DNA from: a virus | Lineage: Duplodnaviria > Heunggongvirae > Uroviricota > Caudoviricetes | Direction: 5' to 3' (one strand) | DNA length: 11,283 nucleotides | Virus record (IMG/VR): IMGVR_UViG_2675903654_000023 | Shown here: positions 1-11,283 of the stretch, piece after piece | Layout of the letters: every line of letters starts with the position of its first letter | Numbering within the stretch: position 1 is the first letter of the stretch | Notes under the pieces: generated by a model | What the model saw: the letters and a program-made list of their open reading frames with translations, nothing else | The model's database searches: none | Told to the model about the DNA's origin: nothing | Program-made: the position numbers and the translations under genes

Positions 1-516
1 ATGAAATTTAAAAAATGTCTTCTGCCTGTGGCAATGTTAGCGTCATTCACTCTGGCAGGATGCCAGTCAAATGCTGACGATCATGCCGCCGATGTTTATC
101 AAACCGATCAACTGAATACCAAACAAGAAACTAAAACCGTTAATATTATTTCCATTCTTCCCGCAAAAGTTGCCGTAGACAACTCCCAAAATAAACGGAA
201 CGCACAAGCCTTCGGCGCGCTTATTGGCGCAGTCGCTGGCGGTGTTATCGGCCACAACGTCGGTTCTGGCAGCAATTCCGGAACGACGGCAGGGGCAGTT
301 GGCGGCGGAGCTGTAGGCGCGGCAGTGGGTTCTATGGTGAATGATAAAACCTTAGTGGAAGGTGTTTCTTTAACATATAAGGAAGGCACCAAAGTGTATA
401 CCTCTACCCAGGTGGGTAAAGAGTGCCAGTTTACGACAGGTTTAGCCGTTGTTATTACCACAACGTATAACGAAACGCGTATTCAGCCAAATACTAAATG
501 TCCTGAAAAGAGCTAA
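1..516 (+). CDS. Outer-membrane lipoprotein with a glycine-zipper core (YcfJ / 17-kDa-antigen-like)
   Basis: ORF from the track. The N-terminus has a signal peptide ending in a lipobox (LAGC). The central segment is Gly/Ala-rich (GAVAGGVIGH...GGGAVGAAVG), typical of glycine-zipper lipoproteins. The ATG is at window position 1, so no upstream RBS can be inspected. Confidence 0.65.
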   Translation: MKFKKCLLPVAMLASFTLAGCQSNADDHAADVYQTDQLNTKQETKTVNIISILPAKVAVDNSQNKRNAQAFGALIGAVAGGVIGHNVGSGSNSGTTAGAVGGGAVGAAVGSMVNDKTLVEGVSLTYKEGTKVYTSTQVGKECQFTTGLAVVITTTYNETRIQPNTKCPEKS

Positions 517-531
517 TAATCAGGAGGAGTC

Positions 532-1071
532 ATGAAGAAAGTTTTTCTTTGCGCCATCTTGGCCTCCTTAAGCTATCCGGCTATCGCCTCATCATTGCAG
601 GATCAACTCTCTGCTGTAGCAGAAGCTGAACAGCAAGGTAAAAATGAAGAGCAAAGGCAGCATGACGAATGGGTCGCGGAGCGCAACAGGGAAATCCAGC
701 AAGAGAAGCAACGTCGCGCAAATGCCCAGGCCGCCGCTAACAAAAGAGCGGCAACGGCAGCGGCAAATAAGAAAGCTCGTCAGGATAAACTGGACGCCGA
801 AGCCTCTGCGGACAAAAAACGCGATCAAAGTTATGAAGATGAGCTACGCAGCTTAGAGATTCAGAAACAAAAACTGGCGCTGGCAAAAGAAGAAGCCCGC
901 GTTAAGCGAGAAAACGAATTTATCGATCAGGAACTGAAGCACAAAGCTGCGCAAACCGATGTGGTGCAATCTGAAGCTGACGCCAACAGAAATATGACTG
1001 AAGGCGGTCGCGATCTGATGAAAAGCGTGGGCAAAGCAGAAGAGAACAAATCGGACAGCTGGTTTAATTAA
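532..1071 (+). CDS. Secreted/periplasmic highly charged protein of unknown function
   Basis: Strong RBS (AGGAGG) 5-6 nt upstream of the ATG at 532. N-terminal signal peptide (MKKVFLCAILASLSYPAIASS) followed by a Lys/Glu/Gln/Ala-rich low-complexity body. Starts 16 nt after the upstream lipoprotein gene, so the two are probably one operon. Confidence 0.6.
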   Translation: MKKVFLCAILASLSYPAIASSLQDQLSAVAEAEQQGKNEEQRQHDEWVAERNREIQQEKQRRANAQAAANKRAATAAANKKARQDKLDAEASADKKRDQSYEDELRSLEIQKQKLALAKEEARVKRENEFIDQELKHKAAQTDVVQSEADANRNMTEGGRDLMKSVGKAEENKSDSWFN

Positions 1072-1108
1072 TCGATGTTAGTAACTTCAAGCCTATGATT
1101 CTTGAAGA

Positions 1109-1142
1109 TAAAAAACCCTCTGTAATAACAGAGGGTTTTGTT
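1109..1142. terminator. Bidirectional intrinsic terminator between the convergent 532-1071 gene and the lysis cassette
   Basis: Seen directly: A-run, then stem CCCTCTG (1116-1122), loop TAATAA, stem CAGAGGG (1129-1135), then TTTTGTT. The hairpin plus U-run reads the same way on both strands. A second hairpin (CTTCAAG-N9-CTTGAAG, about 1084-1107) lies just upstream. Confidence 0.6.
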
Positions 1143-1290
1143 CATTCATAGTGCAGGGATTAAAATCATTCCCACTCAATTATTTACGGATACCATAACC
1201 AATTGAGTGGTAACATTTTTCCAAAGCTCAATTTTTCCCGTACCGTTTTATATACCGTCACCGGAAATCAGTACCATGAAAAATACCATG

Positions 1291-1773
1291 CTATCTGGTC
1301 AGGGTGTCATACTGTTTTTCGCAGACTCTTCCGGCTTCGGCTGCCCGGTCAGCATACTCTGCCAGTTGTCTATTTCTCTCGAGAGATTTGCTGAACACGT
1401 CGGCAAGCAAAACTCCGGTATCTGCGGCTGACGCCCCAGCGCCGACAATGGCGTTATATTGCCTGAGCTGCTCACGGATGGCAACGAGCTGTCGCTGCAA
1501 CCTGCCAGCGCGAGCGGCAGCATCAAGAGCATCACTGCGCGCCTGATCGATTCTCTGCTGCGCTTCACGTTCATTGGTCACTTTCTCCTGTTCGTAGTAC
1601 TGACGAACTTTGTCTTCTTCGGCTTTGCGGTCTTCTTCCGCCTGCGCATACCCGGCATCGTACTGGCGGCTGCCGTGTATATTCCAGGCAACCACTCCGA
1701 CGATGAACAGAGCAGCAAGCATCAACACGATAAGCAGCTGTTTCCAATATGATTTTACGAATGTCAGGATCAT
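1291..1773 (-). CDS. Rz-like i-spanin (inner-membrane lysis protein)
   Basis: N-terminal transmembrane segment ([18 protein letters not shown]) followed by a charged, coiled-coil-like periplasmic domain. Its ATG overlaps the endolysin stop in an ATGA junction at 1770-1773. It is the last gene of the lysis cassette. Confidence 0.75.
1299..1574 (-). CDS. Rz1-like o-spanin lipoprotein embedded in a different frame inside Rz
   Basis: Lies entirely within the Rz gene in another frame. Encodes a signal peptide with lipobox LALAGC and a Pro/Ser-containing mature part. The longest ORF starts at 1574; an internal ATG at 1532 ([12 protein letters not shown]...) is the more likely start. Confidence 0.55.
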   Translation of the reverse strand: MNVKRSRESIRRAVMLLMLPLALAGCSDSSLPSVSSSGNITPLSALGRQPQIPEFCLPTCSANLSREIDNWQSMLTGQPKPEESAKNSMTP

Positions 1774-2399
1774 ACCGTCAGCACCTTACTGGCAGTGATG
1801 TATCGCGCTCGCCGGTCGTCTATGCCGTTCCTGCCACCATTGATAATCAGAGTTACACGAGCAATATCGCCGGTATACTTCATGCAGCCTTTGCCGGAGA
1901 AGAACCACGCCGCGCTACGAGCCGCGTATTCGTCCTGCGCCAGCAGTTCAGGATTCTCCAGCAGGTCAACTTTCAGACCGTTTCCACAGTCACGATAGTT
2001 ATTCAAACCGGTAATCTGGATAAGCCCGCGCCCACGGTAATTCCAGCCATCGCCGGGAGCATTGTTACCCATGCGTTTGCTGTATACCAGATTTGCGATC
2101 GCGCGCTGGCGCTCAAGTGGCAATGGTGGTTCACCAGCACGGCGACCCAGTGCATTAGCCTGCCCCTGAGTGAGACGCCCAGCCCGAACGAAGTTAGCTA
2201 GACCGCTGACACTGTAGTTGAAATTCTCCTGCAACCGGGTGAAACCACCAGACTCATGCCCGACCTGAGCAATAAACATTGCCTGATCTTCGGTTTTGCT
2301 GATACCAAACTCTTTCATCGCAGAAGTTATATGCGAGAACCAGCGTGCGGCCAACGCCTCGCTAATACCAGCAGCTCGCTGGAATTGTTTAATCTCCAT
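1770..2399 (-). CDS. Phage endolysin, glycoside hydrolase family 19 (chitinase-like lysozyme)
   Basis: The protein carries motifs recalled from GH19 phage endolysins ([24 protein letters not shown]). RBS GAGG lies 7 nt upstream of the ATG at 2399. It overlaps the upstream membrane-protein gene by 11 nt and the downstream Rz gene by 4 nt. Confidence 0.85.
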
Positions 2400-2697
2400 G
2401 TTTAGACCTCGTTATTTTAAAAATCTGCACAACGTTACCGCGCGTTTTAATAACCGCAGCAAGCATGACAGCGTTGATAATGACCTCAGATAAATCCACA
2501 GCCATTGGCGTGCGTAACCAGATTGCATAAACGACACGAACAGGAATACTGGCCGCAGCAACAATCAGGAAATAAGCAATCCACCCACCCCATCTTCGGT
2601 GTTGAGATCCGTTACGCTGGAAAGTGACAACGCGAATTGCTATGCCAGTACAAATAACTGCATTGGTGATAATTAAAAAAAGGTCATGCGTTACCAT
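2389..2697 (-). CDS. Holin-like small membrane protein (three predicted transmembrane segments, charged C-terminus)
   Basis: Three hydrophobic segments and a basic C-terminal tail ([19 protein letters not shown]). Sits immediately upstream of the endolysin and overlaps it. A GGAG-type RBS precedes the ATG at 2697. Confidence 0.55.
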
Positions 2698-3097
2698 CGT
2701 CTTTTCTCCCCGGAATTAACTCGCGTGGATTATCGGAACGGTGATAGAGCCATATACCAATACGAACAGCGACAATTGCCGACACGAACGCACCTGCAGA
2801 AAATACAATCCCTTTCTCGAATGAGTCCTGCGTGATGGTTGGAATCAGGCTAGCTATGCCGATAAGAATTGATGCTGCCGGTTTGTAGAAAAGAAGGCCG
2901 CAGAGAAAGCTGAGCATCGACAGAAGAACACGACGACGGATTGGGTATTCTACTGCAGAGGTAACAAAAATTACCGCACCAGCCAAAGATCCCAAAGCGA
3001 CCTCTGGAGGAACTCCTGCTATCACCGCAGCAAGAGAACTAACGCTAAGCCACTGATTTAATGATTCACTTGTTAGACCAGCAGACATTGCAACCAC
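2684..3097 (-). CDS. Lysis-associated polytopic membrane protein (holin or antiholin candidate)
   Basis: Four to five hydrophobic segments and a charged C-terminus; it is the first gene of the lysis cassette. The longest ORF begins at a GTG (3097-3095); an ATG three codons downstream (3088-3086) has a GGTGG Shine-Dalgarno 5 nt upstream and is the more likely start. Confidence 0.5.
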   Translation of the reverse strand: MVAMSAGLTSESLNQWLSVSSLAAVIAGVPPEVALGSLAGAVIFVTSAVEYPIRRRVLLSMLSFLCGLLFYKPAASILIGIASLIPTITQDSFEKGIVFSAGAFVSAIVAVRIGIWLYHRSDNPRELIPGRKDDGNA

Positions 3098-3191
3098 CGT
3101 TTACTGTTCATGACACCCCCTTAGTTGAGTGGGTATATCATACACAATAAACCGTAAACGGATAATCAACCTAAGATTAGCCCGAACAAAG

Positions 3192-3206
3192 TTACCTTAT
3201 AGGTAA
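3192..3206. promoter_or_regulatory. Palindromic operator-like site TTACC-N5-GGTAA (copy 1 of 4)
   Basis: Seen directly: gTTACCttataGGTAAa. It lies in the AT-rich intergenic island between the lysis cassette (minus strand) and a small plus-strand ORF. Confidence 0.45.
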
Positions 3207-3271
3207 AACTCTTACTGTTGAATGTTAATTTATATAGGTTTCCCTTTCGGATGTTAAAGAGTGGGAATCGC

Positions 3272-3442
3272 ATGAACACAATAACTAAATTTGGGCACTG
3301 GTTTATCATGGCGATGGGGATTGCATGCCTGTTAATGCTAATAACAGGCATTTCCTCTGCGAAAGTTTTTGTTGGTGTTGATATCGCAATGATAGCGATA
3401 TGGCTATGGGATGAATATTCCCACTGGAAGCACAAGCAATAG
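3272..3442 (+). CDS. Hypothetical small membrane protein (56 aa, two hydrophobic segments)
   Basis: Internal ATG of track ORF 3218-3442. A purine-rich stretch (AGAGTGGGAA) precedes the ATG. Lies in an AT-rich island convergent with the tailspike gene. Coding status is uncertain. Confidence 0.3.
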   Translation: MNTITKFGHWFIMAMGIACLLMLITGISSAKVFVGVDIAMIAIWLWDEYSHWKHKQ

Positions 3443-5518
3443 CTATTTATTGGAAAATAAATTCTCAAGCTTGCTAATTCTGGCTTCCAGTTTCTGCCGC
3501 TCTCTCCGCTGATATGCAGCTTCCAGCCAGAGACATTGATCAGCACGAATGCCCCATCGGTTTCCCGCTGGCGTAACCAGCAGCCTGCCCTCAGGCTTTA
3601 CAATCTCTGTCCAGGCTTCTTTCTTGACGATTTGCTGCATTGATACATCCAAAATAGAAGAATACTCGGCAGGATGCTCAACCACTTCCTCAGGGATAAT
3701 CTCGTACTGGTCTTGCCATTCATCGTAACAGAGCAGGCCAAATCGAGTCCCGTCGATTCCTTTCGACTCGAATGCCTCTTTAACCTGTTGTGCAATAACG
3801 CCAAAATGCCAACGTGCGCCAGCCTGCCCCTTTTCTTTAATAGAATTCAGCCACTGAAAAGCGATTATTGAAACTTCCCCCCACGCGTCAAGTATTGCAT
3901 TTTCATCAACAGCCATGAATTTCGATAGCTCTGATACTTTAATCGGCTGTGATTTTTCACGGCCGTCTGAAGTATTAATTGAACCAGTGCCTGCAAAAAC
4001 GGTGCTCCAGCGGTTTACGATATCACCCAAAGGTGTTGAGTTATCATTACCAGGGGTTAACGCGCGCTGGGAGACTGCGGCAGGCTTAATCTGGAGACGC
4101 ACCTCATTTCCGGATACAAATTTTAAACTAGTGTCGCCTGTTGTACCTAAATAAGTCCCGTTTACATCAGTTGTCACAAAGCCGTGAAAGTTACCGGTCG
4201 CCCCGCCGCGCCAGCTTATGGCGTAAGTTAATTGCGACGGATCTATGCCAAATCCTGCAGCGCCATTCTGGAACATCTTGCCAAGGTTCGGAGCATAATA
4301 GCCATAGCCATTCATCTGTCGGACATTTATAGCTACGTTCGCTCCCCGAGCCGCTTTTAAATGCTCAATATAAACGCCGCTTTGTTCACCTACAATGCCA
4401 GTACTTCCAAGCAAAACATCATTGATATATACCCCTCTGCGGTCGAGTATCGTCCCGGTTCCATTATGTGATGGGGATGAATAAAATCCCTGCATGTTTT
4501 CCAGAGTTCCGCTTCCGGCGTAATTAATACGATCTTGAAAGCTGAAAGCGTGATTTTGAGCGTGGCCGCCAGTTATGATTAGCGTTGAATCAAAAGCTCC
4601 ATATCCGCCATAGTCGGAGGCCTGATTAATAACTGTCTTATCTGCGAAGGCGTGGCAGTTCGTTGGCGCGTTATCGATACGACGAGCCACGTTTATGGCG
4701 TCTCTTAGCGAATCAGGCGACGGCCATGTAGCGCCAGCCACGCCGACTGGCTGGTCGCCAACTATAAGATTTCCGTACGTGGTTGAGATGCGTAAACCGC
4801 CTGTCATTGTGTCGCCGCGCTTGTCGACTGCGTTACCTACCCTTTTGACTCCATCAGGCTGAGCCAGGGTTATCAGTACGTCAGAGGCGCTACCGCTTTG
4901 TGGAACAACAGTAATTGGATTTCCTGATGAATCGAAAGCCAATAGCTGATTTGCTCGCATCGACACGCCAGGAACTGGGCCTACATAACTCTCCGGAACC
5001 CGTAGCGTGCGGTTGAAGTTAACGTTGTTAAGCGTATCAACATAATTTTTAGTGGCTGCATCTTGGGGGGTTGAAGGATCGCGTAAGTTTCTGATGTAAT
5101 TGTTAAGCGCATCATAATAATTTGCCACGAATGACGGCTTACGCAGCGCCAAGCTAAACCAACTTCGAACCTGCTGGATCAGCATCGTTAGCTTATCAAA
5201 AGCATCCTCATGCACTTCTGCAAAGAACTTACCCTGATTACGCAAATCAGTTTCCTGCGTAACCGGGAGCTCTCGTGATATAGAAATCTGATAACCGCTA
5301 ACCAATGCCTTCGACAGAATTATATTGCCACCATTGTATCCTCCAGCCCCAGTAACTATGTAATCAGTGTCAAGAATCAGCTCTGTGATGTTCTCGTTCA
5401 GGTCAACAACCTGCACTACTAAATCAGATTTCTGGAAAATCCTGAAGGTATAAGGGAATGTCGTTGTAACACCGTTACCGGTGTATTCGTTGTGGTCAAC
5501 TTCGGTTGAGACCGTCAT
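3443..5518 (-). CDS. Tailspike / tail fibre protein with a C-terminal intramolecular chaperone (peptidase S74-like) domain
   Basis: 691 aa. The N-terminal roughly 120 aa resemble the particle-binding N-domain of podovirus tail fibres/tailspikes (YTGNGVTTTFPYTF...). The central region is Gly/Asn/Thr-rich, consistent with a beta-helix receptor-binding or depolymerase domain. The C-terminal roughly 175 aa start with an S-D-x-R-x-K motif (SDGREK, about residue 517, nt about 3968-3970), the hallmark of self-cleaving chaperone domains. RBS GGAG lies 7 nt upstream of the ATG at 5518. Confidence 0.85.
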   Translation of the reverse strand: MTVSTEVDHNEYTGNGVTTTFPYTFRIFQKSDLVVQVVDLNENITELILDTDYIVTGAGGYNGGNIILSKALVSGYQISISRELPVTQETDLRNQGKFFAEVHEDAFDKLTMLIQQVRSWFSLALRKPSFVANYYDALNNYIRNLRDPSTPQDAATKNYVDTLNNVNFNRTLRVPESYVGPVPGVSMRANQLLAFDSSGNPITVVPQSGSASDVLITLAQPDGVKRVGNAVDKRGDTMTGGLRISTTYGNLIVGDQPVGVAGATWPSPDSLRDAINVARRIDNAPTNCHAFADKTVINQASDYGGYGAFDSTLIITGGHAQNHAFSFQDRINYAGSGTLENMQGFYSSPSHNGTGTILDRRGVYINDVLLGSTGIVGEQSGVYIEHLKAARGANVAINVRQMNGYGYYAPNLGKMFQNGAAGFGIDPSQLTYAISWRGGATGNFHGFVTTDVNGTYLGTTGDTSLKFVSGNEVRLQIKPAAVSQRALTPGNDNSTPLGDIVNRWSTVFAGTGSINTSDGREKSQPIKVSELSKFMAVDENAILDAWGEVSIIAFQWLNSIKEKGQAGARWHFGVIAQQVKEAFESKGIDGTRFGLLCYDEWQDQYEIIPEEVVEHPAEYSSILDVSMQQIVKKEAWTEIVKPEGRLLVTPAGNRWGIRADQCLWLEAAYQRRERQKLEARISKLENLFSNK

Positions 5519-5674
5519 GTTAAATCTCCGGATAGTCGCAGCACCCGTTGCGCCGCATATCCGGTTATTCTATTACCTGAAAAACCACATATGGATATAT
5601 AACCCATAAATACGAACAGATATTACCTTTCAGGTGATTCGCAAAACGTGCTGGATAGCAAACAAATTATTTGA

Positions 5675-5694
5675 TACTGTATATTTATACAGTT
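5675..5694. promoter_or_regulatory. LexA (SOS) box
   Basis: Seen directly: TACTGTATATTTATACAGTT, matching the CTGT-N8-ACAG LexA consensus (TACTGTATATATATACAGTA) at 18 of 20 positions. It ends 19 nt upstream of the ATG at 5714. A possible -35 (TTGATA, 5671-5676) abuts it. Confidence 0.7.
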
Positions 5695-5713
5695 ATTGCA
5701 TGGAGAAGATAAG

Positions 5714-5971
5714 ATGCAGCAGTATCACTATCCACTGGAAGACGGATTTACCGAAAGGATTCACACGCCGGGAGGCGTCAGGTCACTGGTGGAGGGATCG
5801 CACTTGATGAAATTACTCCGGGATCTCGATAAGGATGGATTTAATGTCGATGGCCCACTTGCCGAACTGACTGCACTGATTAACTACGTCACCAGCTCAC
5901 AGATGTCTATGCGGGATCTGCAAACACATCTCGACTATTGTGCCGAACAATTACGAAAACAAACCAGATAA
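5714..5971 (+). CDS. Small stand-alone antirepressor C-domain protein (85 aa), probably SOS-controlled
   Basis: RBS GGAG (5702-5705) precedes the ATG at 5714. The protein aligns without gaps over about 72 residues with the shared C-terminal domain of the two larger antirepressor-like proteins, at roughly 45-50% identity by eye (IHTPGGV...LMKLL...DG..V.G..AELT...RDLQTH..Y). The LexA box lies immediately upstream. Confidence 0.6.
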   Translation: MQQYHYPLEDGFTERIHTPGGVRSLVEGSHLMKLLRDLDKDGFNVDGPLAELTALINYVTSSQMSMRDLQTHLDYCAEQLRKQTR

Positions 5972-5974
5972 GGT

Positions 5975-6003
5975 TTGCAATTACCAAGTGGAGTGCTTAT
6001 ATT
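5975..6003 (+). promoter_or_regulatory. Sigma70-type promoter of the plus-arm sRNA-like element
   Basis: Seen directly: -35 TTGCAA (5975-5980), 17-nt spacer, -10 TATATT (5998-6003). It begins 4 nt after the stop codon of the 85-aa gene. Confidence 0.5.
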
Positions 6004-6017
6004 TACCTTTGCGGTAA
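6003..6017. promoter_or_regulatory. Palindromic operator-like site TTACC-N5-GGTAA (copy 2 of 4), overlapping the -10/+1 of the sRNA promoter
   Basis: Seen directly: ATTTACCtttgcGGTAAAT, an extended 7-5-7 palindrome. Confidence 0.5.
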
Positions 6018-6130
6018 ATTTACATCGCACTCCTCTTGTGCCATAGTAATCGGGCACTGGCAAAATCCAGTGCCGGGATTGGCGTCCCGGATTACTACAG
6101 AGGCACATATGCCGCATAAGCGGTTTTTTT
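6010..6130 (+). ncRNA. Candidate structured small RNA / terminated leader (plus arm)
   Basis: Bounded by the promoter above and an intrinsic terminator (GCCGC-ATAA-GCGG followed by seven T, about 6111-6130). The core (about 6004-6097) is more than 95% identical to the inverted copy at 8993-9086. It contains stable hairpins (GGCACTGG-CAAAAT-CCAGTGCC and CCGGGA-TTGGCG-TCCCGG). No conserved ORF spans it. Confidence 0.5.
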
Positions 6131-6225
6131 ATGTGTAAAACGCACCTATTCTATGGTGGGCTGTGTGGGGGCACCGAAAGGTGCGCCGGGTCCTTTGTAG
6201 CCGGTTACGCCAACTCTGCACAGTT

Positions 6226-6256
6226 CACCACCAACCGATTGGCGTCGGTAGTGGTG
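6226..6256 (+). promoter_or_regulatory. Leader hairpin upstream of the Bro-N antirepressor RBS, loop UUGGCG
   Basis: Seen directly: CACCACC-A-ACCGA-TTGGCG-TCGGT-A-GTGGTG. The loop is identical to the hairpin-2 loop of the plus-arm sRNA element. The hairpin ends about 27 nt before the ATG at 6284. Confidence 0.45.
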
Positions 6257-6283
6257 ATTAACCTAACTACAAAGGTGATCACT

Positions 6284-6970
6284 ATGACTGCTAACGTAAC
6301 CCCATCTGTTTTTCATTTTGAATCAGAAGCAACCATTCGAGCCATTGTTATTGATGGAAATCCTTGGTTTGTTGCCAAAGACGTTATTAAAGCTCTTCAA
6401 CTGACAAACCCCACTATGTCAATAAAATCTCTTGATGATGATGAAAGGGCTAAATTTAACTTAGGCCGTCAAGGCGAAACCAATATTATCAACGAGTCAG
6501 GCCTCTACACACTGATCCTCCGCTGCCGCGACGCAGTGACACCAGGCACTATCCCCTACCGCTTTCGTAAATGGGTTACAGGTGAGGTTCTTCCTCAGAT
6601 CCGCCGCACCGGAAGTTACATTAAAAACTCGCTCCCGCAGGAAGAACGCATAAAGATGGTTGCCGACCAGGTAGCCAACGCCACGGCGTCAGCAGTGATG
6701 AAGGCGATGAAGATAGAGAACAAAACCTACAGCGCCCCGCTGAAGCCAGGCTACCGCAGCCTGATTCACTCGCCGTCTGGTGTTCTCGGCCTGACGGAGA
6801 ACTCACTGCTGATGAATCTGCTGAACCAGTTACAGGAAGACGGGCACGACGTATCGGGCGCGGCGGCGGAGCTGACCACCATGTTCTGCTACATCGTCGG
6901 TGTGAGCAAATGCCTGCGTGATATCCAGACGCACGCGGAGTACATCAACGACAAGGCTGGGTTCTTCTGA
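6284..6970 (+). CDS. Antirepressor-like protein: N-terminal Bro-N domain plus shared C-terminal domain
   Basis: Internal ATG of track ORF 6131-6970, with RBS AGGTGA 5 nt upstream. The N-terminus has Bro-N motifs (IRAIVIDGNPWFVAKDV...GLYTLILRCR...FRKWVTGEVLPQIRRTG). The C-terminal roughly 80 aa are identical to those of the convergent gene at 8144-8800. Confidence 0.8.
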   Translation: MTANVTPSVFHFESEATIRAIVIDGNPWFVAKDVIKALQLTNPTMSIKSLDDDERAKFNLGRQGETNIINESGLYTLILRCRDAVTPGTIPYRFRKWVTGEVLPQIRRTGSYIKNSLPQEERIKMVADQVANATASAVMKAMKIENKTYSAPLKPGYRSLIHSPSGVLGLTENSLLMNLLNQLQEDGHDVSGAAAELTTMFCYIVGVSKCLRDIQTHAEYINDKAGFF

Positions 6971-6993
6971 CGGGCGGCGGCACAGGGATGTGC
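6730..6993. repeat. Inner inverted repeat, left arm (partner 8121-8385)
   Basis: Seen directly by reverse-complement comparison. About 230 bp (6763-6993) are near-identical to the reverse complement of 8121-8352, with one mismatch noticed. Identity drops to roughly 90% over the preceding 30 bp and is then lost. It covers the shared C-domain coding sequence plus a 3' hairpin (GGCACAGGGATGTGCC). Confidence 0.85.
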
Positions 6994-7042
6994 CTTTAAA
7001 TAATTCTGTACAGATTGCAGACTGTGGGTGAATAGCGTACTA

Positions 7043-7057
7043 TTACCTCAAGGGTAA
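7043..7057. promoter_or_regulatory. Palindromic operator-like site TTACC-N5-GGTAA (copy 3 of 4), upstream of the central module
   Basis: Seen directly: aTTACCtcaagGGTAAa. It is followed by a second inverted repeat (ACGGATT-N14-AATCCGT, 7059-7086) that overlaps a candidate promoter. Confidence 0.45.
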
Positions 7058-7063
7058 ACGGAT

Positions 7064-7093
7064 TGGTTTCATTTTTATTAATCCGTGTAATGA
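7064..7093 (+). promoter_or_regulatory. Candidate promoter of the central two-gene module
   Basis: Possible -35 TTGGTT (7064-7069), 18-nt spacer, -10 TAATGA (7088-7093). This is a weak call from reading the sequence only. Confidence 0.3.
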
Positions 7094-7117
7094 ACTTATG
7101 AGATATGAGGTAATGTC

Positions 7118-7297
7118 ATGCGAAACGAAAAATTGCAGATGCGTAGAGCGCAAGCTGCCGCAAGACGTTCTTTCAATGGAAGCGTAGAGTACGTAAAAGT
7201 TACTATGACAAAAGATCACGCAAGTCGCGTATCCCGCGCTTTCTTTGATTCTCGTAACAATAAGGAAAATTATGAGTTCGTCTGCGTCGCAGAATGA
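7118..7297 (+). CDS. Small basic protein (59 aa), candidate antitoxin or regulator of the central module
   Basis: Absent from the ORF track, presumably below its length cut-off; hand-translated as MRNEKLQMRRAQAAARRSFNGSVEYVKVTMTKDHASRVSRAFFDSRNNKENYEFVCVAE. Strong RBS GAGG 7 nt upstream of the ATG at 7118. Its 3' end overlaps the start of the next gene by 26 nt in a different frame. Confidence 0.45.
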   Translation: MRNEKLQMRRAQAAARRSFNGSVEYVKVTMTKDHASRVSRAFFDSRNNKENYEFVCVAE

Positions 7298-7817
7298 TAA
7301 AAATCAAGTTGTCAGATATAAGGGTCGAGTGTTGCATACGCAAAATTTCTCGGCCCTTTGTGCATCTGATCTTGAGCTGAAGAAAGTATCTGATGCCTTT
7401 ACCCAGTATTGGAAAACGGGATACCATCCATCTCTTGGTAAAGATGCTGCATTTGCTCGTCCGACAGAAATGCTTAAACTAAATGTCAGGCATACTCATG
7501 TCGATAACCAAGACTATATTCCAGAAGATAGTGATAAAAAACACACTGGTAAAAAATCATCTTGGGATGCATGGAAAAATATAGCGTCTGTACAAGTAAA
7601 ATGCATACCAACAAGTGATTGCTTTTTAGTTTATTCGGTAAATCACAATCGTGATGCGCTGGTTATGTTTTTTGTTGACGCAGATGCTCACAACATAACT
7701 GAGCAAGAAGAGTTTAAAGAGGAAGCAATCACTATCAGTTATCAATTCTTTGAGAAAACAAAAACAGAACCAATGCCTTTAGAAGAAGATCTTTTTTCTG
7801 ATAAATGGAAGGAATAG
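7272..7817 (+). CDS. Hypothetical protein (181 aa), candidate toxin; weak YafO-like resemblance
   Basis: Internal ATG of track ORF 7245-7817, with RBS AAGGA 5 nt upstream. AT-rich coding sequence. Segments (GKDAAF...LNVRHTHV...CFLVYSV...ALVMFFVDADAH) resemble motifs I recall from YafO-family toxins; this is from memory and unverified. An intrinsic terminator follows directly. Confidence 0.55.
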   Translation: MSSSASQNDKNQVVRYKGRVLHTQNFSALCASDLELKKVSDAFTQYWKTGYHPSLGKDAAFARPTEMLKLNVRHTHVDNQDYIPEDSDKKHTGKKSSWDAWKNIASVQVKCIPTSDCFLVYSVNHNRDALVMFFVDADAHNITEQEEFKEEAITISYQFFEKTKTEPMPLEEDLFSDKWKE

Positions 7818-7837
7818 CCCGCAGCGCGGGCTTTTTT
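7817..7837 (+). terminator. Intrinsic terminator of the central module
   Basis: Seen directly: stem GCCCGC (7817-7822), loop AGC, stem GCGGGC (7826-7831), then six T (7832-7837). It overlaps the stop codon. Confidence 0.7.
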
Positions 7838-7909
7838 GTGGACGAAACAAAAGTCAGTGCTACACTCATTGACGCCACATTGAGGTGGCTTATAGATGGA
7901 AATTTCACA

Positions 7910-8071
7910 ATGAAAAAAGCATTTGCTGCACTGTTCGTTTTGTTGTCTCTGGTAGCTTCAACTCAGGCCTTTGCCGGTCGTTGTCAGCACGACAGCGATA
8001 CTGCCGCTGACGGCTCCCGCTGCGGTGGGCGTTCTGCGGATTCCCGCCCGGGCGGCGGTGGCATTCGTTAA
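7910..8071 (+). CDS. Hypothetical small secreted peptide (53 aa precursor, about 31 aa mature, two Cys), possibly leaderless
   Basis: Internal ATG of track ORF 7805-8071. Signal peptide MKKAFAALFVLLSLVASTQAFA followed by a Gly/Arg/Asp-rich tail. A candidate promoter (TTGACG 7869-7874, TATAGA 7891-7896) would place the transcript start only a few nt before the ATG. No convincing Shine-Dalgarno. Coding status is uncertain. Confidence 0.3.
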   Translation: MKKAFAALFVLLSLVASTQAFAGRCQHDSDTAADGSRCGGRSADSRPGGGGIR

Positions 8072-8094
8072 AAACAAGGCCGCGAAAGCGGCCT
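8070..8094 (-). terminator. Candidate intrinsic terminator downstream of the AntA-type antirepressor gene
   Basis: Plus strand AGGCCGC-GAAA-GCGGCCT (8077-8094). On the minus strand this hairpin is followed by TGTTTTT. A 12-bp perfect palindrome GTGACATGTCAC (8095-8106) lies adjacent. Confidence 0.4.
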
Positions 8095-8120
8095 GTGACA
8101 TGTCACGCTAGTTTCGTTTT

Positions 8121-8385
8121 GCACGTCCCTGTGCCGCCGCCCGTCAGAAGAACCCAGCCTTGTCGTTGATGTACTCCGCGTGCGTCTGGATATCACGCAG
8201 GCATTTGCTCACACCGACGATGTAGCAGAACATGGTGGTCAGCTCCGCCGCCGCGCCCGATACGTCGTGCCCGTCTTCCTGTAACTGGTTCAGCAGATTC
8301 ATCAGCAGTGAGTTCTCCGTCAGGCCGAGAACACCAGACGGCGAGTGAATCAAACTGCGGTAGCCGGGCTTCAGTGGGGCGCTGT
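8121..8385. repeat. Inner inverted repeat, right arm (partner 6730-6993)
   Basis: Reverse complement is near-identical to 6763-6993; see the left-arm entry. Confidence 0.85.
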
Positions 8386-8800
8386 ATTCTTTTTTGTCTT
8401 CCAGCTTGATCGCCTCCATAATGGCGGGCATGAAGCCTGACAAGACCTTCTCCACTTTTGTTTCTTGTTGTCTTAAACGTTTCTCGCATTCAATGAAGTA
8501 GCGTCGTACCTGACGACCTTTTTCGTTACGCTCGACCATCGCCAGCTCTTTGGCTGTATCAAGGGTGAGGTGGTACTCTTTGCGGTTGTGGCCGCCTCTA
8601 CCAGATGTTTGCTTTCCCAAATTGGAAAGCAAAATATAGTCTTGATTTTCAATGAATTCGTATTCTGATATGCGATTTGTAATCCATGCTGCAAACACCT
8701 TTTTAACACCTAAAAAAGCGTGCAGATCGCGGGCATTACAAAGTAGGGCTGTTTCGTTAGATATAGTGCCGTTGAATACGGGGATGAGTTGAGCGTTCAT
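8144..8800 (-). CDS. Antirepressor-like protein: N-terminal AntA-type domain plus shared C-terminal domain
   Basis: The N-terminus matches the AntA/AntB antirepressor N-domain pattern (LIPVFNGT...[10 protein letters not shown]...W...EYEF...[27 protein letters not shown]). The C-terminal roughly 80 aa are identical to those of the 6284-6970 product. RBS GGAG 8 nt upstream of the ATG at 8800. Confidence 0.85.
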
Positions 8801-8828
8801 GATGGCGTCTCCACTTAGCGAATTACAT

Positions 8829-8859
8829 CACCACCGCTGAGACCAATCAGATGGTGGTG
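8829..8859 (-). promoter_or_regulatory. Leader hairpin upstream of the AntA-type antirepressor RBS, loop UUGGUC
   Basis: Minus-strand reading: CACCACC-AT-CTGA-TTGGTC-TCAG-C-GGTGGTG. The loop is identical to the hairpin-2 loop of the minus-arm sRNA element, and the stem differs from the plus-arm leader by compensatory changes. Confidence 0.45.
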
Positions 8860-8958
8860 AACTGAACGGAGTTGGTCTTACCGGCCTAAGTGGTACCGGC
8901 GTCCTTTCGGACCCCCATTCAGCCCACCATAATTCTGGCATGACTGTGCTATACGCAT

Positions 8959-9080
8959 AAAAAAAACCACGTCTGGCGTGGTATGCGCCACTTAGTAATC
9001 CGGGAGACCAATCCCGGCACTGGATTTTGCCAGTGCATGATTACTATGGCACAAGAGGAGTGCGATGTAAATTTACCGCA
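8959..9080 (-). ncRNA. Candidate structured small RNA / terminated leader (minus arm)
   Basis: Inverted copy of the 6010-6130 element. Its own intrinsic terminator on the minus strand is ACCACG-CCAGA-CGTGGT followed by eight T (plus coordinates about 8959-8982), different in sequence from the plus-arm terminator. Hairpin-2 reads CCGGGA-TTGGTC-TCCCGG. Confidence 0.5.
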
Positions 9081-9087
9081 AAGGTAA
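9073..9087. promoter_or_regulatory. Palindromic operator-like site TTACC-N5-GGTAA (copy 4 of 4), overlapping the -10/+1 of the minus-arm sRNA promoter
   Basis: Seen directly: TTTACCgcaaaGGTAA. It is part of the outer inverted repeat. Confidence 0.5.
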
Positions 9088-9116
9088 TGATAAGCGCTAA
9101 GAAATATTAAAATCAA
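9087..9116 (-). promoter_or_regulatory. Sigma70-type promoter of the minus-arm sRNA-like element
   Basis: Minus-strand reading: -35 TTGATT (plus 9111-9116), 18-nt spacer, -10 TATCAT (plus 9087-9092). Sequence upstream of the -10 is not homologous to the plus-arm promoter, yet a promoter is retained. Confidence 0.45.
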
Positions 9117-9234
9117 CCATATTTGGTTAATGCGTATAAAAGAGCCAGCAGCGAGAAATTGTGCCGCGACGTAAAATAACGAGCATCTGCTGGCTTACAA
9201 CCAGCGATGTTTCAAATTTGTCACTATTATCAAC

Positions 9235-9582
9235 GTGCCATTCCACGGCGCAGAGCTTTATGTTGTCAATCACAACGGCGAACCGTATACCCCAATGAAA
9301 CCTATCGTTGAGGGAATGGGGCTAGACTGGAAATCTCAACATAAGAAGATTTCTCAACGCTTCTCGAAGGGTATGGTGGAAATCACCATACCTTCTGCCG
9401 GTGGGGTGCAAGCCATGATTTGTATGGCTTTACGAAAATTGGCAGCTTGGTTGAACAGCATCAGCCCTAACAAAGTCCGCCCTGAAATCCGCGAAAGTAT
9501 TGAAACATCAACCGTATCGATATCGACACGGTTGATTATGACGGTAACTTATTTCCGTGTGTCCTATTTCTCCCGCCACTAA
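9235..9582 (+). pseudogene. Probable remnant of an antirepressor N-terminal (P22_AR_N-like) domain gene
   Basis: The track ORF starts at a GTG with no RBS. Residues about 8-85 (LYVVNHNGEPYTPMKPIVEGMGLDWKSQHKKISQRF...LRKLAAWLNSISPNKVRPEIRE) resemble antirepressor N-terminal domains as I recall them. The last roughly 30 residues look like out-of-frame read-through. It ends back-to-back with the convergent 98-aa gene. Confidence 0.35.
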
Positions 9583-9879
9583 CTAATTATATTTGTCTTT
9601 AAAAATTTCATGGAATGATTGAGAGTAAGACTTGCCATACTTCAAATAACATTCTTCATCCAACTTTCTTAATGAACTTCGAACCTGTTCGTGGCATACA
9701 GCAAAAAAAACAAGTCCGCCGCCTATTAATACCCCTATTGATATTGGGTTCGCAACATCCCATAAAAAATCGGCTAACAGAGCAAATACCCCACCGCCGC
9801 CAATAAATGCCCCTATAGCTCGGTTCGTTTTAGCTTGCTCATAGCGTCTCTCTAACTCACTAAACTCTTTAATATCCAT
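9583..9879 (-). CDS. Small two-pass inner-membrane protein (98 aa) with glycine-zipper segments
   Basis: RBS GAGGTG 7 nt upstream of the ATG at 9879. Two hydrophobic segments rich in GxxxG (AIGAFIGGGGVFALLADFLW and ISIGVLIGGGLVFFAV). AT-rich coding sequence, immediately downstream of the large virion-protein gene. Confidence 0.6.
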   Translation of the reverse strand: MDIKEFSELERRYEQAKTNRAIGAFIGGGGVFALLADFLWDVANPISIGVLIGGGLVFFAVCHEQVRSSLRKLDEECYLKYGKSYSQSFHEIFKDKYN

Positions 9880-9897
9880 ATAAGCACCTCTATAAAA

Positions 9898-11283
9898 TTA
9901 CTTCATCACCGGATCCACCTGGTTTATTAGTGGCGCAATCCAGAACAGGTTATTGCCGGGTATCAGGGTTCGGACATTATGCACAATACGATCACCGGCA
10001 TCACCATTCAACACTCCTGCGGTCACATCAATGATGCTATCCGCAAGACCAAATGACGGTCCGAATAGAGATCCTACGAATCCACGACTGGCATACCTAG
10101 ACTGTGTGCCAGTGCCAAATAAAGCCCCCAGCCCAACAGCACCACCAGTAGCCTTTTCAGCCATGTTGTTATATTCCATCAATGGCCCAAGAATACCGGA
10201 TCTATCTATACCCTCAAGCACCAGCTTCTCTGGTGACCAGTCAACATTTTTCCCTTTCGATGCTTCTTTTAGCGCATAGACCAGTGAGCCAAGAGCAATC
10301 TGAAATGCAGTGCCATAATAAAATTGCGCAGTTCCTTCCTGTAACCCACCAAGTAGCGCACGGTTGTATGAAGCCGTTGTGAATGATTTAAACTGAAATA
10401 TCGTTCGCCCCATTGGAGTACTCGCCCATAAAGGTGTGTCACCAATACCGGGGGTGATGATAGTGTTATTAACGTCTTTCAGAACCGCTGACTGGAATAC
10501 TCCGGCAACGTACTGATCGTCCCATTTATCAAAGTTACCAATGTGCCATCCATCAATTACCTCACCATGTTTCTCGAACTCACTGCGAATACGCGCAGCC
10601 ATATTGTCGTTGATACCGAGTTTTGCCATGCGACGTGCAGAAAACGCACCAGACAAAATACCGTCTGACGTGAGCATTCCGTTCATGGATTTGTTTATGT
10701 CATTAAATCGATCCATGAGTGTCAGCTTGCCGAAGGCATCAGTAATTCGCTCCATTCCTGCTTCGACTGCTGTTGTCCTGGAAGAACTGTCAACAAGATC
10801 ACCAATTGCACGAGAACGTGAATGTAGTACAGCTTCCAATCCAATCCCCATCTTCAACATCTCTTCTTTGCTGGCCTTAAATGCCGGTGATTGGGATATC
10901 TGAGAAGCATAGCCTTTCATGGTGTTACGGAAACCATTAACCATAACCCCTCTGGCCAGATCTGGAATAGCTGATACTGTCATTCCACCGAGTTTGGTCG
11001 TGAAGTTCACATCCCGCAGAAAAGCGCCAGCACGAACAAAAAACGAAGACGGATCATCAGGCATACCATATGTACCAACAAGACGATCGCGTAATGCTGT
11101 TATGTCTCTGAGATCATTTGCTCTTGATTTTGAAAGTCTGGACTGTTCTTTCCGTAATTCCTTTTCGTACTTTCGCATTAATGAATCGAGTTTACCCTGA
11201 GGAACAACTTCACCATTGCTCTCATAACGTGCTTTCAGATTTGCCACACTTTCGTCATATTTCGCCTTTATTTTTTCAGGCAC
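9898..11283 (-). CDS. Large phage protein, 5'-truncated by the window edge; probably virion-associated, function unassigned
   Basis: Open reading frame running to the window edge, so the N-terminus lies outside. The sequence read has a charged N-terminal part and a Gly-rich hydrophobic stretch near the C-terminus (GGAVGLGALFGTGT). Its position directly upstream of the accessory module and tailspike on the same strand suggests a late-operon gene. Confidence 0.6.
   Translation of the reverse strand: MPEKIKAKYDESVANLKARYESNGEVVPQGKLDSLMRKYEKELRKEQSRLSKSRANDLRDITALRDRLVGTYGMPDDPSSFFVRAGAFLRDVNFTTKLGGMTVSAIPDLARGVMVNGFRNTMKGYASQISQSPAFKASKEEMLKMGIGLEAVLHSRSRAIGDLVDSSSRTTAVEAGMERITDAFGKLTLMDRFNDINKSMNGMLTSDGILSGAFSARRMAKLGINDNMAARIRSEFEKHGEVIDGWHIGNFDKWDDQYVAGVFQSAVLKDVNNTIITPGIGDTPLWASTPMGRTIFQFKSFTTASYNRALLGGLQEGTAQFYYGTAFQIALGSLVYALKEASKGKNVDWSPEKLVLEGIDRSGILGPLMEYNNMAEKATGGAVGLGALFGTGTQSRYASRGFVGSLFGPSFGLADSIIDVTAGVLNGDAGDRIVHNVRTLIPGNNLFWIAPLINQVDPVMK

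Follow-up and report, generated by a model that had tools for sequence, protein, structure and literature searches.

The slot between the lysis genes and the tailspike gene

In a megablast search of the region, the stretch of DNA that we analyzed (11,283 nucleotides, called the window throughout) matched podoviruses of the epsilon15/phiV10 type (Uetakevirus). Judged by these matches, the window is a temperate epsilon15/phiV10-type prophage adjoining the E. coli genes yfgH and yfgI (Table 1). The island between its lysis genes and its tailspike gene is present in three complete E. coli chromosomes at 99.4-99.7% identity, and in E. coli 2015C-4498 the identical arrangement is found as a prophage of about 40 kb between yfgI and guaA. 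Both lysis-side neighbors of the small gene in this island matched Phage_holin_8 and Phage_holin_3_7 in a family scan. For the start of the holin-like gene we follow PGAP, which uses ATG 3088 in a 99.7% identical sister prophage; the ORF listing extends the gene to GTG 3097. Because the holin-like gene starts at ATG 3088 and the tailspike ORF ends at 3443, the gap between them comprises positions 3089-3442, or 354 bp.

Table 1. Genes and other features in and around the island, in window coordinates.
Feature	Position	Strand	Remarks
yfgH + yfgI	1-1071		
Rz/Rz1	1291-1773	-	
GH19 endolysin	1770-2399	-	
Holin	2389-2697	-	
Holin-like gene	2684-3088	-	
Conserved 12-codon upstream ORF, MNSKRWLQCLLV	3073-3111	-	Strong ribosome-binding site, read from the sequence
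Predicted lysis-transcript leader hairpin, 27 bp	3094-3157	-	RNAalifold, 8 Uetakeviruses
CCGTTTACGGTTT, copy of the motif CCWTATNTGGTTT	3149-3161	-	Three mismatches to the search pattern; found by alignment
Candidate weak lysis promoter	3162-3190	-	-35 TTTGTT 3190-3185, 17-nt spacer, -10 GATTAT 3167-3162; relaxed scan
Predicted Rep operator, TTACC-N5-GGTAA	3192-3206		Exact palindrome between the divergent lysis and cargo units
-35-like TTGAAT of the small-gene cassette	3218-3223	+	TTGAA/TTGAT about 50-55 nt before the ATG in six close homologues
Gene for a predicted 56-aa two-helix inner-membrane protein	3272-3442	+	ATG 3272 to TAG 3442
Imperfect hairpin over the abutting stops	3425-3489		TAG 3440-3442 (+), CTA 3443-3445 (-); candidate weak two-way terminator
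Tailspike, 691 aa	3443-5518	-	
Tailspike receptor-binding and chaperone part, residues 218-691	3443-4867	-	Exchanged with the small gene

The gap had been described from the sequence as a visibly AT-rich intergenic island. This is accurate, since the GC content of positions 3098-3442 is 0.391, compared with 0.469 for the whole window, and only 5.2% of equal-sized stretches have a GC content this low. The minimum, 0.339, lies near position 7466, so the gap is moderately but not exceptionally AT-rich.

In seven of eight relatives examined, O-antigen conversion genes lie between the holin-like gene and the tailspike gene. The slot holds gp21 (an alpha-polymerase inhibitor of 66 aa with two membrane helices) and gp22 (a beta polymerase) in epsilon15, the O-acetyltransferase gene oac in phiV10, an acyltransferase gene in Tyrion, gtrA and an acyltransferase gene in SPN1S, gtrABC in BUCT554, and an AT3 acyltransferase gene in TL-2011b; in a Klebsiella phage, the eighth relative, the slot holds just a gene for a 50-aa hypothetical protein. 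In epsilon15, superinfection is prevented by a block of the host alpha polymerase combined with a beta polymerase that the phage brings along (reviewed in PMC7380047). Of 5426 complete E. coli genomes, 253 have the backbone segment with the holin-like gene and its leader, and three have the small-gene island. The small gene is thus present or absent among otherwise collinear relatives, and its cassette is common to Franconibacter, Pseudescherichia and other prophages. The contents of the slot in relatives, together with the 253 versus three genomes, bear out the proposal that the island is a moron insertion point, although the slot as such was already known. By its position and by its contents in relatives, the island is an accessory-gene (serotype-conversion) slot of a Uetakevirus-type phage. 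We found no ORF in the 354-bp slot besides the 56-codon gene. Of the parts of the island, the family of the small protein is new; slot, operator and leader hairpin had all been known or predicted before in phages of this group.

Control of the lysis genes

The sequence TTACCTTATAGGTAA is a perfect TTACC-N5-GGTAA palindrome, which the sequence-only reading had described as operator-like. The window contains four exact copies and one copy with a single mismatch, the other sites being at 5623, 6003, 7043 and 9073, and all of them fall between ORFs or annotated genes. Five copies with at most one mismatch compare with 0.21 expected, a roughly 24-fold enrichment, and this number was reached in none of 200 shuffles. 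The GenBank record of epsilon15 lists seven sites as “repressor; lysogeny”, all of which have the core TTACC-N5-GGTAA, most of them as ATTACC-N5-GGTAAT. An exact, unannotated copy at 24704 of epsilon15 occupies the position homologous to the island site. In the sister prophage L014, whose island is 99.7% identical, sites at 33495 and 33543 lie between the cro-like and HTH repressor genes, and sites at 34255 and 34317 just past the repressor gene. Other copies in L014 lie before the replication genes, inside the small-terminase gene, beside a portal-adjacent gene, before the tailspike gene and before accessory genes. The L014 repressor matches the structure of SPC32H Rep (5D50, E 4e-42) and shares 43% identity with its epsilon15 counterpart. 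The window does not extend to the repressor gene of its own prophage.

The operator is found at identical alignment columns in epsilon15, phiV10, BUCT554, Tyrion and SPN1S, and in all six phages with opposite-strand cargo in an alignment of eight phages. It is absent from TL-2011b and the Klebsiella phage, which carry their cargo on the lysis strand and in which homology breaks earlier, but which keep the leader. The epsilon15 annotation, the repressor-flanking sites in L014 and the positional conservation therefore all speak for the operator reading, and the palindrome at 3192-3206 is very probably an operator for Rep (WP_047089548). Rep is reported to bind palindromic sites as a tetramer, which an antirepressor takes apart (PMC9638917), and would be expected to bind at 3192-3206 as well. 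Like the SPC32H and epsilon15 Rep systems, the prophages of this group combine the core ATTACC-N5-GGTAAT with a homologous repressor and with sites at many units beyond the immunity region. In contrast to the repressor-flanking Rep sites, which come in groups of two or three, the island site stands singly between divergent units; its homologue in the epsilon15 record is unannotated, and Rep binding here is a prediction from sequence.

Between the operator and the holin-like gene lies a feature that is absent from the earlier description of the island, a leader hairpin of the lysis transcript. Its consensus folding energy in eight Uetakeviruses is -31.6 kcal/mol. For the window leader alone the value is -27.5 kcal/mol (z -2.3), and for the other strand -20.7 kcal/mol; 96.7% of the cells in the alignment are paired, compared with 36-56% when the partners are slid. 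Covariation is thin, with one compensatory pair and an observed score that was reached in 35 of 500 shuffles. The stem uses several G.U pairs. Its 3' arm contains AAGGGGG (3122-3116), AUG 3111 and GGUGG, the ribosome-binding site of the holin-like gene. The first two elements belong to the upstream ORF, which overlaps the start of the holin-like gene at 3088 out of frame with it, and both its ATG and AAGGGGG are kept in eight phages. The epsilon15 record annotates the homologous stretch as “RNaseIII, mRNA processing”. A TATGAT hexamer at 3142-3137 (TATAAT in phiV10) was considered as the lysis -10 element and dropped, as it sits in the 5' arm of the hairpin; the real lysis start should therefore be upstream of 3157.

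Leader hairpins processed by RNase III are known from the lambda N leader and from T7 early mRNAs. Like them, the leader of the window contains ribosome-binding sites within an extended, imperfect stem of about 27 bp that is rich in G.U pairs; it differs in that cleavage by RNase III is predicted here, from the fold and the epsilon15 annotation. The hairpin may have a role in lysis gene expression. The lysis transcript would begin with a structure that buries the ribosome-binding sites of the upstream ORF and of the first lysis gene, so that even after derepression, the lysis genes would be translated only once the hairpin had opened or RNase III had cut it.

According to the earlier reading, any promoter that serves the lysis cassette must lie in the island. 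A strict scan for sigma-70 promoters and terminators over positions 2950-3650 detected no consensus element of either kind on either strand, and what stands of the proposal is a weak candidate, plausible by analogy with two other units of the window. Rfam identifies two isrK/C4 antisense-RNA units, at 6054-6235 (+) and 9036-8850 (-), each upstream of an antirepressor-type gene, and gives no match within the island. In both units the operator is followed after 1 nt by the -35 element TTTACA, a 17-nt spacer and CATAGT, and the 5' end of the RNA lies 7 nt past CATAGT, so that the operator is centred at -44. Facing the lysis genes, the island repeats this arrangement: operator (3206-3192), 1 nt, TTTGTT, 17 nt, GATTAT, with a predicted start at about 3155 on the minus strand. 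The motif CCWTATNTGGTTT, of which the island has a copy, recurs in several units of the window, epsilon15 and L014 at a distance of 28-31 nt downstream from the Rep operator. By this analogy, a weak sigma-70-like lysis promoter may abut the operator, and Rep would then hold the lysis unit off in the prophage. With an operator centred about 44 nt upstream of the start, activation rather than repression could in principle be the outcome.

On the cargo side, an extended -10 element of the form TGnTAnnAT is built from the right half of the operator in five relatives. Its counterpart in the window is degraded (AGgTAAAAC) and, by its sequence, probably dead. Two promoters may thus lie back to back under one operator.

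Alternatively, the lysis cassette could lack a promoter of its own in the island and be expressed by late read-through from the tailspike gene, antisense across the small gene, with the Rep site acting on the cargo-side promoter only. The negative outcome of the strict scan between the tailspike and lysis genes is in line with this possibility, as are the weak and unconserved hairpin at the stop junction and the overlap of the operator with the cargo promoter in the five relatives just mentioned. However, a terminator is annotated after the epsilon15 tailspike gene, so that at least in epsilon15 the lysis genes need their own start. Moreover, the leader upstream of the holin-like gene is kept in all eight phages whatever lies beyond it, and the geometry from operator to hexamer toward the lysis genes is that of the calibrated isrK promoters. 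We regard read-through as the sole source of lysis transcripts as a less likely, though serious, alternative. The two phages with lysis-strand cargo, which lack the operator yet have the leader, are neutral on this point.

The 56-codon gene and its tailspike cassette

The other half of the gap is occupied by the 56-codon gene, which encodes the protein MNTITKFGHWFIMAMGIACLLMLITGISSAKVFVGVDIAMIAIWLWDEYSHWKHKQ. The protein has two hydrophobic segments, and AlphaFold2 predicts a two-helix hairpin with helices at residues 3-25 and 31-55 (mean pLDDT 77). Searching BFVD for folds similar to this model returned nothing better than E 1.7, a value without meaning for a helical hairpin. In six close but diverged loci the gene has exactly 56 codons each. 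Pairwise dN/dS is 0.06-0.21, indicating purifying selection; the numbers of variable columns at codon positions 1, 2 and 3 are 24, 13 and 39 (of 56 columns each), and the alternative frames of the locus contain stops. The constant length, the low dN/dS, the variation at third positions and the stops in other frames together make the ORF almost certainly a real accessory gene. This agrees with the sequence-only reading, which had listed it as a possible small membrane ORF and had proposed its conservation in relatives as a check. All three E. coli genomes with the island have an undisrupted ORF, yet PGAP makes no call in the interval in any of them, and the small protein and six distant relatives have no family in Pfam, PHROGs or NCBIfam.

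Several other readings of the interval were set aside. An in-frame ATG at 3251 (63 aa) and a 74-aa version add an N-terminal extension that is not conserved in the homologues. An antisense ORF at 3166-3546 (126 aa) overlaps the 3' end of the tailspike gene, and its frame has stops in three of six homologues. The protein is probably not a holin or antiholin, judging from the lack of a match to any holin family and from the other loci, where the gene is found beside the tailspike gene and not beside lysis genes.

A word-indexed search of 5.8 billion proteins found four relatives of the small protein only, and a profile search of 1.84 billion representative proteins gave eight hits in all. Contig scans added loci in Franconibacter pulveris, a Pseudescherichia genome and two metagenomic viral contigs. 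A tblastn search with three family members against 50,697 GenBank phage records gave no match, with the proviso that the low-complexity filter may hide weak hits. Distant relatives go down to 22-48% identity, and the family signature consists of R13, G16, TG-x-S, D37, W44 and E48. The carriers are temperate phages; among them are P22-like and epsilon15-like podoviruses and at least one phage (L008) whose backbone is siphovirus-like and whose tip protein is of the GpJ type.

In 11 of 13 distinct settings, the small gene is convergent with a tailspike gene. One exception is L016, where an acyltransferase gene and another small gene separate the two, the family member being directly upstream of the AT3 gene, which precedes the tailspike gene; the other is L021, where the contig ends too early to decide. 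At the six close loci, the stop codon of the small gene abuts or overlaps that of the convergent tailspike gene, in four of the more distant members the tailspike stop is 16-212 bp away, and in L022 an ORF of 82 aa lies between the small gene and the tailspike gene. The small gene is thus tied to the tailspike gene and not to the lysis genes, an association that the earlier reading had missed.

The tailspike itself is a composite. Its similarity to the phiV10 tailspike is confined to residues 1-232 (75% identity), whereas residues 218-691 are 91% identical to the tailspike of the Franconibacter prophage and 60-64% identical to the other four (60% for L005), whose N-terminal domains differ in type. 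The tailspike contains a Peptidase_S74 domain. On the opposite side, the backbone is homologous to epsilon15 and phiV10 up to a point just past the operator, and similarity among the small-gene loci starts at the TTGAA/TTGAT -35-like element about 55 nt before the ATG. The break in the tailspike, the end of the backbone and the start of the small-gene similarity thus delimit an exchanged unit of about 3213-4867. On these alignments, the island is a mosaic, likewise missed before, of backbone (about 3089-3207) and exchanged cassette (about 3213-4867). The backbone part would be the control region of the lysis operon with a single 15-bp operator, and the cassette comprises the receptor-binding two-thirds of the tailspike gene and, stop to stop with it, the convergent 56-codon gene with its own promoter-like element.

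Whether the window allele is fully active calls for caution. In five close homologues the TTGAA/TTGAT element is followed by a 17-nt spacer and a -10 element TAnnnT, where the window has TTCCCT. In addition, the near-invariant Arg13 of the family is replaced by Met in the window protein. Given the TTCCCT hexamer, the degraded extended -10 of the backbone and the R13M exchange, the allele could be weakly expressed or impaired. At the other end of the gene, the imperfect hairpin over the stop junction (-19.6 kcal/mol, z -2.8 on the plus strand; -18.1 kcal/mol, z -2.3 on the minus strand) is not conserved in L012 and is tentatively regarded as a weak two-way terminator.

Possible functions of the small protein

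Phages that bind the O-antigen commonly alter this antigen in their own lysogens. The known converters are large enzymes (Gtr, AT3, Wzy) and very few small inhibitors, and a widespread but unannotated small membrane protein that accompanies tailspike genes would be a new player in serotype conversion and phage exclusion, with a bearing on serotyping, on host range in phage therapy and on the annotation of prophage accessory genes that pipelines miss. We consider it rather probable that the island as a whole combines a Rep-controlled lysis region with a tailspike cassette that carries a membrane protein for conversion or exclusion. The control region would then be a compact and testable case of one repressor site between a lysis operon and an accessory gene.

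More specifically, and more tentatively, it is plausible that the gene encodes a prophage-expressed inner-membrane peptide that modulates an enzyme of O-antigen synthesis or modification and thereby protects the lysogen. The small protein would bind an inner-membrane O-antigen enzyme (Wzy, Wzx, Wzz or an AT3 acyltransferase), and binding would alter the receptor that the linked tailspike recognizes, resulting in lysogenic conversion or superinfection exclusion. We infer such interference with the O-antigen from the position in the slot, the AT3 and Gtr neighbors, the co-transfer with the receptor-binding module and the two-helix fold. Genes for AT3 proteins (Acyl_transf_3) are adjacent in L008, L015, L016 and L021, and gtrABC is near the small gene in L005 and L018; in the remaining loci, the small gene has no AT3 or gtr neighbors. 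As the protein has no detectable similarity to gp21 or to any annotated family, its function is read from position and neighbors only. Family members accompany tailspikes of differing enzyme types, which argues against one narrowly serotype-specific target.

The small protein may be a functional analogue of epsilon15 gp21. Both are encoded in the same slot between lysis and tailspike genes, on the opposite strand, the start codon following the Rep operator by some tens of bases, and both are small (56 aa here, 66 aa for gp21) with two membrane helices. However, the two are not related in sequence (hhalign probability 0.07%), and gp21 matches phrog_32492, whereas the window protein does not. 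Furthermore, gp21 has the polymerase gp22 as a partner, whereas the slot of the window has no gene for a replacement polymerase. An association with tailspike genes in several types of phage, as seen in the window family, is not known for gp21, and a gp21-like activity of the window protein is a proposal by analogy. The other occupants of the identical slot in sister Uetakeviruses, namely phiV10 Oac, the Tyrion and SPN1S acyltransferases and GtrABC of BUCT554, have counterparts among the AT3 and Gtr conversion genes that, in other prophages, neighbor genes of the small-protein family. In contrast to these multi-pass enzymes of 300-650 aa with recognized domains, the window protein is a hairpin of 56 aa with no catalytic domain.

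A second possibility is superinfection exclusion in the manner of P22 SieA, with a block of DNA delivery across the inner membrane that leaves O-antigen synthesis untouched. A small prophage protein predicted to reside in the inner membrane and encoded beside virion-tip genes would suit this role. No O-antigen enzyme gene lies nearby in roughly half of the settings (the window, L012, L017 and L022/L023), and the variety of accompanying tailspike enzymes is compatible with a target that lacks serotype specificity. A precedent is P22 SieA, an exclusion protein that the prophage expresses in the membrane (PMC10883804). Against such a block, the carriers span GpJ-tip siphovirus-like (L008), P22-like and epsilon15-like backbones and therefore have no single ejection machinery in common, and the operonic position directly upstream of AT3 in L016 and L021 points to glycan modification. 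Overall, we regard a SieA-like function as quite unlikely.

Another prophage membrane protein, Iap of Pseudomonas phage D3, protects the lysogen from superinfection (cited in PMC12373910). By description, D3 Iap and P22 SieA are small or medium-sized inner-membrane proteins of prophages that alter or shield the cell surface, as the window protein would be. Iap is shorter and has a single helix, and SieA is much larger than the window protein. Neither is known to be tied to the 3' end of a tailspike gene.

Still less probable is a role as an accessory subunit of AT3 O-acetyltransferases, with the window copy as a partnerless and perhaps decaying orphan. The four AT3-adjacent loci listed above would be expected if this were the case, and an orphan state would suit the Met at Arg13, the poor -10 hexamer and the slot without an AT3 gene in the window. 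However, the genes in L005, L009, L011 and L012 have no adjacent AT3 gene, yet have 56 intact codons and dN/dS of 0.1-0.2, and the intact ORF in all three E. coli genomes with the island does not look like decay. An AT3 partner might also be encoded elsewhere on the chromosome.

Finally, it is hardly credible that the island is a plain intergenic spacer with a chance open frame and a chance or structural palindrome, as might be argued from the silence of PGAP, the family libraries and the tblastn search, given an ORF of 56 codons under purifying selection in six diverged loci, with variation in 39 of 56 third but only 13 second positions and with stops in its other frames, and a palindrome that is about 24-fold enriched and coincides with annotated repressor sites.

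In a more far-reaching interpretation, the small proteins could form a new family of tailspike-linked conversion or exclusion peptides, with one cassette exchanged among temperate phages of several morphotypes. We see this extension as possible but doubtful. A receptor-binding enzyme and a receptor-masking factor would then be inherited together, making host range and self-immunity a single unit. Identity among the small proteins correlates weakly with identity among the receptor-binding regions of the tailspikes (r 0.25), so strict co-divergence of the two is not supported. One family member, P0008, is fused to a soluble N-terminal domain, and in L016 this domain is a separate gene beside the tailspike gene.

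Possible start regions and the lysis leader

Copies of the motif CCWTATNTGGTTT lie downstream of predicted operators of the prophage repressor Rep at a distance of 28-31 nt, on the side of the transcription unit, both in the window and in epsilon15 (L013) and the sister E. coli prophage (L014; see table). As its first base directly follows the proposed -10 element, the motif is a candidate marker for the start region of promoters under Rep control. On the lysis side, the 3' arm of the predicted leader hairpin holds a conserved upstream ORF of 12 codons, which overlaps the holin-like gene's start in a different reading frame. With this arrangement, translation of the first lysis gene may be subject to coupling or control. 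Further along the lysis region, the Rz1-type ORF is nested within the Rz (DUF2514) gene in the same way as in the annotations of epsilon15 and phiV10.

Features of the window and motif copies in epsilon15 (L013) and the sister prophage (L014)
Feature	Position	Strand	Remark
Host-prophage junction	1072-1290		between yfgI and Rz gene
Rz1-type ORF	1299-1574	-	inside Rz gene; lipoprotein box LALAGCSD
Upstream ORF	3073-3111	-	ribosome-binding site AAGGGGG (strong)
CCWTATNTGGTTT motif	3149-3161	-	
CCWTATNTGGTTT motif	5582-5594	-	
CCWTATNTGGTTT motif	5961-5973	-	
CCWTATNTGGTTT motif	9117-9129	+	
CCWTATNTGGTTT motif	19939		L013
CCWTATNTGGTTT motif	24750		L013
CCWTATNTGGTTT motif	31169-31181		L014
isrK + C4 antisense-RNA unit	6054-6235	+	Rfam-significant
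isrK + C4 antisense-RNA unit	8850-9036	-	Rfam-significant
Inverted duplication	5992-6097 / 8993-9098		93% complementary
Inverted duplication	6184-6258 / 8827-8901		73% complementary
Inverted duplication	6715-6993 / 8121-8399		96% complementary

Two antisense-RNA units and the accessory region

Both isrK/C4 units of the window have the layout of a P1-type immI region: each has a predicted Rep operator upstream (6003-6017 and 9073-9087, respectively) and a gene of the BRO-N or antirepressor type downstream. The antirepressor-like proteins encoded at 6131-6970 (+) and 8144-8800 (-) are identical over their C-terminal ~90 amino acids, and a similar C-terminal motif appears to be present in the gp19-like ORF 5696-5971 as well. 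The three inverted duplications of the window are large.

The accessory region between the tailspike gene and the gp17-like gene (~7000-9500) differs from that of the sister prophage (L004/L014), to which the window is otherwise nearly identical. The palindrome near 7043 is shifted in position and has a different spacer sequence in the window compared with the sister, and the Arc-family gene of the sister's accessory region is absent. In the sister genome, the integrase is found at the opposite end of the prophage, adjoining guaA; attB has been placed at the 3' end of guaA in the ZX5 paper (PMC9782041).

Variation in the small membrane protein family

Codon 13 of the small two-helix membrane protein gene (3308-3310) is ATG in this E. 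coli lineage, including the sister genome, and encodes methionine in place of an arginine that is nearly invariant in the family; an M13/E14 variant also exists. In one family member (P0008), the two-helix module carries as an N-terminal fusion (residues 1-60) a soluble domain of ~58 amino acids (EKLYxxGW...RDxNGNY), for which a family search returned no match; in L016, the locus of a more distant family member, this domain is encoded by a separate gene (1807-1983) adjoining the tailspike gene.

Follow-up and report, generated by a model that had tools for sequence, protein, structure and literature searches.

A palindrome recurring in an epsilon15-like Escherichia coli prophage is probably an operator of the Rep immunity repressor

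Results

The window (the whole stretch of DNA analysed, 11,283 nt) forms the right-hand end of an E. coli prophage of the epsilon15-like (Uetakevirus) type. Its DNA is 99% (99.1%) identical to that of phage TL-2011b over the 68% that match, and no complete E. coli genome covering at least 80% of the window was found. Antirepressor genes, RNA leaders and candidate operators occupy the region between the lysis cassette and position 9116:

3137-3161, minus strand: lysis promoter block, with dyad CCGTTTACGG (plus strand CCGTAAACGG), 9 nt, and -10 TATGAT at 3142-3137
3192-3206: candidate operator copy TTACCTTATAGGTAA, in the divergent region between the lysis cassette (minus) and a small ORF (plus)
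5623-5637: one-mismatch candidate operator TTACCTTTCAGGTGA, between the tailspike gene (minus) and small ant (plus)
5675-5694, plus strand: LexA box TACTGTATATTTATACAGTT, an inverted repeat read from the sequence, overlapping the ant promoter (TTGATA, 5671-5676)
5714-5971, plus strand: small antirepressor Ant, 85 aa, homologue of SPC32H Ant
5975-6003, plus strand: outer promoter P(a) of unit 1 (TTGCAA, 17 nt, TATATT; consensus scan), its -10 overlapping the operator by 1 nt
6003-6017: candidate operator copy TTACCTTTGCGGTAA of unit 1, between P(a) and P(b)
6019-6047, plus strand: inner promoter P(b) of unit 1 (TTTACA, 17 nt, TGcCATAGT; consensus scan)
6054-6130, plus strand: IsrK-type RNA with terminator (Rfam RF01394, 76.8 bits, E 1.9e-15)
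6149-6235, plus strand: C4 antisense RNA (Rfam RF01695, 76.2 bits, E 7.2e-14)
6284-6970, plus strand: antirepressor 1, Bro-N (Pfam) with a C-terminal SPC32H-Ant-like domain (residues 147-224)
7015-7043: weak cargo promoter read from the sequence (TTGCAG 7015-7020, 17 nt, TACTAT 7038-7043)
7043-7057: candidate operator copy TTACCTCAAGGGTAA, adjoining the weak promoter, ahead of the orf59/YafO-like module
7118-7817, plus strand: cargo, a 59-aa ORF overlapping a YafO-family toxin gene (7272-7817; Pfam YafO_toxin)
8144-8800, minus strand: antirepressor 2, AntA (Pfam) with a C-terminal SPC32H-Ant-like domain (residues 137-210)
8850-8934, minus strand: C4 RNA of unit 2 (Rfam, 61.2 bits)
8960-9036, minus strand: IsrK RNA of unit 2 (Rfam, 67.7 bits)
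9043-9116, minus strand: control region of unit 2, with P(b) 9071-9043, operator 9087-9073 (TTACCTTTGCGGTAA on the minus strand) and P(a) 9116-9087 (TTGATT, 18 nt, TATCAT; consensus scan)

A motif search of the window re-found the palindrome TTACCNNNNNGGTAA at the coordinates reported in an earlier note: perfect copies at 3192-3206, 6003-6017, 7043-7057 and 9073-9087, and a one-mismatch copy, TTACCTTTCAGGTGA, at 5623-5637. With up to one mismatch counted, the window holds 5 matches, where 200 dinucleotide-preserving shuffles gave 0.21 on average and never (0/200) reached 5. The number of perfect copies expected from base composition is 0.012, in agreement with the ~0.01 estimated before. The copies at 6003 and 9073 lie inside an inverted repeat (arms 5992-6097 and 8993-9098, 93% complementary). 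Thus, there are three independent perfect sites, as the note had counted, plus the imperfect one. All window copies (5/5) are intergenic, and the fuller consensus is aTTACC, a W-rich 5-mer, GGTAAt.

We compared seven motif-bearing genomes (TL-2011b, phiV10, epsilon15, SPC32H, Tyrion, Kp4865-1 and the CP027552 prophage). Each of these Uetakevirus genomes contains 8-11 perfect sites where about 0.04 are expected. Among the controls, lambda contains no perfect site and P22 contains one, and ~9 kb of host DNA flanking the closest complete prophage have none. In the relatives nearly all sites are intergenic, and they cluster to either side of the repressor gene; the closest complete prophage has 14 sites, 12 of them in intergenic DNA, which makes up only 9% of its length. 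The rep-cro intergenic region holds three sites, two adjacent sites stand directly ahead of terS, and early promoters are flanked by site pairs spaced 62 bp in every genome compared. Across 68 sites the half-sites are invariant and the spacer is variable, with A or T at the centre in 68/68, and orthologous sites are kept in alignments whose flanks diverge. The window sites are not special to this region; they belong to a phage-wide set of about 14. An MqsA-type palindrome (ACCT-N3-AGGT, half-sites 2-4 nt apart) was also considered and rejected: only sites 3192 and 5623 fit, and the core-adjacent positions vary across the 68 sites.

The motif is of a kind already known. The GenBank record of epsilon15 (AY150271.2; Kropinski et al. 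2007, Virology 369:234) carries seven 'protein_bind: repressor' features, which may be predictions, and 7/7 read (A)TTACC-N5-GGTAA(T), identical to the window motif; the window sites are new instances. Site 5623 has its positional orthologue in the annotated epsilon15 site 19895-19911, which separates gp19/ant from the tailspike gene, and the lysis-region site has a counterpart at epsilon15 24704 that is not annotated there. Epsilon15 is without IsrK/C4/antirepressor units and YafO cargo, and so has no counterpart for sites 6003, 7043 and 9073.

The motif, which had looked orphan in the window, thus very probably has a known regulator, of the epsilon15/SPC32H Rep type. Rep of the closest complete prophage matched the solved SPC32H Rep (PDB 5D50 chain A) over its full length (E 3.6e-42). 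Homologues were found in 37 phage records; 36 matches were full-length and enterobacterial, and one was a weak partial Pseudomonas match. The E. coli-type Rep shares only about 43% identity overall with epsilon15 gp38. Pfam recovered HTH families only, and a lambda-type self-cleaving CI system was rejected because Rep has no S24 peptidase domain. The SPC32H Rep-Ant switch has reportedly been described by Kim and Ryu (J Virol, 2013) and Kim et al. (PNAS, 2016), with structures 5D50 and 5D4Z. SPC32H itself carries the same motif set at syntenic positions together with a full-length homologue of the Rep of the window's relatives. Passages of PMC9638917 state that Rep binds palindromic sites as a tetramer, and binding to the sites is mentioned secondarily in a passage of PMC9986798. 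The earlier proposal of one dimeric regulator is therefore upheld for a single regulator and not for a simple dimer. According to secondary summaries of the SPC32H work, Rep is inactivated by the small antirepressor Ant and not by RecA. In phage ZX5, whose Rep is 99% identical, Rep overexpression lowered holin and endolysin transcripts by 99.97-99.99%, and a Bro-N antirepressor reduced lysogeny (PMC9782041).

Taken together, these sequence comparisons indicate that the palindrome is very probably the operator of Rep, the main immunity repressor of epsilon15-like temperate phages. The suggestion that the regulator is encoded elsewhere agrees with this, as rep is outside the window and the motif clusters around rep in every relative. 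In the source prophage rep is assumed from the relatives, of which the closest, TL-2011b and the CP027552 prophage, encode it; the gene would lie ~30 kb away. The five window sites would then be single outlying operators that place accessory late-region units under Rep control. The earlier idea of an operator for one regulator linking the antirepressor/sRNA units with the cargo module and with the lysis region is accordingly supported, as a candidate operator.

The three sites in the rep-cro region, where Cro normally shares operators, also raise the question of whether another phage regulator, such as the Cro-like protein beside rep or a regulator whose gene directly precedes those of the terminase, is the main ligand, with the sites serving lytic timing and not prophage repression. 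The two adjacent sites before terS, and the single sites far upstream of the promoters for tailspike and lysis, are positioned as might be expected for an activator or anti-activator. However, the epsilon15 record attributes the sites to the repressor, and the 62-bp pairs flanking early promoters fit a tetrameric repressor. We consider such a main ligand unlikely. The Cro-like protein probably shares the sites, and this would leave their identity as Rep operators unchanged.

The breakpoints of homology, among units as well as among relatives, are located at or beside the operator. The phiV10 spacer is inverted within a nearly perfect palindrome (arms of 23 nt), and different cargo genes at one locus each bear a copy (site 8981 of L004). 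These observations would suit sequences that primarily mark module boundaries or serve recombination, in cassette exchange or inversion. In contrast, no recombinase is associated with the sites, and the motif is also present at core early promoters, which show no sign of module exchange. Operators in common would be expected to provide incidental patches of homology, so recombination is best viewed as a side effect; as the primary role it is very unlikely.

The 'sRNA units' of the earlier note proved to be IsrK/C4 leaders preceding antirepressor genes; in each, two putative tandem promoters flank the operator. The inferred P(b) start of unit 1, 6054, coincides with the first position of the Rfam isrK match and places the operator centre at -44. 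The palindrome had been placed over the -10/+1 of the sRNA promoters; it does adjoin the -10 of the outer promoter, but lies just upstream of the -35 of the inner one. The order P(a)-operator-P(b) is kept in five Uetakevirus units, where the promoters are consensus matches of a kind that the scan finds no more commonly than in shuffled sequence. A -10 hexamer adjoins the operator at four different promoters, and the same layout recurs at early promoters beside rep in the relatives.

Both C4 matches (76.2 and 61.2 bits) exceed the gathering score of 45, and a1b1 matches of 45.1 and 37.6 bits, with ant genes downstream, are just below theirs (46.7). Antirepressor 1 is 41% identical to small Ant and matches PDB 5D50_E (E 1.1e-13); antirepressor 2 is 43% identical to small Ant and lies in the region of a further inverted repeat (6715-6993/8121-8399). 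In lambdoid isrK units (VT2-Sakai, Gifsy-1, SW-37) P(b) is kept and TTACC-N5-GGTAA is absent upstream of it. Thus, it is the resident repressor, and not the RNA module, that the motif follows.

This comparison also bears on a role of the palindrome in RNA, as a 5' hairpin affecting the stability or processing of outer-promoter transcripts. Each copy can fold a 4-6 bp stem, and at three sites the palindrome would form the extreme 5' end of a P(a)-type transcript. However, the hairpins are weak (-3.0 to -3.5 kcal/mol), the stem is invariant without compensatory changes in the 68 sites, which is the pattern of a protein site and not of an RNA helix, and many copies are found ahead of promoters or within divergent regions, in no consistent orientation. 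Since lambdoid IsrK units also function without the palindrome, we regard an RNA role as highly improbable.

The window contains three SPC32H-type Ant-domain genes. One follows a LexA box, and the other two follow operator/IsrK/C4 leaders. Small Ant shares 87% identity with SPC32H ant and 83% with epsilon15 gp19, and the CTGT/ACAG of its LexA box is conserved in all relatives aligned. SPC32H ant is said by Kim and Ryu (2013) to be under LexA control. The small Ant behind a LexA box is thus matched by the window, which in comparison with SPC32H adds two larger Ant-domain fusions (Bro-N and AntA), each with operator and IsrK/C4 control upstream.

The site at 3192 has orthologues in phiV10, epsilon15, SPC32H and Tyrion, in whose alignment the half-sites are kept and the spacer and flanks vary; the lysis promoter block is invariant in the alignment with relatives. 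The operator centre is ~69 bp upstream of the inferred lysis start, and at the lysis and tailspike promoters together the distance is about 67-69 bp, so that simple promoter occlusion is not evident there. The small plus-strand ORF beside this site is at the place of serotype-conversion genes. In phiV10 and epsilon15 an operator lies 40-42 bp ahead of the lysogenic-conversion genes oac and gp22, respectively. Both of these genes are expressed in lysogens.

The cargo promoter hexamers score 7/12, below the scan threshold, and the 7043 site also occurs in TL-2011b, at 33333. The YafO-like gene was found among the seven relatives only in TL-2011b, and with the 59-aa ORF it presumably forms a toxin-antitoxin pair. 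The 59-aa protein, small, basic and directly behind site 7043, had been suggested as the regulator; it is almost certainly not what binds the palindrome, as 6/7 motif-bearing genomes lack its gene (phiV10, epsilon15, SPC32H, Tyrion, Kp4865-1 and the CP027552 prophage; only TL-2011b has it), no Pfam domain and no DNA-binding domain match was found in it, and its overlap with the toxin gene is an antitoxin position.

Discussion

The arrangement of the sites suggests a circuit around Rep. At the IsrK/C4/antirepressor units and the orf59/YafO-like cargo the operator begins at the last base of the -10, so bound Rep should block the outer and cargo promoters. The inner IsrK promoter, with the operator at -44, may stay on in the lysogen as a source of C4 antisense RNA. 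Any effect of Rep at the tailspike and lysis promoters would need looping or interference with an activator. Upon SOS induction, removal of LexA from small ant would allow Ant to disable Rep. Both large antirepressors carry the SPC32H-Ant domain, and a feedback circuit is therefore predicted: with Rep disabled, the two extra Ant-domain genes would be derepressed, subject to C4 RNA, and induction would be locked in.

Neither -44 nor about -68 is a classical position for repression, and with an operator ahead of lysogen-expressed conversion genes Rep cannot act as a plain off-switch at all sites. Tentatively, and with a rather low probability of being right, Rep can be viewed as a two-way regulator whose effect is set by operator position. 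It would repress where the operator adjoins the -10 (outer ant promoters, cargo and early promoters), and a centre at ~-44 may give activation or no effect. The inner IsrK/C4 promoter is the measured case; the phiV10 and epsilon15 conversion genes, for which the distance is to the gene, may be a second. If so, C4 RNA and conversion genes would be made specifically in lysogens, and with three Ant-domain genes the result would be a layered toggle of repressor, antirepressor and antisense RNA. The large Ant fusions might then also act in trans on related prophages.

The system resembles lambda CI at OR/OL in having three operators between repressor and cro and others on the repressor's far side, with conserved spacing; the half-site variants TCACC/GGTGA are similar to the lambda half-site. 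It differs in the N5 spacing of the sites (N3 in lambda operators) and in induction via an antirepressor, without an S24 self-cleavage domain. In the Gifsy-1 IsrK/anrP unit and its Stx-phage equivalents, IsrK, C4 and the inner promoter are homologous to those of the window and the operator is absent. The likeness to P1 immI lies in the C4 antisense RNA with a1/b1-like elements upstream of an antirepressor gene, along with putative tandem promoters (here consensus matches only) with a candidate repressor site on the outer one and operators scattered genome-wide. P1 C1 reportedly has many dispersed operators, and immI is said to comprise P51a/Op51, P51b, c4 RNA and ant (Heinrich, Velleman and Schuster, 1995). 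However, C1 is unrelated to Rep, and its operator is an asymmetric 17-mer whereas that of Rep is a symmetric 5-N5-5 palindrome.

In conclusion, no new kind of system is revealed. A named and structurally characterised regulator can now be assigned, with high probability, to a motif that seemed orphan in the window. The accessory units would thereby be wired into the main immunity switch of the phage; they comprise two antirepressor genes under RNA control, the cargo that resembles a toxin-antitoxin pair, and the regions of lysis and tailspike. Such prophages are carried by Shiga-toxin-producing strains, and TL-2011b was obtained from an outbreak isolate; their induction logic is therefore of some practical interest.

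Occurrence of the motif in the window

A scan of the window recovered every copy of the palindrome that the earlier note had described, at the same coordinates: perfect TTACCNNNNNGGTAA copies at 3192-3206, 6003-6017, 7043-7057 and 9073-9087, and a one-mismatch copy at 5623-5637. Its claim that two of them lie within an outer inverted repeat was also borne out, the copies at 6003 and 9073 sitting within arms 5992-6097 and 8993-9098. The five matches compare with a mean of 0.21 in 200 dinucleotide-preserving shuffles of the window, none of which reached five; from the base composition of the window, 0.012 perfect copies are expected. A literature text search for TTACC/GGTAA as a phage operator returned nothing relevant.

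Phage TL-2011b matched with 99.1% identity across 68% of the window length; phiV10, epsilon15 and other Uetakevirus phages also matched, at lower identity. No complete E. coli genome contained the window at a coverage of at least 80%.

Layout of the window
1-1071: host yfgH/yfgI, left end
1163-1179: attachment core aatcattcccactcaat, read from the sequence (core sequence per PMC9782041)
Right of the attachment core, minus strand: lysis genes and tailspike gene
Right of the tailspike gene: accessory region, then structural genes
7910-8071: ORF for a 53-aa peptide with signal-like N-terminus and Gly/Arg-rich tail, between two terminators

The 53-aa peptide has no Pfam match; the TL-2011b annotation lists it as a transmembrane-anchored protein. 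A truncated ORF at 9235-9582 (115 aa, GTG start) encodes a P22-antirepressor N-terminal domain and is what remains of an Arc/Ant-type module, of which TL-2011b and the prophage of E. coli 2015C-4498 (CP027552) retain an intact copy.

Conservation of the motif in related phages

Perfect sites are expected ~0.04 times per genome. Unrelated DNA, in which the earlier note had asked whether the motif is equally dense, was represented by phages lambda and P22 and by ~9 kb of host DNA flanking the CP027552 prophage; this flanking DNA contained no site with up to one mismatch.

Perfect motif sites per genome
TL-2011b: 10
phiV10: 8
epsilon15: 11
Prophage in E. coli 2015C-4498 (CP027552): 10
SPC32H: 10
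Tyrion: 9
Kp4865-1: 10
Lambda (control): 0
P22 (control): 1

Intergenic DNA makes up only 9% of the CP027552 prophage, yet it holds 12 of the 14 sites with up to one mismatch. The remaining two fall in the first bases of a terminase gene, the start of which is probably annotated too early. Site positions are fixed across all genomes compared.

Motif positions in the relatives
Repressor-cro intergenic region: three sites
Across the repressor gene from the repressor-cro region: 62-bp pair
Ahead of the gp14-like gene: 62-bp pair
Ahead of terS: two sites; ahead of the head genes: one site
Late region: sites as in the window

The 68 pooled perfect sites gave the consensus aTTACC-N5-GGTAAt, with invariant half-sites and a variable, A/T-rich spacer whose centre base is never G or C.

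Identity of the motif as the probable Rep operator

The GenBank record of epsilon15 carries seven protein_bind features labelled "repressor / lysogeny", and all seven read (A)TTACC-N5-GGTAA(T). An alignment of the tailspike/ant region (A2) shows that window site 5623 and one of these features (19895-19911) are positional orthologues. Rep, the main repressor of epsilon15/SPC32H-type phages, is encoded outside the window; the copy in the closest complete prophage matches the structurally solved SPC32H repressor along its entire length (PDB 5D50 chain A, E 3.6e-42). Searching with tblastn located Rep in 37 phage records, 36 of them full-length in enterobacterial phages (Escherichia, Salmonella, Klebsiella, Enterobacter) and one a weak partial Pseudomonas match. 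According to secondary literature, SPC32H Rep binds palindromic sites as a tetramer and is disassembled by Ant, a tetrameric antirepressor (PMC9638917; PMC9986798). Phage ZX5 has a Rep with 99% identity, and overexpressing it decreased the transcripts for holin and endolysin by 99.97-99.99% (PMC9782041). Judged by sequence comparison, the window motif is a real, functional and known operator, that of the epsilon15/SPC32H-type repressor, and Rep is very likely the protein that binds it. A Cro-like protein probably shares these sites with Rep, but such sharing leaves the identity of the operator unchanged.

Two further repeats were noted in the relatives. A one-mismatch copy, TTACCTTAAAGGTAT, lies beside attP and the integrase gene and is kept in 7/7 genomes (135-149 in L001, 26870-26884 in phiV10, 26882-26896 in L003 and 26960-26974 in L005, the L labels denoting related phages). 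A longer inverted repeat, gacggta...taccgtc, surrounds this copy, which may serve Rep control of int or be an unrelated integrase-arm site. Tandem iterons CCAAAAACGGGATG within the replication-initiator gene of phiV10 (33685-33823) are probably a replication origin.

Operators at the IsrK/C4 units and the cargo promoter

Rfam matches showed that the "sRNA units" of the earlier note are each made up of IsrK and a C4 antisense RNA together with a1/b1-like elements; an antirepressor gene follows each unit. A consensus scan placed two tandem promoters at each unit.

Features of the IsrK/C4 units
Unit 1, plus strand
5975-6003: outer promoter, TTGCAA, 17 nt, TATATT
6019-6047: inner promoter, TTTACA, 17 nt, TGcCATAGT
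6054-6130: IsrK; 6149-6235: C4
6284-6970: antirepressor, Bro-N protein
Unit 2, mirrored copy, minus strand
9116-9087: outer promoter, TTGATT, 18 nt, TATCAT
9071-9043: inner promoter, sequence as in unit 1
8960-9036: IsrK; 8850-8934: C4
8144-8800: antirepressor, AntA protein

In both units, the -10 of the outer promoter overlaps the first operator base. The predicted start of the inner promoter, ~6054, coincides exactly with the first position of the isrK match and puts the operator centre at -44. We aligned five Uetakevirus units with three lambdoid units (VT2-Sakai, Gifsy-1, SW-37). The inner promoter is kept in 8/8, whereas the operator is restricted to the Uetakevirus units, where it invariably precedes the -35 by one base and has a spacer that varies from unit to unit; the lambdoid units have the same inner promoter without it. 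Thus, the motif belongs to the regulon of the resident repressor and not to the RNA module.

The IsrK-unit operator of phiV10 lies inside a near-perfect palindrome with 23-nt arms (20479-20529), and its spacer is the reverse complement of that in the window (GCAAA vs TTTGC), suggesting a template-switch or palindrome-correction event. This inversion, together with homology breakpoints that coincide with the operator, favors a role of the palindromes as recombination junctions, but such a role is probably a side effect.

The cargo consists of a 59-aa ORF overlapping a YafO-family toxin gene. Its weak promoter, read from the sequence, comprises TTGCAG (7015-7020), 17 nt and TACTAT (7038-7043), and the operator at 7043 starts on the last base of this -10. 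Early promoters of the relatives have the same layout (TTGACA-16-TAATCA-TTACC and TTGATT-17-TTTAA-TTACC). A -10 directly abutting the operator argues for repression by occlusion at the outer IsrK/C4, cargo and early promoters.

The 59-aa protein had been put forward as a possible palindrome-binding regulator. The protein is not that regulator: it has no Pfam match, and among the seven motif-bearing genomes compared, TL-2011b alone has the two cargo genes, the other six lacking both. An MqsA-like palindrome (ACCT-N3-AGGT) was rejected; it fits only 2/5 window sites, and conservation does not extend to the flanking positions. Action as an RNA hairpin is unlikely, because the stems have little stability (-3.0 to -3.5 kcal/mol) and their sequence does not vary, the 68 pooled sites showing neither compensatory change nor covariation.

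Operators at the tailspike, lysis and conversion genes

Alignments of the tailspike and lysis promoters revealed a conserved block in which a 10-bp dyad is separated by 9 nt from a -10.

Conserved blocks
3137-3161, minus strand: lysis block; dyad CCGTAAACGG on the plus strand (3152-3161), -10 TATGAT (3142-3137)
5570-5594, minus strand: tailspike block; dyad CCACATATGG (5585-5594), -10 TAATAG (5575-5570)

Since the operator lies ~40-42 bp upstream of the block, at about -67 to -69 relative to the inferred start, these promoters are not expected to be controlled by simple occlusion. A sigma-70 promoter (TTGTTC...) considered just downstream of the lysis operator was replaced by the block, which is conserved in all relatives. 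The CC-N6-GG dyad, 9 nt and -10 without a -35 are conserved across genera, and the lysis dyad of the window differs from the relatives by symmetric changes (arms CCAT/ATGG to CCGT/ACGG). The dyad may be a late-activator site; genome-wide enrichment of CC-W6-GG, a second recurrent dyad besides the palindrome, present at these promoters, was not found.

In phiV10 and epsilon15 the operator precedes by only 40-42 bp the genes for lysogenic conversion, which lysogens express. The window has a plus-strand ORF (3272-3442, 56 aa, no Pfam match) in the place of the O-antigen conversion genes of relatives (oac; gp21/gp22), with the operator 66 bp ahead of its start codon. Our confidence in the sign of regulation at individual sites is much lower than that in Rep binding.

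Antirepressors and a proposed induction circuit

The ORF at 5714-5971 is a homologue of SPC32H Ant (87% identity), preceded by a LexA box at 5675-5694. SPC32H ant is reportedly under LexA control. The two large antirepressors share a C-terminal domain and otherwise differ, with Bro-N and AntA N-termini, respectively. Their C-terminal ~75 residues are 41-43% identical to small Ant, and for one of the two proteins there is a match to PDB 5D50 chain E (E 1.1e-13). The shared SPC32H-Ant-like domain is encoded by an inner inverted repeat, 6715-6993 / 8121-8399 (279 nt, 96% complementary). The ~1.1 kb between its arms contains the YafO-like cargo, and this segment could be invertible by recombination. 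The Bro-N antirepressor of ZX5 reduced lysogeny (PMC9782041).

The window thus contains three Ant-domain genes, whose expression appears to be controlled at three levels: by LexA, by IsrK/C4 RNA and through the Rep operator. We infer a circuit in which the SOS response would derepress small Ant, Ant would disable Rep, and the outer promoters of both larger antirepressor genes would then open, reinforcing induction. While the operator itself was already known, its presence at these accessory promoters is previously undescribed.

Follow-up and report, generated by a model that had tools for sequence, protein, structure and literature searches.

A probable LexA-gated antirepressor gene of the SPC32H type in a phiV10-like prophage of Escherichia coli

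An 85-amino-acid gene preceded by a LexA (SOS) box lies within the 11,283-nucleotide stretch of viral DNA analysed here (referred to as the window), and we consider it highly likely that this gene is ant, the SOS-triggered antirepressor gene of an epsilon15/phiV10-like prophage of E. coli. What we observed is the box, its non-randomness and its conservation, the orthology of the gene product to the Ant protein of Salmonella phage SPC32H, an orthologue of the repressor Rep in a related prophage, and a mutation of the box in phage SPC32N. Control by LexA and the action of Ant on Rep are taken from the SPC32H literature, and would carry over to the E. coli prophage by analogy. Because the gene is orthologous to SPC32H ant, the system is a published one rather than a new one; the core finding, a lytic switch of the SPC32H LexA/Ant/Rep type in a phiV10-like prophage of E. 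coli, is no new biology. Only a layered circuit around ant is moderately new.

In the lysogen, host LexA would sit on the box at 5675-5694, overlapping the promoter and start region of ant, and keep the gene silent. DNA damage would activate RecA, LexA would cleave itself, and ant would be transcribed. The Ant protein would then oligomerise and bind the prophage repressor Rep, predicted to be an HTH protein that lacks a self-cleavage domain, and binding would convert the DNA-binding Rep tetramer into dimers, with release of the lytic promoters.

The window is DNA of a phiV10/epsilon15-like (Uetakevirus) prophage of E. coli. It is 92-96% identical at the DNA level to phiV10, TL-2011b, ZX5 and other E. 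coli Uetakeviruses, and ~77-78% identical to epsilon15 and the SPC32H-group Salmonella phages. Among complete genomes, E. coli 2015C-4498 matches best (99.6% identity over 79% of the window), and in it the same prophage is inserted between yfgI and guaA. Lysogens of the related E. coli phage ZX5 are inducible by mitomycin C (ZX5 paper). The main features of the window, outside the regulatory modules described below, are as follows.

1-1071: host genes yfgH and yfgI
1164-1180: att core ATTGAGTGGGAATGATT, the core published for phiV10, epsilon15 and ZX5
1291-3097, minus strand: lysis cassette
3443-5518, minus strand: tailspike gene
5675-5694: LexA (SOS) box TACTGTATATTTATACAGTT, recognised by consensus match and by conservation across relatives
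5702-5705, plus strand: Shine-Dalgarno sequence GGAG of ant, 8 nt before the ATG and invariant in the alignment
5714-5971, plus strand: ant, probable stand-alone 85-aa antirepressor, with ATG at 5714 and stop codon at 5969-5971
9235-9582: truncated P22_AR_N open reading frame, a damaged gene in the same island as ant
9898-11283, minus strand: virion-protein gene at the window end

Next to the tailspike gene lies ant, followed by an island of regulatory and accessory genes that runs up to the virion-protein gene. Its position is shared: in the window, phiV10, SPC32H and epsilon15, ant lies between the tailspike and virion-protein genes and is divergent from the tailspike gene.

Judged by its sequence, the 85-aa gene is an orthologue of SPC32H ant, phiV10p24 and epsilon15 gp19. 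Residues 2-84 of its product align with residues 3-85 of chain E of PDB 5d50, entitled 'Anti-repressor protein' (phmmer, E = 1.4e-46), and this 86-aa chain is the sole PDB sequence that the protein matches. In tblastn comparisons the identity is 86.7% with the gene named ant in the records of Salmonella phages SPC32H and SPC32N, 98.8% with phiV10p24 and 83% with epsilon15 gp19. The protein also matches phrog_450 (7.2e-48), which is labelled 'unknown function'. No NCBIfam family and no Pfam family, including DinI and the antirepressor families, matched it at E ≤ 0.01, which explains why the gene is annotated 'hypothetical protein'. DUF724, the only Pfam match of any kind, was sub-threshold and was discarded as spurious.

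The box TACTGTATATTTATACAGTT has a perfect CTGT-N8-ACAG core and agrees with the E. coli LexA consensus TACTGTATATATATACAGTA at 18/20 positions (2 mismatches). The 20-bp palindrome TACTG(TA)5CAGTA with an invariant CTG-N10-CAG, the criterion for LexA operators, is recognisable at 5675-5694. No other stretch of the 11.3-kb window comes as close as 3 mismatches to the consensus, and not one of 200 dinucleotide-preserving shuffles of the window contained a LexA-like site at that threshold. CTG-N10-CAG strings as such occur three times, about the number expected by chance, and an all-A/T spacer is found only in the copy at 5675-5694. The distance from the box to the ATG of the 85-aa gene is 19 nt, with the Shine-Dalgarno sequence in between. 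A preliminary description of this DNA had pointed to a near-consensus SOS box directly in front of the gene, and its uniqueness in the window and absence from the shuffles bear this out.

The box aligns column for column with that of SPC32H. Comparison of the SPC32H and SPC32N records across 6249 nt gave just two differences: a base in the tailspike gene, and a natural change of TACTGTATGTTTATACAGTG to ...ATAAAGTG, which turns CAG into AAG in the right half-site of the LexA box. The second difference serves as genetic validation of the homologous box. The abstract of the original SPC32H description is likewise said to give two nucleotides as the difference between these phages, one of which, in a LexA-box consensus overlapping the ant promoter, reportedly renders Ant constitutive.

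The promoter of ant itself is less distinct in the window, where candidate elements can be placed as follows.

5652-5657, plus strand: candidate -35 element TGGATA of the ant promoter
5675-5680, plus strand: candidate -10 element TACTGT of the ant promoter, formed by the left half of the LexA box after a 17-nt spacer

A simple scan for consensus promoters called none of the sigma-70 type at the LexA box, and a relaxed scan around it gave only candidates with 7-8 matches out of 12, the best conserved of which has a weak 7/12. Because no clear -10/-35 pair was found, we infer the overlap between the box and the ant promoter. The candidate -35 element falls within the block CTGGATAG, which is unchanged in six non-Klebsiella sequences and is surrounded by variable spacer; at this block the Klebsiella phages have CTGGAAAA.

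The mechanism attributed to Ant comes from work on SPC32H. For several Salmonella prophages, a review citing Kim & Ryu 2013 for SPC32H describes LexA self-cleavage leading to antirepressor synthesis and inhibition of the lytic repressor by protein–protein contact; reviews citing the same work class the repressor inhibited by SPC32H Ant as non-cleaved, and another paper lists SPC32H among the phages that use host LexA as the trigger of the lytic cycle. Papers that cite Kim et al. 2016 describe Rep as a tetramer when bound to DNA, with a C-terminal CAD domain that serves both tetramerisation and Ant binding.

The rep gene lies outside the window, probably about 29 kb away. In the E. coli 2015C-4498 prophage we identified a 194-aa Rep homologue that matches 5d50_A (E = 3.6e-42) and contains HTH domains only, with no S24 peptidase domain, an architecture that fits inactivation by binding and not by cleavage. 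E. coli and Salmonella Rep proteins are far more diverged than Ant is from its counterpart (the E. coli-type and epsilon15 repressors share 42% identity; ZX5 paper), and binding of Rep by Ant in the E. coli prophage is for this reason an extrapolation. Taken together, the orthology to SPC32H Ant, the conservation of the box, its alteration in SPC32N and the literature on SPC32H support the earlier interpretation that the prophage is induced through an SOS-derepressed antirepressor.

The Ant domain is encoded twice more in the window, in diverged form, at the C-terminal ends of two larger proteins.

6284-6970, plus strand: Bro-N::Ant-like antirepressor, 228 aa (Pfam Bro-N, 7.1e-20)
6716-6967, plus strand: Ant-like C-domain of the Bro-N protein (phrog_450, 4.2e-36; 5d50_E, E = 1.1e-14)
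8144-8800, minus strand: AntA::Ant-like antirepressor, 218 aa (Pfam AntA, 4.2e-26)
8147-8398, minus strand: Ant-like C-domain of the AntA protein (alignment to Ant and to the Bro-N protein)

Over its whole length the 85-aa Ant aligns with the C-terminal ~80 residues of both proteins at 40% identity, which, with the match of the Bro-N C-domain to 5d50_E, agrees with the earlier view of Ant as essentially the C-terminal domain of the larger proteins. The last 80 aa of the Bro-N and AntA proteins are identical to each other, and a 279-nt inverted repeat (6715-6993 and 8121-8399) is 96% complementary. The start of the Bro-N gene at 6284 matches the RefSeq annotation in a near-identical prophage. 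A longer open reading frame, 6131-6970 (279 aa), was rejected as the Bro-N gene because it overlaps the C4 RNA at 6149-6235, and a minus-strand open reading frame at 5935-6117 was rejected because it overlaps RNA genes.

The occurrence of the same domain fused to two different N-terminal domains nearby had been singled out as a twist of this locus. The fusions are real, but they are not special to it. In an exhaustive profile search, the Ant-like domain formed only 60 clusters among 1.84 billion representative proteins, either as stand-alone proteins of 80-95 aa or as a C-terminal domain behind AntA, Bro-N, Phage_pRha or ORF6N; a word-indexed protein search returned only the close stand-alone homologues, so that the fused architectures come from the profile search. 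These architectures indicate a small, enterobacterial, portable module, and its attachment to various N-terminal domains follows the common habit of domain shuffling among phage antirepressors and is not a peculiarity of the window. Within the phage collection, the domain was found in Uetakevirus-type records only (34-35), and stand-alone and fused copies occur together in Uetakeviruses of E. coli, Enterobacter and Klebsiella. The fused gene of phiV10 is split into two pieces. The Bro-N antirepressor ORF4 of phage ZX5 has a C-domain 100% identical to that of the window; its overexpression lowered the lysogen count about 1000-fold, from 10^9 to 10^6, and the repressor transcript by 75% (ZX5 paper). 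This study, the only experimental work on an E. coli member that the literature search turned up, demonstrated antirepressor activity of the large Bro-N protein and passed over the small gene, which stands as 'hypothetical' in the ZX5 record.

Each of the two fused genes lies behind an RNA module composed of an isrK-like leader and a C4 antisense RNA.

6041-6093, plus strand: c4-a1b1 decoy sites (RF03163, 45.1 bits, just under the gathering threshold of 46.7)
6054-6130, plus strand: isrK-like leader RNA of module 1 (Rfam RF01394, 76.8 bits; gathering threshold 50)
6111-6130, plus strand: intrinsic terminator of the module-1 isrK leader (terminator scan)
6149-6235, plus strand: C4 antisense RNA of module 1 (RF01695, 76.2 bits; gathering threshold 45)
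6192-6200, plus strand: loop a' of this C4 RNA, CCUUUGUAG, complementary to 6267-6275
6207-6213, plus strand: loop b' of this C4 RNA, ACGCCAA, complementary to 6239-6245
6239-6245, plus strand: module-1 b2 site TTGGCGT, the exact complement of the C4 loop
6267-6275, plus strand: module-1 a2 site CTACAAAGG, covering the ribosome-binding site of the Bro-N gene
8960-9036, minus strand: isrK-like leader RNA of module 2 (RF01394, 67.7 bits; gathering threshold 50)
8850-8934, minus strand: C4 antisense RNA of module 2 (RF01695, 61.2 bits; gathering threshold 45), with loops a' CCACUUAG and b' AGACCAA
8840-8846, minus strand: module-2 b2 site TTGGTCT, the exact complement of the C4 loop
8811-8818, minus strand: module-2 a2 site CTAAGTGG, covering the ribosome-binding site of the AntA gene

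On the module-2 leader, c4-a1b1 (RF03163) scored 37.6 bits, below the gathering threshold of 46.7. We judged pairing by exact complementarity of the loops and not by RNAduplex energies, which are uninformative for C4 and its targets when whole sequences are used because the C4 stem is unfolded. By this measure, pairing is exact and module-specific, with no cross-complementarity between modules 1 and 2. No icd-like leader open reading frame was found in the gaps between C4 and the gene start (48 nt in module 1 and 49 nt in module 2). In phiV10, Tyrion and two Klebsiella phages, too, the fused gene comes after a pair of isrK and C4 RNAs. Both the RNA pair and the fused gene are missing from SPC32H and epsilon15. 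Control of the Bro-N and AntA genes by LexA was considered and rejected, there being no further LexA-like site in the window; their arrangement instead suggests control by C4 antisense RNA of the P1 immI type, and probably also by Rep itself.

A possible role for Rep at these modules is suggested by operator-like palindromes. The epsilon15 record carries annotated 'repressor' sites, all of the form ATTACC-N5-GGTAAT, one of them between the tailspike gene and gp19 (ant). The window has six sites with at most 2 mismatches to this motif (0.35 expected), including the following.

5622-5638, between the divergent tailspike and ant genes: Rep operator-like palindrome ATTACCTTTCAGGTGAT, 1 mismatch, a putative binding site
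6002-6018: Rep operator-like palindrome TTTACCTTTGCGGTAAA, a putative binding site adjoining the -35 element TTTACA (6019-6024) of an isrK-like promoter
7042-7058: Rep operator-like palindrome (motif match)
9072-9088: mirror copy of the Rep operator-like palindrome, 1 mismatch, adjoining the -35 element TTTACA of the module-2 promoter
9071-9043, minus strand: promoter-like site of module 2 (promoter scan)

The palindrome at 5622-5638 is 37 nt upstream of the LexA box, at a position whose homologue is annotated in epsilon15, and it is kept in all aligned relatives. Equivalents of the palindrome at 6002-6018 are present in phiV10 and Tyrion, and the motif also flanks rep in the related E. coli prophage. 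Operator-like palindromes thus flank all three antirepressor genes, and from the motif matches we consider that Rep probably acts on every promoter that bears one, as repressor or as activator.

The presence of three antirepressor genes raises the question of which of them induces the prophage. LexA could gate ant while the E. coli Ant serves only to trigger or assist, with the large Bro-N and AntA proteins as the real inducers; Ant could reach them by relieving Rep at the promoters of the large genes, by forming mixed oligomers through the C-domain, or by way of an a1/b1 decoy on the ant mRNA that titrates C4. The roughly 1000-fold loss of lysogeny on overexpression of the ZX5 Bro-N antirepressor, with its identical C-domain, speaks for this possibility, as do the palindromes adjoining the promoters of both large-gene modules, the co-occurrence of stand-alone and fused copies in E. 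coli, Enterobacter and Klebsiella Uetakeviruses, and a sequence scan in which the first terminator after the ant stop codon was that of isrK (6111-6130). However, SPC32H and epsilon15 do without fused genes and RNA modules, the SPC32H literature credits Ant with the lytic switch, and phiV10 carries its fused gene in two pieces. The stand-alone and fused domains are, moreover, only 40% identical, so mixed oligomers are not assured. We regard this explanation as quite unlikely and favour Ant as the SOS-triggered antirepressor in its own right.

Ant and the larger proteins might also be joined in a circuit of three tiers, a speculative scheme to which we give a somewhat better, though still small, chance. 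Cleavage of LexA would release the small Ant. Ant would strip Rep from the ATTACC-N5-GGTAAT palindromes adjoining the promoters of the two mirror-image immI-like modules. Because the ant transcript meets no recognisable terminator before that of isrK, it would carry a1/b1 decoys in its 3' end and could sponge C4, allowing translation of the Bro-N::Ant-C and AntA::Ant-C proteins. If this circuit is true, the larger antirepressors, with their separate C4 specificities, might serve to lock induction in, or to disarm repressors of other prophages in the same cell.

The assignment of the box to LexA is strengthened by comparison with relatives. Of 15 relatives, 11 have a CTG-N10-CAG string equally far ahead of the ant start; these come from seven genera (Escherichia, Salmonella, Citrobacter, Pseudocitrobacter, Scandinavium, Enterobacter and Buttiauxella), in which the half-sites CTGT and ACAG are fixed and the spacer drifts (ATGTTTAT, ATAAACAT, ACATAAAT, TTATTCAT, ATAAGCAT and others). 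Constant half-sites around a variable spacer indicate selection on the LexA contacts, beyond mere recent common descent. In the Klebsiella phages and the Superficieibacter relatives the left half-site reads ATG and not CTG, so LexA gating may not be family-wide. This loss in the Klebsiella relatives would also fit a palindrome at 5675-5694 that is the operator of a phage regulator or a chance product of an AT-rich promoter region; palindromes are common in AT-rich intergenic DNA, and another, phage-specific palindrome lies only 37 nt upstream. We nevertheless find such an origin very improbable, given the 18/20 consensus match that none of the 200 shuffles reproduced, conservation confined to the LexA-critical CTGT and ACAG, a Rep operator motif clearly distinct from the box, and an SPC32N mutation that strikes the invariant C of CAG. 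The site is most simply read as a LexA box.

Stand-alone Ant is widespread. Versions of 85-86 aa make up nearly all of the 120 clusters listed by the word-indexed protein search, and among these clusters they represent six or more genera of Enterobacterales. Of 5426 complete E. coli genomes, 529 carry the box-plus-ant locus (at ≥95% identity), and in the records listed the gene under the box is named 'hypothetical protein'; a scan of genome contigs gave only 7 loci. That the 85-aa open reading frame is a functionless, degenerate relic of a larger antirepressor gene, left after loss of the N-terminal domain, as its correspondence to the C-domain of its neighbours, the other damaged genes in the island (such as the truncated P22_AR_N open reading frame at 9235-9582) and its public annotation might suggest, is scarcely credible in the face of the dominance of stand-alone forms across these genera, the conserved start codon, Shine-Dalgarno sequence and LexA box, the frequency of the locus among complete E. 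coli genomes, and an orthologue whose 86-aa chain was crystallised together with Rep.

The closest known system is the Ant-Rep-LexA switch of SPC32H (Kim & Ryu 2013 J Virol; Kim et al. 2016 PNAS; PDB 5D50, 5D4Z). Shared with it are the size and genomic position of Ant, with ~87% identity over the full length, a LexA box equally far from the start codon and, as seen in the related E. coli prophage, an HTH-type repressor without a cleavage domain. The window differs in its host, E. coli, in a box closer to consensus (spacer ATAT, compared with ATGT in SPC32H) and in a Rep much more diverged than Ant. Unlike both SPC32H and epsilon15, the E. coli lineage has one or two extra Ant-C antirepressor genes behind isrK/C4 modules downstream of ant.

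Resemblances to other antirepressors are functional or concern the neighbouring genes. Tum of coliphage 186 has a DinI-like C-terminal region, and SPC32H Ant is reportedly structurally distinct from the antirepressors of Sipho- and Myoviridae. The Ant system has in common with Tum (Shearwin 1998) and with GfoA/GfhA of the Gifsy prophages (Lemire 2011) a LexA-repressed small antirepressor that binds a non-cleavable repressor; Ant would be a functional analogue of Tum and GfoA, set apart from them by the Pfam null result and by the published descriptions. The likeness to the immI region of P1/P7 (c4 - icd - ant; Citron & Schuster 1990) concerns the two large neighbouring genes and not the 85-aa gene. 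It comprises a C4 RNA with a1/b1 upstream and a2/b2 downstream, a2 lying over the ribosome-binding site, loops that do not cross-react (two specificities), and a repressor-operator-like site at the promoter. In contrast to P1/P7, there is no icd-like open reading frame, C4 appears to be aimed at the ribosome-binding site of the antirepressor gene itself, and one prophage carries two modules as a mirror-image pair; unlike P1 Ant1/2, the antirepressors consist of Bro-N or AntA fused to an SPC32H-Ant-like domain.

In the IsrK-orf45-anrP locus of Gifsy-1, too, an antirepressor-type gene is preceded by an isrK-family RNA that has a terminator of its own, and there short IsrK activates translation of a read-through transcript (Hershko-Shalev 2016, PMC4825925); in the window, by comparison, isrK overlaps the C4 a1/b1 decoy sites. 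With the Ant/Mnt/Arc/sar system of P22 the window shares a podophage antirepressor held off in the lysogen by dedicated regulators, together with a P22_AR_N fragment in the island, but the P22 proteins are not homologous to the 85-aa Ant. The ant gene of P22 is dispensable for SOS induction because its c2 repressor is cleaved, according to a review.

No description of the layered arrangement of a LexA-gated ant with two C4 modules was found in the literature searched. Of the three genes that share one repressor-binding domain, one would be under LexA and two under heterospecific C4 antisense RNAs, with operator-like sites near all of them, which makes the locus a compact and testable case of layered control of prophage induction. 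The preliminary description had missed that the Ant family is already characterised genetically and structurally, that the large genes lie behind isrK/C4 modules and are apparently not LexA-gated, and that fusions are general in the family. The practical value of the analysis lies in annotation, as it puts a probable function to an unnamed gene, covered by neither Pfam nor NCBIfam models, that recurs in about a tenth of complete E. coli genomes. Recognising ant leads to the prediction that phiV10-like prophages induce via LexA and not via repressor cleavage. Some phiV10-like prophages reside in O157 and other pathogenic strains.

The window contains two antirepressor modules arranged as mirror images, each with its own C4 antisense RNA, and repeated copies of an operator-like palindrome:
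5992-6993, first module of the mirror-image pair
8121-9098, second module
6149-6235 (+), C4 antisense RNA of the first module
8850-8934 (-), C4 antisense RNA of the second module
3191-3207, 5622-5638, 6002-6018, 7042-7058 and 9072-9088, ATTACC-N5-GGTAAT palindromes
2729-2745, sixth ATTACC-N5-GGTAAT palindrome, intragenic

Each module runs in the same order, from an operator-like palindrome through an isrK-like RNA and a C4 RNA to an antirepressor, and the two are related by inverted repeats of 106 nt (93%), 75 nt (73%) and 279 nt (96%). Because these repeats are so long, the 1.1-kb segment between the modules could undergo inversion. The N-terminal domains of the two antirepressors are not alike, being Bro-N in one and AntA in the other. 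The a'/b' loop sequences of the two C4 RNAs also differ, and each RNA pairs exactly only with its own downstream ribosome-binding-site region. This single prophage has two 'immI specificities', which recalls P1 versus P7.

With up to two mismatches allowed, the palindrome occurs 6 times in the window compared with 0.35 expected, and the same motif is annotated as a repressor-binding site in epsilon15. The operator-like palindromes are promoter-proximal to the lysis, ant and isrK/C4 units; the intragenic copy is probably a chance match.

No terminator was found between the stop codon of ant, the 85-aa antirepressor gene, and the isrK terminator at 6111-6130 (window 5971-6130). A LexA-controlled ant transcript would therefore include, in its 3'-terminal part, the a1/b1 decoy sites for C4. 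In SPC32H and epsilon15 a terminator immediately follows ant. Among 5,426 complete E. coli genomes, 529 carry the box-plus-ant locus, nearly always at 95% identity or more. All of the records listed name ant 'hypothetical protein', and neither Pfam nor NCBIfam has a model for its domain. In Klebsiella phages, K. pneumoniae and Superficieibacter (loci L006, L007, L008, L014 and L017), the box 5' of ant is ATATGTATAT..ATACAGTA, with ATG in place of the left CTG and the right half unchanged; this branch may have weaker LexA control or none. In the type phage phiV10 (locus L001, 6885-7564), the Bro-N::Ant-like gene is in two pieces, p23 and p22, which were also recovered by tblastn, and the fused antirepressor appears to be frameshifted.

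Further features of the island and of the start of the window:
7245-7817 (+), YafO-like toxin-family gene (Pfam YafO_toxin, 9.1e-06; phrog_1651)
7910-8071 (+), small protein, predicted to be secreted or membrane-located, MKKAFAALFVLLSLVASTQAFA... (phrog_3117, phrog_14503)
9235-9582 (+), truncated P22_AR_N antirepressor N-terminal domain ORF, 115 aa
1-1071, host genes yfgH and yfgI
1164-1180, prophage att core ATTGAGTGGGAATGATT
1299-1574, Rz1, embedded in Rz (1291-1773)

The YafO-like gene lies between the two modules, with a terminator (7816-7832) after it; in relatives it carries the RefSeq name type II TA YafO family toxin. No antitoxin partner was identified for it, and a 59-aa ORF at 7118-7297 lacks any family match. 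The small protein matches a family (phrog_14503) labelled 'moron, membrane associated protein', and there is an opposite-strand terminator at 8094-8077. The island with the P22_AR_N ORF is recombinationally variable from strain to strain. In the closest complete prophage it instead encodes a protein of 300 aa named 'phage antirepressor N-terminal domain-containing protein', and it also has a gene of the Arc family. Given the positions of yfgH, yfgI and the att core, the window begins at the prophage–host junction.

Follow-up and report, generated by a model that had tools for sequence, protein, structure and literature searches.

Introduction

In phage P22, sar is an opposite-strand transcript that runs across the ant ribosome-binding site, a true cis-antisense RNA. 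In phages of the P1/P7 type, the C4 RNA is processed from a precursor transcript by RNase P; in P1, icd is interposed and the ribosome-binding site of icd is the C4 target. Citron and Schuster are said to have found that P1 and P7 differ in c4 specificity, and to our knowledge a discrete, terminated RNA of the IsrK type has not been described for P1. The C1 repressor represses the c4-icd-ant operon of P1 (PMC8198154), and full repression of ant requires the C4 antisense RNA, according to a passage of the same article that cites Citron & Schuster (1990).

Two transcripts arise from the isrK promoter in the Salmonella prophage Gifsy-1: a short, terminated IsrK RNA, and a read-through mRNA, isrK–orf45–anrP, that is translationally silent (Hershko-Shalev et al. 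2016, PMC4825925). [quoted passage not shown] The same authors regard seqA, of the phage P4 CI RNA system, as a structural homologue of IsrK (PMC4825925). APSE phages of Hamiltonella carry an IsrK-family RNA and a c4-family sRNA whose a′ and b′ segments match the region upstream of the adjacent Bro-N gene, and the report does not remark on the a1/b1 copies within IsrK (PMC7313666). A 2025 review treats IsrK and c4 as separate entries (PMC12197685).

Here, we analyze a stretch of 11,283 nucleotides from a Caudoviricetes record (IMGVR_UViG_2675903654_000023), referred to below as the window. It contains an IsrK RNA, a C4 RNA and an antirepressor gene on the plus strand (cassette 1) and a second such cassette on the minus strand.

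Results

Genomic setting

The window begins in the Escherichia coli chromosome, with yfgH at 1–516 and yfgI at 532–1071, and continues beyond yfgI as an epsilon15/phiV10-like (Uetakevirus) prophage; the 17-bp att core given for the related phage vB_EcoP_ZX5 (PMC9782041) is found at 1164–1180. The 5′ neighborhood of the RNA unit includes a tail-fibre gene on the minus strand (3443–5518), lysis genes and a small gene (5714–5971) that precedes the unit. Positions 5900–7000 are matched in 542 of 5426 complete E. coli genomes; among the matches listed, the annotations read “BRO-N domain-containing protein” and “hypothetical protein”, with no RNA feature, and in the phiV10 record the sole mark in this region is “putative rho-independent terminator”. 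The locus of phage ZX5 shares 95.5% nucleotide identity with the query region over 81% of the query. In ZX5, over-expression of the Bro-N anti-repressor ORF4 promoted the lytic cycle, and the paper does not mention IsrK or C4 RNAs (PMC9782041). Since the RNA families are curated and the layout was noted earlier in APSE phages (PMC7313666), the IsrK–C4–ant element is already known, and the copy described here is an ordinary member of curated families.

The IsrK RNA

The unit at 5975–6130 is a member of the known RNA family IsrK, set within a module of the P1 immI/Gifsy-1 isrK type. An earlier note on this DNA, made by eye, had described a promoter–sRNA–terminator unit at these positions and called for a covariance-model search; that search identifies 6054–6130 as IsrK and 6149–6235 as C4, both well above gathering. 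The IsrK match (plus strand, Rfam RF01394) scores 76.8 bits against a gathering score of 50 and is full-length, covering model positions 1–77 of 77. The RNA comprises hairpin 1 (6054–6073), hairpin 2 (6074–6089) and a terminator, and contains two segments that recur, nearly unchanged, in the ant leader: a1 (UUGGCGU, 6079–6085), located in and beside the loop of hairpin 2, and b1 (CUACAGAGG, 6095–6103), which pairs with the b′ segment of C4 with one G·U pair. The intrinsic terminator named in the earlier note is found as a stem at 6111–6124 followed by a U7 tract ending at 6130. It is weak, with 5 bp in cassette 1 and 6 bp in cassette 2; a scan returned 14 terminator-like sites against 4.0 expected.

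As judged by folding energy, the region is strongly structured: the RNA 6007–6130 folds at −50.1 kcal/mol (z = −5.55), and none of 200 dinucleotide shuffles folds as well. Among 67 variants, compensatory double changes are seen in 5 of 16 IsrK pairs, three in hairpin 1 and two in the terminator, and hairpin 2 either does not vary or varies only by G-C to G-U changes. An extra helix bracketing the terminator (CACAUA 6104–6109 with UAUGUG 6130–6135) occurs in 66 of 68 variants and is considered unproven, because the non-cognate control reaches 75% and RNAalifold does not call the helix. Readings of the region as encoding a small protein, through a 66-aa ORF at 5938–6138, an ATG at 6131 in frame with ant, or a frame equivalent to orf45, were rejected since neither frame nor length is conserved across modules.

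The family c4-a1b1 (RF03163, “a1, b1 targets of C4 antisense RNA”) scores 45.1 bits at 6041–6093 against a gathering score of 46.7, which places it 1.6 bits under gathering in this window; it is above gathering over the 5′ half of IsrK in Gifsy-1 and in an Stx2a phage. The earlier note had likened the locus to c4-ant, IsrK-type and sar-ant loci. The first two likenesses are borne out by Rfam, and the third is not, as neither sar nor any other antisense family gives a match at E ≤ 1 in 5900–6400; the sole other Rfam match there, speF (E = 0.83), is judged to be due to chance.

Promoters and an operator-like palindrome

The sigma70 promoter described in the earlier note (TTGCAA-17-TATATT) is present on the plus strand at 5975–6003, with the −35 hexamer at 5975–5980, a 17-nt spacer and the −10 hexamer at 5998–6003, and agrees with the consensus at 9 of 12 positions. 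The scan returned seven promoter-like sites against 6.4 expected in shuffles, and this distal match alone is not above chance. Its hexamer positions are nevertheless kept in most of 58 distinct upstream sequences of the phiV10-like subgroup, in which the spacer diverges (−35 variants TTGCAA, TTGATT, TTGAAA and TTGTAA; 17–18 nt; −10 variants TATATT, TATCAT and TATTAT), and tandem promoters are therefore plausible. The distal promoter is confined to that subgroup, being absent from the Gifsy-like and other lineages examined.

The proximal promoter (plus strand, 6019–6047), which the earlier note had passed over, combines a −35 element TTTACA (6019–6024), a 17-nt spacer and an extended −10 element TGcCATAGT (6039–6047). 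It falls within the stretch of roughly 120 nt that the note took as the RNA, is identical in the second cassette of the window and precedes the start of the IsrK model by 7 nt. In all lineages examined, a −35/−10 pair keeps a fixed spacing to the IsrK 5′ end, including lineages with unrelated sequences (TTGATG…TATGGT in Gifsy-like modules, TTGACT…TATAGT elsewhere). This positional conservation argues that the proximal pair is the family-wide PisrK promoter and sets the expected length of the RNA at 77 nt, with transcription predicted to start near 6054, where the Rfam IsrK model also begins. The RNA of roughly 120 nt proposed in the earlier note stands as regards its stable hairpins and is revised as regards its length, in that the principal RNA is probably the 77-nt species from the promoter at 6019–6047; a 120-nt isoform from the distal promoter is possible.

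A palindrome, ATTTACC-N5-GGTAAAT (6001–6019; core TTACC-N5-GGTAA at 6003–6017), overlaps the distal −10 element and abuts the proximal −35 element. The core occurs at five sites in the window against 0.21 expected (3192, 5623 with one mismatch, 6003, 7043 and 9073), all of them between annotated genes. The complete phiV10 genome contains 14 sites against 0.71 expected; four of them flank the repressor gene PhiV10p40, one pair on each side (31953/32015 and 32727/32775), and another is found at the IsrK promoter. In relatives the palindrome arms are conserved and the spacer is variable. This distribution of the motif suggests that the palindrome is probably the operator of the main prophage repressor, which would shut both IsrK promoters.

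C4 and the antirepressor leader

The structured leader that the earlier note had placed ahead of the antirepressor gene is identified here as a C4 antisense RNA (6149–6235, plus strand; Rfam RF01695, 76.2 bits against a gathering score of 45). The match is full-length (model positions 1–87 of 87), and the RNA has a long closing stem followed by CCA. Covariation is extensive, with compensatory double changes in 18 of 26 pairs across 63 variants. Two segments are of particular relevance: b′ (CCUUUGUAG, 6192–6200), in the loop of the second inner hairpin, and a′ (ACGCCAA, 6207–6213), in a single-stranded junction.

Direct reading of the ant leader locates the complementary sites at 6239–6275 on the plus strand: a2 (UUGGCGU, 6239–6245) forms 7 bp with a′, and b2 (CUACAAAGG, 6267–6275) forms 9 bp with b′. 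The b2 segment overlaps the Shine-Dalgarno sequence (AAAGGUGA, 6271–6278), just 5′ of the AUG at 6284, and b2 overlaps the Shine-Dalgarno sequence or the AUG in the listed relatives too. The gene that starts there (plus strand, 6284–6970) encodes a 228-aa Bro-N antirepressor, in agreement with the earlier note (Pfam Bro-N, E = 4.4e-20; PHROG anti-repressor Ant). That this gene lacks an obvious promoter of its own also agrees with the promoter scan, which found no promoter-like site on the plus strand between 6048 and 6284.

In the minimum-energy folds of the read-through RNAs of both cassettes, a1 and b1 pair with a′ and b′ in cis, and this predicted fold resembles the inactive “structure A” of Gifsy-1. 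By our own count of the Gifsy-1 IsrK sequence, G28 and G31 fall in the a1 segment, and in the same alignment C162 and C159 fall in a′.

A second cassette on the minus strand

A second complete IsrK–C4 cassette lies on the minus strand at 9036–8850, upstream of an AntA-type antirepressor gene. Its promoter region (9116–9043) contains a distal pair TTGATT-18-TATCAT (9116–9087) and a proximal pair TTTACA-17-CATAGT (9071–9043), with the palindrome core at 9087–9073 between the two promoters. The second IsrK copy (9036–8960; RF01394, 67.7 bits) carries a1 (UUGGUCU, 9011–9005) and b1 (CUAAGUGG, 8995–8988), and the second C4 copy (8934–8850; RF01695, 61.2 bits) carries b′ (CCACUUAG, 8893–8886) and a′ (AGACCAA, 8878–8872). 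Leader and gene follow at 8846–8144: a2 (UUGGUCU) is located at 8846–8840, and b2, the same sequence as b1 (CUAAGUGG), lies over the Shine-Dalgarno sequence at 8818–8811. The gene itself (8800–8144) encodes a 218-aa AntA-family antirepressor (Pfam AntA, E = 4.2e-26). The two antirepressors of the window have different N-terminal domains and an identical C-terminal domain. Neither this cassette nor the a1/b1 copies in IsrK nor the identity of the cassette 1 leader had figured in the earlier note.

Duplex energies of whole C4 against whole IsrK or leader RNAs were uninformative because they ignore the fold of each RNA itself, and we therefore used short-segment duplexes and longest-run statistics. 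For the short segments, the cognate sums range from −22.5 to −27.2 kcal/mol and the cross-pair sums from −8.6 to −14.5 kcal/mol, which indicates that the two cassettes should not cross-react.

Three-way co-variation across related modules

An exact-pattern scan of IMG/VR yielded 120 stretches corresponding to 111 unique modules, 109 of which could be parsed. In all 109, a1 equals a2 and a′ is the reverse complement. There are three a-types (UUGGCGU in 72 modules, UUGGUCU in 32 and UUGGAAC in 5) and 33 distinct b′ loops. The b1–b′ run has a mean of 8.97 nt in cognate combinations and reaches at least 8 nt for 33 of 33 loops, as compared with a mean of 4.89 nt and 2.8% in the non-cognate control. 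For b2–b′, the corresponding cognate values are 9.45 nt and 31 of 33 loops, and those of the control 6.04 nt and 11%; a clear b2 match is missing in two of the 33 b-types. The a- and b-types recombine, as in locus L012, where the a-type UUGGUCU is joined to the b-type of cassette 1, and co-resident cassettes always differ in b (compared in the window, L012, L036, L017/L018 and L069/L070).

The IsrK–C4 pair is widespread among the matches, which include Stx-converting phages, Gifsy-1, APSE, a Moraxella phage and a P1-like phage. In the P1-like phage, C4 is above gathering immediately upstream of icd, and the upstream a1/b1 region falls under both the IsrK and the c4-a1b1 gathering scores.

Discussion

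Proposed mechanism and alternatives

Family membership, the complementarities, their co-variation and the module architecture are all demonstrated by the present analysis. Based on these observations, we consider it likely that the interval is the IsrK gene of an RNA switch of the P1 immI/Gifsy-1 type, in which C4 blocks translation of ant and IsrK relieves the block. The proximal promoter would start transcription near 6054, and the distal one may add a second start near 6010; with the palindrome between the two probably bound by the repressor, the unit would be largely shut in the lysogen. Most transcripts are expected to end at the weak 5-bp terminator, giving the 77-nt IsrK, and a read-through fraction would carry C4 and ant, so that terminator strength would set the ratio of IsrK to read-through RNA. 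C4, probably released by processing, would use a′ and b′ to pair with a2 and b2, covering the Shine-Dalgarno sequence and blocking Ant translation; a1 and b1 of IsrK would in turn pair with a′ and b′, whether C4 is free or part of the long transcript, and by competing with the ribosome-binding site would switch translation on. Ant would then inactivate the repressor and further de-repress the unit in a positive feedback loop. On the minus strand, the same scheme would act on the AntA-type antirepressor with an a/b barcode that should not cross-react. The a1:a′ pairing, trans-activation by IsrK and repression of ant by C4 were demonstrated in homologues and are carried over to this locus by analogy; processing of C4, direct occlusion of the ribosome-binding site in this phage and control by the repressor are steps that we infer. 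That IsrK carries copies of the C4 target sites makes it most likely an activator rather than a repressor. The earlier note had left a choice between a trans-acting sRNA and an attenuator working through read-through; since the Gifsy-1 homologue acts in both ways (PMC4825925), both descriptions apply.

[quoted passage not shown] In Gifsy-1 such coupling was argued experimentally: mutations of the orf45 start codons and a premature stop reduce activation, activation was attributed to opening of the orf45 ribosome-binding site and not to relief of a trans-acting C4, and constitutive expression of the C4-equivalent RNA STnc1160 did not block the IsrK effect (PMC4825925). Consistent with an upstream frame, an ATG at 6131 in cassette 1 opens a 279-aa ORF that continues into ant in the same frame, and 90 of 93 modules have a start codon after the U-tract. 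However, the ATG at 6131 lacks a preceding Shine-Dalgarno sequence, and the orf45 start (AUG 6153, in the C4 5′ stem) opens a frame that ends after just 15 codons (cassette 1) or 3 codons (cassette 2). Across the 93 modules, ORF length, counted from either start, varies between 3 and more than 68 codons, and the frame is not conserved. Because a frame of orf45 length is absent here and none is conserved, direct action on the Shine-Dalgarno sequence is likelier than upstream-ORF coupling, against which the position of b2 directly on the ant Shine-Dalgarno sequence also counts; we therefore regard coupling as an unlikely explanation at this locus.

Control of the P4 CI kind, in which C4 would act on nascent a1/b1 and a2/b2 to cause premature termination at the IsrK terminator or, further downstream, by Rho, would make the switch mainly transcriptional. 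The placement of a1 and b1 immediately upstream of the terminator would suit such a role, Rfam groups C4 with c4-a1b1 in a single clan (CL00128), and the Gifsy-1 paper itself raises the analogy with P4 seqA, CI and seqC and reports an 8-fold increase in anrP transcription with IsrK in trans (PMC4825925). The translational effect in that system was far larger, however, at 139-fold, and constitutive STnc1160 failed to suppress the IsrK effect (PMC4825925); moreover, b2 on the Shine-Dalgarno sequence is what a translational block would lead one to expect. As the main mode of action, this is in our view improbable, but an effect on termination may coexist with the switch proposed above, the two not being mutually exclusive. 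Least probable by far is a purely cis-acting attenuator or leader that makes no trans-acting RNA and whose terminator merely limits ant transcription. A weak terminator directly 5′ of the gene would by itself lower transcription of ant, but such a leader leaves unexplained why IsrK contains copies of segments of the ant ribosome-binding site that co-vary with C4 loops in 33 b-types. It also conflicts with the trans-activity of IsrK in Gifsy-1 (PMC4825925) and with the trans-acting C4 of P1/P7, as presented in the passage of PMC8198154 that cites Citron & Schuster (1990).

Going beyond the switch in which C4 blocks and IsrK relieves, we tentatively suggest, at rather less than even confidence, that IsrK could be a dedicated anti-antisense decoy whose a1/b1 barcode co-evolves with C4 and with the antirepressor ribosome-binding site, a- and b-types combining freely to give many orthogonal switches. 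If this were true, one prophage would run two independent RNA-gated antirepressors under the same repressor operator, integrating two inputs on one lysogeny switch, and the Gifsy-1 “orf45” model and the P1 c4 model would be unified.

Implications

The underlying biology is established in P1/P7 and Gifsy-1, and the additions from this locus are modest. They consist of a natural pair of cassettes in one prophage, predicted to be orthogonal; the breadth of co-varying a/b triplets, which might be used as an off-the-shelf collection of orthogonal RNA switches; and, probably, a connection of the module to the operator of the main repressor in epsilon15-like phages. The analysis also provides a clean annotation for a region that RefSeq/GenBank leaves bare or marked with a terminator only in hundreds of E. 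coli prophages, and it confirms that a phage RNA immunity module can be recognized from its sequence by a reader without tools.

Comparison with known systems

The locus probably shares with P22 sar–ant the principle that translation of an antirepressor is under antisense RNA control, but here all elements lie on the same strand. With the P4 CI RNA and its seqA and seqC sites it shares an antisense RNA, processed in P4 and probably so here, placed between upstream and downstream complementary sites within one transcript, whereas P4 CI acts by transcription termination on replication genes and not on the ribosome-binding site of an antirepressor. The APSE loci, which are among the BLAST matches, have the same three-part layout; they belong to another host and phage lineage, and one cassette is reported (PMC7313666).

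In the immI region of P1 and P7 (c4–icd–ant1/2), as here, C4 is co-transcribed with its own target, the ant mRNA, and the main repressor also controls the operon, which for the present locus is our inference. The C1 control of the P1 c4-icd-ant operon (PMC8198154) is thus paralleled by the presumed repressor control of the IsrK promoters. The difference in c4 specificity between P1 and P7 resembles that between the two cassettes of the window. In P1, however, the C4 target is the icd ribosome-binding site, whereas the target predicted here is that of ant itself.

From Gifsy-1 of Salmonella the locus differs in several respects: no frame of orf45 length is present (the two cassettes have 15 and 3 codons), and b2 sits on the Shine-Dalgarno sequence of ant itself; the promoters differ in sequence and are accompanied here by a palindrome resembling a repressor operator; the phage is epsilon15-like, a podovirus, and not lambdoid; and two cassettes are found in one prophage, with antQ absent upstream. 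What the two have in common is an antirepressor-like gene preceded by both Rfam families in the same order, an identical a1 segment and a weak terminator with read-through, the latter being predicted for the present locus.

Two convergent IsrK–C4 cassettes

In the window, a second IsrK–C4 cassette is complete and convergent with the first. It lies on the minus strand (8850–9116), where tandem promoters, a palindrome, IsrK and C4 are followed by the gene that the cassette drives, encoding an AntA-family antirepressor (8144–8800, minus strand). The a/b barcode, i.e. the short C4-target segments, differs between the two cassettes. Both cassette types are also present in the IMG/VR contig L036 (IMGVR_UViG_2693429700_000024), at mirrored positions and on opposite strands; this contig is probably the window in reverse complement.

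Large stretches of one cassette recur in inverted orientation in the other: 6715–6993 matches 8121–8399 (279 nt, 96%), and 5992–6097 matches 8993–9098 (106 nt, 93%). The C-terminal ~80 residues of the two antirepressors are identical, whereas their N-terminal domains differ (Bro-N versus AntA). Placed between the cassettes, on the 1.1-kb segment that separates the repeat arms, is a YafO-family toxin-like gene (7272–7817, plus strand; Pfam score 26.1 bits, with the cut-off at 25), and recombination between the arms could invert this segment together with the gene. On the same strand, the YafO-like gene is preceded by a small ORF (7118–7297; phrog_6685) and followed by a small membrane-associated ORF (7805–8071); no recognisable antitoxin for it was identified.

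Additional antirepressor-related genes and the prophage boundary

Directly upstream of the IsrK RNA unit of cassette 1 is a plus-strand gene for an 85-aa protein (5714–5971; phrog_450; phiV10p24/epsilon15p19-like). Homologous (39% identity) to the C-terminal domain common to both antirepressors, the product is a standalone version of that domain and could act as a modulator or competitor of Ant. Divergent from cassette 2, a 115-aa ORF (9235–9582, plus strand) contains the P22 antirepressor N-terminal domain only (P22_AR_N, E = 6.6e-32), and constitutes a third antirepressor-related gene inside 4 kb. The prophage boundary, adjoining yfgI, is marked by a 17-bp att core (1164–1180, minus strand), an exact copy of the one reported for phage vB_EcoP_ZX5 at the guaA 3′ end (PMC9782041).

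Possible alternative RNA folds in cassette 1

The IsrK terminator is flanked on both sides by the strands of a potential CACAUA/UAUGUG helix (6104–6109 with 6130–6135), which can form in read-through RNA only. Such a helix would explain the AUG/GUG that directly follows the IsrK U-tract and is conserved in 90 of 93 modules. Although the helix is found in 66 of 68 variants, the non-cognate control reaches 75%, and covariation support is therefore weak. The longer IsrK RNA that the distal promoter would give is predicted to pair its 5′ extension, UGUGCC.AUAGUAAUC (6037–6053), with GAUUACUA…GGCACA (6090–6107), which would partly mask b1; based on this predicted fold, the 77-nt and 120-nt isoforms could differ in activity.

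An operator-like palindrome

Intergenic TTACC-N5-GGTAA palindromes occur five times in the window, against 0.21 expected: at 3192–3206, 5623–5637, 6003–6017, 9073–9087 and, upstream of the YafO-like gene group (7118–8071), at 7043–7057. In phiV10 (L126), 14 sites are found where 0.71 would be expected, and paired sites flank the repressor gene on each side. The main repressor probably has this palindrome as its operator, through which many transcription units in these phages appear to be under direct control.

Follow-up and report, generated by a model that had tools for sequence, protein, structure and literature searches.

Convergent, probably antisense RNA-controlled antirepressor cassettes as the source of nested inverted repeats in an epsilon15/phiV10-like prophage

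Nested inverted repeats that enclose a small phage gene module raise two questions: what the repeats are, and whether the DNA between them can be turned round. The DNA analysed here (the window, 11,283 nucleotides) comes from an epsilon15/phiV10-like (Uetakevirus-type) prophage of E. coli, for which a preliminary description had proposed two such nested pairs around a flip-able segment. Both pairs exist, a few bases from where they had been placed, and are nested as described around a cargo module and two antirepressor genes that point towards each other. An inverted-repeat search puts the outer pair (I2) at 5992-6097 (+) and 8993-9098 (-), with 106 nt, 93% complementarity, 7 mismatches and at most 49 nt in a row without a mismatch. 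The inner pair (I1), at 6715-6993 (+) and 8121-8399 (-), had been located correctly and is about 15 nt longer than had been thought (279 nt, 96%), with 10 mismatches and a single perfect block of 227 nt (6762-6988). When the window was shuffled 20 times, exact inverted matches reached no more than 12-20 nt. A third, weaker pair (I3; 6184-6258 with 8827-8901, 75 nt, 73%) lies between the two, so that the "outer" homology truly spans about 270 nt.

Since the window derives from a draft source, as a contig of 11.3 kb (L025, IMGVR_UViG_2693429700_000024), and its cargo is toxin-antitoxin-like, the repeats might be thought an assembly artefact, or the ends of a composite transposon with the toxin module as its cargo. 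The recurrence of this architecture in independent complete, closed genomes and in the isolated phage TL-2011b rules out the artefact; there is no transposase, and the repeats belong to functional genes and RNAs, so that this explanation as a whole is extremely improbable. What the preliminary description had missed, while giving the geometry correctly, is the origin of the repeats: they are the shared parts of a convergent pair of paralogous cassettes of the P1-immI/Gifsy-1-IsrK type, which face each other across the cargo between a tail-fibre gene and structural genes. It is very probable that each antirepressor gene is under its own predicted antisense RNA and that the conserved blocks, being in inverted orientation, serve as substrates for homologous recombination.

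The inner repeat codes for a C-terminal domain of about 85 codons, which is conserved and is attached to unrelated N-terminal domains. Antirepressor 1 (6284-6970, +, 228 aa) carries an N-terminal Bro-N domain (PF02498, E = 4e-20) and matches phrog_130/245 "anti-repressor Ant", with phrog_450 at residues 145-226, whereas antirepressor 2 (8144-8800, -, 218 aa) begins with an AntA domain (PF08346, E = 4e-26) and has its C-terminal domain in common with antirepressor 1. Over the last ~80 amino acids, which belong to phrog_450, the two proteins are identical; the left arm comprises the last ~85 codons of ant1 and 23 nt past its stop codon, and the right arm the 3′ end of ant2. A free-standing phrog_450 homologue (E = 7e-48), the gp19-like protein of 85 aa encoded at 5714-5971 (+), shares 41% identity over 78 aa (E = 2e-16) with the C-terminus of the Bro-N antirepressor, and its gene was used as the left-hand backbone marker in comparisons. 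In phage ZX5 overexpression of the antirepressor at the same position promotes the lytic cycle (PMC9782041); the repressor on which the proteins of the window would act is not encoded in the window.

The outer repeat is a conserved promoter and leader, and the weak middle repeat is the scaffold of a C4 RNA. Both cassettes have the order promoter, IsrK-like leader (b1, a1, terminator), C4-type RNA (a′, b′), the sites b2 and a2, and antirepressor gene. The sigma-70-like promoter TTTACA-17-(TG)CATAGT is conserved in both arms; on the left (6019-6047, +) it stops 6 nt short of where the IsrK model match begins, and on the right the same site lies at 9071-9043 (-), each arm continuing into the 5′ part of its leader. 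An Rfam scan with gathering scores of 45 for RF01695 (C4), 50 for RF01394 (isrK) and 46.7 for RF03163 (c4-a1b1) found C4 and isrK once per strand, each directly upstream of an antirepressor gene, with RF03163 just under its gathering score at 45.1 bits (copy 1) and 37.6 bits (copy 2). Leader 1 (6054-6130, +; 76.8 bits) contains the decoy sites b1 TTGGCGT (6079-6085) and a1 CTACAGAGG (6095-6103) and an intrinsic terminator at 6111-6130; leader 2 (8960-9036, -; 67.7 bits) contains b1 TTGGTCT (9005-9011), a1 CTAAGTGG (8988-8995) and a terminator at 8982-8960 (-). The C4-type RNAs follow at 6149-6235 (+, 76.2 bits; minimum free energy -42.2 kcal/mol, z = -3.96) and 8850-8934 (-, 61.2 bits; -41.2 kcal/mol, z = -5.5), and folding predicts that both adopt the family structure, with a′ in a hairpin loop (CCTTTGTAG, 6192-6200, in copy 1; CCACTTAG, 8886-8893, in copy 2) and b′ single-stranded (ACGCCAA, 6207-6213; AGACCAA, 8872-8878). 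Their target sites lie in the ant1 mRNA leader (6239-6275, +; b2 TTGGCGT at 6239-6245, a2 CTACAAAGG at 6267-6275) and upstream of ant2 (8811-8846, -; b2 TTGGTCT at 8840-8846, a2 CTAAGTGG at 8811-8818). The left a2 includes the Shine-Dalgarno AAGG of the ant gene, whose ATG is at 6284, and the right a2 is followed by AG, which completes the Shine-Dalgarno GGAG.

Transcription from the constitutive-looking promoter would thus yield a leader RNA with the decoys b1 and a1 that stops at the intrinsic terminator, and read-through would yield the C4-type RNA, whose loop a′ and single-stranded b′ could pair with b2 and a2 just downstream. With a2 covering the Shine-Dalgarno sequence, the C4 RNA would prevent translation of the antirepressor in the lysogen, and could itself be titrated by the leader RNA.

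When the cassettes are aligned with each other, their differences concentrate in b1, a1, a′, b′, b2 and a2, and the few mismatches of the leader repeat are specificity bases. Because the two cassettes differ at every recognition element, each C4 RNA is predicted to act on its own cassette and not on the other (orthogonal, or "heteroimmune"), with calculated duplex energies of -9.2 to -12.7 kcal/mol for cognate and -3.4 to -6.9 kcal/mol for non-cognate pairs. Across 122 related modules (67 unique), which carry 4 a-alleles and 3 b-alleles in 7 combinations, a′/a1/a2 and b′/b1/b2 co-vary and are complementary in all but one, a count for which three allele classes were re-read by eye where alignment-based extraction was off-set by one column or gave unequal lengths. 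None of 16 unique convergent pairs has the same specificity on both sides (P about 0.016 under random assortment, with related and hence non-independent genomes).

The mechanisms of two comparable systems are experimentally established, that of P1 c4/ant according to the part of PMC8198154 that cites Citron & Schuster 1990, and that of IsrK/STnc1160/AnrP in PMC4825925. As in the immI region of P1/P7 (c4 - icd - ant1/ant2), a C4-family RNA (RF01695) is predicted to come from one transcript with the antirepressor gene under its control, and each of a′ and b′ has a target upstream (a1, b1) and another downstream (a2, b2, ribosome-binding site); in P1/P7 a few base differences define heteroimmunity (PMC8198154; PMC6906374; Citron & Schuster 1990, as cited in these). 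The window departs from P1/P7 in lacking an icd-like ORF, in an a2 that overlies the Shine-Dalgarno sequence of the ant gene itself, in a gap of only 48 nt between C4 and ATG, in antirepressors that are each a single fusion protein (Bro-N or AntA) in place of Ant1/Ant2, in its phage, which is an epsilon15-like podovirus and not P1, and in having two convergent cassettes of different specificity in one genome. The Salmonella prophage Gifsy-1 (isrK - STnc1160/orf45 - anrP) resembles the window in that RF01394 covers both leaders end to end, terminator included, and in the succession, predicted for the window, of leader, processed stable RNA and antirepressor gene. The short leader RNA of Gifsy-1 works in trans: it targets the read-through transcript and thereby turns on translation of the antirepressor (PMC4825925). 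Expression of IsrK and STnc1160 in lysogens is high (PMC7067206). In contrast to Gifsy-1, the window has its cassette duplicated in inverted orientation, has no antQ-like target near the cassettes, and lacks an icd/orf45-like coupled ORF conserved between the two; an ATG upstream of ant shares the reading frame of ant in copy 1 and opens a 26-codon ORF in copy 2.

The cargo consists of a 59-aa ORF (7118-7297, +; phrog_6685, gp45 of TL-2011b), a YafO-family toxin-like protein of 181 aa (7272-7817, +; PF13957 at 26.1 bits against a cut-off of 25; gp44 of TL-2011b) followed by a terminator at 7816-7832, and a membrane or secreted protein of 53 aa, the "p53" marker (7910-8071, +; phrog_14503 "membrane associated protein", WP_000708858.1), with a signal-peptide-like N-terminus. 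The 59-aa ORF overlaps the start of the YafO-like gene, a position that suggests an antitoxin. Adjoining p53 is a terminator on the minus strand (8094-8077) that serves the right-hand ant gene. To the right of the right cassette, and constant there in dual-cassette relatives, lies a truncated P22_AR_N antirepressor gene (9223-9582, +; PF10547, E = 7e-32; annotated as a pseudogene), of which 9223-9493 is the reverse complement of L081 9726-9456 (99.6%) and thus inverted relative to the full-length gene of that locus. The window resembles the P22 immI region (arc - ant, with the sar antisense RNA), likewise a secondary immunity region with an antirepressor: in TL-2011b and in L021, L078 and L081 the right-hand slot holds a P22_AR_N-type Ant that ends in the same C-terminal block, preceded in TL-2011b by an Arc-like repressor gene. 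The window differs in that its right slot is under predicted C4/IsrK control, not Arc, and only the truncated, inverted fragment is kept.

Whether the segment is flip-able was addressed by comparing orientation among relatives, as the preliminary description had suggested, and for the outer pair the outcome was positive. Between E. coli MCJCHV-1 (L171) and AH20E044 (L005) the whole ~3-kb inter-leader block is inverted: L171 2601-5633 is the reverse complement of L005 6017-2985 (96.9% over 3,038 nt), the flanks are collinear at 97.9% and 98.6%, and the plus and minus alignments overlap exactly within the leader/C4 arms. Of 21 loci with the repeats, 3 have the p53 marker inverted, against none of 39 loci with a single cassette, all from related, non-independent genomes. 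Relatives thus support the inversion idea on an evolutionary scale, with breakpoints that lie in these repeats. As in the homologous-recombination inversions between rrn operons, IS copies or paired prophages, there is inverted homology of hundreds of base pairs, no dedicated recombinase, and both isomers among related genomes; here, by contrast, the repeats are internal to two functional paralogous cassettes of one 3-kb phage module, and inversion is predicted to be phenotypically near-neutral.

A programmed inversion of the Gin/Cin/Hin or shufflon type would fit the geometry, since in Mu G and P1 C, too, inverted repeats bound a segment near tail-fibre genes. We give this reading almost no credence: a domain search of the larger ORFs of the window found no serine or tyrosine recombinase, in agreement with what had been noted, the repeats are functional coding or regulatory sequence of 106-279 nt and not crossover sites of about 26-34 bp, and flipping would yield no alternative gene products.

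An unlikely alternative is that the segment inverts appreciably within a lysogen population, through RecA or a phage RecE/RecT-like system, which would produce mixed isomers and perhaps a phenotypic switch (for example in which of the ant genes has the strong terminator, or in read-through into the toxin cargo). Homologous recombination would have ample homology in the perfect blocks of 227 and 49 nt, as had been claimed, and both orientations occur in nature. Either inversion would keep all ORFs whole, since the two C-termini do not differ in protein sequence and the specificity sites of a cassette would remain together, and the sole strong terminator of the right-hand ant, lying inside the invertible cargo, would pass to the other ant gene on inversion. 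Against ongoing switching, however, the two-piece match obtained alike in 30 complete E. coli genomes (9403 bits in 29, 9397 in one) shows one orientation throughout, assemblies giving only the majority orientation, and a synthetic query for the pure inner-flip isomer of that prophage found it in 0 of 5,426 genomes. Isomer pairs also differ elsewhere by 0.2-3%, so the inversions are old relative to clonal spread, and there is neither a dedicated recombinase nor a short crossover site. Recombination need not depend on host RecA alone, since phiV10-type phages are annotated with a RecE/RecT-like protein encoded outside the window. The architecture is recombination-prone; it is not a demonstrated switch, and nothing indicates a programmed one.

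Much of the rearrangement seen may equally stem from cassette exchange between phages. That no intramolecular inversion occurs at all, the leader and C-terminal blocks acting as homology "handles" for double-crossover exchange of cassettes or cargo between related co-infecting or co-resident phages, is possible though not favoured; inverted homology would let a segment install either way round and so mimic inversion. Mosaicism is rampant, with 16 distinct dual architectures and cassettes in either slot, cargo differs between otherwise 99-100% identical relatives (L014 and the window), recombination tracts terminate within the arms, L077 has a chimeric leader with b1 mismatched to b′, and most "isomer" pairs differ also in one cassette or part of the cargo. 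Yet the L171/L005 inversion is clean, with both cassettes and all cargo kept, so that a single intramolecular crossover in the leader arms would be its simplest explanation, and p53 is inverted solely where inverted repeats occur. The two processes are not mutually exclusive, and sequence data alone do not separate them.

The reading of two convergent cassettes whose inverted blocks recombine would have cassettes move between slots, the whole block invert, and cargo be swapped or flipped over evolutionary time with no gene broken. Relative to the nearest relative, L014, left-arm differences stop within the arm and one site is changed in both arms together; mean arm identity within genomes (96.7%) is not clearly above that between genomes (96.3%), which indicates no general concerted evolution of the arms. 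L072 1-2484 is the reverse complement of L122 3179-696 (99.76%), both cassettes are swapped between L072 and L086, and L035 and L077 have the same two cassettes with the p53 segment inverted. The AntA/C4-2 cassette, in the right slot in the window, occupies the left slot in about 14 loci, and a synthetic junction "Bro-N ant -> repeat <- p53" is matched in one piece, at 96-100%, in four complete genomes.

The two nested pairs of inverted repeats that the preliminary description had located were recovered by a repeat finder at almost exactly the same coordinates. The outer pair spans 5992-6097 and 8993-9098 (106 nt, 93% identity) and the inner pair 6715-6993 and 8121-8399 (279 nt, 96%), and a third, weaker inverted pair lies between the two (6184-6258 and 8827-8901, 75 nt, 73%). 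The outer arms differ by seven mismatches, with a longest perfect block of 49 nt; nine of the ten mismatches between the inner arms fall in the first 47 nt, and the perfect block is 227 nt long. Exact inverted matches longer than 20 nt were never obtained in shuffled windows. Because RNA matches, antirepressor (ant) genes and a promoter sit at these positions, the outer repeat corresponds to promoter and leader, the weak middle repeat to the scaffold of a C4 RNA, and the inner repeat to the 3′ ends of both ant genes. The repeats are functional paralogues first and a recombination substrate second, and the odd-looking nested arrangement is explained as the footprint of two riboregulated antirepressor cassettes.

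The cassettes are convergent, and on each strand a pair consisting of an isrK RNA (RF01394) and a C4 antisense RNA (RF01695) is followed by an antirepressor gene. In cassette 1 (left, + strand) an Rfam scan places isrK at 6054-6130 (76.8 bits) and C4 at 6149-6235 (76.2 bits), upstream of an ant gene with a Bro-N domain at 6284-6970; in cassette 2 (right, - strand) isrK lies at 9036-8960 (67.7 bits) and C4 at 8934-8850 (61.2 bits), upstream of an ant gene with an AntA domain at 8800-8144. The gathering scores are 50 for isrK and 45 for C4, and both genes, identified by domain search, have matches to PHROG 'anti-repressor Ant' families. Both leaders cover isrK model positions 1-77 of 77, including the two 5′ hairpins and the rho-independent terminator. 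The c4-a1b1 model (RF03163) overlaps both leaders at 45.1 and 37.6 bits, under its gathering score of 46.7; the leader elements b1 and a1 are in place and show complementarity as well as covariation, and the isrK match over the same stretch is above threshold. Both C4 RNAs fold as the family structure, with compensatory changes in the stems. Each outer arm contains a promoter-like sequence, TTTACA-17-TGnCATAGT, that stops 6 nt short of the 5′ end of IsrK, and the last ~80 residues, a domain assigned to phrog_450, are identical in both antirepressors.

In phage P1 the C4 RNA blocks antirepressor expression, and small base differences render P1 and P7 heteroimmune (PMC8198154; PMC6906374). In Gifsy-1 the short IsrK RNA acts on a read-through transcript containing STnc1160, the equivalent of C4, and thereby switches on antirepressor translation (PMC4825925); both IsrK and STnc1160 are abundant in lysogens (PMC7067206). 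The cassettes of the window resemble the P1/P7 immI locus in the C4 RNA match, in a′/b′ targets at the ribosome-binding site and in the antirepressor downstream, and they resemble the Gifsy-1 locus in the IsrK RNA. They differ from immI in lacking its icd-like ORF, the direct translational target between c4 and ant, and from Gifsy-1 in lacking orf45, which is coupled to the antirepressor gene. No icd-like ORF between C4 and ant is conserved in both copies (48 nt separate the C4 end at 6235 from the ant ATG at 6284), and no coupled orf45-like ORF was seen on reading both copies. An ATG does stand directly after each leader terminator (6131-6283, +; 8959-8880, -), devoid of a Shine-Dalgarno sequence. 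The one in copy 1 shares the reading frame of ant and would yield a 279-aa ORF through the C4 region, and the one in copy 2 opens a 26-codon ORF ending inside C4; as the ATG is not conserved between the copies, it is probably no orf45 equivalent. By RNA family, complementarity and gene content, the unit cassette belongs to the C4/IsrK-antirepressor kind, as a compact version from which the icd/orf45 feature is missing.

Since a2 overlaps the ant Shine-Dalgarno sequence and no icd- or orf45-like ORF is conserved, C4 would be expected to occlude the ant ribosome-binding site directly, and the leader RNA to titrate C4; we infer this putative mode of action from the experimentally studied relatives. 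Functional evidence for an antirepressor comes only from the Bro-N protein of the related phage ZX5, encoded at the same genomic position, the overexpression of which pushes the phage toward lysis; the ZX5 paper treats this protein with no mention of the RNAs (PMC9782041).

In an alignment of the two cassettes, it is at the recognition elements that sequence otherwise conserved between them is mismatched. Both b1 and b2 read TTGGCGT in cassette 1 and TTGGTCT in cassette 2, and b′ reads ACGCCAA (unpaired) and AGACCAA, respectively. The a1 element is CTACAGAGG in cassette 1 and CTAAGTGG in cassette 2, and a′ is CCTTTGTAG (in a hairpin loop) and CCACTTAG. In cassette 1 a2 is CTACAAAGG, over the Shine-Dalgarno sequence; in cassette 2 it is CTAAGTGG followed by AG, with GGAG as the Shine-Dalgarno sequence. 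Pairing of a′ with a2 and of b′ with b2 comprises 9 and 7 bp, respectively, in copy 1, and 8 and 7 bp in copy 2; the Shine-Dalgarno sequence covered by a2 stands 8-9 nt ahead of the ATG. Duplex energies calculated from these short segments are -9.2 to -12.7 kcal/mol for cognate and -3.4 to -6.9 kcal/mol for non-cognate combinations; whole-molecule duplexfold of C4 against leader plus downstream sequence was uninformative, as the whole RNA gets unfolded.

The same elements vary in a combinatorial manner among relatives: across 170 related loci, 122 modules, which reduce to 67 unique sequences, carry seven combinations drawn from four a-alleles and three b-alleles. In all of the 122 modules except one, complementarity holds between a′ and both a1 and a2, and likewise between b′ and both b1 and b2; alleles were extracted by alignment column, and for three allele classes, where this extraction came out shifted by one column or with unequal segment lengths, the complementary cores were confirmed by eye. 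The lone exception is a chimeric leader in locus L077 (IMGVR_UViG_3300045988_096329), which carries three C4/antirepressor cassettes at 6566-11250; in one of these b1 (GGCGT) is mismatched to its own b′ (AGACC), as would be expected after a crossover within the leader repeat on the downstream side of b1. In each of 16 unique convergent pairs the two cassettes differ in their (a′, b′) combination, an outcome with a chance of ~0.016 under random assortment, the genomes being related and not independent. The covarying alleles constitute a natural collection of short RNA-RNA recognition pairs that seem to be orthogonal. They predict the prophages that would cross-induce or cross-repress one another, and the pairs could be reused as parts.

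Orientation was compared across 165 IMG/VR loci gathered via gp19-like, orf98 and P22_AR_N markers (the orf98 marker alone yielded only 5 loci, too few for a survey), with several loci from complete E. coli genomes and the TL-2011b and phiV10 records added, and window features were mapped on all. This comparison revealed the isomer predicted for the outer pair. Between the prophage loci of E. coli MCJCHV-1 (L171) and AH20E044 (L005) the flanks are collinear (97.9% and 98.6%) and the whole leader-to-leader block of 3,038 nt, which includes both cassettes and the complete cargo between them, is inverted at 96.9%; it is precisely in the leader/C4 arms that the + and - alignments overlap. Whole-block isomers with breakpoints inside the repeats are also seen between locus L072 and loci L086, L088 and L122: L072 1-2484 is the reverse complement of L122 3179-696 (99.76%), and L072 and L086 have both cassettes swapped. 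Cassettes change position as well, the AntA/C4-2 cassette, on the right in the window, occupying the left slot of ~14 loci, and the Bro-N/C4-1 cassette occupying the right slot of UTME-9 (window 5995-6993 against the reverse complement of locus L003 6934-5935, 97.3%). Most of the pairs that appear as isomers differ also in a cassette or in part of the cargo. Double crossovers between phages in the conserved blocks, which can install a segment in either orientation, account for many cases at least as well as intramolecular flipping.

For the inner pair, a synthetic inner-flipped junction of the window found a one-piece match at 96-100% in four genomes, perfect in the UTME strains; a simple inner flip was rejected as the explanation there, because the same Bro-N cassette fills the right-hand slot of those prophages. 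A partial case is offered by loci L035 and L077, which share both cassettes and have the segment with p53, a 53-aa cargo gene, inverted. Measured against the backbone, this gene has the reverse orientation in 3 of 21 loci with the repeats and in 0 of 39 loci with a single cassette (Fisher P = 0.039), a contrast that is only suggestive of a tie between cargo inversion and the repeats because the genomes are related. The nearest relative, L014, has the same cassettes as the window and a different cargo; its left-arm differences come to an end partway through the arm, and at site 6958 both arms differ together, so recombination tracts ended within the arms. There is no general signal of concerted evolution of the arms (96.7% identity within genomes versus 96.3% between); only the window's own arm pair is unusually similar. 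Thirty complete genomes, in assemblies that display majority orientations only, give the same two-piece match as MCJCHV-1 (9403 bits, n = 29; 9397 bits, n = 1) in the same orientation, which is thus stable on a clonal timescale; indirectly, this disfavours frequent fixation of flips.

The minimal processing segment for homologous recombination is a few tens of bp, and the uninterrupted homology of the perfect blocks, 227 nt (inner) and 49 nt (outer), lies well above it. As the preliminary description had stated, no site-specific recombinase is encoded in the window, where no sizeable ORF has a recombinase domain. According to the phiV10 annotation, phiV10-type phages encode a RecE/RecT-like protein outside the region corresponding to the window, so host RecA need not be the only agent. 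A programmed invertase switch of the Gin/Cin/Hin or shufflon type was rejected: there is no adjacent invertase gene in the window, and in place of short crossover sites with alternative products there are repeats of 106-279 nt that are coding or regulatory, and inversion across them regenerates the same ORFs because the two proteins have identical C-termini. The readings as a composite transposon or as an assembly artefact were likewise rejected. The flip-able segment originally proposed is partly supported. The whole-block isomer is borne out among relatives; a pure inner flip of the MCJCHV-1 prophage, used as a synthetic query, has no counterpart among 5,426 E. coli genomes; and the data give no evidence of switching.

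Judged from the sequence, a crossover in the 227-nt block would regenerate both proteins unchanged, and one in the 49-nt leader block, upstream of b1, would keep the recognition elements of each set linked; a crossover downstream of b1 would create a mismatched leader, as in L077. A strong - strand terminator at 8094-8077 lies beside p53 in the cargo and would serve the one of the two ant genes that adjoins p53.

The inversion of DNA by long inverted repeats is a generic and already ordinary idea. Literature searches found no published account of two orthogonal cassettes convergent in one phage, of a combinatorial a-by-b allele system, or of natural inversion and slot-swap isomers, nor any statement that epsilon15/phiV10-like phages have twin or inverted antirepressor cassettes. 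As a tentative reading, which we hold to be possible though rather doubtful, the locus may be a Uetakevirus-type two-slot, 'two-key' anti-immunity device, in which convergent C4/IsrK antirepressor cassettes are selected for orthogonality under a code of at least four a- by three b-alleles, and the leader and C-terminal blocks serve as recombination handles for quick reassortment of specificity, N-domain, cargo and orientation by inversion and inter-phage exchange. The findings extend the P1 c4/Salmonella IsrK paradigm to a common E. coli prophage family, relatives being present in about one-fifth of complete E. coli genomes, that of an ST131 strain among them. The isomers are a concrete example of how inverted functional paralogues let a phage module rearrange with no loss of function, and they bear on the assembly and annotation of such regions.

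The window, which is the contig IMGVR_UViG_2693429700_000024, is 99% identical to Escherichia phage TL-2011b over 68% of its length. With phiV10 and epsilon15 it is collinear in the regions for lysis, tail fibre and structural proteins. Both cassettes and the cargo fall in a variable region bordered on the left by the tail-fibre gene (3443-5518, -) and on the right by a structural gene (9898-11283, -). An O-acetyltransferase (serotype-conversion) gene, which TL-2011b, phiV10 and others carry between a holin-region gene and the tail-fibre gene, is absent from the window (window 3100-3450 versus L001 3588-5122). The C-terminal part of the tail fibre also differs, which explains much of the 32% of the window that TL-2011b does not cover. 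The exact 17-nt att core ATTGAGTGGGAATGATT, reported as the attP/attB core of ZX5, phiV10 and epsilon15 (PMC9782041), is found at 1164-1180 (-), within an imperfect palindrome (1162-1220), and position 1164 is the exact start of similarity to most related phages. The sequence to its left (1-1163) is common to TL-2011b only. There the gene at 1-516 (+) is identical to one called 'DNA methyltransferase' in the TL-2011b RefSeq record; the product has Pfam matches only to glycine-zipper/TraT-like outer-membrane lipoprotein domains, in agreement with the original GenBank label 'putative outer membrane lipoprotein', and the RefSeq name is likely a mis-annotation.

Directly upstream of the left cassette, at 5714-5971 (+), lies a gene for an 85-aa gp19-like protein (epsilon15 gp19, phiV10 gp24). 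Assigned to phrog_450 and 41% identical to the antirepressor C-terminus, it is a conserved stand-alone copy of that domain and could act as a competitor or partner of the antirepressors. In the cargo (7118-7817, +) a 59-aa ORF runs into the beginning of a gene for a YafO-family toxin-like protein, which scores 26.1 bits in Pfam, barely over the cut-off of 25; the arrangement looks like a toxin-antitoxin pair; in relatives an unrelated 210-aa gene replaces this cargo and the 53-aa signal-peptide protein is kept. A truncated P22_AR_N antirepressor gene, annotated as a pseudogene, is located at 9223-9582 (+), and every relative with two cassettes has it beside the right-hand C4 cassette. Its portion 9223-9493 is 99.6% identical, in opposite orientation, to the 5′ end of the full-length right-slot ant gene of locus L081, and the fragment points to an older rearrangement. 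Just beyond 9493, where the P22_AR_N homology ends, the 30-nt near-perfect palindrome ATCAACCGTATCGATATCGACACGGTTGAT (9507-9536) may mark the breakpoint.

Follow-up and report, generated by a model that had tools for sequence, protein, structure and literature searches.

The immI operon of phages P1 and P7 carries a c4 antisense RNA system that was reportedly described by Citron and Schuster in 1990. The mature c4 RNA of about 77 nt is cut from a precursor by RNase P and represses ant in trans. In the satellite phage P4, pairing of the CI RNA leads to premature transcription termination of the replication genes. In P1 and P7 the c4 RNA pairs around the ribosome-binding site, by which ant is repressed, and this underlies the heteroimmunity of the two phages (PMC12197685; PMC8198154). 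For the isrK transcript of the Salmonella prophage Gifsy-1, read-through of the terminator was found to give an inactive mRNA in which the middle of IsrK is paired with about 30 nt of downstream sequence, a helix supported by the compensatory mutants G28A/C162U and G31A/C159U, and the short IsrK was found to activate antirepressor translation in trans (PMC4825925). STnc1160, a processed Salmonella RNA, is complementary to IsrK; constitutive STnc1160 failed to counteract IsrK, and the authors explained their data by a structural switch in cis together with IsrK acting in trans rather than by a free antisense repressor (PMC4825925). The same paper mentions STnc1160 and the P4 CI RNA and does not call the C4 region a c4 homologue (PMC4825925). 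In records of APSE phages, isrK, C4, a' and b' have already been annotated upstream of a Bro-N gene (PMC7313666). When the immI sequences of P7 (L002) and P1 (L003) were read directly, we found the order b1, a1, C4 with a' and b', b2, a2 and the ATG of icd, with b1 and b2 both reading GUUUAGCAG and b' reading CUGCUAA in either phage. The elements a1, a' and a2 are ACUUACG, CGUAAGU and ACUUACGAGG in P1 and GAUUGUG, CACAAUC and GAUUGUGAGG in P7, respectively; a2 ends in the GAGG Shine-Dalgarno sequence of icd, and the two phages differ only in a.

The window, that is, the whole stretch of 11,283 nt that was analysed, is an epsilon15/phiV10-like prophage region and is essentially IMG/VR contig 2693429700_000024 (L108). 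A preliminary description of this DNA had pointed, in each of two arms on opposite strands, to one hairpin in a small RNA and another in the leader of the antirepressor gene downstream, with a loop and a 10-nt block that are the same within an arm and differ between the arms. The four hairpins are indeed found at the positions it had given (Table 1), and their predicted folds match what it had described. Within the window, the plus-arm block GAUUGGCGUC (= GATTGGCGTC) has two sites, 6077 and 6237, and the minus-arm block GAUUGGUCUC (= GATTGGTCTC) likewise has two, 9013-9004 and 8848-8839; all four lie in hairpin loops, and neither block is found elsewhere. For the degenerate pattern GATTGGNNTC, 0.41 matches are expected in the window and 5 were counted, a number that none of 200 shuffles reached; the loop repeats are real, and chance is excluded. 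The suggestion that the stems are kept by compensatory change between the arms held in part: one C-G pair in the inner stem of the leader hairpin has become U-A, whereas the stem of the sRNA hairpin is identical in the two arms (CCGGGA/UCCCGG). In a wider set of 70 related cassettes (alignment A1, see below), stem covariation was evident, 91.8% of the cells of the hairpin stems being paired and 11 of 18 pairs having changed on both sides.

The preliminary description had overlooked two things: the C4 RNA encoded between the hairpins, inside the supposed leader, with its complements of the loops, and a second triplet of elements, a1/a'/a2, which is also arm-specific. The C4 RNA was found by scanning with Rfam covariance models at their curated gathering scores, which are 50 for isrK (RF01394), 46.7 for c4-a1b1 (RF03163) and 45 for C4 (RF01695). 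The two arms, P1, P7 and APSE all show matches to isrK, c4-a1b1 and C4, with one order common to all of them. The C4 model scored above its gathering score in the plus and the minus arm (76.2 and 61.2 bits), with P1 at 70.8 and P7 at 69.6 in the same test. In the MFE folds of both C4 RNAs the second hairpin presents a' in its loop, and b' falls in a single-stranded linker; the C4 of the plus arm has a 17-bp tRNA-like closing stem around two hairpins (MFE -42.2 kcal/mol, z-score -3.96), and that of the minus arm has the same architecture (MFE -41.2 kcal/mol). In both arms a' and b' are complementary to a2 and b2 downstream, with a2 lying over the ribosome-binding site, a further a1/b1 copy of the target lies upstream on the same strand, and each C4 is followed by an antirepressor gene (Bro-N and AntA, respectively), which is assigned as such by gene identity only.

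The c4-a1b1 model remained below its gathering score in both arms (45.1 and 37.6 bits against 46.7; P1 and P7 gave 55.5). The b1/a1 region is better described by the isrK model, and it has the functional equivalent of c4-a1b1, complementarity to b' and a'. The isrK model, which takes in the 3' Rho-independent terminator, scored above its gathering score in both arms (76.8 and 67.7 bits against 50); this model also matches the a1b1 regions of P1 and P7, at 44-48 bits, so that the isrK sRNA is an a1b1 module plus its terminator. We also considered the first hairpin loop of the Rfam c4-a1b1 and isrK models, GCAAAAUC, as a candidate for a1 and rejected it: this loop is identical in both arms, P1 and P7 and is not complementary to a', whereas a1 proper is located 3' of the b1 hairpin. 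The layout of the Gifsy-1 model, in which isrK is followed by an orf45 that is translationally coupled to the antirepressor gene, was not found: in the plus arm the AUG at 6153, in the conserved UAUGGUGGG, opens a frame of 15 codons with its stop inside the a' loop (sequence read by eye), and the antirepressor gene has its own Shine-Dalgarno sequence in a2. By each criterion of sequence and structure that we applied, except the c4-a1b1 score, the cassettes of the window are members of the C4 and isrK families.

Table 1. Features of the plus-arm and minus-arm cassettes, with positions in the window
Feature	Positions	Strand	Sequence, score and basis
Plus arm			
Promoter-like site	6019..6047	+	TTTACA, 17 nt, tgCATAGT; 9/12 consensus matches plus TG extension; consensus match only
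c4-a1b1 match, overlaps isrK	6041-6093	+	RF03163, 45.1 bits (gathering score 46.7)
sRNA, isrK family	6054..6130	+	RF01394, 76.8 bits (gathering score 50); predicted fold
First sRNA hairpin	6054-6073	+	Fold
sRNA hairpin	6073-6090	+	CCGGGAUUGGCGUCCCGG = CCGGGA-UUGGCG-UCCCGG; fold -10.6 kcal/mol
b1, in sRNA hairpin loop	6079..6085	+	UUGGCGU, complementary to b'; sequence, fold
a1, single-stranded in sRNA	6095..6103	+	CUACAGAGG; 9 bp with a' including one G-U; fold
sRNA Rho-independent terminator	6111-6124 + T run	+	Sequence
C4 antisense RNA	6149..6235	+	RF01695, 76.2 bits (gathering score 45)
a', loop of second C4 hairpin	6192..6200	+	CCUUUGUAG; fold
b', single-stranded C4 linker	6207..6213	+	ACGCCAA, exact complement of b1 and b2 loops
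Leader b2 hairpin	6226..6256	+	Fold of 6226-6257, -16.2 kcal/mol; inner hairpin 6234-6249 ACCGA-UUGGCG-UCGGU; outer stem CACCACC/GGUGGUG
b2, leader hairpin loop	6239..6245	+	UUGGCGU; sequence, fold
a2	6267..6275	+	CUACAAAGG, perfect complement of a'; 8 nt before ATG 6284
Antirepressor gene, 228 aa, Bro-N domain	6284..6970	+	PF02498, E = 4.4e-20
Minus arm			
Promoter-like site	9071-9043	-	TTTACA, 17 nt, tgCATAGT (same as plus arm); consensus match only
c4-a1b1 match, overlaps isrK		-	RF03163, 37.6 bits (gathering score 46.7)
sRNA, isrK family	9036-8960	-	RF01394, 67.7 bits (gathering score 50)
sRNA hairpin	9017-9000	-	CCGGGAUUGGUCUCCCGG = CCGGGA-UUGGUC-UCCCGG; fold -9.6 kcal/mol
b1, in sRNA	9011-9005	-	UUGGUCU
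a1, in sRNA	8995-8988	-	CUAAGUGG
sRNA Rho-independent terminator	8982-8966 + T run	-	
C4 antisense RNA	8934-8850	-	RF01695, 61.2 bits (gathering score 45)
a', in C4	8893-8886	-	CCACUUAG
b', in C4	8878-8872	-	AGACCAA, exact complement of minus-arm loops
Leader b2 hairpin	8859-8829	-	Fold -14.4 kcal/mol
b2, leader hairpin loop	8846-8840	-	UUGGUCU
a2	8818-8811	-	CUAAGUGG, then AG giving Shine-Dalgarno GGAG; upstream of ATG 8800
Antirepressor gene, 218 aa, AntA/AntB domain	8800-8144	-	PF08346, E = 4.2e-26

The promoter-like site of the plus arm would place the start of transcription near 6054, and it is at 6054 that the match to the isrK model begins. At the other end of this cassette, a2 overlaps the Shine-Dalgarno sequence AAGGUGA, 6-7 nt 5' of the ATG. 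The segment CACCACC (6226-6232) is used by two stems, on the 3' side of the C4 closing stem and on the 5' side of the outer stem of the b2 hairpin, so these stems are mutually exclusive; both the C4 closing stem and the stems of the b2 hairpin are conserved in the 70-sequence alignment. The two antirepressors have different domains (Bro-N and AntA/AntB), and the C-terminal region of the plus-arm protein, from about residue 147, is nearly identical to that of the minus-arm protein, the last ~65 aa being identical. The preliminary description had noted that the sRNA and leader loops are same-sense and do not pair with each other, and had suggested that they are sequence-specific recognition elements for a protein or a third RNA. 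Both observation and suggestion fit the anatomy found here: b1 and b2 read in the same sense since each is a complement of b' in the intervening C4 RNA, the C4 antisense RNA supplies the third RNA, with a b' that complements both loops of its arm, and this exact complement covaries with the loops.

For the wider comparison, IMG/VR was scanned with a pattern for the 5' end of C4, which gave at least 120 stretches with at least 68 distinct cassettes, a sample biased to this subfamily; 29 pattern matches were discarded as chance matches in unrelated GC-rich DNA. Alignment A1 comprises 70 sequences, namely IMG/VR cassettes, the two window arms, P1 and P7, and the covariation counts taken from it refer to related sequences and are uncorrected for phylogeny. 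In A1, b1 and b' are paired in 98.4% of cells, with change on both sides in 5 of 7 pairs, a result matched by none of 500 shuffles, and b' and b2 are paired in 98.0%, with change on both sides in 6 of 7 pairs. When one partner was slid by 1-3 columns, pairing fell to 5-52% (25-52% in the b1:b' controls). Most of the unpaired cells that we inspected are alignment shifts (P1, P7 and L029); P1 and P7 are shifted by 1 or 2 columns in b' and b2 of A1 and are counted there as unpaired. The alignment holds at least 8 b triplets, of which UUGGCGU is the commonest (51/70), with UUGGUCU in 11/70. The C4 closing stem is paired in 99.8% of cells and has 6 compensatory pairs. Of 99 cassettes among the matches listed, 98 have a 6-nt sequence complementary to b' on either side, upstream as well as downstream, the one exception lying at the edge of a locus, and the correlation between sRNA and leader loops that had been proposed as a check on the preliminary description is thus borne out in homologues.

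The a triplet was compared by an alignment-free search for the longest complement with non-cognate controls, the MAFFT columns being too gappy. By the longest Watson-Crick match, an a' loop pairs on average over 7.4 nt with its own a1 and over 8.3 nt with its own a2, compared with 4.4 nt for the targets in other cassettes, and among the matches listed there are at least 21 types of a' loop, each matching its own a1 and a2. In the window, the a and b triplets are both arm-specific, the arm codes being UUGGCG/CUACAAAGG in the plus arm and UUGGUC/CUAAGUGG in the minus arm. Predicted at the level of the single elements, cognate duplexes reach -12.4 to -14.2 kcal/mol for a and -9.2 to -10.6 kcal/mol for b, and duplexes between the arms -4.2 to -9.2 and -3.4 to -5.2 kcal/mol, respectively, so that little cross-talk between the arms is predicted. 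Duplex prediction with long segments also ranked cognate above non-cognate pairs, but it unfolded the hairpin stems as well (GCCGG with CCGG) and was dropped.

The cassettes L012+ and L015+ have the backbone and the a code of the plus arm of the window, and their b1, b' and b2 are all of the GACCAA type, apparently through exchange of a module. Two or three cassettes were present in 6 contigs, and among the matches listed no co-resident pair shares both a and b: a differs in L012 and L015/L016, in which both arms have the same b loop, b differs between the two cassettes of contig 3300045988_096329, and both differ in the window and in L122. The a triplet probably matters more than b for specificity, because P1 and P7 differ only in a and the cassettes of L012 and of L015/L016 share b and differ in a.

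Collectively, we consider it very probable that each arm of the window is a complete c4 RNA control cassette of the P1/P7 (immI-like) type for its antirepressor gene. One promoter would serve, in order, the isrK sRNA with b1 and a1, the C4 RNA with a' and b', the leader with b2 and a2, and the antirepressor gene. By analogy with P1 and P7, C4 would be released by processing from the read-through transcript, and its b' and a' would then pair with b2 and a2, which would occlude the ribosome-binding site and keep the antirepressor off, b2 serving as a second contact that is presented in a loop. The sRNA would act as a mimic of the leader that competes for a' and b', either in cis on the read-through transcript or in trans as a free RNA, and the outcome would be derepression, a role that fits the activating role of IsrK in Gifsy-1. 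On the same analogy, the direction of regulation is most likely that C4 blocks antirepressor translation and the sRNA is a target mimic. As the arms carry different a and b codes, the Bro-N and the AntA antirepressor would each have a channel of its own, orthogonal to the other. In each arm C4 is separated from the promoter by a Rho-independent terminator, and synthesis of C4 would consequently need read-through, as reported for Gifsy-1, or a further promoter. We found no icd-like ORF in the cassettes of the window, so translational repression with ensuing Rho-dependent polarity, the route taken in P1, need not operate here.

A more specific proposal, which we regard as about equally likely to be right or wrong, is that the isrK-type sRNA has a dedicated function, to act as target mimic (sponge) towards the C4 from the same cassette. 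There would then be a three-RNA competition between a1b1, a'b' and a2b2, governed by a two-part combinatorial code with at least 21 a and at least 8 b types, whose modules would be exchanged by recombination and whose co-resident cassettes would be kept from sharing both parts.

In the Gifsy-1 homologue the experimentally supported model is a different one (PMC4825925), and the arms might work in the same way, as a switch in cis only: the read-through mRNA would be inactive owing to the helix of b1-a1 with a'-b', no free antisense RNA would be involved, the short sRNA would displace the helix in trans, and b2 would do no more than aid the alternative fold. In keeping with this, the MFE fold of the full read-through RNA has the b1-a1:a'-b' helix in cis in both arms, a predicted fold that corresponds to "structure A" of Gifsy-1 isrK, and by the Rfam consensus numbering G28 and G31 of Gifsy-1 would lie in b1 UUGGCG and C159 and C162 where b' CGCCAA should be; the CACCACC segment common to the C4 closing stem and the b2 outer stem likewise provides for alternative folds. 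A switch in cis leaves unexplained, however, why in almost all cassettes the very stretch that covers the Shine-Dalgarno sequence, a2, is perfectly complementary to a', why b2 tracks b', and why the tRNA-like C4 fold is conserved with compensatory changes at the level given above. The counterpart of orf45 in the plus arm is moreover just 15 codons long and ends in the a' loop, and a stable processed RNA, STnc1160, lies downstream of IsrK in Salmonella. We therefore hold it unlikely that the cis switch is the whole account; it is largely compatible with the C4 model, and the sRNA is an anti-antisense RNA in both.

The protein that the preliminary description had offered as one possible reader of the loops proved unnecessary. 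An RNA-binding protein with sequence specificity, different for each arm in identity or in preference, could recognise loops that sit on stable hairpins with covarying stems, and isrK is described in Rfam as an Hfq-binding RNA; the covarying exact complement in cis, found in 98 of the 99 cassettes among the matches listed, fully accounts for loop identity, at least 8 b and at least 21 a' types would demand equally many protein specificities, the genes that accompany the cassettes (antirepressors, a YafO-like toxin and small ORFs) include no candidate for an RNA-binding protein, and in Gifsy-1 it is compensatory RNA-RNA mutations that restore the structure (PMC4825925). Recognition by such a protein is accordingly very improbable. 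It is scarcely credible that the 10-nt block is a functionless leftover of duplication or recombination between the arms, or a repeat acting at the DNA level as an operator. The arms are inverted repeats of each other (106 nt at 93% and 75 nt at 73%), and exchange of b modules in a mosaic is evident from the comparison of L012+ with the plus arm of the window, but the three sites change together despite differing flanks, pairing is kept through at least 8 b types, the covarying hairpin stems argue for selection at the RNA level, and b2 lies inside the transcribed leader and not at the promoter.

On the preferred reading, as c4 cassettes, the arms resemble the P1/P7 system in the order of the elements, the upstream promoter, the position of a2 at the ribosome-binding site and the presence of an antirepressor operon, and also in having specificity variants that arise by coordinated change in three copies. 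The loose analogy with heteroimmune, antisense-controlled antirepressor systems drawn in the preliminary description has thereby found its match in the classic heteroimmune case. Unlike in P1 and P7, a2 of the window lies on the Shine-Dalgarno sequence of the antirepressor gene itself with no icd ORF, the antirepressors are of the Bro-N and AntA types and not Ant1/2, two convergent variants that differ in both a and b are present in one prophage, and the host element is an epsilon15/phiV10-like prophage and not a P1-type plasmid prophage. With IsrK/orf45/AnrP of Gifsy-1 the window has in common an isrK sRNA with its terminator, a read-through region and an antirepressor gene, and the plus arm even has the same b code, UUGGCG/CGCCAA; in the published model, however, the C4 region is a 45-codon ORF coupled to anrP, as opposed to 15 codons in the plus arm. 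The P4 CI RNA with seqA and seqC, which we compare by description only, is similarly a processed RNA that lies between two same-sense copies of its target on one transcript (PMC4825925), but acts by termination of replication genes and not by occlusion of an antirepressor ribosome-binding site. In P22, a small RNA, sar, likewise controls translation of an antirepressor, ant (PMC12197685), yet it is a cis-antisense RNA from the opposite strand, whereas the RNAs of the window all come from the same strand and have short a and b address elements.

The region 5900-9200 holds the cassettes together with antirepressor and toxin genes; of 5426 complete E. coli genomes, 896 have matches to parts of it, and related DNA was found in 226 phage records, many Stx phages among them. 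We also considered whether the "microRNA-size" RNA 24B_1 of the Stx phage phi24B, which is said to control d_ant, might be a fragment of such a cassette, and rejected this; the lom-vb_24B_43 region of phi24B gave no match to C4 or isrK and only a weak, sub-threshold sok-like match. The duplication of the target as a1b1 and a2b2 is a rediscovery of the known c4 design and does not constitute a new class. What remains of interest are the combinatorial and apparently non-redundant address codes of multi-cassette prophages, seen in 6 contigs among the matches listed. Regions upstream of Bro-N, AntA and similar antirepressor genes that are annotated as "isrK" or "hypothetical" can be read as complete c4 cassettes, and the IsrK and c4 literatures can be linked explicitly through their common b1:b' helix. 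Should the sRNA indeed be a sponge for C4, the "c4 repressor" of P1 and the "IsrK activator" of Gifsy-1 would merge into one mechanism, and the window would be a natural pair of orthogonal RNA switches. Switch pairs of this kind, predicted to be orthogonal and occurring naturally in a single prophage, may be of use, along with the catalogue of address codes, for studying how antisense specificity evolves.

On both arms, a single CACCACC strand serves the closing stem of the C4 antisense RNA as well as the outer stem of the leader hairpin that carries the b2 pairing site, and the two stems are therefore mutually exclusive. At column 274 of alignment A1, which comprises 70 cassettes, substitution of G for A leaves a tolerated U-G pair in the C4 stem; in the b2 outer stem, three of five sequences compensate for it with a G-C pair. 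The fifth match to GATTGGNNTC in the window sits within a hairpin, CGGATT...AATCCG, and may be either a chance occurrence or a degenerate b-like site.

The start AUG of orf45, the small ORF invoked in the Gifsy-1 isrK study (PMC4825925), corresponds to the AUG in the conserved C4 5' end, UAUGGUGGG. In the plus arm of the window (6153-6200 (+)), the equivalent frame from 6153 spans only 15 codons, with its stop inside the a' loop. Another ATG, located at 6131, shares its reading frame with the antirepressor ORF (279 aa) and is not accompanied by an a2-type Shine-Dalgarno sequence.

Upstream of the sRNA, the palindrome TTTACC-N5-GGTAAA is kept in the plus and minus arms alike, the plus-arm copy being additionally bracketed by GGAGTGC...GCACTCC. 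Since P1 and P7 carry a C1 operator upstream of c4, the palindrome may by analogy be a repressor operator. In phi24B, the lom to vb_24B_43 region encodes the published small RNA 24B_1; here, a stretch at L125 637-798 (HM208303 45636-45797) matched the Rfam-type model of the sok antitoxin RNA only weakly, its 38.4 bits falling short of the gathering score of 59, and the RNA model scan returned no C4 or isrK match in this region.

The 91-aa ORF is a free-standing copy of the C-terminal domain common to both antirepressors, to which it shows 43% identity over 74 aa (E = 2e-16). The 115-aa ORF, divergent from the promoter of the minus cassette, is possibly a third, truncated antirepressor. A cargo region (7118-8071 (+)) is flanked by the two convergent cassettes; its 59-aa ORF is possibly an antitoxin for the YafO-like ORF.

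Features in and around the two cassettes of the window
Feature	Position	Strand	Remarks
Palindrome TTTACC-N5-GGTAAA	6002-6018 and 9072-9088	+ and minus arm	adjoins -35 hexamer of sRNA promoter
CACCACC	6226-6232 and 8859-8853	+ and -	C4 closing stem 3' strand and b2 outer stem 5' strand
91-aa ORF	5696-5971	+	homologue of epsilon15 gp19 / phiV10 p24; directly upstream of plus cassette
Fifth GATTGGNNTC match, as GATTGGTTTC	7061-7070	+	3' of Bro-N gene
59-aa ORF	7118-7297	+	precedes YafO-like ORF
YafO-family toxin-like ORF	7245-7817	+	slightly over the cut-off in Pfam (E = 9e-6)
88-aa ORF	7805-8071	+	N-terminus resembles signal peptide
115-aa ORF	9235-9582	+	P22_AR N-terminal antirepressor domain (E = 6.6e-32)

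Among related phages, L025, L030, L043, L044, L050 and L123 have ~40 nt inserted after the sRNA terminator and before C4 (alignment A1 columns 153-190). The L025 insert contains GGTATAAT, the remaining inserts differ at this position, and these phages might possess a separate C4 promoter. Two further stretches, L012 6004-6313 (+) and L015 13547-13856 (+), are nearly identical to the window plus arm (6013-6322), with the exception that b1, b', b2 and the entire b2 inner hairpin are of the minus-arm type. This replacement of the b code looks like modular recombination, possibly between co-resident cassettes.

Follow-up and report, generated by a model that had tools for sequence, protein, structure and literature searches.

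The 5' leaders of two convergent prophage antirepressor genes are P1-type C4 antisense RNAs with different recognition sequences

In the immI region of bacteriophages P1 and P7, the repressor c4 is an antisense RNA that pairs around the ribosome-binding site and blocks synthesis of the antirepressor Ant, and the same RNA sets the heteroimmunity of the two phages (Citron & Schuster 1990, as cited in PMC12197685). The P1 record annotates a1, b1, c4, a2, b2 and icd; in the P1 sequence, b' is the loop of hairpin 2 of c4 and a' is the segment that joins this hairpin to the closing stem. In both phages the RNA is ~77 nt long, is released by processing from the leader of the ant operon and works by two short unpaired recognition elements. 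In the satellite phage P4, as summarised in PMC4825925, immunity depends on the CI RNA, which is processed from the leader of its own operon and has the targets seqA and seqC up- and downstream of it.

A related arrangement has been studied in Gifsy-1, where a transcript from the isrK promoter either ends at the IsrK terminator or continues into orf45-anrP, and where RNA that has passed the terminator is translationally silent (Hershko-Shalev et al. 2016, PMC4825925). Translation of anrP rises 139-fold when IsrK is provided in trans, and processing of the longer, read-through RNA yields STnc1160, which is ~80 nt in size (PMC4825925). Binding of IsrK to Hfq and activation of the downstream antirepressor in trans are known only from these Salmonella experiments (PMC4825925). 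The Gifsy-1 paper treats what we identify below as the C4 region as a 45-codon ORF, with no mention of P1 c4 (PMC4825925). Lastly, the APSE phages of Hamiltonella carry annotated isrK and c4 together with a BRO-N gene (Rouil et al. 2020; LR794149).

The window analysed here, by which we mean the whole stretch of 11,283 nt, covers one end of an E. coli prophage, next to yfgH and yfgI. Its prophage part holds a lysis cassette, a tail fibre gene, internal virion protein genes and two convergent antirepressor genes, and the nearest phage records are Uetakevirus-like podoviruses, e.g. O157 typing phage 9, TL-2011b and Kp4865-1. When complete E. coli genomes were searched for the exact window, zero records covered at least 80% of the window or twin module. 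The first antirepressor gene, ant1 (6284..6970, + strand), encodes a Bro-N N-terminal domain (Pfam PF02498, 4.4e-20; PHROG anti-repressor Ant) followed by a C-terminal domain common to the two genes, and a RefSeq CDS lies in the same place in a related strain; the second, ant2 (8144..8800, − strand), encodes an AntA N-terminal domain (Pfam PF08346, 4.2e-26; PHROG). The C-terminal ~65 aa of the two products are identical, and the underlying DNA repeat (6715-6993 and 8121-8399) is 96% identical. Upstream of this shared part the genes are unrelated, as the initial annotation had proposed for their N-terminal coding regions (Bro-N in 6284-6970, AntA in 8800-8144): the BLASTP alignment of the two proteins covers only residues ~100 onward, and over their first 300 nt the two coding sequences are no more alike (54% identity) than shuffled sequences.

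The region around the twin cassettes is mosaic, and the second ant gene differs between relatives, being of the P22_AR_N, BRO-N or AntA type. A P22_AR_N fragment is found at 9235-9582 of the window, and in a related E. coli strain an Arc-family gene adjoins cassette 2.

In front of these genes, the two leaders (6131-6283 on the + strand, 8956-8801 on the − strand) are 68.1% identical (111 of 163 columns), compared with 49.5 ± 1.8% and a maximum of 53.8% for shuffled sequences; the roughly 70% first reported for them is confirmed, as is the presence of the common blocks UAUGGUGGGCUG and CAGUUCACCACC in both. The conserved unit begins upstream of the leaders, at ~5992 in the first cassette and ~9098 in the second, and takes in a common promoter-like site and an isrK gene. 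This upstream part is 88% identical over 139 nt, and the repeat 5992-6097/8993-9098 is 93% identical.

Our scan of the whole window against Rfam returned six matches, all in the two cassettes: the C4 antisense RNA (RF01695, GA 45) matched with 76.2 bits at 6149-6235 (+) and 61.2 bits at 8934-8850 (−), over model positions 1-87 of 87; isrK (RF01394, GA 50) matched with 76.8 bits at 6054-6130 (+) and 67.7 bits at 9036-8960 (−), each immediately upstream of C4; and c4-a1b1 (RF03163) matched with 45.1 and 37.6 bits, under its GA of 46.7, overlapping the 5' part of each isrK. The same RF01695 model gives 68.8 bits for the experimentally defined P1 c4 and 69 bits for Gifsy-1, within a range of 62-82 bits for Gifsy-1, VT2-Sakai, APSE-7 and other homologues. 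The analysis establishes that both leaders belong to this family: they are the already known and catalogued P1-type C4 antisense RNA, present in two copies with different recognition sequences. ARAGORN found no tRNA or tmRNA genes in the window, and the resemblance of C4 to tRNA is limited to the acceptor stem and the CCA end.

Cassette 1 lies on the + strand. It opens with a promoter-like site (TTTACA, 17 nt, TG-n-CATAGT; 6019..6047) that was found by consensus scan and is putative in function; its predicted start near 6054 is the first base of the isrK model. The isrK-type sRNA (6054..6130) is delimited by RF01394, RF03163, a terminator scan and its complementarity to C4, and consists of hairpin 1 (6054-6073), hairpin 2 (6074-6089) with the a1 element UUGGCGU (6079-6085) in its loop, the b1 element CUACAGAGG in the spacer (6095-6103), and an intrinsic terminator (6111-6130). 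The C4 gene (6149..6235), defined by RF01695, its fold, covariation and the P1 annotation, is closed by a 17-bp acceptor-like stem (6154-6170 with 6214-6230) around the GAAA hairpin 1 (6171-6184) and hairpin 2 (6185-6205), with b' CCUUUGUAG in the loop of hairpin 2 (6192-6200), a' ACGCCAA in the joining segment (6207-6213) and A-CCA at the 3' end (6230-6233). Downstream, the a2 element UUGGCGU (6239..6245) lies in the loop of a small hairpin (6235-6249) and is Watson-Crick complementary to a' at 7/7 positions, and the b2 element CUACAAAGG (6267-6275) overlaps the ant1 Shine-Dalgarno (SD) sequence AAGGUGA (6272-6278) and is complementary to b' at 9/9 positions.

An imperfect palindrome, ATTTACC-TTTGC-GGTAAAT (6001-6019), abuts the −35 element of cassette 1. 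As an operator it is only a candidate: its arms are 7+7 in cassette 1 but shorten to 5+5 in cassette 2, and the window contains no identified repressor gene.

Cassette 2 has the same parts on the − strand. The consensus scan finds the same TTTACA, 17 nt, TG-n-CATAGT site at 9043..9071; the isrK-type sRNA (8960..9036) carries a1 UUGGUCU (9011-9005) and b1 CUAAGUGG (8995-8988), followed by a terminator with its stem at 8982-8966 and its U-run at 8965-8958 in the terminator scan. The C4 gene (8850..8934; RF01695 and fold) has hairpin 1 as GUCC-GAAA-GGAC (8912-8901), b' CCACUUAG (8893-8886), a' AGACCAA (8878-8872) and a 3' A-CCA; a2 UUGGUCU (8846-8840) again lies in a hairpin loop and pairs with a' at 7/7 Watson-Crick positions, and b2 CUAAGUGG (8818-8811) overlaps the ant2 SD sequence GGAG (8812-8809) and pairs with b' at 8/8. 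In each cassette, a' and b' are also complementary to a1 and b1 of isrK. Both C4 copies have the acceptor-like stem, carry G at the predicted +1 and finish in A-CCA, and by homology to the annotated ends of P1 c4 the mature RNAs are predicted to span 6155-6232 and 8928-8853. On the same strand, 49-50 nt separate the C4 match from the start of the ant gene; in this gap an icd-like ORF is absent from both cassettes, and the P1 detail of translational coupling and polarity therefore does not apply. Two features described here, the complementarity of the recognition elements to the SD region and the upstream target copy in isrK/a1b1, had been missed by the initial annotation.

The order of elements in the window is that of P1 immI (promoter, a1, b1, terminator-like hairpin, C4, a2, b2/SD), and an antirepressor is the regulated gene in both. 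P1 c4 likewise has an acceptor-like stem with an A-CC(A) end, and a few bases in its a and b elements set specificity. The spacing is also close: 16 nt between a1 and b1 in the window vs. 14 nt in P1, 28 vs. 29 nt between a2 and b2, and 17-18 vs. 18 nt between b2 and the ATG; a2 begins 3 nt past the Rfam C4 match and 6 nt past the predicted mature 3' end in the window, vs. 3 nt in P1. P1 differs in possessing icd and a C1 operator, whereas the window has neither and places b2 directly over the ant SD sequence; moreover, P1 is a plasmid prophage, whereas the window derives from an integrated podovirus-like (Uetakevirus-type) prophage with two cassettes. As icd is absent from Gifsy-1, APSE and Stx phages too, it is a feature of the P1 operon rather than of the RNA family.

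Gifsy-1 resembles the window in having isrK with its terminator directly before a C4-family RNA and an antirepressor, and its a-type (UUGGCGU/ACGCCAA) is that of cassette 1; it differs in its b-type, in that a single cassette has been described, and in its 45-codon ORF, vs. 15 and 3 codons in the window. On the Gifsy-1 sequence, the AUG of orf45 maps to the AUG within the conserved 5' arm of C4, and the compensatory mutants G28A/C162U and G31A/C159U map to recognition elements: G28 and G31 to a1 UUGGCGU, and C159 and C162 to a' ACGCCAA. These mutants therefore provide direct experimental support for a1:a' pairing of the a-type found in cassette 1.

Three further systems are more distant. APSE is comparable to cassette 1 in combining isrK, c4 and a BRO-N gene, but has a single cassette at only ~69% identity, and the APSE-7 record labels a' and b' the opposite way from P1, whose naming we follow. 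The P4 CI RNA differs in acting by premature transcription termination rather than at the SD sequence, and the Rfam scan of the window gave no match to a P4-type family at E <= 1. In P22 immI, where ant is under Mnt, Arc and sar, an antirepressor module likewise lies near podovirus-type tail genes and an RNA acts at the ant ribosome-binding site. There sar is encoded in cis, as an antisense transcript of full complementarity, whereas the regulator in the window lies on the same strand as its target, 5' of it, and pairs by two short elements.

The minimum free energy folds of both C4 copies have the shape of the family, a long closing stem around two hairpins, with energies of −42.2 and −41.2 kcal/mol (z = −3.96 and −5.52; 0/200 shuffles as stable). 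Homologues were collected by an exact-pattern scan of IMG/VR anchored on two blocks of the outer stem, which yielded at least 120 loci, and the matches listed comprise 53 different C4 cores; together with the homologues from P1, APSE-7, Gifsy-1, Stx-phage and Klebsiella/Salmonella phages, they formed an alignment of 63 distinct sequences made with plain MAFFT and not fitted to structure. Across these 63 homologues, 99.2% of cells are in standard pairs and 15 of the 27 pairs have changed on both sides, whereas 0/500 shuffles match any of the measures and partners slid out of register pair at 30-51%. Hairpin 1 varies at all 5 of its pairs. These counts are conservative, because MAFFT misplaces short variants of hairpin 1 (e.g. 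GUCC-GAAA-GGAC) and the alignment was left unmodified.

Compensatory substitution in the C4 helices is thus correct and general. It had been noticed as a difference between the GAAA hairpins of the two leaders (GCACC-GAAA-GGUGC at 6171-6184 and GUCC-GAAA-GGAC at 8912-8901), and the covariation analysis that was suggested as a check (99.2% paired, 15/27 changed on both sides) bears out the view that the leader is kept as an RNA, with its helices preserved by compensatory change, and is not hitchhiking with the gene. The real difference between the two copies, however, is in the recognition sequences and not in the GAAA hairpin.

The most variable parts of C4, in a set of 83 distinct IMG/VR cassettes, are the hairpin 2 loop and the joining segment, the latter delimited by anchors, since delimiting it by minimum free energy folds fails in about one third of cassettes owing to alternative folds. 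In almost all of the 83 cassettes, 7-13 nt of the loop are complementary to a site at ~+34 nt (the SD region) and to one at ~−63 nt (in isrK), and the joining segment is complementary to sites at ~+6 and ~−79 nt. Overlap of b2 with the SD sequence, as in both cassettes of the window, recurs in nearly all of these homologous cassettes. For the loop and its downstream site, cognate combinations score 9.06 vs. 5.41 ± 1.29 for non-cognate ones, and the own target is the best in 27 of 31 types; for the joining segment, the corresponding values are 7.31 vs. 4.11 ± 1.02, with the own target best in 15 of 16 types. At the upstream sites, the own target is best for 23/31 loop types and 14/16 joining-segment types. 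Co-variation between recognition elements and targets thus extends over the 83 cassettes, at the upstream as well as the downstream sites. Given that the unpaired elements vary fastest and co-vary with both target sites, the pattern is the signature of specific RNA-RNA recognition and not of a self-contained fold.

Our results suggest that each leader is very probably a complete antisense immunity module of the P1/P7 immI type, belonging to an E. coli prophage, with the functional parts of the proposal carried over from P1/P7 and Gifsy-1. A constitutive-looking promoter would drive, in order, an isrK-type RNA that carries the decoys a1 and b1 and an intrinsic terminator, then C4, then a2 and b2, and finally the antirepressor gene; the read-through transcript would be processed into a C4 RNA of ~77 nt; and in this RNA two short single-stranded elements would be exposed, of which a', in the joining segment, would pair with a2, and b', in the loop of hairpin 2, with b2. 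Pairing at b2, over the ant SD sequence, would stop ribosome binding and keep the antirepressor off in the lysogen, and the same block should act on an incoming phage with identical recognition sequences. Terminated IsrK, which bears copies of the targets, would compete for C4 and free the mRNA, as in Gifsy-1. The stem and the GAAA hairpin would change only by compensatory substitution because they are the scaffold.

Hartmann and co-workers reportedly found in 1995 that c4 is processed by RNase P, and the 5' end of P1 c4 is made by this enzyme. The acceptor-like stem and A-CCA end of both copies in the window would fit such processing.

An unlikely alternative is control of the P4 type, in which the processed RNA would pair with a1/b1 and act mainly on termination at the isrK terminator instead of at the ant ribosome-binding site. 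The target copies do lie just 5' of an intrinsic terminator in both cassettes, yet b2 lies on the SD sequence in both as well as in nearly all of the 83 homologues, as it does in P1, where translation is the target. The Gifsy-1 authors raised this possibility themselves, likening IsrK to P4 SeqA, and found that IsrK in trans lifted a transcriptional fusion 8-fold; the translational effect in the same system, at 139-fold, is nevertheless far larger than the transcriptional one, and constitutive STnc1160 left the IsrK effect undiminished (PMC4825925). A termination effect like that of P4 may be an extra layer of control rather than an alternative to pairing at the SD sequence.

It is decidedly unlikely that the element is a purely cis-acting structured leader, whose fold would tune translation or stability of the ant mRNA with no trans-acting RNA involved. 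Such a role was suggested by the initial annotation, which placed the GAAA hairpin just upstream of the SD sequence; the hairpin is actually ~90 nt upstream of the SD sequence (6272-6278) and ~100 nt from the ATG (6284). A structured 5' leader was correctly recognised in so far as the RNA is conserved and its helices are compensated, but it is not simply a cis-acting leader: it is a C4 antisense RNA gene (RF01695). The C4 element does lie within the 5' UTR, so that read-through transcripts necessarily contain it; the unprocessed Gifsy-1 transcript is kept translationally silent by intramolecular structure (PMC4825925); and a conserved alternative helix joins the 3' strand of the C4 stem to the downstream GGUGGUGA. 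Against this, a self-contained fold is at odds with unpaired elements that vary fastest and co-vary with distant upstream and downstream sites, an RNA of ~80 nt is released in Gifsy-1 (PMC4825925), and the P1 homologue is a genetically defined diffusible repressor RNA, as presented in the P1 record and PMC12197685. The Gifsy-1 authors read the region as a translated orf45 with a cis-inhibitory structure and not as a trans repressor (PMC4825925); this counts against the antisense model, and cis action may carry some of the weight.

Highly implausible, and rejected because the frames are not conserved, is a protein-coding role, either as an orf45-like upstream ORF coupled to ant or as a stretch that lengthens Ant1 at its N terminus, with ATG 6131 as an in-frame start. 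In its favour, the frame stays open across 6131-6970 and is that of ant1, both copies have an ATG after the terminator U-run, small CDSs are annotated over the region in public records and translation of orf45 matters for anrP expression in Gifsy-1 (PMC4825925). In copy 2, however, the frame from the equivalent ATG ends after 26 codons, and the orf45-equivalent frame (AUG inside UAUGGUGGG) runs for just 15 codons in copy 1 and for 3 in copy 2. ATG 6131 itself lacks an SD sequence and lies within the tail of the terminator, the substitutions compensate one another in helices and follow no codon pattern, and in orf45 the nucleotide sequence is conserved while the amino acid sequence is not (review PMC12197685).

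If both leaders are antisense immunity modules of the immI type, the question is whether they act on each other's targets. The promoter and the isrK 5' half are common to the two cassettes, which differ in a', b' and all four targets: their a sets differ by 2 bases, and their b sets by at least 4 bases plus an indel. Between P1 and P7, by comparison, exactly 2 nt are different in every one of the six elements (a1, b1, a', b', a2, b2). The calculated duplexes point the same way. In cassette 1, a'/a2 is −10.3 kcal/mol with the cognate site and −4.9 kcal/mol with the site of the other cassette, and b'/b2 is −12.6 kcal/mol; in cassette 2, the cognate duplexes are −9.2 (a) and −12.9 (b) kcal/mol and the cross duplexes −4.4 and −4.9 kcal/mol; and the sums are −22.9 and −22.1 kcal/mol for cognate vs. 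−14.6 and −9.3 kcal/mol for cross combinations. Given that the cassettes differ at least as much as the heteroimmune P1 and P7, they are predicted to be orthogonal, each C4 controlling its own ant gene only. This orthogonality may be incomplete, since the cross pair between b' of cassette 1 and the SD region of cassette 2 has a predicted energy of −9.7 kcal/mol.

More than one cassette is present at 9 of ~126 loci. One of these (L102) has two inverted cassettes, as in the window, and another (L016) has three tandem cassettes before near-identical pRha genes. The window combines CGCCAA with CCUUUGUAG and GACCAA with CCACUUAG, and L102 holds the swapped a/b combinations. It is possible, and we propose it only tentatively, that prophages stack several C4 locks with mutually orthogonal codes and that the a and b elements recombine as separate modules, forming a combinatorial RNA immunity code. 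Should this be true, the several C4 RNAs of a lysogen would silence antirepressors of several immunity types, whether of incoming or of co-resident phages, and a separate IsrK would still be able to release each antirepressor of the lysogen itself. As far as we have found, multiple cassettes with different recognition sets are not described in the P1, Gifsy-1 or APSE papers. As evidence that cassettes of one phage avoid the same specificity, these loci were rejected: every one of the 9 shows a difference in at least one element, but by chance alone two cassettes would agree in both elements in only ~5% of cases, and the count has no statistical weight.

In conclusion, the leaders of the two antirepressor genes should be annotated as ncRNAs (C4 and isrK) and not as UTR or small hypothetical CDSs. 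Our analysis connects two bodies of literature, neither of which cites the other: the orf45/STnc1160 region of Gifsy-1 is a C4 RNA, and its mutants test a1:a' pairing of the P1 type. The natural cassettes provide dozens of co-varying sets of recognition and target sequences on one scaffold, sometimes several in one prophage. If their orthogonality is confirmed, they would serve as a ready-made set of translational repressors that act independently, and would give access to RNA-coded superinfection immunity in E. coli, Salmonella and Shiga-toxin prophages.

The closing stem of C4 has an alternative in the unprocessed transcript: its 3' strand, UCACCAC(C), could instead pair with GGUGGUGA, about 20 nt downstream, in a helix topped by the a2 hairpin. 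This helix and the C4 fold are mutually exclusive. The alternative helix can form in both cassettes (6226-6258 on the plus strand and 8860-8828 on the minus strand) and is kept in Gifsy-1, VT2-Sakai, phi345, SW-37, Kp4865-1 and sal3; in Min27 its strands are compensated (UUCGCCACC / GGUGGCGA).

A separate, possible SD-sequestering hairpin lies in cassette 1, on the plus strand, where AGUGGUGAUU (6250-6259) could pair with GGUGAUCACU (6274-6283). Such pairing (span 6250-6284) would hide the ant1 SD locally, without any need for C4; the hairpin is limited to cassette 1 and is not conserved in cassette 2.

The promoter common to both cassettes carries a palindrome, ATTTACC-TTTGC-GGTAAAT, adjoining its −35 element (6001-6019 on the plus strand and 9087-9073 on the minus strand); the arms are 7+7 in cassette 1 but no more than 5+5 in cassette 2. 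The palindrome may be an operator for one repressor common to both cassettes. An Arc-family gene adjoins cassette 2 in a related strain; no Arc-family gene is present in the window.

Several IMG/VR phages carry two or three C4 cassettes per contig (L016, L102, L117, L028, L039, L062, L067 and L121). In L016, a triple tandem array on the minus strand (L016:9289-11266) comprises three 656-nt units, each containing an isrK-like RNA, a C4 and a Phage_pRha gene of ~120 aa; the Phage_pRha genes are near-identical to one another, and the recognition sequences of the loop and the joining segment differ among all three units. In L102, two C4 cassettes are inverted as in the window, with the a/b combinations swapped relative to it.

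The twin cassette is flanked by antirepressor gene fragments on the plus strand: a free-standing copy of the C-terminal domain of Ant (5696-5971; phrog_450; 43% identical to Ant1 residues 147-220) and an ORF with only the P22_AR_N N-terminal domain (9235-9582). The second ant gene varies in type among related E. coli strains (P22_AR_N, BRO-N or AntA), and the locus has the look of a hotspot at which antirepressor modules recombine. Between the convergent ant genes lie, all on the plus strand, a small ORF (7118-7297), a YafO-toxin-like ORF (7245-7817; PF13957, 26.1 bits, just above the cutoff) and a small ORF of a membrane-associated moron family (7805-8071), together with terminator-like hairpins at 7816-7832 (plus strand) and 8094-8077 (minus strand).

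In public records, small hypothetical CDSs overlap the isrK/C4 RNAs, both in the window (8949-9116, minus strand) and at homologous loci (L127:363-536; L125:213-499). For example, a 55-aa ORF is annotated across isrK and the promoter of cassette 2; in VT2-Sakai, isrK/C4 is covered by VT2-Sap36, and phi345 has two such ORFs. These small CDSs are probably spurious protein calls on noncoding RNA genes.

The orf45/STnc1160 region of Gifsy-1 (L128:295-540), described in PLoS Genet 2016 (PMC4825925), is a full-length match to the Rfam C4 model (69 bits), and the compensatory mutants published there map to P1-type a1 and a' elements. P1 c4 goes uncited in that paper; two literatures describe one and the same module, as Gifsy-1 orf45/STnc1160 and as P1 c4.

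Follow-up and report, generated by a model that had tools for sequence, protein, structure and literature searches.

A probable anti-immunity region with three genes for one antirepressor domain in an epsilon15-like E. coli prophage

The stretch of viral DNA analysed here (the window, 11,283 nucleotides) is, taken as a whole, probably best explained as the anti-immunity region of an epsilon15-like (Uetakevirus) E. coli prophage with three genes for one effector. The effector in all three genes would be an Ant domain of the SPC32H type, copy 1 standing alone behind a LexA box, and copies 2 and 3 each ending a long antirepressor, Bro-N~Ant and AntA~Ant respectively, whose genes converge. Every one of these parts is already known; it is their combination that is new. 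The block is placed with the tailspike gene on one side and virion genes on the other. Both complete E. coli chromosomes and the sequenced phage TL-2011b have the identical two-arm layout, and an assembly artefact was rejected on this ground. Neither a repressor gene nor an immunity region is present in the 11.3-kb window, and Rep of the cognate type is known from related E. coli phages, as seen in the match of repressor gp40 of the related phage phiV10 to SPC32H Rep (5D50_A, E 4e-42).

The Ant/Rep system of SPC32H, a Salmonella epsilon15-like phage, was reportedly described by Kim and Ryu in 2013 and by Kim and colleagues in 2016, with PDB entries 5D4Z and 5D50. SPC32H Ant, an 86-aa protein solved in complex with its repressor (PDB 5D50), assembles as a small helical tetramer, which captures two Rep dimers and dismantles the Rep tetramer, the form that binds DNA (PMC9638917). 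The gene ant85 (5714-5971, plus strand) encodes a stand-alone 85-aa antirepressor that is a near-identical orthologue of SPC32H Ant, its residues 2-84 aligning with residues 3-85 of 5D50 chain E, "Anti-repressor protein", in a phmmer search of the PDB (E 1.4e-46). It also shares the LexA (SOS) box, read in the sequence as CTGTATATTTATACAG (5677-5692, plus strand) about 22 nt upstream of the gene; CTGT-N8-ACAG lies at equal distance before ant85 in 69 of 80 related loci. LexA-type control was found for ant85 only, both long genes having C4/IsrK leaders instead, and ant85 would act as the SOS-triggered inducer. An earlier note on this DNA had listed ant85 as a third, diverged copy, alone, of a domain shared by the two long proteins. 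The copy is real and 40% identical to that C-domain, and both align to the same solved protein. PHROG 450, labelled "unknown function", is matched by ant85 and by both long proteins. The LexA box before ant85, the two C4/IsrK leaders and the evidence for inversion and shuffling were all absent from the earlier note.

The left long antirepressor (6284-6970, plus strand) is a 228-aa protein composed of Bro-N, a linker and an Ant-type C-domain (residues 149-228, nt 6728-6967), and the right one (8144-8800, minus strand) comprises AntA, a linker and an Ant-type C-domain (residues 139-218, nt 8147-8386) in 218 aa. Both N-terminal assignments had been made before from the letters and are confirmed by Pfam, which places Bro-N (PF02498) at residues 18-104 of the left protein (4.4e-20; 72.5 bits vs a gathering score of 25.6) and AntA (PF08346) at residues 22-92 of the right (4.2e-26; 91.8 bits vs 27). 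Pfam detects no ANT or KilAC domain in either long protein, and no Pfam or NCBIfam model matches the shared C-domain. Residues 147-223 of the left protein and 137-213 of the right align with residues 3-79 of the 5D50_E chain (E 1.1e-13 and 4.6e-14, respectively). The long proteins are assigned to PHROGs 130 and 377, "anti-repressor Ant", the right protein to PHROG 377. Compared with ORF4 of phage vB_EcoP_ZX5, an antirepressor that has been tested, the left protein is 82% identical, with full identity from about residue 70 onwards (the last ~160 residues), and overexpression of ZX5 ORF4 takes lysogens from 1e9 to 1e6 (PMC9782041). An AF2 model of the full-length protein had a pLDDT of 49.8, too low for use. 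The window differs from SPC32H in that an Ant-type domain is also found at the C-terminus of 218-228-aa Bro-N/AntA proteins, 40% identical to the stand-alone Ant, and in that these long copies lie under C4/IsrK RNA leaders and not under LexA.

The fused C-domain is predicted to be the Rep-binding, repressor-disabling part. The earlier note had presumed as much, and the prediction is supported by homology that spans the entire 86-aa SPC32H Ant and, indirectly, by the overexpression phenotype of ZX5 ORF4. Alternatively the C-domain could be mainly a tetramerisation scaffold, with the variable N-modules (Bro-N, AntA, P22_AR_N, ORF6N, Rha) as the true effectors on different repressors or DNA, and this reading draws on the tetrameric state of SPC32H Ant (PMC9638917), on the recurrence of similar N-modules with unrelated C-domains in many antirepressors (PHROG matches) and on an identity of only 40% to the proven Ant. 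It is nonetheless unlikely, since all 80 residues are near-invariant despite high synonymous diversity, even in the N-terminal half, which lies outside the long helix, a constraint that exceeds the needs of a generic oligomerisation helix. Ant-type domains also occur free-standing, as proteins of 85-95 aa, and a natural hybrid, P0013, in which half of ant85 is joined to half of a C-type domain, suggests that the two are functionally equivalent. Furthermore, the invariant block begins precisely where the stand-alone protein starts.

The strength of this constraint is apparent from 111 related copies of the C-domain, 74 of which have an identical 80-residue protein sequence. At the DNA level these copies fall into 93 haplotypes, which differ at about 7 synonymous sites per pair, and codon position 3 accounts for 49 of the 65 polymorphic sites. 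Because polymorphism is mostly synonymous across the 111 copies, the population-wide identity of the protein reflects purifying selection, together with recombination.

Within the window the two C-domains are identical at 80 of 80 residues (BLASTP, residues 149-228 against 139-218), as had been observed before. They are encoded in an inner inverted repeat of 279 nt with 96% identity, 6715-6993 pairing with 8121-8399, which spans the coding sequence of the domain and a short hairpin past the stop codon. The earlier count (one mismatch in about 230 bp) is correct in essence: base-by-base comparison finds 6762-6988 free of mismatches, 227 nt made up of the final 209 nt of coding sequence with the stop and 18 nt beyond, and the 243 nt for the 80 residues and stop hold four mismatches, at 6739, 6748, 6760 and 6761. 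Recent gene conversion, which the earlier note had proposed from this near-identity, is supported for the window as a sporadic occurrence only. At most one mismatch in the last 209 nt is seen in only 3 of 28 within-locus pairs, the window's included, where 0.27 would be expected (P 0.0025). Conversion does not account for the likeness of the domains in general, since in most two-arm relatives the arms of one locus are no more alike than copies from different phages, with means of 6.5 and 6.9 mismatches, respectively, in those 209 nt. Nor is everything outside the C-domains divergent, as had been stated, for the 5' leaders of both genes form outer inverted repeats (5992-6097 / 8993-9098, 93%; 6184-6258 / 8827-8901, 73%).

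The left leader begins with a promoter-like site found by consensus scan, TTTACA-17 nt-CATAGT with a TG extension (6019-6047, plus strand), that falls within the 93% repeat. The isrK model starts at 6054, which agrees with the transcription start expected from such a site. The IsrK-like leader (6054-6130, plus strand; Rfam RF01394, 76.8 bits vs a gathering score of 50) contains the decoys b1 (6079-6085) and a1 (6095-6103) and an intrinsic terminator (6111-6130), and c4-a1b1 (RF03163) scores just under threshold at 6041-6093 (45.1 vs 46.7). It is followed by a C4 antisense RNA (6149-6235, plus strand; RF01695, 76.2 bits vs 45) whose minimum-free-energy fold is the family structure (-42.2 kcal/mol), with a' CCUUUGUAG in a loop (6192-6200) and b' ACGCCAA single-stranded (6207-6213). 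Their targets lie directly before the gene (6239-6278, plus strand) as b2 UUGGCGU (6239-6245) and a2 CUACAAAGG (6267-6275), which overlaps the Shine-Dalgarno sequence AAGGUGA (6272-6278), and pairing is perfectly Watson-Crick over 7 bp for b' and 9 bp for a'.

The right arm has the same organisation on the minus strand, with a promoter-like site (9043-9071) and an IsrK-like leader (8960-9036; 67.7 bits vs 50) that together span 8960-9071 and include b1 (9005-9011), a1 (8988-8995) and a terminator (8959-8981); isrK model positions 1-77 are matched in both arms, terminator included. The right C4 RNA (8850-8934, minus strand; RF01695, 61.2 bits vs 45; fold -41.2 kcal/mol) carries a' CCACUUAG (8886-8893) and b' AGACCAA (8872-8878). 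These loops are perfectly complementary, over 8 and 7 bp respectively, to a2 CUAAGUGG (8811-8818), which overlaps the Shine-Dalgarno sequence GUGGAGA (8808-8814), and to b2 UUGGUCU (8840-8846) in the target region (8808-8846, minus strand). An in-frame extension of the left gene to 6131 was considered as coding and rejected: it crosses the C4 RNA, and the extension (6131-6283) occurs with one leader type only, the right arm having a stop inside C4.

The pairing is conserved in relatives. All 46 distinct related leaders have entirely Watson-Crick helices of 8-9 bp between a' and a2 and of 7 bp between b' and b2, and pairing with the upstream decoys is present in 46 of 46 for a'-a1 and in 45 of 46 for b'-b1. 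It is proposed that the C4 antisense RNA, made from the leader, would pair via a' and b' with a2 and b2 and so mask the Shine-Dalgarno sequence, keeping the long gene silent in the lysogen, and that the upstream terminated RNA with its decoys a1 and b1 could titrate C4 and turn translation on.

The P1/P7 immI operon (C4 antisense RNA, icd, ant1/ant2) was reportedly described by Citron and Schuster in 1990. In P1 immI the C4 RNA lies in the antirepressor leader, and its a' and b' loops face a2 and b2 at the ribosome-binding site and a1 and b1 upstream. The leaders of the window resemble it in the embedding of C4 and in the complementarity of a' and b' to both sets of sites, their allele differences recall P1/P7 heteroimmunity, and the AntA of the right arm is the N-domain of P1/P7 Ant. 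Unlike immI they have no icd-like coupling ORF, a2 overlapping the Shine-Dalgarno sequence of ant itself, and they place an intrinsic terminator between a1/b1 and C4; in addition, a single phage has two modules of distinct specificity, and the effector is of the SPC32H type and not ANT/KilAC. The IsrK-orf45-anrP system of Gifsy-1 works through a short terminated RNA that acts in trans, switching on translation of the read-through mRNA and inducing the prophage (Hershko-Shalev et al. 2016, PMC4825925). Both arms likewise match the isrK model end to end and have an antirepressor gene downstream, but here the phage is a podovirus, orf45, on whose translation that of the antirepressor depends in the IsrK system, is not conserved and there are two leaders with different pairing alleles per prophage. 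Comparison of related leaders revealed no conserved ORF between C4 and ant, and because the leaders are without an icd/orf45 coupling ORF the P1 and Gifsy-1 mechanisms may not transfer exactly.

Three a and three b alleles occur among the leaders, in six combinations. Since the two arms of the window carry different a and b alleles, it is predicted that neither C4 should silence the opposite arm; the best cross-arm helices are 3/4 and 6/4 bp, vs 9/7 and 8/7 bp with the own targets. The prophage would then hold one key behind two independent RNA locks and an SOS lock. In none of 16 arm pairs do the two arms of a locus have both alleles in common, a count confounded by the linkage of each N-module to one lock type, and in 9 of the 16 arm pairs in relatives one of the two pairing elements is common to both arms.

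The second arm could also be of no selective consequence, a by-product of mosaicism among phages in the form of an inverted segmental duplication or insertion, intact by chance and providing redundancy only. A survey of related prophages for one- and two-arm versions, which the earlier note had proposed, shows that most of those sampled have one arm (51, vs 23 with two or more). Remnants abound in the region, such as the truncated P22-type antirepressor gene at 9235-9582 (plus strand), which retains the N-domain only, without C-domain (Pfam P22_AR_N, 6.6e-32, profile positions 4-95 of 115), and whose counterparts in relatives RefSeq labels as pseudogenes. The cargo between the arms is highly variable as well. 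Neutrality is, however, improbable given that ORFs, promoters, terminators, C4 folds and perfect a/b complementarity are intact in both arms of every two-arm locus examined, that the C-domain is under equal purifying selection in either arm and that the lock type is never repeated within an arm pair.

Domain-shuffled phage regulators with Bro-N, KilA-N, AntA, Rha and ORF6N were reportedly described by Iyer, Koonin and Aravind in 2002. The family found here shares with them exchangeable N-modules on alternative C-terminal domains, and differs in that its constant C-terminal partner is unmodelled in Pfam/NCBIfam yet belongs to the family of a solved, proven minimal antirepressor, so that the constant part of this modular series has a known activity, that of SPC32H Ant. 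The earlier description of a modular family is borne out by relatives, in which the C-domain (96-100% identical) stands behind eight N-modules (four Bro-N, two AntA, P22_AR_N and ORF6N), any of which can occupy either arm, and more distant members have a Phage_pRha front. In TL-2011b the right-arm protein combines P22_AR_N with the shared C-domain at its end, and in such relatives an Arc-like repressor and sar RNA precede this gene, as in P22 immI (mnt, arc, sar RNA, ant). The window differs in having only the truncated P22_AR_N remnant, and arc and sar were not found in it (the RNA by Rfam search).

The cargo (7118-8071, plus strand) consists of a 59-aa ORF (7118-7297), a YafO-like toxin (7245-7817; Pfam YafO_toxin, 9.1e-6) and a small secreted or membrane protein (7805-8071), with PHROGs 6685, 1651 and 3117/14503; in relatives its content varies and it is found in both orientations. 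Two related loci differ by an inverted 3,260-nt centre with 98.4% identity and breakpoints in the leader repeats (L057 vs L026), two others by a 2,366-nt inversion (L003 vs L006), and the left arm of the window is the right arm of another locus (L004). In one natural hybrid leader, BroB_L045, b1 and C4 belong to different types. Nested as they are, the inverted repeats, the outer pair of about 270 nt in the leaders and the inner pair of about 280 nt in the C-domains, offer substrates for homologous recombination, which would invert the block or the cargo, shift modules between arms and between phages and occasionally homogenise both C-domains, as in the window.

Such isomers, with whole-block breakpoints in the leader repeats and cargo both ways round, and the hybrid leader might equally be expected of a programmed invertible switch of the Mu G, P1 C segment or shufflon type, in which flipping selects the expressed antirepressor. 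This is very improbable: comparison of ORFs with Pfam and PHROGs reveals no recombinase gene in or adjoining the block, the repeats (106-279 nt) are long, fitting homologous recombination and not short crossover sites, and the isomers come from different strains and not from one population. Moreover, the promoter and leader of each gene lie inside the repeat, so that inversion neither connects nor disconnects a promoter.

As regards the two-arm block as a recombination cassette, it is tentatively suggested that it reassorts RNA lock, N-module and cargo independently, within and between epsilon15-like phages, while the Rep-disabling domain is held constant, and that two non-cross-reacting locks on one key are an adaptation to the arms race over superinfection immunity. 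The lock repertoire of such a cassette would comprise at least 3 x 3 C4 pairing alleles, plus the P22-type Arc/sar and LexA locks. The pay-off may be a second immunity in the style of P1/P7, whereby the resident prophage would shut off relatives of two lock types on their entry, and as an invader the phage would have two chances for antirepressor expression unblocked by the C4 of the resident. If true, heteroimmunity would here follow a combinatorial code written in RNA, one much richer than that of the classic P1/P7 pair.

The Bro-N protein gene (6284-6970, plus strand) and the AntA protein gene (8144-8800, minus strand), both present in the ORF list, carry the N-terminal domains that an earlier note had assigned to them from the sequence, as confirmed by Pfam domain searches (Bro-N, 4.4e-20; AntA, 4.2e-26). 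The earlier note had also read the C-terminal 80 or so residues of the two proteins as identical, and BLASTP shows this for the final 80 residues. At the DNA level this C-domain is covered by an inverted repeat of 279 nt (6715-6993 and 8121-8399, 96% identity; repeat finder). The near-identity claimed there is borne out by a base-by-base walk, which finds 227 consecutive nucleotides without mismatch (6762-6988), ending 18 nt beyond the stop codon, and four mismatches farther upstream at 6739, 6748, 6760 and 6761. The third, diverged copy at 5714-5971 is likewise real, a small stand-alone ant ORF (ant85) whose product is 40% identical to the C-domain. The claim that everything else diverges did not hold, as the 5' regions of the two arms also form inverted repeats that the first reading missed, an outer one (5992-6097 and 8993-9098, 93%) and a second one (6184-6258 and 8827-8901, 73%). 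Immediately 3' of both stop codons (6971-6993 and 8121-8143) lies a short hairpin, GGCAC-AGGGAU-GUGCC, which is part of the repeated unit and has no U-tract.

The block is flanked by a tailspike gene (3443-5518, minus strand) on one side and by virion genes (9898 onward, minus strand) on the other. Its layout is that of the IMG/VR contig UViG_2693429700_000024, and the two-arm arrangement is shared with complete E. coli chromosomes and phage TL-2011b, which excludes an assembly artefact. Megablast places the region in the epsilon15-like podoviruses of the genus Uetakevirus (phiV10, TL-2011b and vB_EcoP_ZX5) and also matches it in roughly 1,000 of the 5,426 complete E. coli genomes; the full query is not covered at high identity by any record in this search, and the region is therefore highly mosaic.

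The C-domain belongs to the same family as Ant of Salmonella phage SPC32H. The 85-aa protein encoded by ant85 has a single match in the PDB, 5D50 chain E 'Anti-repressor protein' (E 1.4e-46, residues 2-84), which is the SPC32H Ant crystallised together with its repressor. As summarised in PMC9638917, SPC32H Ant forms a small tetramer of helical subunits that captures two Rep dimers and thereby dismantles the Rep tetramer needed for DNA binding. Both long proteins match residues 3-79 of the same chain via their C-domains (E 1.1e-13 and 4.6e-14), and in an alignment of all N-module variants the invariant block starts exactly where the stand-alone protein starts. The repressor of phiV10 matches SPC32H Rep (5D50_A, E 4e-42), thus the cognate target is present in this phage group. 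Experimental support for a long form comes from ORF4 of ZX5, a Bro-N protein identical to that of the window over its last ~160 residues, the overexpression of which lowers lysogens from 1e9 to 1e6 per mL (PMC9782041). The earlier interpretation is largely right, with the C-domain now tied to a solved antirepressor and the gene-conversion argument in need of qualification. An AlphaFold2 model of the full Bro-N protein from a shallow alignment has a mean pLDDT of 49.8 and was therefore set aside.

A homologue search with the C-domain returned short proteins only, and the fused relatives were seen when 1.84 billion representatives were searched exhaustively with a profile. This yielded only 62 clusters, mostly stand-alone proteins of 80-130 aa, and in the fused clusters the domain is always C-terminal, following AntA, Bro-N, ORF6N or Phage_pRha. 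One natural stand-alone homologue, P0013, resembles the ant85 type in its first half and the C-domain type in its second, and judging from its sequence the two types of paralogue apparently recombine and stay functional. Three Klebsiella loci (L088-L090, around 6001-6288) encode a 95-aa stand-alone C-type Ant, P0010, whose first 14 residues match the linker of AntA/ORF6N fusions. Its surroundings are a degraded island beside folD/cysS that also carries AlpA, a HicA/HicB-like pair and a Rap1a-like gene; no repressor gene lies close by, and this context is therefore uninformative on the target of P0010.

Each arm is preceded by a leader with symmetrical RNA elements. Rfam detects an isrK match in both (76.8 and 67.7 bits, gathering score 50), a C4 antisense RNA in both (76.2 and 61.2 bits, gathering score 45) and a c4-a1b1 motif overlapping isrK. 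Both leaders contain a promoter-like site, TTTACA-17-CATAGT, a C4 stem-loop with the consensus fold of its family, an intrinsic terminator downstream of the a1/b1 sites and a2/b2 sites immediately upstream of the start codon. The a' loop of C4 reads CCUUUGUAG in the left arm and CCACUUAG in the right, and the a2 targets over the Shine-Dalgarno sequence read CUACAAAGG and CUAAGUGG, respectively. The b' regions are ACGCCAA (left) and AGACCAA (right), facing the b2 targets UUGGCGU and UUGGUCU, and in each arm the a1/b1 sites farther upstream match the alleles of that arm. In the immI system of phages P1 and P7, C4 (Rfam family RF01695) occludes the ribosome-binding site. The short terminated IsrK RNA of Gifsy-1 acts in trans on the read-through antirepressor mRNA, switching on its translation, and induces the prophage (PMC4825925). 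By analogy with these two systems a C4/IsrK mechanism is inferred for both arms, in which pairing of a'/b' with a2/b2 would turn the gene off and pairing with the a1/b1 decoy would turn it on. Unlike P1/P7 immI and Gifsy-1, the leaders of the window have no conserved coupling ORF. A 279-aa ORF starting at 6131 was rejected as a true gene, as it runs across the C4 RNA and lacks conservation. In vB_EcoP_ZX5 (L087) the GenBank CDS of a 37-aa 'ash family protein' (2169-2282) lies almost wholly on the C4 RNA (2155-2240) and probably represents an RNA gene miscalled as coding.

The small ant gene has a different element in front of it, a perfect LexA box at 5677-5692 that is kept in 69 of 80 relatives. 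A scan for terminators between this gene and the left leader (5971-6054) returned none, and transcripts started under SOS might continue into the left IsrK-like element and supply extra decoy RNA, thereby coupling the left arm, not the right, to the SOS response.

The two locks are predicted not to cross-react. RNAduplex on the entire C4 against the entire leader unfolds the C4 stem and is uninformative, and loop-only helix counts and energies were used instead. Within the window each arm pairs with its own targets over 9/7 and 8/7 bp, and the best cross-arm helices reach 3/4 and 6/4 bp. Leader elements of relatives were taken by anchored extraction, since regular-expression parsing missed some types, and pairing was scored as direct complementarity per sequence; column-based covariation was dropped as misleading because the MAFFT leader alignment places gaps within the a elements and displaces b2 by one column in BroC leaders. 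All 46 distinct leaders from relatives match for a'-a2, b'-b2 and a'-a1, and 45 of the 46 for b'-b1, the sole exception being a recombinant. These leaders comprise three a alleles and three b alleles in six combinations. Two C4-type arms occur together at 14 loci, which give 16 arm pairs; no pair has both alleles in common, nine share one and seven neither. In some relatives the right arm encodes a P22_AR_N protein that has the same C-domain at its end and is preceded by an Arc-like repressor and a sar RNA, which is a third kind of lock. In two related loci (L030 and L041) the first hairpin of the IsrK-like leader (alignment columns 33-44) keeps its outer stem, but the stretch enclosed by the stem arms is changed from GGCAAAAUCC to its reverse complement GGAUUUUGCC, which on sequence grounds looks like a small template-switch inversion inside a hairpin.

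The identity of the C-domains had been ascribed to recent gene conversion between the arms, a reading that was weighed against selection in 111 C-domain coding copies from 85 related loci. Of these copies, 74 encode the same protein. The whole set falls into 93 DNA haplotypes, and of its 65 polymorphic sites 49 occupy third codon positions. That the two arms agree at the protein level is therefore what strong purifying selection produces for any pair of copies in the population. Over the last 209 nt, copies differ at a mean of 6.5 sites within a locus and 6.9 between loci (only 0.46% of the latter pairs being identical), and there is thus no general concerted evolution. Conversion survives as a sporadic event, since three of 28 within-locus pairs show at most one mismatch against 0.27 expected (binomial P 0.0025, a rough value as the loci are not fully independent). 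The window is one of the three, with 0 mismatches, which supports a recent conversion or a recent crossover at its locus.

The modular family proposed in the earlier note is broader among relatives, where the sample holds eight N-modules ahead of the C-domain (four Bro-N variants, two AntA variants, P22_AR_N and ORF6N). Either arm can hold any N-module and the cargo between the arms occurs in both orientations. The suggested survey of arm numbers gives 51 loci with one arm, 23 with two or more and nine undecidable. Between the related loci L057 and L026 the flanks are collinear and a 3,260-nt centre is inverted at 98.4% identity, with overlaps of ~270 nt located in the leader repeats; a 2,366-nt inversion distinguishes L003 from L006, and the left arm of the window equals the inverted right arm of L004 (992 nt, 97.7%) with collinear cargo. 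A programmed invertible switch was rejected because Pfam and PHROG searches of the ORFs show no recombinase gene in the block and each gene has its own promoter; we read the inversions as homologous recombination at the long repeats. A further relative, L045 (IMG/VR UViG_3300045988_096329), has three long antirepressor genes with the common C-domain, of which two show no difference across 243 nt, and one hybrid leader whose b1 decoy does not match its own C4.

The cargo includes, within 7118-7817, a YafO-family toxin-like protein (Pfam 9.1e-6), a name that RefSeq uses in relatives. A 59-aa ORF of PHROG 6685 (unknown function) overlaps and precedes its gene and could encode the antitoxin. The gene at 7805-8071 has a small product whose N-terminus resembles a signal peptide (PHROG 3117; PHROG 14503 'membrane associated protein', moron category) and which RefSeq annotates in a version of 53 aa. 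Of all cargo genes this one varies least among relatives, and its orientation flips with the block. Neither PADLOC nor NCBIfam matches any cargo or Ant protein. A truncated P22-type antirepressor gene (9235-9582), directed away from the right arm, retains only P22_AR_N. It accompanies every C4-type right arm in relatives, runs counter to the direction of the intact P22_AR_N gene in TL-2011b-type loci and is like a fixed scar from an earlier rearrangement.

Two-domain phage antirepressors with Bro-N, KilA-N, AntA, Rha or ORF6N fronts are everywhere in prophages, and a general question about them is which of the two halves contacts the repressor and what role the other one has. Every component of this locus is already known; what is new is the fusion of an SPC32H-type Ant to interchangeable N-modules and the pairing of locks predicted not to cross-react. 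The locus also exposes an annotation gap, as the Ant domain has no model in Pfam or NCBIfam, its PHROG (450) is labelled 'unknown function', the stand-alone gene is a 'hypothetical protein' in RefSeq and a CDS has been placed over the C4 RNA of ZX5. The C-domain occurs by itself as well as after five or more kinds of N-module, a natural swap series whose constant half is homologous to a minimal antirepressor solved with its repressor, and the question of the two halves is therefore directly testable. The three a and three b alleles, with three-way covariation of C4, decoy and target, form a small RNA-specificity code, and the locus could test how P1-type C4 repression and Gifsy-type IsrK activation combine in one mechanism. 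Overall, one effector domain is predicted to be under three independent controls, SOS and two non-cross-reacting C4/IsrK locks, in a nested-repeat block that recombines freely among relatives, and the locus could serve to test whether C4 repression and IsrK activation define heteroimmunity classes among E. coli prophages.

Follow-up and report, generated by a model that had tools for sequence, protein, structure and literature searches.

The window, by which we mean the whole 11,283-nt stretch of DNA that was analyzed, carries the host genes yfgH and yfgI at its left end. The remainder belongs to an E. coli prophage, an epsilon15/phiV10/TL-2011b-like (Uetakevirus-type) podovirus that is almost identical to Escherichia phage TL-2011b itself. 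For related phages, the 3' end of guaA is the integration site (PMC9782041). A cassette of two genes encoding proteins of 59 and 181 residues is located between the convergent genes of a BRO-N and an AntA antirepressor (Table 1), in agreement with the first-pass annotation of this DNA, which had placed it between antirepressor arms. The C-terminal domains common to the two antirepressors are arranged as an inverted repeat of 279 nt with 96% complementarity. With Rfam, two mirrored immunity operons were recognized in the window, each composed of a C4 antisense RNA, an a1/b1 target, and isrK, followed by the antirepressor gene.

Table 1. Features of the two-gene cassette and its flanks (window coordinates)
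Feature	Position	Strand	Remarks
BRO-N antirepressor gene	6281-6970	+	left flank of cassette
Hairpin GGCACA-GGGA-TGTGCC + A/T-rich tail	6979..6994	+	probable terminator of upstream BRO-N gene
-35 hexamer TTGCAG	7015-7020	+	17-nt spacer to -10
-10 hexamer TACTAT	7038-7043	+	final T shared with the operator as its base 1
Palindromic operator TTACCTCAAGGGTAA (TTACC-N5-GGTAA)	7043-7057	.	predicted site of prophage HTH repressor
Shine-Dalgarno GAGG for 59-aa gene	7107-7110	+	7 nt 5' of ATG
59-aa partner gene	7118-7297	+	basic product, pI 10.0; predicted antitoxin
Shine-Dalgarno AAGGA for toxin gene	7262-7266	+	inside partner gene; predicted translational coupling
181-aa YafO-family gene	7272-7817	+	acidic product, pI 5.8; predicted mRNA endonuclease toxin
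Intrinsic terminator AGCCCGC-AGC-GCGGGCT + T-run	7816-7837	+	right boundary of swappable cassette
AntA antirepressor gene	8144-8800	-	right flank of cassette, convergent with BRO-N gene

The two overlapping ORFs, the ribosome-binding site in front of the smaller one, and the strong intrinsic terminator had all been proposed before and were recovered in the ORF list and in the sequence. The ORFs are in different frames and overlap by 26 nt. Because of this overlap and the Shine-Dalgarno sequence of the toxin gene inside the partner gene, the two are predicted to be translationally coupled. Both start regions were conserved: the Shine-Dalgarno region of the 59-aa gene, TATGAGGTGATGTCATGCG, was almost invariant across eight relatives, and the toxin gene start region follows the pattern GATAAGGnnAAyTATGAG among relatives. 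The terminator stem comprises 7 bp, six of them G-C pairs (7816-7832), and the T-run then extends to 7837; the toxin stop codon TAG (7815-7817) overlaps the stem. Upstream, the stem of the hairpin at 6979-6994 is preserved in relatives by compensatory changes (GGCGCA/TGCGCC in locus L039). Owing to its weak T-run, this hairpin escaped the terminator scan. If it acts as a terminator, the cassette would be a separate transcription unit; with this hairpin after the upstream ant gene and the terminator after the toxin gene, it looks like a transcription unit of its own. A 53-aa gene downstream was considered as an alternative antitoxin and rejected, being located past the terminator and having a signal peptide-like N-terminus. 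The GC content of the module was 0.389 (0.375 for the second ORF), compared with 0.469 for the window, 47.1% for TL-2011b, and 0.595 for the repeated antirepressor arms, so the AT richness relative to the antirepressor flanks, previously judged by eye, was confirmed by computation.

The coding status of the small ORF was assessed from eight diverged copies. The median dN/dS was 0.26 in frame; for the two alternative frames it was 1.01 and 0.93. Within a close set of copies, 23 variable sites were located at third codon positions versus 8-9 at the other positions. By these measures the 59-aa ORF is a real gene, with purifying selection in its own frame only. The protein matches phrog_6685, a 59-residue PHROG with no function assigned (E 3e-45). 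It is annotated as hypothetical in TL-2011b and is absent from the PGAP annotation in the E. coli chromosome records examined.

Relatives of the cassette were surveyed in 74 viral-contig loci, one Serratia locus, and phage EC.W1-9; a scan of the genome collection yielded a single locus, from Serratia aquatilis. Every toxin relative examined has an upstream partner, overlapping or close by, with a size of 55-183 aa. The gene order, with the small partner upstream and co-directional, was conserved in all loci examined, and the overlap is 14 nt in distant alleles; conservation of the small ORF and its overlap in relatives, a point raised by the first-pass annotation, was thereby observed. The N-termini of the partners are unrelated, and a C-terminal stretch of ~30 residues is common to all of them. 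It carries the motif K-x-M/I-S/T-x-x-E/K-x-A/S-x-x-I/V-S-R/F and finishes in F/Y-D/E. Toxin subtypes are paralleled by partner subtypes. On the grounds of position, coupling, and conservation, the 59-aa protein is predicted to be the antitoxin, and the C-terminal ~30 residues of the partners probably fold onto the toxin.

Pfam scans of the 59-aa protein and of 21 partner proteins returned no family matches, and no DNA-binding domain was detected by Pfam in any of them. The N-terminus of the 59-aa protein is arginine-rich and basic (pI 12 over 23 residues) and could serve as a nucleic acid binder. A profile of the partners gave no match to solved structures in the PDB. The AF2 monomer model of the 59-aa protein was of low confidence (pLDDT 57) and uninformative on the fold, as would be expected of a protein that folds on binding. 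No alignment of the 59-aa protein to YafN was obtained by BLASTP. A resemblance of the partner C-terminal motif to the YafN C-terminus (ARLEEITRRA versus DHASRVSRAF) was considered and dropped; hhalign aligns the stretch, with an E value of only 0.51. As judged from these comparisons, the partner family is undescribed and has no relation to YafN.

The 181-aa protein matched the Pfam family PF13957 (YafO_toxin) with 26.3 bits (E 8.1e-6), a borderline pass only 1.3 bits above the gathering cut-off of 25 bits. The match spans residues 46-152 of the protein and positions 3-92 of the 101 in the profile. PGAP already applies the name "type II toxin-antitoxin system YafO family toxin" to the protein, both in genomes of E. 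coli and in the TL-2011b entry of RefSeq. The RNase family of the toxin is a known one. A subfamily profile was built from 29 members and searched exhaustively against 1.84 billion representative proteins. It retrieved only 127 clusters, ~50 of which are long-form (160-200 aa). The weaker matches are proteins of 125-150 aa with E values of 1e-9 to 1e-4; the six that were scanned are canonical YafO_toxin members (46-101 bits to PF13957), and one of the six has 30% identity to K-12 YafO (E 6e-15). When the profile was compared directly with K-12 YafO as a single sequence, the match was weak, with a probability of 12.6%. A confident AlphaFold model of the 181-aa protein showed a RelE/HigB fold with matches to HigB, RelE, YoeB, and YafQ. 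The resemblance to YafO, which the first-pass annotation had suggested, was thus borne out by the Pfam score, by the reach of the profile to canonical YafO proteins, and by the modeled fold.

In the alignment of the 181-aa family with K-12 YafO, the residues F43, G50, G56, H76, Y121, and H140 are common to both. Conserved His, Arg, and Tyr candidates in the 181-aa protein are H52, R73, H76, Y121, R127, and H140. The NCBIfam search gave no meaningful match for either protein of the cassette. A sequence search of solved structures with the toxin profile found none, the best match being an odorant-binding protein at E 0.07, and Foldseek against viral predicted structures gave no matches at E ≤ 0.001. 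We treat the 181-aa protein as a member of a divergent long-form YafO subfamily and not as a close YafO relative; its expected activity, judged by homology, is cleavage of mRNA and arrest of translation.

The cassette is laid out like a type II toxin-antitoxin pair, as had been noticed at first reading: the genes are adjacent, co-directional, and overlapping, the small gene is upstream, and the toxin belongs to a known family. The charges, with a basic partner and an acidic toxin, are the reverse of those in many type II pairs. Among known modules, yafN-yafO of K-12 (dinB-yafNOP) resembles the cassette in the order antitoxin then toxin and in its closely packed genes. YafO is a BECR-fold mRNA-degrading toxin encoded after its antitoxin, and its dependence on the ribosome is debated (PMC11980606). 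The 181-aa protein passes the PF13957 (YafO_toxin) threshold and has the RelE-superfamily (BECR) fold in common with YafO. However, the cassette toxin has 181 residues compared with 132 in YafO; it is extended at the C-terminus by a conserved stretch (PMPLEEDLFSDKW) and contains an extra insert of ~35 residues (~80-112). The cassette partner is a 59-aa basic protein that lacks a Phd/YefM domain and has no detectable similarity to the YafN of yafNO. In addition, the cassette is part of a prophage and stands behind a phage operator, whereas yafNO belongs to the chromosomal dinB-yafNOP operon. The ribosome-dependent mRNases HigB, HigB2, RelE, YoeB, and YafQ (5mje, 7nbu, 6af3, 1wmi, 2a6q, 4q2u) have 4-17% sequence identity to the 181-aa protein, which is larger than the HigB/RelE/YoeB/YafQ structures and has extra helices. 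In HigB modules the toxin gene comes first, the reverse of the cassette.

YafO-family modules are also found on plasmids of Klebsiella and Enterobacter and on IncF plasmids of E. coli, where a PGAP "YafO family toxin" follows an abutting or overlapping "hypothetical protein". The upstream partner was not YafN-like in four of the five plasmid loci examined, and YafO toxins therefore pair with varied partners. The plasmid toxins have the canonical length (136-152 aa), and their partners (175-205 aa) lack the C-terminal motif of the cassette partner.

The boundaries of the cassette were apparent from a comparison with locus L053. This locus matches the window with 85% up to position 7059 and with 98% from position 7832. 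Between these positions it carries a different allele, composed of a 108-aa partner and a 170-aa toxin with 33% identity to the window toxin. In other E. coli prophages, this 33%-identical allele stands in place of the cassette, with the operator and the terminator as the exact limits of the exchange. Among 5426 complete genomes of E. coli, 61 contain the window allele and 69 the other allele (~1% each). Phage EC.W1-9 has a third allele, located elsewhere within the same immunity region. It is very improbable that the cassette is a remnant that has decayed or become inactive and now lacks a function. The borderline Pfam score would be in line with decay; against it, every near-identical copy examined other than locus L046, where the toxin is cut to 112 aa, has two intact genes, between 17 and 25 residues, the His/Arg/Tyr candidates included, are invariant across alleles down to ~27-30% identity, and the small ORF is under purifying selection.

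The promoter of the cassette (7015-7043) was not detected in a consensus promoter scan because its -35 hexamer matches at only 3 of 6 positions. The same arrangement, TTGnnn, a spacer of 17 or 18 nt, and TAnnAT followed by the operator, precedes the cassette again and again in divergent loci, at least 13 in number. The first-pass annotation had assigned a promoter with operator-like repeats to 7043-7093. The first of these repeats is the palindrome at 7043-7057, and the promoter is located just upstream of the assigned stretch. The second leader repeat (ACGGATT 7058-7064/AATCCGT 7080-7086) was discarded as an operator: it lies in an indel-variable stretch and is not conserved among relatives. 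The phage-wide palindrome is thus the sole operator that is conserved.

With one mismatch to TTACC-N5-GGTAA allowed, five copies of the operator were found in the window versus 0.21 expected. TL-2011b has 14 copies versus 0.8 expected. The -10/operator junction is the same at three promoters of the window, namely the cassette promoter and both c4/antirepressor promoters (hexamer starts at 5975 on the + strand and 9116 on the - strand), and the same geometry was found in TL-2011b, at a leftward promoter next to its repressor gene. In TL-2011b, the operator copies precede most transcription units, and two copies on each side flank the HTH gene gp10, which encodes an HTH_3 protein in which no peptidase domain was detected. 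From this placement we infer that the operator is the binding site of the lysogeny repressor, whose gene is located outside the window. In the related phage ZX5, lytic transcripts fell by 99.97-99.99% on overexpression of the HTH repressor, and lysis was promoted by a BRO-N antirepressor (PMC9782041).

Of 34 related loci, 27 have the operator ahead of the cassette, 45-176 nt upstream of the partner gene, including alleles of 28-33% identity; the other seven have no palindrome near the cassette. The first-pass annotation had described the AT-rich unit as a horizontally acquired moron. It is AT-rich, but the persistent linkage to the same phage operator, in divergent alleles too, speaks against this reading: the unit is a regulated component of long standing in this group of phages and is swapped as a cassette.

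The organization of the region is reminiscent of the immunity I region of phage P1, in which a C1-controlled operon contains the c4 antisense RNA and ant, similar to the two mirrored C4/a1/b1/isrK copies in front of the antirepressor genes of the window. The C1 operators of P1 are scattered over many transcription units, and the spread of one operator type across many transcription units of a TL-2011b-like phage is P1-like in this respect. However, the P1 operator is a 17-bp asymmetric site, whereas the operator of the cassette phage is a 15-bp palindrome, and the cassette phage is a podovirus of the epsilon15/phiV10 type, unlike P1. We know of no YafO-like cassette in P1. For epsilon15, operator-like repeats have reportedly been discussed; a literature search found no paper on the YafO-like cassette or on the operator.

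Because the cassette promoter adjoins a phage-wide operator that is also found at the antirepressor promoters and the repressor gene, repression of the cassette in the lysogen is probable, as is its derepression at the same time as that of the antirepressors. With moderate confidence, we favor the explanation that the locus is a self-contained, two-gene toxin-antitoxin-like cassette with a YafO-family toxin and a minimal partner, controlled by the phage repressor and operator. The RelE/HigB-fold product of the larger gene would cut mRNA and thereby stop translation, and the 59-aa product would act as neutralizer by means of its conserved C-terminal ~30 residues on the toxin. As the partner has no recognizable DNA-binding domain, unlike the situation in yafNO, control of transcription would have passed to the phage. 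The putative sigma-70 promoter runs straight into the operator, and the cassette would accordingly be off in a stable lysogen. Its expression would start, along with that of the antirepressors, upon loss of the repressor (induction) or before any repressor has been made (fresh infection). Most likely, the cassette would then serve to slow host translation early and in a self-limited manner, or to compete with other phages.

A classical type II module that is expressed in the lysogen and serves in prophage addiction or in abortive-infection defense against other phages, as the first-pass annotation had envisaged, appears rather unlikely by comparison. The toxin-antitoxin layout with a toxin of known family and the GC content, low relative to the phage, are compatible with it. 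So is the presence of two very divergent alleles of similar frequency at one site with near-identical flanks, which is common for defense and immunity loci, and the RelE/ParE superfamily includes known defense toxins (PMC11980606). However, the overlap of the promoter with an operator that also flanks the repressor gene and marks the antirepressor promoters predicts silence in the lysogen, no PADLOC-DB v2 model (known and candidate defense systems) matched either protein or their neighbors at E ≤ 1, and the partner has no detected DNA-binding domain for the usual autoregulation. Addiction in particular would require the proteins before the element is lost. Repression could be leaky, in which case the cassette could be expressed in the lysogen.

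Through the phage operator, the cassette would be regulated jointly with early genes and induction genes, which would also fit a locus that is not a toxin-antitoxin pair at all. The YafO-like protein would then be an early phage RNase for host shut-off or RNA processing, and the 59-aa protein would assist it as cofactor or specificity factor, or would be an early protein with no link to it beyond the common operon. The partner is basic (pI 10), its arginine-rich N-terminus might contact nucleic acid, and it is dissimilar to any known antitoxin, all of which is in line with such a role. We consider it improbable, however, since the upstream overlapping partner is strictly conserved over toxin subtypes and combines a shared C-terminus with variable N-termini, a hallmark of cognate antitoxins, and since canonical YafO and the plasmid relatives likewise have an upstream overlapping partner.

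If the cassette is a repressor-controlled toxin-antitoxin-like unit, as favored here, its neutralizer would be an undescribed minimal protein, and its switch seems to be the prophage repressor and not the antitoxin. The module would then be part of the induction programme and not an addiction or defense device expressed in the lysogen; if the repressor wiring is wrong, the cassette is an ordinary prophage-borne YafO-type module. A more far-reaching version is that of a phage-owned toxin-antitoxin unit of a new kind, in which the antitoxin lacks DNA binding, the master repressor is in control, and the RNase fires only at induction or infection, as a translation brake or an allele-specific weapon with its antidote; the 59-aa protein would then found a new minimal YafO antitoxin family. 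This version we regard as tentative and rather doubtful. Its allele-specific element derives from the exact exchange of the two 33%-identical alleles between operator and terminator, which could point to a weapon and antidote between related phages. If the module is part of the induction programme, the two interchangeable alleles, each in ~1% of complete E. coli genomes, would permit direct tests of cross-neutralization between related phages. The role of toxin-antitoxin modules inside phages is still debated, and the cassette offers a concrete, testable case.

The leader of the cassette was also inspected for other elements. A LexA box at the promoter was rejected; the sole CTG...CAG pair is spaced by 9 nt and not by 10. 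A 9-nt complementarity between the operator half-site (7042-7050), which is probably located 5' of the transcript start, and the ribosome-binding site of the partner gene (7106-7114) was noted and set aside.

An allele with 33% identity at L053, a related viral-contig locus (2633-3501), replaces the whole toxin-antitoxin-like cassette of the window (7060-7831). The breakpoints between the two sequences fall exactly at the operator on the left and exactly at the terminator on the right, and the flanks of the swapped cassette are 85-98% identical. The alleles were counted in 61/5426 and 69/5426 complete E. coli genomes. The 53-aa ORF downstream is kept at the locus with either toxin allele. Its N-terminus resembles a signal peptide, and in the near-identical Escherichia phage TL-2011b it is annotated as a 'putative transmembrane anchored protein'.

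The operator palindrome TTACC-N5-GGTAA is strongly over-represented in the window (0.21 copies expected) and occurs at 14 sites in TL-2011b, where 0.8 are expected. Because most transcription units of the phage are preceded by this palindrome and the HTH repressor gene has copies on both sides, TTACC-N5-GGTAA probably serves these phages as their master operator. No such site was found at the cassette in the related loci L049-L051, where a different palindrome, TTGCTCAAATATGAGCAA, occupies the equivalent position and is possibly the operator of another phage background. Separately, the operator half-site plus one base at 7042-7050 (ATTACCTCA) was observed to be exactly complementary to TGAGGTAAT. 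Since transcription probably starts downstream of the arm at 7042-7050, this complementarity may be a coincidence.

On both sides of the cassette, the P1-type immunity I leader is present, in mirrored orientation. Judged by the Rfam gathering thresholds, isrK and C4 scored above and the c4 a1/b1 target just under its own cut-off. The two copies precede different antirepressor genes, of the BRO-N type on the plus strand and of the AntA type on the minus strand. These antirepressors have unrelated N-termini and one common C-terminal domain, which is encoded by an inverted repeat of 279 nt with 96% complementarity (6715-6993 / 8121-8399). A third, stand-alone copy of this domain (phrog_450) is encoded by the ORF 5696-5971. 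The 115-aa ORF may be a third antirepressor-like gene beside the immunity region, possibly truncated. Inversion of the segment between the further inverted repeats could occur via these repeats.

Features of the window and of related loci
Feature	Position	Strand	Description
Prophage lysis cassette	1291-3097	-	DUF2514 spanin-like gene, GH19 endolysin, two holins
TTACC-N5-GGTAA palindrome	3192, 5623, 6003, 7043, 9073		5 copies
Further inverted repeats	5992-6097 / 8993-9098		
Immunity I leader copies	6041-6235; 8850-9049	+; -	c4 a1/b1 target, isrK, C4 antisense RNA
TGAGGTAAT	7106-7114		Ribosome-binding region of 59-aa gene
53-aa ORF	7910-8071	+	GC-rich; 3' of cassette terminator; phrog_14503 'membrane associated protein'
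Hairpin	8077-8094		Terminator of converging AntA gene
115-aa ORF	9235-9582	+	P22_AR_N antirepressor N-terminal domain only
Palindrome TTGCTCAAATATGAGCAA	~60 nt upstream of partner gene		Loci L049-L051
71-aa second partner-motif gene	L048 1630-1845; L066 2584-2799		Two more distant loci

At the left end of the window, the host genes yfgH and yfgI (1-1071) are followed by the lysis genes of the prophage, and therefore the prophage boundary is near 1100-1290.

In L048 and L066, an extra small gene with the same C-terminal partner motif was found directly upstream of the usual partner gene, which suggests a duplicated antitoxin-like gene.

Follow-up and report, generated by a model that had tools for sequence, protein, structure and literature searches.

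The minus-strand arm of an inverted repeat in the window (the whole stretch of 11,283 nt that was analysed) is very probably the a1b1 part of a three-part unit of the P1 immI type. This unit consists of an IsrK-type RNA (9036-8959), a C4 antisense RNA (8934-8850) and an AntA-type antirepressor gene (8800-8144), and it faces a second unit of the same kind on the plus strand (6054-6970). An earlier note on this DNA had described the arm as an sRNA unit; it does not stand alone but appears as the 5' element of an IsrK-C4-antirepressor operon that reaches down to position 8144. The note did not recognise the element as the opening part of a C4/antirepressor switch, and it misplaced both the main promoter and the 5' end of the RNA. 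The RNA element itself is already known, and any Rfam scan would find it. The features of both units are listed in Table 1, where the a and b elements are named according to the P1 nomenclature.

Table 1. Predicted features of the two facing units in the window
Feature	Position	Strand	Sequence	Remarks
Minus unit
Distal -35-like hexamer	9111..9116	-	TTGATT	consensus scan
Distal -10-like hexamer	9087..9092	-	TATCAT	consensus scan
Palindrome	9073..9087		TTACC-TTTGC-GGTAA	between distal -10 and proximal -35; candidate operator
Proximal promoter	9043..9071	-	TTTACA-17-(TGc)CATAGT	identical to plus arm 6019-6047
IsrK-type RNA	8959..9036	-		78 nt; RF01394, RF03163, fold
IsrK hairpin 1	9036-9017	-
IsrK hairpin 2	9016-9001	-	a1 loop UUGGUCU	a1 at 9011-9005
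IsrK b1 linker	8995-8988	-	CUAAGUGG
IsrK terminator	8982-8959	-	ACCACG-CCAGA-CGTGGU + U-run	stem-loop 8982..8966
C4 antisense RNA	8850..8934	-		RF01695, 61.2 bits (gathering score 45); fold z = -5.52
C4 b' (hairpin loop)	8893-8886	-	CCACUUAG
C4 a' (single strand)	8878-8872	-	AGACCAA
C4 target sites on ant mRNA	8809..8850	-		predicted
a2 hairpin	8850-8837	-	CUGAUUGGUCUCAG	loop a2 UUGGUCU, after C4
b2/Shine-Dalgarno element	8818-8809	-	CUAAGUGGAG	b2 CUAAGUGG(AG)
Antirepressor gene	8144..8800	-		AntA N-terminal domain + C-terminal domain common to plus-unit protein; intact 218-aa ORF
Plus unit
Promoter region	5975..6047	+		distal + palindrome + proximal
Palindrome	6003-6017	+
IsrK-type RNA	6054..6130	+		RF01394, RF03163
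IsrK a1 (hairpin-2 loop)	6079-6085	+	UUGGCGU
IsrK b1 linker	6095-6103	+	CUACAGAGG
IsrK terminator	6111-6130	+	GCCGC-ATAA-GCGGT
C4 antisense RNA	6149..6235	+		RF01695, 76.2 bits (gathering score 45)
C4 b' (hairpin loop)	6192-6200	+	CCUUUGUAG
C4 a' (single strand)	6207-6213	+	ACGCCAA
a2 hairpin	6235-6248	+	loop a2 UUGGCGU	after C4
b2/Shine-Dalgarno element	6267-6275	+	CUACAAAGG
Antirepressor gene	6284-6970	+		Bro-N (Pfam, E = 4e-20); whole a2-to-gene stretch 6235..6970

The window was scanned with Rfam models at curated thresholds, which returned four matches, isrK followed by C4 on each strand. The minus copy matches isrK (RF01394) at 9036-8960 with 67.7 bits (E = 4e-13) and the plus copy at 6054-6130 with 76.8 bits. 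The gathering score of this model is 50 bits, and both matches cover all of its 77 positions (1-77). The 3' end of C4 (...CACCACCA) is present in the window as well; in P1, C4 is processed from the operon transcript by RNase P. At a permissive threshold, matches to the c4-a1b1 motif (RF03163) were also obtained for the plus copy at 6041-6093 (45.1 bits, E = 2e-9) and for the minus copy at 8997-9049 (37.6 bits, E = 4e-7). Neither window copy reaches the gathering score of this model (46.7 bits), and these near misses overlap the isrK matches. This motif (Weinberg et al. 2010, PMC2864571) represents a1 and b1 as targets of the C4 antisense RNA. The fold of IsrK gave z-scores of -3.27 for the minus and -3.36 for the plus copy, and none of 200 shuffles folded as well. 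The predicted structure agrees with the isrK architecture, in which two 5' hairpins precede a Rho-independent terminator. Judged by these matches and folds, the flagged element is an IsrK-type RNA in a second, inverted copy, which is far beyond chance, and an ordinary member of a known family. The protein encoded downstream on the minus strand matches AntA of Pfam (E = 4e-26) and PHROG 377 'anti-repressor Ant' (E = 3e-66), with phrog_450 at its C-terminus. In both units the putative antirepressor gene is the predicted regulated output. The window belongs to a podovirus-like E. coli prophage. In the closest complete genomes the neighbouring genes are annotated as yfgH/yfgI of the host, as a lysis cassette and as genes for a tail protein and a large internal virion protein. 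The twin units are flanked by the gene for this virion protein and by that for the tailspike.

Direct comparison of the reverse complement of 8993-9086 with 6004-6097 gave 4 mismatches in 94 nt, located at 6052/6053 and 6083/6084. The resulting identity of 95.7% bears out the claim of the earlier note that this core is more than 95% identical to its inverted partner. A separate repeat search returned the region as inverted repeat I2 (5992-6097 and 8993-9098, 106 nt, 93%). It also returned a repeat I1 (8121-8399 and 6715-6993, 279 nt, 96%), which corresponds to the antirepressor C-terminal domain common to both units. Segment by segment, the identity between the two units forms a mosaic. It amounts to 96% in the palindrome and proximal promoter and 95% in the first two IsrK hairpins, but only 44% upstream of the palindrome and 63% in the b1 linker and terminator, so that the flanks have indeed diverged as claimed. 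Further downstream it is 67% in the structured RNA C4 and 52% in the stretch down to the antirepressor start codon. Because the proximal promoter sits inside the core and transcription is placed to start at 9036/6054, 50 of the 94 core bases (9086-9037 in the minus arm) are promoter/operator DNA and only the remaining 44 are RNA. The 'conserved core' of such repeats is thus half promoter/operator DNA and half RNA, and naive sRNA boundaries can therefore be wrong. The mechanically called ORF of 55 amino acids at 8949-9116 (-), which has a TTG start, covers the promoter, the RNA and the terminator.

The start site was derived from the isrK-orf45(STnc1160)-anrP locus of Gifsy-1, which was analyzed by Hershko-Shalev et al. 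(2016, PMC4825925). Their mutants and positions (C18U, G28A, G31A, A107, AUG 119-121, C159U and C162U, where A107 belongs to the first AUG of orf45) are numbered from the transcription start. This numbering fits the Gifsy-1 sequence exactly only if +1 equals position 1 of the Rfam isrK model, and +1 in the window is therefore placed at 9036 and 6054. The same anchoring yields a Gifsy-1 promoter TTGACA-17-TATATT with 6 nt to +1. Likewise, the -10 hexamer of the proximal promoter in the window, which is of the sigma-70 type, ends 6 nt before +1 of IsrK in both arms. Homologous units were collected by an exact-pattern scan of viral contigs for the junction between hairpins 1 and 2, in which 120 loci gave 114 distinct units. 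With a -35/-10 pair whose -10 ends 6 nt before +1 as the criterion, the proximal promoter geometry was found in nearly all of them (mean 8.6/12 versus 5.2 in the background; 8 or more in 98/114), including 54 units with an upstream sequence not related to that of the window. TTTACA-17-CATAGT would thus be the family-wide promoter, and it predicts an RNA of 77-78 nt instead of the minus-strand transcript of about 120 nt that had been proposed. In agreement with this length, the U-run ends at a median distance of 77 nt from +1 among the 114 units. This main promoter is part of the core and does not differ between the arms. It has thus not been turned over, and the claimed divergence of the promoter between the arms does not apply to it.

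The terminator is widespread as well. It was found in 111/114 homologous units with 23 different stem sequences, and the stem of the minus arm is the same in 18 units. In the window the proposed hairpin is present, whereas the run of eight U needs correction: eight T occur in total (8966..8959), but the stem as proposed already ends with the first of them, which leaves seven T after it. The comparison with relatives suggested by the earlier note thus finds the terminator in 111 and the promoter at its fixed distance in at least 98 of the 114 units, so that the refuting condition set by the note, homologues without these two elements around the core, does not apply. Hairpin 1 shows covariation at four pairs with 8-29 double-sided changes each (59 sequences). 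Since promoter and terminator are kept and hairpin 1 covaries in the homologues, the RNA appears to be selected, promoter-driven and terminated, as the earlier note had argued.

The promoter of the earlier note is the distal pair TTGATT-18-TATCAT at 9116..9087 (-). A consensus scan recovered it together with the hairpin ACCACG-CCAGA-CGTGGT, and 9/12 consensus positions are matched. Its counterpart in the plus arm is TTGCAA-17 (or TTTGCA-18)-TATATT at 5974/5975-6003. A distal site with at least 9/12 matches occurs in 37/55 units of the subfamily that carries the palindrome, in 1/53 other units and at 0.2% of background positions, although the sequence between the hexamers is variable across the subfamily. 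This suggests that the distal promoter is probably a genuine second promoter of one subfamily, at best part of a tandem, comparable to P51a of P1. It is, by its distribution, not family-defining. The hexamers therefore exist, but not as the main, family-wide promoter, as they are conserved only within the palindrome subfamily of 55 members. A possible operator is the palindrome located between the two promoters. TACC-N5-GGTA occurs four times in the window compared to 0.09 expected occurrences, and in 55-60 homologous units the arms are kept while the spacer varies.

A distal start would be required if the element were a stand-alone sRNA of about 120 nt, in which promoter and terminator had been replaced around a functional core of 94 nt. 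The hexamers and their recurrence in the subfamily despite the variable spacer speak for this reading, as do the tandem promoters of P1, which are annotated at the corresponding position with a distance of 40 bp. A 123-nt RNA starting from the distal promoter also folds well (z = -5.2). In this fold, however, the leader masks b1. Half of the supposed core would moreover be promoter/operator DNA, units of other subfamilies keep the proximal but not the distal site, and the element never stands alone, C4 following IsrK in 104/114 units by a simple pattern. A stand-alone sRNA is thus unlikely. Pairing between leader and linker in the long isoform was considered as a selected feature and rejected. 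It is strong in the window, but in the subfamily cognate pairing is not stronger than non-cognate pairing (p = 0.18), and outside the subfamily cognate pairing is only weakly stronger (p = 0.014), so that there is no evidence of selection.

The evidence that ties the element to C4 and the antirepressor comes from matched recognition sequences. The a1 and b1 sequences of each IsrK repeat the a2 and b2 sequences located just upstream of the start codon of the antirepressor gene in the same unit, where b2 covers the Shine-Dalgarno sequence. All four are exactly complementary, over 7-9 nt, to the exposed a' and b' sequences of the C4 RNA of their own unit. No exact a/b complementarity was found between the plus and the minus unit in a cross-unit comparison within the window. 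Whole-segment duplex energies favour the cognate pairs but include the conserved stems, and for this reason the exact complements were relied on. In the viral contigs a1 is the reverse complement of a' in 104/104 units, and the same holds for a2 in 101/104. Among 38 distinct b' loops, cognate pairing has a mean length of 8.5 bp with b1 and 8.1 bp with b2, compared to 4.8 bp and 4.5 bp for non-cognate pairing. At the level of sequence, these matches (104/104; 38 types) show that the three partners IsrK, C4 and the ribosome-binding site of the antirepressor evolve together as a triplet. The differences between the two arms are, on this evidence, specificity determinants that co-vary with the downstream C4 and the ribosome-binding region of ant. 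The earlier note had attributed them to sequence turnover; the flanks have diverged, but not at random, since the changes match the unit's own C4 and ribosome-binding region. The recurrence of the minus-arm allele in other phages suggests that cassettes were exchanged ready-made and did not turn over in place. Among phages, the a and b types (at least 4 and 38, respectively) are found in mixed combinations.

The two units of the window look like mutually orthogonal switches and thus like a heteroimmune pair in one prophage, which makes the window a clean natural case of two such C4/IsrK circuits side by side. As they differ in both a and b, no cross-regulation is expected. A search of 100 sources with a covariance model built from 59 units yielded inverted pairs (the window, E. 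coli UTME-9 (L001), L072), tandem pairs (L077, L028) and a tandem set of four units (L081). All typable pairs of co-resident units differ in a, b or both (about 10 pairs, which is too few for statistics). It is very improbable that the minus copy arose by passive inverted duplication and is the silent relic of a recent rearrangement. The region is rearranged: the C-terminal domain of the antirepressor is present three times, a P22_AR_N gene (9235-9582) is truncated, and there are the 279-nt repeats with 96% identity. The exact twin arrangement (at least 80% query cover) was recovered from no more than 4 of 5426 complete E. coli genomes. However, the minus unit is complete with promoter, an RNA above the Rfam threshold, terminator, C4, matched a2/b2 and an intact ORF of 218 amino acids, and where it differs from the plus unit, the changes compensate each other simultaneously at three places. 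Its allele is also found elsewhere, as the shared terminator stem and the presence of the unit in 454 of the 5426 E. coli genomes demonstrate.

We tentatively suggest a wider reading, which we consider possible but do not favour over its negation. A single prophage might carry two complete, sequence-orthogonal IsrK/C4 switches with a two-part a/b code, each gating a different antirepressor (Bro-N versus AntA, with a common C-terminal domain). The codes would be freely reassorted, and the tandem promoter of the subfamily would add a long isoform in which b1 is masked, giving inactive and active forms. If this is true, several antirepressor circuits could operate in one cell without cross-talk.

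Not all conserved parts of IsrK are accounted for by this code. The loop of hairpin 1, GCAAAAUC, is conserved while its stem covaries and a and b vary, and it takes part in none of the complementarities found; its invariance in the set of units is partly imposed by the search pattern. Together with the Rfam description of isrK as 'Hfq binding RNA', this could indicate an sRNA that acts mainly in trans on host mRNAs or sRNAs via this loop, like a prophage anti-sRNA. Such a host-directed role is quite unlikely as the main function, because the cis-encoded partners C4 and ant explain all variable positions and the invariance of the loop is in part a product of the search. AgvB, an anti-sRNA of EHEC, was considered as an E. 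coli homologue of IsrK and dropped, as its description (PMC4104026) mentions neither IsrK nor antirepressors.

The arrangement in the window corresponds to that of known phage immunity regions. In the GenBank annotation of P1 (NC_005856) the operator Oc4, the tandem promoters P2c4 (P51a) and P1c4 (P51b), a1, b1, c4, a2, b2, icd and ant follow each other, and the promoters are annotated 40 bp apart with a C1 operator (Op51). The immI region of P1 and P7 was reportedly described by Citron and Schuster in 1990. Rfam models detect c4-a1b1 (51.0 bits), a weak isrK (35 bits) and C4 in P1, and isrK, c4-a1b1 (48.1 bits) and C4 in the same order before anrP in Gifsy-1 (NC_010392). Since these orders agree, the window units, the Gifsy-1 isrK locus and P1 immI represent one architecture, which supports the view that Gifsy-1 IsrK and the P1 a1b1 element are the same device. 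The window units share with P1 and P7 the order of elements and a C4 above the Rfam threshold. As in P1, the second hairpin carries a1 in its loop, the linker contains b1, a terminator-like hairpin comes next, b2 is located where the first downstream gene has its ribosome-binding site, and tandem promoter-like sites about 40-44 bp apart are accompanied by a protein-binding-like site. Moreover, the arms of the window differ by compensatory changes in a1/a'/a2 and b1/b'/b2 in the same way as P1 differs from P7, for which an alignment showed compensatory 2-nt differences in all six elements (a1, b1, b', a', a2 and b2). Unlike P1, which has icd with Rho-dependent polarity, neither window unit contains an icd-like gene between b2 and ant; the antirepressor ATG follows directly after b2 (8800 and 6284), and C4 is predicted to target the antirepressor's own ribosome-binding site. 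Further differences are the antirepressors, which are of the Bro-N or AntA type in the window and Ant1/2 in P1, and the palindrome TTACC-N5-GGTAA, which does not resemble the asymmetric C1 operator. The heteroimmune pair is found here in one genome, but in two phages in the case of P1 and P7.

Gifsy-1 resembles the window in the RNA, which is 77 nt long and contains two hairpins and an intrinsic terminator, in the sigma-70 promoter with a -10 ending 6 nt before +1, and in the C4-family RNA followed by an antirepressor gene. The mutants G28A/C162U and G31A/C159U define the a1-a' pairing in Gifsy-1 (PMC4825925), and G28/G31 in loop 2 with C162/C159 are equivalent to the a1-a' pairing of the window. 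On the other hand, the Gifsy-1 unit is located downstream of the Q antiterminator and not between a tailspike and an internal virion protein gene, and the window has two inverted units with different specificities, the extra upstream promoter-like site and the palindrome. A further difference concerns orf45. In Gifsy-1 translation of anrP needs translation of orf45, which starts at an AUG in the 5' stem of C4 and ends overlapping the anrP start (PMC4825925). In the window no equivalent of orf45 was found, as the homologous AUG opens frames of only 15 codons in the plus and 3 codons in the minus unit. Due to these short frames the coupling step cannot operate in the window as described for Gifsy-1, and the coupling mechanism is thus not general for the family. 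The simpler reading, by analogy with the icd site of P1, would be that b' directly occludes the ribosome-binding site of the antirepressor gene, and this is probably the general mechanism of the family.

By analogy with P1/P7 and Gifsy-1, transcription from the IsrK promoter would mostly end at the terminator and yield the short IsrK, whereas read-through would give rise to the ant mRNA and, by processing, to C4. Pairing of C4 with a2 and b2 would block the translation of ant. The short IsrK carries the same a and b sequences and could act as a competitor for C4, either as such or as a segment of the long transcript. This would turn on ant translation and tip the prophage toward derepression. 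For the window locus we infer the start site, the termination efficiency and the processing of C4. Competition of this kind is in line with Gifsy-1, where IsrK supplied in trans raises anrP translation 139-fold (PMC4825925).

Alternatively, the unit could work as an attenuator similar to P4 immunity, whose output is premature transcription termination of replication genes. Binding of C4 to the nascent a1/b1 would then favour termination before its own gene and ant, resulting in negative feedback, and the short IsrK would largely be a by-product. The position of b1 directly 5' of the terminator is consistent with such a function, as is the folding of the nascent linker with the 5' arm of the terminator at -6.1 kcal/mol compared to -3.2 kcal/mol with shuffled linkers (72 distinct units). 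The 5' arm of the terminator, however, is not involved in the alternative hairpin to a greater extent than in shuffles (2.28 versus 2.21 nt). We regard attenuation as the main function as rather unlikely, given the strong activation by IsrK in trans and the finding that constitutive STnc1160 did not relieve the toxicity of IsrK in Gifsy-1 (PMC4825925). The same authors nevertheless raise the analogy to CI/seqA of P4, name SeqA a structural homologue of IsrK and consider that STnc1160 might modulate the IsrK terminator. The immunity system of P4 (CI RNA, seqA, seqC) is similar to the window units in that a processed small RNA pairs with repeats up- and downstream of itself. It differs in that the window contains no P4-type genes and its output, by analogy, would be translational control of the antirepressor. 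The attenuator and the decoy model, in which IsrK competes for C4, are compatible and not mutually exclusive.

The viral contig L081 of the comparison set carries four isrK-C4-antirepressor units in tandem (2459-5095, minus strand), spaced by about 850 bp. Their a-types are UUAGCAG, UUCGCAU, UUGGCGU and UUAGCAG, and the b' loops differ in all four. L081 is a series of switches with different addresses. Coupling through orf45 is not common to the whole family. The AUG that opens orf45 in Gifsy-1 is located in the 5' stem of C4; both window units keep this codon, but the frames that it begins are ended by stop codons after only 15 codons (plus unit) and three codons (minus unit). The hairpin-1 loop of IsrK, GCAAAAUC, is kept across the family (its P1 counterpart is GCAAAUUC). 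The stem that carries it covaries, in contrast, and the a and b elements are variable. Neither C4 nor the ant leader is complementary to this loop, which might be a contact for a protein or Hfq.

Transcription from the distal promoter (TTGATT-18-TATCAT in the minus unit) would yield a long isoform, in which a 44-nt leader, UGUGCCAUAGUAAUC, is predicted to pair with GAUUACUA..UGGCGCA, forming a 15-bp helix that would hide the linker element b1. The DNA of this leader is that of the -10 region of the proximal promoter, and the distal-start RNA has a fold z-score of -5.2. Cognate-specific covariation was looked for in the leader pairing and none was found (p = 0.18). The isrK promoters also hold two of the four window copies of the palindrome TACC-N5-GGTA, for which 0.09 copies are expected. 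Another lies 5' of the middle operon (7118-7817), and one is located on the minus strand immediately upstream of TTGATT-N17-TATGAT, before the holin/lysis genes. Homologues keep the arms and vary the spacer; the palindrome looks like a candidate operator common to the four sites, for a putative repressor.

Coordinates of features in the window
Feature	Position (strand)	Sequence
Long isoform, start at distal promoter	9080-8958 (-); 6010-6131 (+)	
AUG reading frames in C4 5' stem	6153-6200 (+); 8930-8919 (-)	
IsrK hairpin-1 loop	6061-6067 / 9023-9029	GCAAAAUC
Palindrome copies	3193-3205; 6004-6016; 7044-7056; 9074-9086	TACC-N5-GGTA
Regions with antirepressor domains	5696-5971 (+); 6715-6993 / 8121-8399; 9235-9582 (+)	
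Inter-unit segment	7118-8071 (+)	

Three distinct antirepressor N-terminal domains occur in the region (Bro-N, AntA and P22_AR_N, the last in a truncated ORF divergent from the minus isrK), together with three copies of the C-terminal domain phrog_450, one of them a free-standing 91-aa ORF directly 5' of the plus isrK. An inverted repeat of 279 nt (96%) could permit flipping of the 1.1-kb segment between its arms. The segment between the two units encodes a 59-aa ORF (phrog_6685), overlapped by a gene for a YafO-like toxin (26 bits to Pfam YafO_toxin), and a predicted membrane protein of 53 aa (phrog_14503), which is followed by terminators on both strands. These ORFs may constitute a toxin-antitoxin or moron cassette.

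Assignments within 1-3100 were made by correspondence to E. coli UTME-9 as annotated; on this basis the left end appears to consist of the host genes yfgH/yfgI (1-516, 532-1071). Directly after them, on the minus strand, probably lies the prophage lysis cassette with a DUF2514 Rz-like gene, a GH19 endolysin and two holins.
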